The translations under genes were made by a program, and so were the position numbers. From positions 1 to 6,160 of the forward strand of contig RQSC01000210.1 in NCBI GenBank assembly GCA_013416795.1: 6,160 nucleotides of DNA, given 5' to 3'. The stretch's first letter is position 1; every line of letters begins with the position of its first letter. The notes beneath the pieces were generated by a model, which did not search any database, had not been told where the DNA came from, and saw nothing but the letters and a program-made list of their open reading frames with translations. Source of the DNA: Prasinococcaceae sp. CCMP 1430 (lineage: Eukaryota; Plantae; Prasinodermophyta). Below, one piece after another: positions 1 to 6,160 of the stretch.

Positions 1-2
1 AG

Positions 3-419
3 GGGTCCGACAGTCGGTTCAGGGAGGGGGAGAGGTCGGAGTGGCTCGGAGGGAGGTTCGGGAAGGGAGGTGGCAGAAGGGAGAGGAGGGACGAGTGGGT
101 CGACGGTCAAACAGGTTATTGGTAACCGCCGTTCCTCGGTGTCGTTGGTAGGGGCAGGTAGGAAGGGGAGAGGGGGGACGAGGAAGGAGGCGTCGGGAAG
201 GGGTATAGTCAGTTCGCCTCCTGCGTCCACCACGAGCTGGGAGGGGTCAACGAGATCAGGCCCGACCTCTCCCTGAGGTCTGCCTCCAAGGGGGGTCTCG
301 GAGTCGGGGTCGCGTGCAGGGGACCCCGTCGGGGGAACTGGGTCGGCCATGTTCAGTGGGGGAGGGGGTTTGTATCCGGAGGGGAGTGGTTCCAATCGGG
401 GCCGAAGGACGGGGTAGAA
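3..419 (-). other. Proline-rich low-complexity C-terminal extension of integrase, running off the window
   Basis: In-frame translation after VHVDRLAP is dominated by P, L, D and S (e.g. YKPPPPLNMADPVPPTGSP; LPEPPSEPLRPLPLPEP). This accounts for the G/A-rich plus strand here. Confidence 0.8.
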
Positions 420-3400
420 GGGGGCCAGACGGTCGACGTGGACCAGCCACTCTTTCCGGGGTTCGTATCGGGCCTTGGGTCCGCGAAGGTCAGGTCGACA
501 GGGTTTGACCTTATACACCGACTCAAAGTGCTGGTACATGATCTCATACGGTCCATACCAACCCGTCTCGCTGAACCGCGCGGTCCCCGGGAGGTAGATG
601 AGGACGAGGGCCCCTGGCTTGTATGAGGGGTTCCGGAGGGAGGATCGGGTGTTACATCGGTCCGCGATGTCATACTTGACACTGAGGAAGATGCGTGCCG
701 CAGTGGCCCACATGTCGGTCGCCTTGAGGCTCAGCCCTCGGAAGTACTCGTCAAAATCCACAGTCCCATCTGGTAGTCGGGGGGCGGCTCCACCCTCAGT
801 GAGGAAGTCGAACGCCAGCCGAGGTTCTCGGTGGTACAGCAGGTGGAAAGGGGACCACCCCGTAAAGGGATTGATGGACGTGTTCATGGCGAAGGTGGCC
901 ATAGGTAGGTCGGTGTCCCATGTGCGAGCATTTCCCTCTGCCGTCGCTCGCAGGATCTCCTCAATCGTCCGGTTGGCACGTTCCACGAGTCCTTGCGCCT
1001 GGGAACGGTACCCTGAGGTGGTGGCGTAAGAGGTCCCTAGGATCTTGCAGATTTTCTTCATGGCCTGGTTGTTGAAATGGGAGCCCTGGTCCGAGGTGAT
1101 CCGTTCCACACACCCATGCTTAGTCACGATGTGATCCAGGACGGCCTTAATGACTGACGCGGCGTCTGCCTTCTTCGTAGGTACTGCCACCACCCACTTG
1201 GTGAAGTGGTCGATCATGACTAGGATATAGCGATTCCCTCGGGCCGTGTTCCCCTGCCCGATGGGACCAATGAAGTCGATCTGCACCAGCTGAAAGGGAC
1301 GCTCGCTTGTCCAGACATGGGCCGGGGCGTGGTTGAAGGTTTTGGGCTTGGCGAACTGGCAGTTGGGACACTGTTGGATGTATTCCTTCAGGTCTCGACG
1401 CAAGGAGGGCCACCACACCCGGGTTCGCATCCAGTTGTAGACTGTAGCAAAGCCACGATGCCCAGCTAGGGTGGTGCTATGGGCCATGTGCAACACTGTC
1501 GCCCGCAGCGGCTCGGGAAGATAAGTGGCCAAGGAACACCCACCGACGTCCTCCCCGTTCATCCTTAGGAGGTCACCACCTTCGCTTTCTCGCGCGAAGT
1601 GAGTGGACTTAATAGGGAGGACCCGTCGAATGATACCCCCTTTGTCCGCGAACCAAGATCGCTCCGTGTTCAGCTTGGTCCATGCCTTGGTCTCGGCCTC
1701 CGTCGCTGGAGTGGGAAGTGGGGAGGGGTTTCGGAGCTGTTGGCAGTAGGAGTCCTCGTCTTGGGTCTTCCGGATGATGTTCTCAGCCTCCTTCACAAAG
1801 TCCACTTCGAACAGAGTTGCCTCCTCTTCTTCTTCGAGGTCGTCGTCATCAAGGGCGATGTCGACCTCCTGGGACTCCAGGAGCTGGCGTACCCGCATCT
1901 TTTGGGCCTGGGTCGGGACGGAGCCACTCTGCATGTGGTGGAGGTCGGGGTGATCTTCGGTGGGAACTCGAGGGCCAACCCGGCGGGCTTGGAGAGGTCC
2001 ATGTGGGTCGACACTGGCCTTCTTGGTCTGGGCTCTAGTCGTAACAGGGGCCATGGCAAGAGCCCCACACACCGCGAGATGTCGATTCCCGTATTCCGCC
2101 CTCAACTGAGTATCACGTCGAAGCTTCCGTCGAGAGTGGCCAGAGAGGAAATCAGGGGGAGAGGAGGGCAGGATAGGAGGTGTGGGTGGTGCCAGGTTGC
2201 TTCGTTTTCGTGGTCGTAAGCCGGCCACTCCGTGGGGTAAGGTCCGTTTAGCTGGTCTGGTCGACGGGTAGTGGGGCTTCAACCCAGTGACCATGTCTAT
2301 GCGATCCTCAATGTCTTCTCCTGGCGAGTCGGGGTCGGGGTGGCGCGAGAGGGCGTCCGCGTTACCATGGCTCTTCCCGGCTCTCCAGGTGACCACGGGT
2401 TCGAGGTCCTGGACCTTAAGGATGAGTCGTGTGAGGCGGCCCTGGGCTGGGGGGTGGCGGAAGATGGCAGGGAGGGGTTCGTGGTCCGTCACCACTGCGA
2501 AGGGTTGACCTTCGAGGTAGGGACGGTAGTGGTTGATGCTCCAGATGGCCGCGAGGCATTCCTTCTCGGTGACGCTATAGCGCTGCTCGGTGGCCGACAA
2601 CATCCGGCTGGCACAATCGACCACTCGGGGGATCCCATCCACGTCCTGTTCCAGTACCGCGCCAATGGCCCTGCCACAGGCGTCCACACAGAGGCGGAAG
2701 GGTTTGGAGAAGTCGGGGTGGTAGAGGATGAGGTTGTCTCGAAAGGCGTCCTTGATCTTCTGGAACCCCTCCTCCTGAAGGGGACCCCATTTGAACTTGT
2801 TGCCGGCCTTGCAGGGTTCGAGTATGGGGGCCATCCACATGGAGAAGTCCTTGACCACGCGTCTACAATAGGAGGCAAACCCGTGGAAGGTAGCCACCTC
2901 ATCCACCGACGCGGGCGTGGGCCAGTCGAGGATCTTGGATAGCTTCTCCGGCTGAATCCGCACCCCGTCCCGGGTGATCAGGAACCCTAGATACTTGACC
3001 TCGTGTTTGGCGAAGTGGCACTTGTTGGGCTTCACGACGATGCCAGCGTTGTGGAGACGGGCGAGGCACTCCTCCAACTGTCGTACATGCTGCTCGGGGG
3101 TCTTGGAGTAGACGCACACGTCGTCGATGTAGCACACCGCACTGACCCAGGACATTCCTGACATAACAATGTCGATGATGGTCTGGAATCCCGAGGGGGC
3201 GTTACAAAGTCCGAAGGGCATGCTGTTGAACTCAAACAGTCCCAGCCCGGGCATTTTAAAGGCCGTCTTCTCCTTGGAGGTCGCGTCGAGGGGGATTTGC
3301 CAGTACGCCGAGGTAAGATCCATGGTCGTATATAACTTCCCTTGCCCAATAGCCCGTAGGAGGTCGTCGATTCGAGGGAGGGGGTAGCGGTTCTTCTTTG

Positions 3401-6158
3401 TGATGGCGTTGAGGCGGCGGTAGTCAATGCAGAAACGCCAAGACCCGTCCGGCTTCTTCACCAAGAGGACAGGGAAGGCCCAGGGGGACTTGGACTGCTC
3501 GATGACGCCCTGATGCAACATCTTGTGGACCTCTTTCAGAATATCCCCCAACTGGTGGGTCGCGGACCGGTAGGGGGGGACGTTGATGGGGCCCGAGGTT
3601 CCCGTGTCGATGTTGAACTCGAAGGGTACGTTCACGGGGACCGTCCGCTGGTCGAGAGTCCCTACGAAGATATCTGCGTACCTCCTCAGGACGCGTCTCA
3701 TGGCTAGAGCCGACAGCTCGTCCAGGTTCTCCCACCCGACGTCCACCTGGGCTTCGATGACGGCCCACTGCTCCTCGGTCATCCCTGGAGGCAACGGTTG
3801 AGGTCCTTTCGCCATATCCTTCCGCATGTCTTCCTTGGCCGACTCCATTTCCTGAGGTGTGAGTTCAGCCGGGGTCACCCGCGTCTTGGGGTCAGGGAGC
3901 TCAATTATCCCACAGCAGACAGCGGTCGAGTCTTCTGCGACCGGGGTGAGCTGCCCGATCATCTCGCCTTCCAGCAAGACCTCCGTCCAAGGTGTGCCAT
4001 TAACGACGAGGACCTCAACGACGTTCCGGTCGGATTTGTACAGCTGATTGTGAACGTGGTATGACCCCGCATTGGCCAGGTAGGAGTGAGGTTCGAAGAG
4101 CCACCGTTGAGGAGTCTCAACTTCGGGGGAGTGGGCGACGAGGATAGGGACCTTGGTGATGGTGAACGGGTCTAGGGTCACCTTCTGGGCGGCTACAGCG
4201 TCTCGTCCCCTGTCGTAAGGTGCGTCCACCGTGGCGATAGGTTGCATCTCCGGGTGGGAGGCAGACCACACCTTCCCTTCAAACCCGCTGATCCATAGCT
4301 TGGTGCCCACAATGAAGTCCATTCCCAGGATGGGCGAGTGAAAACACTCTGGTAAGACCAGCGCTCGGACGGTGTACTTGATAGGCCCGCATCGAATTGG
4401 GATGAGGGTCACTCCCTTTGGTTGGACGAGGTCCCCATGTACGCCCTGAATAGGGGGTAGGGAGGGGTCCTTGGTGATGGTCAGGCTGTAACTCCGAGCG
4501 AAGCGTTCGGAGATCACCGACACCATAGCTCCCGTATCCAACAGGGCTCGGGCCGAGTGTTGGTTCTTGACCGTGACGGGGAGGAGCAACCGTCGTCGTT
4601 TCTCCGAAGGTATGCCGGCGACGCAGCCGCGGTGGAGGGGGTTGAGATCTGCTCCCTGCTCCTGCATCTCCTGGAGTCGTTGTCGGATCTTCCGCAGCAG
4701 TTCCCGCTGTTTTCTGGACTTCAGCTCAGCCTCCAGGGCGTCCAAGCACTTCCAGATGGTCTCCTCCTCCGAAGGGTTCTGCGGGGCCTGGTCCGTTTTG
4801 AAGAAGGCGACCTGGTCGGGTCCGAAACGAGGCCCTTCCGTTTCGTCTGGGGCGATGTTGGCTTGGCTTCGCTTGATGACGATCCCCACTGGGCAATGAT
4901 CCGAACCATCGACCCACATTCGTACAAAAGCGTCCGTCACCCGTTTCTTGAGGGACCTATCCACGAGGATGTGGTCGATGAGGAAGCCCTCTCCTTTCTC
5001 CCTGTGTCTACCTTGAGCCATCCACGAGCTGTAAACTCCTGGTAGCCCAGGGTATTTGGTGCGGAAGGTGTCGATGAGACCTAACTCTTGACCGTATCTT
5101 GCGAACGCCTTCCTTTCTTCCGCCGTGGTTCCTGGCCATGGACTCCTCGTCATGGGGTCGAGTGCGGTGTACGCATCAATCTCCAATGGGCTCGTATTGA
5201 AGTCCCCACATACTACTAGTGGTCCCTTCTTCTGTTGTTCTTGGAGGAAGGTGAAAAAGGCCTGGTCGAAGGTCTGCCTCCTCGCCTTATGAGTCGGGTG
5301 TCGCTGGTCCAACCACACTGGGACATAGACGTTGTAGATGAGGAGACCCTCGTAGCGAATGCCGATGATGCGGGGGATCTCTGTCAGAGGTCCGCCGGGG
5401 AGGTGGTCCAGGGGTAGCAGCTCCGCTGGTCTCTTTGTGAAGATGGCAACTCCTCCCTGTCCCTTCTCCTGGACGGCGTTCCAGAACTGGTGTATGAGAC
5501 CGTGTCTGGCCATGACCTGGGTCGCCCGCTTGGCTGTCTTTTCAAAGAGTCGAGTCCCCACTTTGACCTCTTGTAGACAGAGGATGTCTGGTTGCTCCTT
5601 GTCTAGGTAGCTGTCGAACTGCCTTTTTCGGAGGTACGCTCGGAGTCCGTTGACGTTGAAGCTGACGATCTTCAAATCTGAGCTCACTCCCGTTGGGCTG
5701 CACTTCTTTGTCGGTAAGTCCTGCTGTAGGGAGGAGTAACTCTGCTTCTTCGCTTGGGCCTCCATAGGGTGTAGGACCGAGACGTGTGAGGGTTGGTTCG
5801 TCATTCGAAAGAAATCGTCGAGCCCTGGTTGTACGTTTACCCCCCAGGTGAAAGCAAAACCACCGCCCTCGGTGGTCCTGGTAGAGTTGCGGATGACCGA
5901 GCGCAAGGCCATATGGCGGTCAAGATGGGCTTGATGTTGAGCGACGCTGACCTCGTCATCAAGATGCCGAGTGAGCTGTCGATCGGCATCTTCGAGTGGG
6001 CGGAGGGGAAAATGGCCTTCGGCGGTGAGGAGAGCGGCGGCACTGGTGGGAGGGAGGGGTTCATCGGGGCGGGAGGGGATGGGCCTGTTCTCTGGTTCCC
6101 ATCGGAGGGCGGCAAGGAGAACAGAAGGGATTCGGAAGGGCACGCGACCCCGAATGGA
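3..6158 (-). CDS. pol: Pol polyprotein, partial at both ends (at least 2052 aa): unassigned N-terminal segment, AP endonuclease, protease, dUTPase-like segment, RT, RNase H, linker, integrase, Pro-rich tail
   Basis: Manual codon-by-codon translation of the minus-strand frame (codon low coordinate divisible by 3) found no stop codon from 6158 to 3. All recognisable domains lie in this one frame. Confidence 0.95.
420..1781 (-). CDS. Integrase: HHCC zinc finger, DD(35)E core and GPY/F C-terminal module
   Basis: H(1479)-X6-H(1458)-X29-C(1368)-X2-C(1359); RPFQLVQIDFIGP (D 1275); ITSDQGSHF (D 1089); QGLVERANRTI (E 981, 35 residues between D and E); WDTDLP; YKPGALVLIY...WYGPYEI; VHVDRL. The N-terminal boundary is approximate. 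Confidence 0.96.
1818..1850 (-). repeat. Low-complexity acidic tract (DDDDLEEEEEA) in the RNase H-integrase linker
   Basis: Plus-strand (ctc/ttc)n and gtc/atc triplets at 1821-1850 encode E5 and D4 in the Pol frame. Confidence 0.85.
2343..2702 (-). CDS. Ty3/Gypsy-type RNase H domain
   Basis: PFRLCVDACGRAIGAVLEQ (D 2682), YSVTEKECLA (E 2559), YRPYLEG, VVTDH (D 2484), HGNADALSR (D 2355). Confidence 0.95.
2703..3620 (-). CDS. Reverse transcriptase domain (LTR-retrotransposon type, including thumb)
   Basis: FNIDTG...PPYR, SPWAFPVLLVKKPDGSWRFCIDYRRLN, YPLPRIDDLL, TMDLTSAYWQI, KTAF, MPFGLCNAP, YIDD (3120-3131), KCHF, YLG, WPTP, FKWG. Confidence 0.97.
3939..4199 (-). CDS. Possible degenerate dUTPase-like segment between protease and RT
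   Basis: VTLDPFTITKVP...VVEVLVVNGTPWTEVLLEGEMIGQL follows the pattern of trimeric dUTPase structural segments (IpPge..lvpT; v.l.N......i..GdRIAQL). The catalytic RSG and IDxDY motifs are absent. This is a by-eye resemblance only. Confidence 0.4.
4308..4589 (-). CDS. Retropepsin-type aspartic protease domain of Pol
   Basis: ARALLDTGAMVSVISERFA with the catalytic DTG (D at 4536-4538), flap-like IQGVHG, and C-terminal PILGMDF motif. Confidence 0.93.
4875..5675 (-). CDS. Exonuclease III/APE1-family AP endonuclease domain (EEP fold), in frame within Pol
   Basis: Motifs in order: LKIVSFNVNGLRA (N at 5655), [10 protein letters not shown] (E at 5568), GGVAIFTK, IYNVYVP (Y at 5325), PLVVCGDFN (D 5202, N 5196), GTTAEERKAF, GLIDTFRTKYP, GFLIDHILV (D 4974), GSDHCPV (D 4899, H 4896). 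Confidence 0.96.
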
Positions 6159-6160
6159 GT

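What the first reader, a model, noticed from the sequence alone, without database searches (positions are those of the whole stretch)
2343..5729. Ty3/Gypsy Pol carrying a full in-frame AP endonuclease (ExoIII/APE1 family) upstream of the protease
Seen: an EEP nuclease domain (4875-5675) with all main catalytic motifs sits in the same stop-free frame as PR, RT, RH and IN, about 95 codons before the protease. Established: LTR retrotransposons integrate with a DDE integrase and normally encode no APE domain; APE-type endonucleases are the hallmark of non-LTR (LINE) elements. Here an intact-looking DD35E integrase and an intact-looking APE coexist, so APE is probably not the integration nuclease. 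Inference: protease cleavage could release it inside the particle, where it could act as a 3'-5' proofreading or end-cleaning enzyme for RT, process abasic sites from uracil or deamination damage in cDNA, or repair integration gaps. I do not know of a described Gypsy lineage with this architecture but cannot search to confirm novelty.
Basis: partly seen in the sequence, partly recalled or inferred. Interest (0 to 1): 0.92.

Follow-up and report, generated by a model that had tools for sequence, protein, structure and literature searches.

The report
Gypsy retrotransposon carrying a captured repair nuclease
A jumping gene of the Ty3/Gypsy type in a green alga carries, fused in front of its protease, an intact-looking copy of a cellular DNA-repair nuclease (ExoIII/APE1 family) whose substrate pocket looks retuned towards trimming DNA ends; I found no published description of this.

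Summary
The minus strand is one stop-free frame of 2052 codons, open at both window ends. It encodes, in order, an ExoIII/APE1-type nuclease, a retropepsin, RT, RNase H and a DD35E integrase with a GPY/F motif. The nuclease is cellular-type, not LINE-type: E=2.5e-42 to Bacillus ExoA and about 1e-41 to human APE1, against about 1e-5 to the LINE-1 endonuclease. All eight catalytic residues are present and the domain folds confidently. Three AP-site pocket residues are changed (N174→V, F266→S, W280→F). Published APE1 mutants at N174 lose AP-site cleavage, and F266A gains 3'→5' exonuclease activity.

Short contigs from three studies tile the nuclease–protease junction with no alternative joints. 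Their variants are mostly synonymous (24 of 40, p=2e-5), so this is a constrained multi-copy family, not an assembly chimera.

Raw public data hold two other retroelement lineages with a cellular-type APE. One has the APE after the integrase. The other has the order adenine methyltransferase, APE, protease. None of the 120 nearest Gypsy polyproteins has an APE. I found no published description.

LTRs, gag, expression and enzyme activity were not seen. This is a new variant of a known kind, an accessory-domain capture by an LTR element. The scan's other notes on this stretch agree.

The parts
3..6158 (-). Single stop-free reading frame of 2052 codons, open at both window ends (polyprotein interior)
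   Evidence: Zero stops against 35-101 in the other five frames; translation
5667..6158 (-). N-terminal 164 codons upstream of the nuclease; no recognisable domain and no CCHC knuckle; gag, if present, lies beyond the window
   Evidence: No Pfam hit; no Atlas relative, best score 0.76; no CCHC motif
4896..5666 (-). ExoIII/APE1-type EEP nuclease domain (aa 165-421); catalytic N168, E197, Y278, D319, N321, D395, D420, H421 intact; pocket positions V281, S378, F392 changed
   Evidence: Pfam PF03372 1.4e-23; TIGR00633 xth 182 bits against cutoff 99; PDB ExoA 2.5e-42 and APE1 about 1e-41; AF2 pLDDT 89; Foldseek TM 0.82-0.90 to APE1, ExoA and Mth0212; column analysis
4581..4895 (-). Linker of 105 codons between nuclease and protease, rich in R, E and Q; presumed site of protease processing (inferred)
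   Evidence: No Pfam domain; composition; tiled by independent contigs 4426-4676, 4632-4832 and 4795-5271
4314..4580 (-). Retropepsin-type aspartic protease (aa 527-615), DTG at aa 541-543, ILG at 610-612
   Evidence: PF13650 3.4e-12, PF13975 2.4e-10; motifs
3462..4313 (-). PR-RT inter-domain region (aa 616-899), the ordinary Gypsy PR-RT stretch with no extra domain
   Evidence: No Pfam hit; Atlas score 0.97 to unnamed eukaryote clusters, with RVT_1- and protease-bearing clusters among lower hits
2982..3461 (-). Reverse transcriptase (aa 900-1059), YIDD at 1010-1013
   Evidence: PF00078 2.7e-36; motif
2409..2789 (-). Gypsy-type RNase H (aa 1124-1250)
   Evidence: PF17919 3.2e-28, PF17917 3.7e-30
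1518..2408 (-). Long RH-IN spacer (aa 1251-1547), rich in P, L, R, D and E; no recognisable domain
   Evidence: No Pfam hit; weak Atlas hits only
1344..1517 (-). Integrase HHCC zinc-binding domain (aa 1548-1605)
   Evidence: PF17921 1.5e-17; motif
972..1304 (-). Integrase catalytic core (aa 1619-1729), D1628, D1690, E1726 (DD35E)
   Evidence: PF00665 8.8e-15; spacing of 35 computed
3..554 (-). Integrase C-terminal GPY/F motif (aa 1869-1872), then a proline-rich tail that runs off the window
   Evidence: Motif and composition; weak PF22938 hit, E=0.1

Best explanation
This is the interior of a Ty3/Gypsy-type LTR retrotransposon of a GC-rich green alga. Its Pol polyprotein has captured a cellular ExoIII/APE1-family nuclease and carries it in frame about 100 codons upstream of the protease. 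The element belongs to a multi-copy family whose coding sequence, nuclease included, evolves under purifying selection. These points are shown. Proposed mechanism (inferred): the nuclease is translated as part of Gag-Pol, is co-packaged, and is released by the protease. There it acts mainly as a 3'->5' exonuclease or 3'-end-cleaning enzyme on the reverse-transcription products, removing mismatched or blocked 3' ends at nicks and recessed ends, or trimming cDNA ends before integration. It probably does not act as a classical abasic-site endonuclease or as the integration nuclease. The DD35E integrase carries out integration.
For: Architecture and intact motifs. Cellular rather than LINE origin: PDB E=2.5e-42 (ExoA) and about 1e-41 (APE1) against about 1e-5 (L1 EN); TIGR00633 above its cutoff. 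In the tree the domain sits with plant ARP, red-algal and euglenid APEs (SH-aLRT 94). Fold: pLDDT 89, TM 0.82-0.90 to APE1, ExoA and Mth0212. Real and multi-copy: contigs of 3 studies tile 3800-5900 at 90-99% identity with several variant contigs per run and no joints. Of the variants, 24 of 40 are synonymous against 28% expected (p=2e-5); control frames give 7 and 8; within the APE 8 of 14 are synonymous (p=0.02). Exonuclease bias: all 8 catalytic residues are kept, but the N174 equivalent is V (N in 147 of 166 relatives), the F266 equivalent is S (aromatic in 160 of 166) and the W280 equivalent is F. APE1 N174A and N174D impair AP-site cleavage (bioRxiv 10.1101/2025.01.14.633034). F266A raises exonuclease rates about 20- to 50-fold and W280A about 5-fold, and pocket-less APE2 enzymes prefer exonuclease substrates (PMC5785985). 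Loss of N174 recurs in the other retroelement-borne APEs (Y in P0001, Y in P0008 and P0044), against a 10% background (p about 1e-3 for three lineages, 1e-2 for two). Precedents: DEDDy 3'-5' exonuclease ORFs in bdelloid LTR elements (PMC5408684) and capture of DNMT3 into a Gypsy Pol in Klebsormidium (PMC5890265).
Against: No LTR, gag, PBS or PPT is visible, because the ORF runs off both window ends. No RNA run holds the stretch. No single contig or read spans the whole APE-PR interval; the evidence is a tiling from different runs. No enzymatic activity, protease cleavage or packaging was tested. The changed pocket residues and the long branch (1.27 substitutions per site) could instead reflect relaxed constraint on a passenger domain. 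Mutant data come from human APE1, and V and S are not the tested A and D. The 120 nearest Gypsy polyproteins lack the domain, so the family's breadth is unknown.
Confidence: 0.55

Rival explanations
1. The domain is a classical AP endonuclease. Brought into the particle or pre-integration complex, it incises abasic sites that arise from uracil or deaminated bases in the cDNA. This would be a counter-measure to host uracilation or deamination, analogous in purpose to retroviral dUTPase.
For: Full catalytic set and xth/APE1 family membership. The R177 equivalent is kept (R286). dUTPase occurs in retroviral and LTR-element pol genes (PMC5408684 figure legend). Its position next to the protease in betaretroviruses is my own knowledge.
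Against: The N174 equivalent is V, and N174A/D impair AP-site cleavage in APE1. The abasic-sugar pocket is opened (F266->S, W280->F), and the N226 and N229 equivalents are R and W. Incising cDNA without a coupled polymerase and ligase would fragment it.
Confidence: 0.17
2. The domain is a nicking endonuclease used for entry into the genome. It would provide a second, integrase-independent, target-primed or damage-site-directed insertion route, repeating the step by which LINE ancestors acquired a cellular APE.
For: LINE endonucleases are EEP enzymes (weak similarity). The AP-site-specific contacts are lost, as expected for a relaxed nickase. Bacterial group-II-type RTs with N-terminal ExoIII exist.
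Against: The HHCC/DD35E/GPY-F integrase is fully intact in the same frame. The domain is far closer to repair enzymes than to any LINE EN (1e-42 against 1e-5). No poly(A) or TPRT-type feature can be seen in the window.
Confidence: 0.08
3. The nuclease is a recently captured passenger with no role in the element's life cycle. It is still intact by chance or by hitch-hiking in an open frame, and is drifting.
For: Long terminal branch and unusual pocket residues. The nearest Gypsy relatives lack it. Rodriguez et al. found no departure from neutrality for the extra ORFs of bdelloid elements.
Against: At most 39% identity to any of 1.84 billion representative proteins implies long independent evolution. 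Yet all eight catalytic residues and the fold are kept, and variants within the APE are synonymous-biased, 8 of 14 (p=0.02). The same kind of domain recurs in two other retroelement lineages.
Confidence: 0.15
4. The fusion is an artefact: an assembly chimera, or a host APE gene or pseudogene lying next to or nested in a Gypsy element.
For: No single read or contig spans the whole 4581-4895 linker. Only one window of the genome was available.
Against: One frame stays open across 6.1 kb, including both sides of the junction. Overlapping contigs from three studies tile the junction with no alternative joints; the loose ends in run X4 all end in GATC, as in a proximity-ligation library. Variants are synonymous-biased on both sides. 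P0008 independently shows APE followed by a retropepsin-like segment in one ORF.
Confidence: 0.03

Closest known systems
KnitGypsy-Dnmt3 of Klebsormidium nitens (de Mendoza et al. 2018, PMC5890265)
   Same: A Ty3/Gypsy Pol of a green-lineage alga that took up a cellular DNA-acting enzyme domain in frame, keeps its key residues and shows purifying selection across copies. A scan note reports a DNMT3-carrying polyprotein in this same genome (untested).
   Different: The captured domain there is a cytosine methyltransferase that acts on chromatin state. Here it is an EEP nuclease upstream of the protease.
DEDDy (DnaQ-like) 3'-5' exonuclease ORF3 of bdelloid rotifer Juno/Vesta LTR retrotransposons (Rodriguez et al. 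2017, PMC5408684)
   Same: An LTR retrotransposon that carries an accessory nuclease with 3'-5' exonuclease chemistry, acquired more than once and of untested function.
   Different: A different fold (DnaQ-like, not EEP), a separate ORF3 downstream of pol rather than an in-frame domain before the protease, and an animal host.
LINE (non-LTR) APE-type endonuclease
   Same: Same EEP superfamily, and a retroelement that recruited an APE-like nuclease.
   Different: LINE ENs are remote from this domain (E about 1e-5 against 1e-42 for repair enzymes). The LINE-type model PF14529 does not hit it. LINEs lack PR and IN and use the nuclease for target-primed reverse transcription.
Cellular ExoIII/APE1/ARP repair nucleases (TIGR00633 xth)
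   Same: Passes the family model and has all catalytic residues and the fold. It groups with plant ARP, red-algal and euglenid APEs.
   Different: Embedded in a retrotransposon polyprotein. At most 39% identical to any relative. The AP-site pocket positions N174, F266 and W280 are replaced.
Unpublished retroelement-borne APEs found here: P0001 (Logan contig L001) and P0008/P0044 (metagenome scaffolds L002/L004)
   Same: P0001 is a gag plus PR-RT-RH-IN Gypsy whose cellular-type APE is 34% identical to this one. P0008 has an APE followed by a retropepsin-like segment in one ORF. All three have lost N174.
   Different: In P0001 the APE is C-terminal, after the integrase. In L002/L004 a Dam-type adenine methyltransferase precedes the APE, and the APE groups with euglenid APEs. 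That fits the Euglena DAM-LTR elements of bioRxiv 10.64898/2026.05.21.726589, whose text mentions no nuclease.
Kuafuorterviruses with 'sporadic Exo_endo_phos' (PMC11673190)
   Same: The only published sentence I found that links an Exo_endo_phos Pfam hit to LTR-type reverse-transcribing elements.
   Different: The two supplement passages shown list Exo_endo_phos_2 (the LINE-type model) in 8-15 kb elements, one with a doubled RVT_1. That looks like nested LINEs rather than a cellular APE fused into Pol. I did not read the other 20 occurrences.

Membership tests
Ty3/Gypsy (Metaviridae) LTR retrotransposon | Pol domain order PR-RT-RH-IN with Gypsy-type RT_RNaseH domains | tested here: met
   Pfam order along one frame; 40-47% identity to Gypsy polyproteins
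Ty3/Gypsy (Metaviridae) LTR retrotransposon | Catalytic motifs DTG, YxDD, RNase H DEDD, IN HHCC and DD35E, GPY/F module | tested here: met
   All located, with an exact 35-residue D-E spacing
Ty3/Gypsy (Metaviridae) LTR retrotransposon | Long terminal repeats, target-site duplication, PBS and PPT | not testable with these tools
   The ORF runs off both window ends; no repeats or tRNA-like sites in the window; no longer contig could be retrieved
Ty3/Gypsy (Metaviridae) LTR retrotransposon | gag (capsid/nucleocapsid) upstream of pol | tested here: inconclusive
   The 164 codons upstream of the APE have no Pfam or Atlas match and no CCHC; gag may lie beyond the window
Ty3/Gypsy (Metaviridae) LTR retrotransposon | Multiple dispersed copies | tested here: met
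   Several variant contigs per run at 90-99% identity in three studies; copy number and dispersal not measured
ExoIII/APE1 (xth) AP endonuclease family | EEP fold and family-model score | tested here: met
   TIGR00633 182 bits against cutoff 99; AF2 pLDDT 89 and TM 0.82-0.90 to APE1, ExoA and Mth0212
ExoIII/APE1 (xth) AP endonuclease family | Eight catalytic and metal-binding residues (APE1 N68, E96, Y171, D210, N212, D283, D308, H309) | tested here: met
   N168, E197, Y278, D319, N321, D395, D420, H421
ExoIII/APE1 (xth) AP endonuclease family | AP-site stabilising Asn (N174) and hydrophobic abasic-sugar pocket (F266, W280) | tested here: not met
   V281, S378, F392; the family has N in 147 of 166, an aromatic in 160 of 166 and W in 150 of 166
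ExoIII/APE1 (xth) AP endonuclease family | AP endonuclease or 3'-exonuclease activity | not testable with these tools
   Needs a biochemical assay
LINE-type APE endonuclease | Closest similarity to LINE ENs (PF14529) and linkage to a LINE-type RT | tested here: not met
   L1 EN E about 1e-5 against 1e-42 for repair enzymes; no PF14529 hit; the RT is Gypsy-type

The most novel reading that the evidence does not exclude
LTR retroelements in at least two or three distant eukaryote lineages (a green alga, a euglenid-like protist and a host of unknown identity) have independently recruited cellular APE-family nucleases. They have convergently retuned them, through loss of the AP-site Asn and an opened pocket, into 3'->5' exonucleases. 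These would give a reverse-transcribing element its own proofreading or 3'-end-cleaning activity, which reverse transcriptases are classically said to lack.
Probability: 0.2. Interest if true: 0.85.

Novelty: new variant of a known kind. Interest (0 to 1): 0.62.

Why it matters
Reverse transcriptases have no proofreading, and LTR elements are thought to rely on host repair to finish and clean their cDNA. An element that carries its own ExoIII/APE1-type nuclease beside an intact integrase would be a natural test of whether 3'-end editing or repair helps retrotransposition. It also gives a living parallel to the ancient event in which LINE ancestors acquired a cellular APE. Finally, it adds a nuclease to the list of host enzymes that Gypsy elements have captured, such as DNMT3, Dam methyltransferase, dUTPase and the DEDDy exonuclease. 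The residue changes give a concrete prediction that can be tested at the bench: a strong exonuclease and a weak AP endonuclease.

Tried and rejected
- **Close relatives in contig collections:** scans of metagenome and viral contigs with the APE-PR protein found nothing.
- **Alignment-based metagenome scan:** it returned 80 loci, all ExoIII-type genes with no PR, RT or IN nearby.
- **Word-indexed protein searches on the APE:** two length ranges gave only one Gypsy fusion, P0001.
- **Exhaustive phmmer search:** the best 150 of 4563 hits contain no close relative (at most 39% identity) and no self-hit. Fusions ranked below 150 were not seen.
- **Search on RT-RNase H:** the nearest 120 Gypsy polyproteins all lack PF03372.
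- **P0022:** it shares the window's V and R at the N174 and N226 positions and clusters with the window APE. It is nevertheless a stand-alone ExoIII gene on an AT-rich contig, so the grouping is probably long-branch attraction.
- **RT tree:** it cannot say whether the window element and P0001 are sisters (SH-aLRT 54).
- **Hidden domains in the three long spacers:** none found. In particular there is no DNMT-like domain between PR and RT.
- **RNA genes and repeats:** no tRNA, Rfam family or internal repeat in the window.
- **Expression:** no RNA run holds the stretch.
- **LINE origin of the nuclease:** rejected.
- **Kuafuortervirus 'Exo_endo_phos' as prior description:** rejected for the two passages seen, which are LINE-type hits in oversized elements.
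- **Organism:** scan notes say green alga and one says Prasinoderma. The DNMT3-Gypsy note recalls Klebsormidium. I could not settle this.
Full report
**Observation**

The list of complete ORFs shows nothing long on the minus strand, because the relevant frame runs off both ends. A direct count shows that minus-strand frame 2 (window:3-6158:-) has no stop in 2052 codons. The other five frames have 35-101 stops. Pfam finds the following in that single frame:

| Domain | Residues | Window coordinates | E-value |
|---|---|---|---|
| Exo_endo_phos | aa 165-421 | 4896-5666 | 1.4e-23 |
| Retropepsin (Asp_protease_2) | aa 527-615 | 4314-4580 | 3.4e-12 |
| RVT_1 | aa 900-1059 | 2982-3461 | 2.7e-36 |
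| RT_RNaseH_2 / RT_RNaseH | aa 1124-1250 | 2409-2789 | 3.2e-28 / 3.7e-30 |
| Integrase_H2C2 | aa 1548-1605 | 1344-1517 | 1.5e-17 |
| rve | aa 1619-1717 | 1008-1304 | 8.8e-15 |

Motif positions were located by script. They are DTG (aa 541-543), YIDD (1010-1013), RNase H D1159/E1199/D1225/D1268, HHCC (1560-1600), D1628/D1690/E1726 with exactly 35 residues between the last two, and a GPY/F motif at 1869.

**What kind of nuclease**

The EEP domain is a repair-type enzyme, not a LINE endonuclease.
- Against all PDB sequences the best matches are Bacillus ExoA (2.5e-42) and human APE1 (about 1e-41). LINE-1 endonuclease scores only about 1e-5.
- It passes NCBIfam TIGR00633 (xth) at 182 bits against a cutoff of 99.
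- An AlphaFold2 model built on a 76-row alignment has mean pLDDT 89 and pTM 0.89. It superposes on APE1, ExoA and Mth0212 with TM-scores of 0.82-0.90.
- An exhaustive phmmer search of 1.84 billion representatives finds no relative above 39% identity and no self-hit, so the domain has diverged for a long time.
- In a 93-row maximum-likelihood tree it falls on the eukaryote-type side, in a clade (SH-aLRT 94) that also holds plant chloroplast-type ARP, red-algal APEs and euglenid APEs. This fits capture from a plant- or protist-type cellular gene. The branch is long (1.27) and no donor can be named.

**Active site and pocket**

I aligned the domain with 166 family members. All eight catalytic and metal-binding positions are kept: N168, E197, Y278, D319, N321, D395, D420 and H421. 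Substrate-contact positions are not kept:

| APE1 position | Window residue | Family consensus |
|---|---|---|
| N174 | V281 | N in 147 of 166 |
| H215 | P324 | H in 124 of 166 |
| N226 | R338 | N in 112 of 166 |
| N229 | W341 | N, S or T in 116 of 166 |
| F266 | S378 | aromatic in 160 of 166 |
| M270 | Q382 | R in 84, M in 29 of 166 |
| W280 | F392 | W in 150 of 166 |

R177 is kept. Published work on human APE1 shows that N174 stabilises the AP site and that N174A and N174D impair AP-site cleavage (bioRxiv 10.1101/2025.01.14.633034). F266A raises the 3'->5' exonuclease burst rate about 20-fold and the steady-state rate about 50-fold, and W280A raises the steady-state rate about 5-fold. APE2-type enzymes that lack this pocket prefer exonuclease substrates (PMC5785985). 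The inference is that this domain is a competent phosphodiesterase biased towards 3'-end or exonuclease substrates rather than AP-site incision. A first-stage note on the same stretch had flagged a remodelled pocket. The column statistics here are my own test of that idea.

**Is the fusion real?**

Six public runs from three studies hold parts of 3800-5900. I laid four of them on the stretch.
- Their Logan contigs are short. They cover the stretch at 90-99% identity, with several variant contigs over the same place, for example three over 5420-5483 in run X1. No joints were found.
- The APE-linker-PR interval is tiled by 4426-4676 (X1), 4520-4675 (X4), 4632-4832 (X3) and 4795-5271 (X2). The loose ends in X4 all end in GATC, which suggests a proximity-ligation library.
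- No single contig spans the whole linker, so this is a tiling and not a spanning read.
- Of the 40 listed substitution variants, 24 are synonymous in the ORF frame, against 28% expected (p=2e-5). The two control frames give 7 and 8. Within the APE 8 of 14 are synonymous (p=0.02), and outside it 16 of 26.

An open frame across 6.1 kb, multiple diverged copies and a synonymous excess on both sides of the junction argue strongly against an assembly chimera. They support a constrained, recently active family.

**Surroundings**

The window contains nothing except this ORF. There are no tRNAs, no Rfam families and no direct or inverted repeats. LTRs, PBS, PPT and gag therefore cannot be assessed.
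- The 164 codons upstream of the APE have no recognisable domain and no CCHC knuckle.
- The 279-residue PR-RT stretch resembles the ordinary PR-RT region of Gypsy elements (Atlas score 0.97).
- The 297-residue RH-IN spacer and the proline-rich tail after GPY/F resemble nothing known.

**Relatives**

Three findings bear on how widespread the architecture is.
1. P0001 (1318 aa, Logan contig L001) is a Gypsy element with a PEG10-type capsid ORF and PR-RT-RH-IN-SH3. It is followed by a C-terminal cellular-type APE (aa 1066-1308). It is 34% identical to the window in the APE and 40% in RT-RH.
2. P0008 (461 aa, metagenome scaffold L002) aligns through the APE and linker into the protease active site, with 'ALVDTGAQ' against 'ALLDTGAM'. 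Its tail gives sub-threshold hits to four retropepsin models at the same place, and a pairwise E=1e-6 to the window protease. L002 has a Dam-type methyltransferase ORF upstream (PF05869, 3.3e-10).
3. L004, from a second metagenome, has this methyltransferase (NPPF motif) in the same frame as the APE, and after a stop the same pre-protease segment.

The APEs of P0008 and P0044 are 58% identical and group with Euglena and Entosiphon APEs (support 99). This fits the Euglena DAM-LTR elements of a 2026 preprint whose text mentions no nuclease. A cellular APE has therefore been joined to protease-bearing retroelements at least twice.

Whether the window element and P0001 share one capture is unresolved. 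Their APEs group loosely (SH-aLRT 92) on long branches together with a stand-alone ExoIII (P0022). Their RTs are neighbours without support (SH-aLRT 54). All these retroelement-borne APEs have lost N174 (V, Y, Y), against a 10% background. The 120 nearest Gypsy polyproteins, at 45-47% identity or less in RT-RH, lack PF03372.

**Literature**

Eight full-text searches found no description of a cellular-type APE in an integrase-bearing LTR element.
- A review names the chromodomain and a DnaQ-like exonuclease as the known accessory domains of LTR elements (PMC6338049).
- Rodriguez et al. describe DEDDy exonuclease ORFs in bdelloid LTR elements (PMC5408684).
- De Mendoza et al. describe DNMT3 captured into a Klebsormidium Gypsy Pol (PMC5890265).
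- The Kuafuortervirus paper mentions sporadic Exo_endo_phos. The two supplement passages shown are LINE-type Exo_endo_phos_2 hits in oversized elements.
- Repbase, GyDB and Dfam could not be searched, so novelty is provisional.

**Mechanism**

Shown: the architecture, the family assignment, the intact catalytic core, the changed pocket, the multi-copy state and the coding constraint.

Inferred: the nuclease is made as part of Gag-Pol and released by the neighbouring protease. It then trims mismatched or blocked 3' ends of reverse-transcription products, while the DD35E integrase performs insertion.

Rivals are classical AP-site incision, a LINE-like nicking route, a drifting passenger domain, and an artefact. 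They are listed separately with their odds.

**Verdict**

This is a real and unusual feature. It is a new variant of a known kind of event, the capture of an accessory domain by an LTR retrotransposon. It carries a specific biochemical prediction that can be tested.

Noticed in passing
P0097, P0107, P0132, P0146, P0167 (proteins): Proteins of 827-961 aa, apparently bacterial, join an N-terminal ExoIII-type domain to a group-II-intron-type reverse transcriptase (RVT_N, RVT_1, GIIM, and DUF7662 in three of them). Their ExoIII domains lie within one clade (support 99) together with two other proteins, and keep N174.
   Followed up: partly
L002:1-2252 and L004:1-1650: Two scaffolds from different metagenomes carry a Dam-type adenine methyltransferase (NPPF motif), then a euglenid-like APE, then a retropepsin-like segment. 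In L004 the methyltransferase and APE share one frame. This is probably a Euglena-type DAM-LTR element with an unreported nuclease.
   Followed up: partly
L001:1654-5610: A Gypsy element (47% GC, host unknown) with a PEG10-type capsid ORF has a cellular-type APE at the C-terminus of Pol, after the integrase and an SH3 domain. This is the same kind of domain as in the window, in a different position.
   Followed up: partly
window 2409-3461 (RT-RNase H): The RT-RNase H is 45-47% identical to animal Gypsy elements (pseudoscorpion, fish, frog). It is only 31-36% identical to green-algal and charophyte chromoviruses. All 25 plant and algal rows fall outside the 71-row clade (SH-aLRT 90) that holds the window sequence. 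This could mean an old lineage or horizontal transfer.
   Followed up: partly
window 3-542 and 1518-2408: A proline-rich tail of at least 180 codons follows the integrase GPY/F motif and runs off the window. A 297-codon spacer rich in P, L, R, D and E separates RNase H from the integrase. Neither has a recognisable domain.
   Followed up: partly
same genome, other windows (scan notes s1-409010, s1-389832, s1-370968): First-stage notes report other retrotransposons of this genome with captured host domains: a thymidine kinase, a DNMT3-like methyltransferase between PR and RT, and a J-domain in a CRE-like element. If confirmed, this genome's retroelements are unusually prone to domain capture.
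   Followed up: no
window 4293, 4512, 4686, 4898 (run X4): All loose ends of contigs from run X4 stop at GATC, which suggests a DpnII/MboI proximity-ligation library rather than structural variants.
   Followed up: no

Follow-up and report, generated by a model that had tools for sequence, protein, structure and literature searches.

It is commonly assumed that retroviruses and LTR retrotransposons depend on the base-excision repair of the host when their DNA copy is damaged and on integrase alone for its insertion. In betaretroviruses, a dUTPase is located ahead of the protease in Pol. An accessory enzyme within the Pol of an LTR retrotransposon has also been reported for Gypsy-DNMT3 of charophytes (PMC5890265), and Dualen/RandI elements, which belong to the non-LTR type, combine a nuclease of the APE type with another enzyme serving integration (PMC5029228). 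In the open-access literature, we came across no LTR element with an integrase for which a nuclease of the AP or ExoIII type had been described.

The DNA studied here (the window, i.e. the whole stretch of 6,160 nucleotides that was analysed) encodes such a nuclease. ORF scanning and translation disclosed a single frame on the minus strand (window:3-6158:-), which is open over 2052 codons and runs off both window ends; none of the other frames is open for more than 162 codons. Gag and LTRs are absent from the window and, as the open frame fills it entirely, the full element lies outside the view. According to the Pfam matches, the frame exhibits the order protease, reverse transcriptase (RT), RNase H and integrase of Ty3/gypsy elements (Metaviridae), the integrase comprising H2C2 and DDE parts (Table 1). 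The motifs DTGA (protease), YIDD (RT) as well as H..H..C..C and D, D, E (integrase) are intact in the translation. A chromodomain was not detected by Pfam in residues 1718-2052. The nuclease precedes all of these domains in the same frame without any stop over the 2052 codons. It is a built-in part of a Ty3/gypsy-type Pol and resides between the N-terminal region and the protease.

Table 1. Features of the open frame, with residue numbers of the translated frame and positions in the window.
Feature	Residues	Window positions	Strand	Basis
Ty3/gypsy-type polyprotein, single frame open over 2052 codons and truncated at each end of the window		3..6158	-	ORF; Pfam domain order
Upstream region, perhaps Gag side	1-143	5730..6158	-	No Pfam family match, E <= 0.1
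S/P/T/K-rich stretch before the first strand	144-161	5676..5729	-	Likeness to human APE1 residues ~45-61 only; pLDDT 59-70
ExoIII/APE1-family nuclease fold, complete	162-428	4875..5675	-	HMMER/NCBIfam matches, alignment, AlphaFold2 model, Foldseek
Nuclease-protease linker	429-520	4599..4874	-	Translation; no Pfam match
Aspartic protease, DTGA motif	527-615	4314..4580	-	Pfam Asp_protease_2, 3.4e-12
Reverse transcriptase, YIDD motif	900-1059	2982..3461	-	Pfam RVT_1, 2.7e-36
RNase H, Ty3/gypsy and retrovirus type	1124-1250	2409..2789	-	Pfam RT_RNaseH_2 and RT_RNaseH
Integrase, H2C2 zinc domain and DDE core	1548-1717	1008..1517	-	Pfam Integrase_H2C2 (1.5e-17), rve (8.8e-15)
Proline-rich C-terminal tail	1718-2052	3..1007	-	No Pfam match

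Four sequencing runs belonging to three studies provided contigs across the nuclease region, which showed 1-7 differences per 285-671 bases. Moreover, a second, diverged copy was recovered that is likewise in frame and reads AEQLPPEHIPKG at the position where the window has AELLPLDHLPGG. These independent contigs and the second copy speak clearly against an assembly artefact. The GC3 of the nuclease (0.67) falls within the range of the element (0.64-0.79). None of the RNA runs searched for the stretch contains it, and JGI metagenome contigs and IMG/VR yielded nothing closely related to the nuclease or to the RT-RNase H part.

By sequence match, residues 144-428 (window positions 4875-5729, minus strand) constitute a complete nuclease of the ExoIII/APE1 family. 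A HMMER search of the PDB yielded human APE1 (chain 6w4i_A) with an E-value of 1.3e-41 and 145.9 bits, query residues 2-283 being aligned, and Bacillus subtilis ExoA (5cfe) with 3.9e-42. Arabidopsis ARP matched the same residues with 1.2e-33 and Escherichia coli ExoIII with 3.8e-18. Pfam Exo_endo_phos spans residues 165-421, and the NCBIfam model TIGR00633 ('xth'), for which the cut-off is 99.05 bits, scored 181.7 bits, positions 1-253 of its 255 being covered. The AlphaFold2 model of the nuclease (mean pLDDT 88.5, pTM 0.90) is predicted to adopt the four-layer alpha/beta sandwich; its best Foldseek matches were human APE1 (E 5e-27, TM 0.81-0.90) and ExoA (TM 0.87). The initial annotation had identified the domain by setting segments of the window against segments of human APE1. 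All of the former are present in the translation of the frame and all of the latter in the HMMER alignment to 6w4i_A. Its statement that the segment G.T.xER..F is typical of Xth/APE1 agrees with the family alignment of 63 sequences, in which G, T, E and R are nearly invariant.

It had also been claimed that the enzyme is of the cellular repair type and not a LINE endonuclease, and this was borne out. If the domain had been obtained from a LINE (non-LTR) element by recombination between elements, the common superfamily (Pfam Exo_endo_phos) and the detectable match to the L1 endonuclease (E 3.3e-5) would be explained. However, the latter match reached 26 bits compared to 146 bits for APE1/ExoA, and the E-values are 36 orders of magnitude apart. 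The window nuclease scores above the curated threshold of the equivalog model for xth, which LINE endonucleases are not known to reach, and has kept G.T..ER and GSDHCP, both nearly invariant in cellular enzymes. In addition, the adjoining RT is of the LTR type (RVT_1 with a Ty3-type RNase H and an integrase). Descent from a LINE endonuclease is effectively refuted by the match scores, the xth cut-off and the family motifs, and its probability is negligible. The nuclease lies on the ExoA/APE1 branch of the ExoIII/APE1 family and is of the cellular repair type by ancestry; we hold this identity and ancestry class with high confidence.

All eight catalytic and metal residues, the equivalents of N68, E96, Y171, D210, N212, D283, D308 and H309 of human APE1, are kept. 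They are among the 34 retained positions out of 48 columns that are conserved in at least 85% of 89 cellular sequences. Departures from human APE1 are Y128Q, N174V, F266S, W280F, R281L, Y284H and W67F, so that Q, V, S, F and L occupy the abasic-site pocket and DNA-contact positions Y128, N174, F266, W280 and R281. The consensus at Y128, N174, W280 and R281 is held by 80 to 88 of the 89 cellular rows. Position 174 is Asn in 82 rows, Val in the window and Ser in a second marine family (P0121, see below), position 266 is aromatic in 87 rows and Ser in the window, and position 280 is Phe in the window and Gly in the P0121 family. The helix following the CLQE.K motif comprises 23 residues in the window, 17-18 in plants and protists and 14 in bacteria. 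N174, R281, Y284 and Y128 are nearly invariant in working enzymes, so the activity of the window nuclease could be weak or different in kind.

The role of the pocket in the specificity of APE1 has been described, and the exchange F266A alone raises the 3'-5' exonuclease activity of the human enzyme 20- to 50-fold (PMC5785985). Since the catalytic centre of the window nuclease is complete and residues determining abasic-site specificity are replaced (F266S, W280F, N174V, Y128Q), a more ExoIII-like, end-processing enzyme is to be expected.

A similar nuclease was encountered in the second family (P0121, P0281 and P0282), which consists of marine metagenome elements (ENA ERZ1764465 and a SOLA coastal sample; loci L001 and L002). 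Both families have the same layout, i.e. an N-terminal region, an APE1-type nuclease, protease, RT, RNase H and integrase. When long proteins with a similar nuclease were sought, the window as query retrieved P0121 only, and P0121 as query retrieved P0281 and P0282; the long branch of the window's own lineage is thus not subdivided by any sequenced relative. The nuclease of the P0121 family is also of the APE1/Xth type, its best match being Arabidopsis ARP (3e-22). It is 22-25% identical to that of the window, and the RT-integrase part is about 28% identical. Contigs L001 and L002 contain no LTR pair within their length, only short tandem repeats. For the nuclease of this family a dN of 0.22 was determined, with saturated synonymous sites, and for the N-terminal region a dN of 0.86; judged by these values, the nuclease is under purifying selection. 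Both lineages have kept all catalytic residues and lost N174, Y128 and one pocket aromatic. Their residue losses overlap in seven columns, which is mildly above chance (p 0.03). Rare residues common to the window and the P0121 family were also considered as a sign of one capture and discarded, as these numbered three to five compared to up to six shared with some cellular sequences.

These data also bear on the question of whether the domain arose by chimeric assembly or is a functionless passenger in decay. A single full copy was obtained and several near-invariant residues are replaced, as would suit a relic. On the other hand, the frame of 2052 codons is uninterrupted, the domain and its junctions are covered by independent contigs from three studies, every catalytic residue has been kept across a very long branch, and the sister family shows purifying selection. 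We therefore consider an artefact or relic very improbable.

As to its function, the nuclease would be translated as a part of Pol, enter the virus-like particle and be released there through cleavage by the protease. The freed domain may then attack the DNA copy of the element itself in a Mg-dependent manner, where it would cut abasic sites and, above all, trim damaged or mismatched 3' ends. It could thus be a repair accessory comparable to the retroviral dUTPase. We propose this cDNA-repair or end-cleaning role tentatively, as an analogy that makes it conceivable rather than probable. Alternatively, the enzyme might nick the chromosomal target and allow entry by target-primed insertion, independently of the integrase or assisting it, as in LINEs or Dualen. 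Both lineages have lost residues recognizing abasic sites while keeping the catalytic centre, a direction that LINE endonucleases took as well, and Dualen is a precedent for two endonucleases in one element (PMC5029228). However, the integrase has all its H2C2 and DDE motifs, and a need for a second nicking enzyme is thus not apparent; insertion sites were not encountered either. Furthermore, unlike LINE endonucleases, the domain scores as a true xth equivalog. Target nicking is in our opinion quite unlikely. It is also unlikely, though a little less so, that integrase-bearing LTR elements of marine algae and protists represent an old undescribed lineage, which would have gained a repair-type ExoIII/APE1 nuclease on a single occasion, shifted the pocket of this enzyme from the cutting of abasic sites to end processing or nicking, and come to need it for a replication or insertion step that no known retroelement performs with an enzyme of its own.

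The origin of the domain was studied by database comparison and phylogeny. Among approximately 15 billion proteins, and among 5.8 billion clusters and 1.84 billion representatives, the maximum identity to the nuclease was 43%, and a recent capture from any host gene sampled in these libraries is therefore excluded. The closest sequences were bacterial ExoA-type proteins of 250 amino acids with 41-43% identity (38-43% for the best matches overall), named members of the closest clusters belonging to Opitutae, Verrucomicrobiae, Planctomycetota and Eubacteriaceae. In contrast, APE1s of animals, plants, red algae and protists are 30-37% identical. The terminal branch of the window domain amounted to 1.7-2.2 changes per site. 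With an identity of at most 43% to anything known, this very long branch and an element-like GC3, the capture is old.

Trees were calculated with cellular sequences other than APE2 from organisms other than the host, together with retroelement nucleases outside the LINEs. The phylogeny, which had been suggested as a check, was carried out by three methods, and these gave three different positions for the window domain. In the mixture-model tree it was nested with a support of 98/95 in a 14-row clade of short bacterial-type sequences, the named rows of which are bacterial. A purely bacterial group adjoined it in 994 of 1000 ultrafast bootstrap trees (99%), and the 14-row clade held 31% of the placement likelihood weight. 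Together with the identities given above, these results point to descent from a bacterial ExoA-type exonuclease III, for which the PVC group and Firmicutes are closest, by horizontal transfer into an ancestral element. However, constrained trees with the window outside the bacterial clade had equal or higher likelihoods, indicating that the unconstrained search, along with its bootstraps, had been trapped at a local optimum. The AU test did not reject union with the animal-type clade (p 0.54), with the plant ARP clade (0.41) or with the other retroelement nucleases (0.57), the last of which would mean a common origin with the nuclease of the P0121 family. In an exhaustive scan, 65 of 118 branches, among them bacterial, animal-type, protist and plant ones, survived the AU test, 46 of them outside the 14-row clade, and the top 20 placements lay within 3.2 log-likelihood units. 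Moreover, the bacterial comparison set was enriched for best matches, and long-branch effects are likely. The bootstrap values were therefore rejected as proof of a bacterial origin, which we regard as possible without being probable.

The initial annotation had assumed capture of a eukaryotic APE1, ultimately a host base-excision-repair gene, through spliced mRNA. Retroelements are able to package cellular mRNA along with their own and to copy it. Human APE1 ranks with the best single matches (145.9 bits), and the tree uniting the window with the animal-type clade was 1.84 log-likelihood units above the free-search tree. The length of the helix behind CLQE.K also resembles plants and protists rather than bacteria. 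On the other hand, bacterial ExoA-type sequences gave the top identity as well as the top group profile score (199 bits compared to 171-186 bits for eukaryotic groups), a score to which we attached little weight because the bacterial set had been picked as best matches. The purely bacterial neighbours in the bootstrap trees argue against a eukaryotic donor too, and the window lacks the signature AYNP.TMRPPP of plant ARP, which the gene of a green alga itself should contain. The absence of introns, which had been taken as a hint of an mRNA intermediate, carries no weight, since any sequence of a retrotransposon passes through RNA in each cycle and a bacterial donor would be intronless anyway.

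A similarity of about 15 residues upstream of the catalytic fold had also been noticed. The corresponding human peptide, 17 residues taken from the HMMER alignment to APE1, scored 34 against the upstream residues, a value reached by 0.2% of composition-preserving shuffles. This agreement did not extend beyond the human protein: the best of 85 other eukaryotic N-extensions scored 23 compared to a shuffle mean of 24, and a profile of 24 animal-type extensions gave -10.4 bits for the window, with 19% of shuffles equal or better. The likeness is real as seen, yet it is no family feature, and as a eukaryotic marker the N-extension fails outside human APE1. Hence, of the presumed captured eukaryotic APE1, the cellular ExoIII/APE1 repair type stands, while the eukaryotic or host donor does not follow from the data; we consider such a donor somewhat unlikely. 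With present sampling, the choice between a bacterial ExoA-like and a eukaryotic APE1 donor is beyond recovery from sequence. The reading that combines the identity of the domain, its ancestry class and this irrecoverable donor lineage is in our view probable. It illustrates the limits of donor assignment for old captured domains.

That two marine lineages so distant from each other have conserved an ExoIII/APE1-type nuclease of their own suggests that cDNA repair or end cleaning may be a limiting step worth encoding. The domain may further be seen as a natural experiment in retuning the specificity of APE1, as a pocket residue replaced here boosts exonuclease activity when mutated in the human enzyme. 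With human APE1/APEX1 and B. subtilis ExoA it shares fold, length, the motifs G.T..ER and GSDHCP and the full set of eight catalytic and metal residues (matches of ~1e-41, TM 0.8-0.9). Unlike these enzymes, it is embedded in a retrotransposon polyprotein, is only 37-43% identical to them, has Y128, N174, F266, R281 and Y284 replaced and Phe for W280, and possesses a longer helix after the motif containing E96; in contrast to APE1, it lacks a redox or nuclear-targeting N-terminal domain. LINE endonucleases such as that of L1 resemble it in superfamily and in their position upstream of RT, but the partner RT in the window is of the LTR type and accompanied by protease, integrase and an RNase H of the Ty3 type. 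Dualen belongs to the LINEs and has, besides a restriction-like endonuclease, an APE of the LINE type, whereas the window encodes an LTR-type element with integrase and a repair-type nuclease. The slot directly before the protease is that of the betaretroviral dUTPase, taken here by an ExoIII/APE1 nuclease instead. As in retroviral dUTPase and Gypsy-DNMT3, a cellular enzyme of nucleic-acid metabolism has been set in frame into Pol.

The minus strand of the window is a single open frame of 2052 codons extending from end to end, and the longest open stretch in any other frame comprises 162 codons or fewer. Its translation displays the motifs DTGA and YIDD, an H2C2 finger and the D, D, E residues of an integrase. 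The window thus represents a Ty3/gypsy-type coding region in which an additional domain precedes the protease. The frame fills the window, and Gag and the LTRs fall beyond its ends. Behind the integrase core there is a proline-rich tail, whose frame is still open at the window end.

Features of the window, of marine contigs L001 and L002 (second element family) and of contig L003 (Tara Oceans)
Feature	Sequence and position	Residues of window frame	Strand	Basis or remark
N-terminal region		1-143	minus	no family match in Pfam
Nuclease under study	window 4875-5729	144-428	minus	
Exo_endo_phos		165-421	minus	Pfam
Aspartic protease		527-615	minus	Pfam
RVT_1		900-1059	minus	Pfam
Ty3-type RNase H		1124-1250	minus	Pfam
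Integrase_H2C2		1548-1605	minus	Pfam
rve		1619-1717	minus	Pfam
Proline-rich tail	window 3-1007	1718-2052	minus	no chromodomain or other family match in Pfam
Integrase and RT regions with diverged contigs	window 1044-1394, 2829-3562			some contigs ~85-87% identical
GATC sites with additional GATC	window 536-545, 643-646, 1952-1955, 2976-2979, 4512-4515			contigs of run X4
TCGA	window 3366			contigs of run X4
Short tandem repeats	L001 1-251, 2357-2585; L002 2000-2269			periods of 64, 72 and 45 bases
Gene of P0201	L003 191-1318			stand-alone, APE1-like, 375 aa

The nuclease region was covered by contigs of four public sequencing runs from three studies, with 1-7 differences per 285-671 bases. This coverage was fragmented, as expected of a repeated element. 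One further contig (runs X1 and X2) coincides with the window above position 5420, below which it departs while staying in frame (AEQLPPEHIPKG vs AELLPLDHLPGG in the window at about 5390-5420), indicating that these samples contain one or more further copies or subfamilies, diverged but nuclease-bearing. With a GC3 of 0.67 the nuclease lies inside the range of the remaining parts of the element (0.64-0.79) and is therefore not a compositionally foreign recent arrival. The diverged contigs of the integrase and RT regions (e.g., 47 differences in 351 bases) point to related subfamilies of the element in the organism. Contigs of run X4, and of that run only, carried an additional GATC exactly at GATC sites of the window, giving GATCGATC. 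Together with the TCGA, this looks like restriction sites filled in and religated in a Hi-C-type library, an artefact and not element variation.

The segments of the window and of human APE1 quoted in the initial annotation were all recovered, the former in the translation and the latter in the HMMER alignment to PDB chain 6w4i_A. The domain matched B. subtilis ExoA (E 3.9e-42), human APE1 (1.3e-41, spanning query 2-283), Arabidopsis ARP (1.2e-33), E. coli ExoIII (3.8e-18) and an L1 endonuclease (3.3e-5), and scored 181.7 bits with NCBIfam TIGR00633 'xth' (cut-off 99.05). An AlphaFold2 model (mean pLDDT 88.5; 63 aligned sequences as input) was closest to human APE1 (TM 0.81-0.90) and ExoA. Sequence, family score and structure thus support the proposal that the nuclease is of the cellular APE1/Xth type and not of the LINE type.

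By BLASTP against 5.8 billion protein clusters, the best matches to the domain were 250-aa exodeoxyribonuclease III proteins with 36-41% identity (up to 43% over aligned columns), the named members belonging to Verrucomicrobiae, Planctomycetota, Opitutae and Eubacteriaceae. When 1.84 billion representatives were scanned exhaustively with HMMER, identity reached 39% at most and the hits comprised short bacterial-type proteins as well as longer ones bearing the domain C-terminally; among the latter were named APE1s of animals (Mnemiopsis, Ladona, Brassicogethes, a Sarcophaga cluster, Rodentolepis), red algae (Galdieria, Hildenbrandia) and protists (Carpediemonas, a heterolobosean). With 43% as the best identity in the libraries searched, no sampled gene can have been captured recently. 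The plant-type ARP signature AYNP.TMRPPP, sought ahead of the first strand, is absent from the domain.

Trees of the catalytic fold, without the N-extension, comprised 57-156 cellular sequences plus the retroelement nucleases. The window formed an end branch of 1.7-2.2 changes per site. It adjoined one short bacterial-type sequence with FastTree (support 63), P0201 and the clade of P0121, a protein of the second element family, in a quick mixture-model tree, and fell inside a 14-row bacterial ExoA-type clade in a careful one (98/95), where 994 of 1000 bootstrap trees gave it a purely bacterial neighbour. That support stems from a search trapped in a single optimum. Forcing the window to the animal-type APE1 clade or to the P0121 family raised the log-likelihood over the free tree by 1.84 (p-AU 0.54) and 2.10 (p-AU 0.57), respectively, and forcing it to the plant ARP clade lowered it by 5.27 (p-AU 0.41). 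When it was attached to each of 118 backbone branches under one PMSF model, the top 20 placements lay within 3.2 log-likelihood units. The bacterial clade received 31% of the likelihood weight, the region of the long-branched P0121, P0201, P0217 and P0225 about 60%, and the animal-type clade 1-3%. The AU test left 65 placements unrejected: 19 bacterial, 21 animal-type, 14 other eukaryotic, one on the plant stem, one on the retroelement stem and others on deeper mixed branches. Profile scores leaned bacterial (199 bits vs 171-186 for eukaryotic groups), but the bacterial set had been picked as best hits. The idea of a eukaryotic host gene acquired via mRNA was supported by no test with power, and none refuted it.

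P0201 shares the rare W67-to-F change (SFNING; human APE1 numbering) with the nucleases of the window and the P0121 family. Two trees place it with the P0121 clade (support 88/52). A long-branch effect could account for this grouping; alternatively, P0201 could be a cellular relative of the donor.

The likeness to APE1 reported for about 15 residues upstream of the fold held for the human peptide only (score 34, reached by 0.2% of shuffles). Tested on 85 other eukaryotic N-extensions, the stretch scored 23 at best, the shuffle level, and a profile of 24 animal-type extensions gave -10.4 bits, equalled by 19% of shuffles. The stretch is located in an S/P/T/K-rich linker, and its likeness to the human peptide is weak evidence at most.

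A search of long proteins, with the nuclease region as query, led to P0121 (2097 aa), which has the relatives P0281 and P0282. All three come from marine metagenome assemblies, one labelled SOLA (coastal sample). Their order of N-terminal region, nuclease, protease, RT, RNase H and integrase is identical to that of the window. The nuclease is of the APE1/Xth type (best match Arabidopsis ARP, 3e-22). Between P0121 and P0282, dN was 0.22 for the nuclease (synonymous sites saturated), 0.86 for the N-terminal region and 0.07 for RT, which indicates purifying selection on the nuclease. The tandem repeats of L001 and L002 are placed between Pol and the gag-like ORFs upstream of it, immediately ahead of the Pol frame start and extending over it, and those of L001 are translated as the repetitive P0121 N-terminus.

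Identity between the window and this family is 22-25% in the nuclease and about 28% in RT-IN. The two nucleases may share one origin, and there are points for and against it. Both sit in the same slot, and they have in common two Trp-to-Phe changes (W67 and W188), a long helix after the E96 motif (22-23 residues vs 14-18) and a 'WP' ahead of the G.T..ER segment. The tree uniting them is slightly better than the free tree, and their departures from conserved columns overlap at 7 positions (expected 3.8, p 0.03). However, by shared rare residues the P0121 family does not stand out (3-5 vs up to 6 for cellular rows).

The window nuclease retains all eight catalytic and metal residues, and the P0121 family likewise retains the catalytic ones. 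Among 89 cellular sequences, 48 columns show a conservation of at least 85%. The window has the conserved residue at 34 of them, and its departures fall at residues holding DNA and the abasic sugar.

Replacements at DNA- and sugar-holding residues (human APE1 numbering)
Residue	Cellular rows	Window	P0121 family
Y128	Y 80/89	Q	L
N174	N 82/89	V	S
F266	aromatic 87/89	S	F or Y (kept)
W280	W 82/89	F	G
R281	R 88/89	L	R (kept)
Y284	Y 87/89	H	Y (kept)

The active site of human APE1 is restricted by the pocket of F266 and W280, and F266A raises the burst rate of the 3'-5' exonuclease ~20-fold and its steady-state rate ~50-fold; a strong exonuclease, ExoIII, has a single aromatic residue there (PMC5785985). 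We infer from these data that the window nuclease is functional and that its pocket is wider, which would favor end processing over strict abasic-site cutting. The betaretroviral dUTPase occupies the same position just ahead of the protease as the window nuclease. By analogy, the nuclease might be borne in the particle and repair the cDNA of the element or clean its 3'-ends, a tentative reading somewhat short of even chances. Its chief functional rival, nicking of the target DNA, is rather unlikely.

Among the accessory enzymes known in the Pol of LTR elements is dUTPase. Another is DNMT3 of charophyte Gypsy elements (PMC5890265), and APE-type nucleases are known in LINEs and Dualen (PMC5029228). 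Full-text searches of the open-access literature revealed no LTR element that combines an integrase with an ExoIII/APE1-type nuclease.
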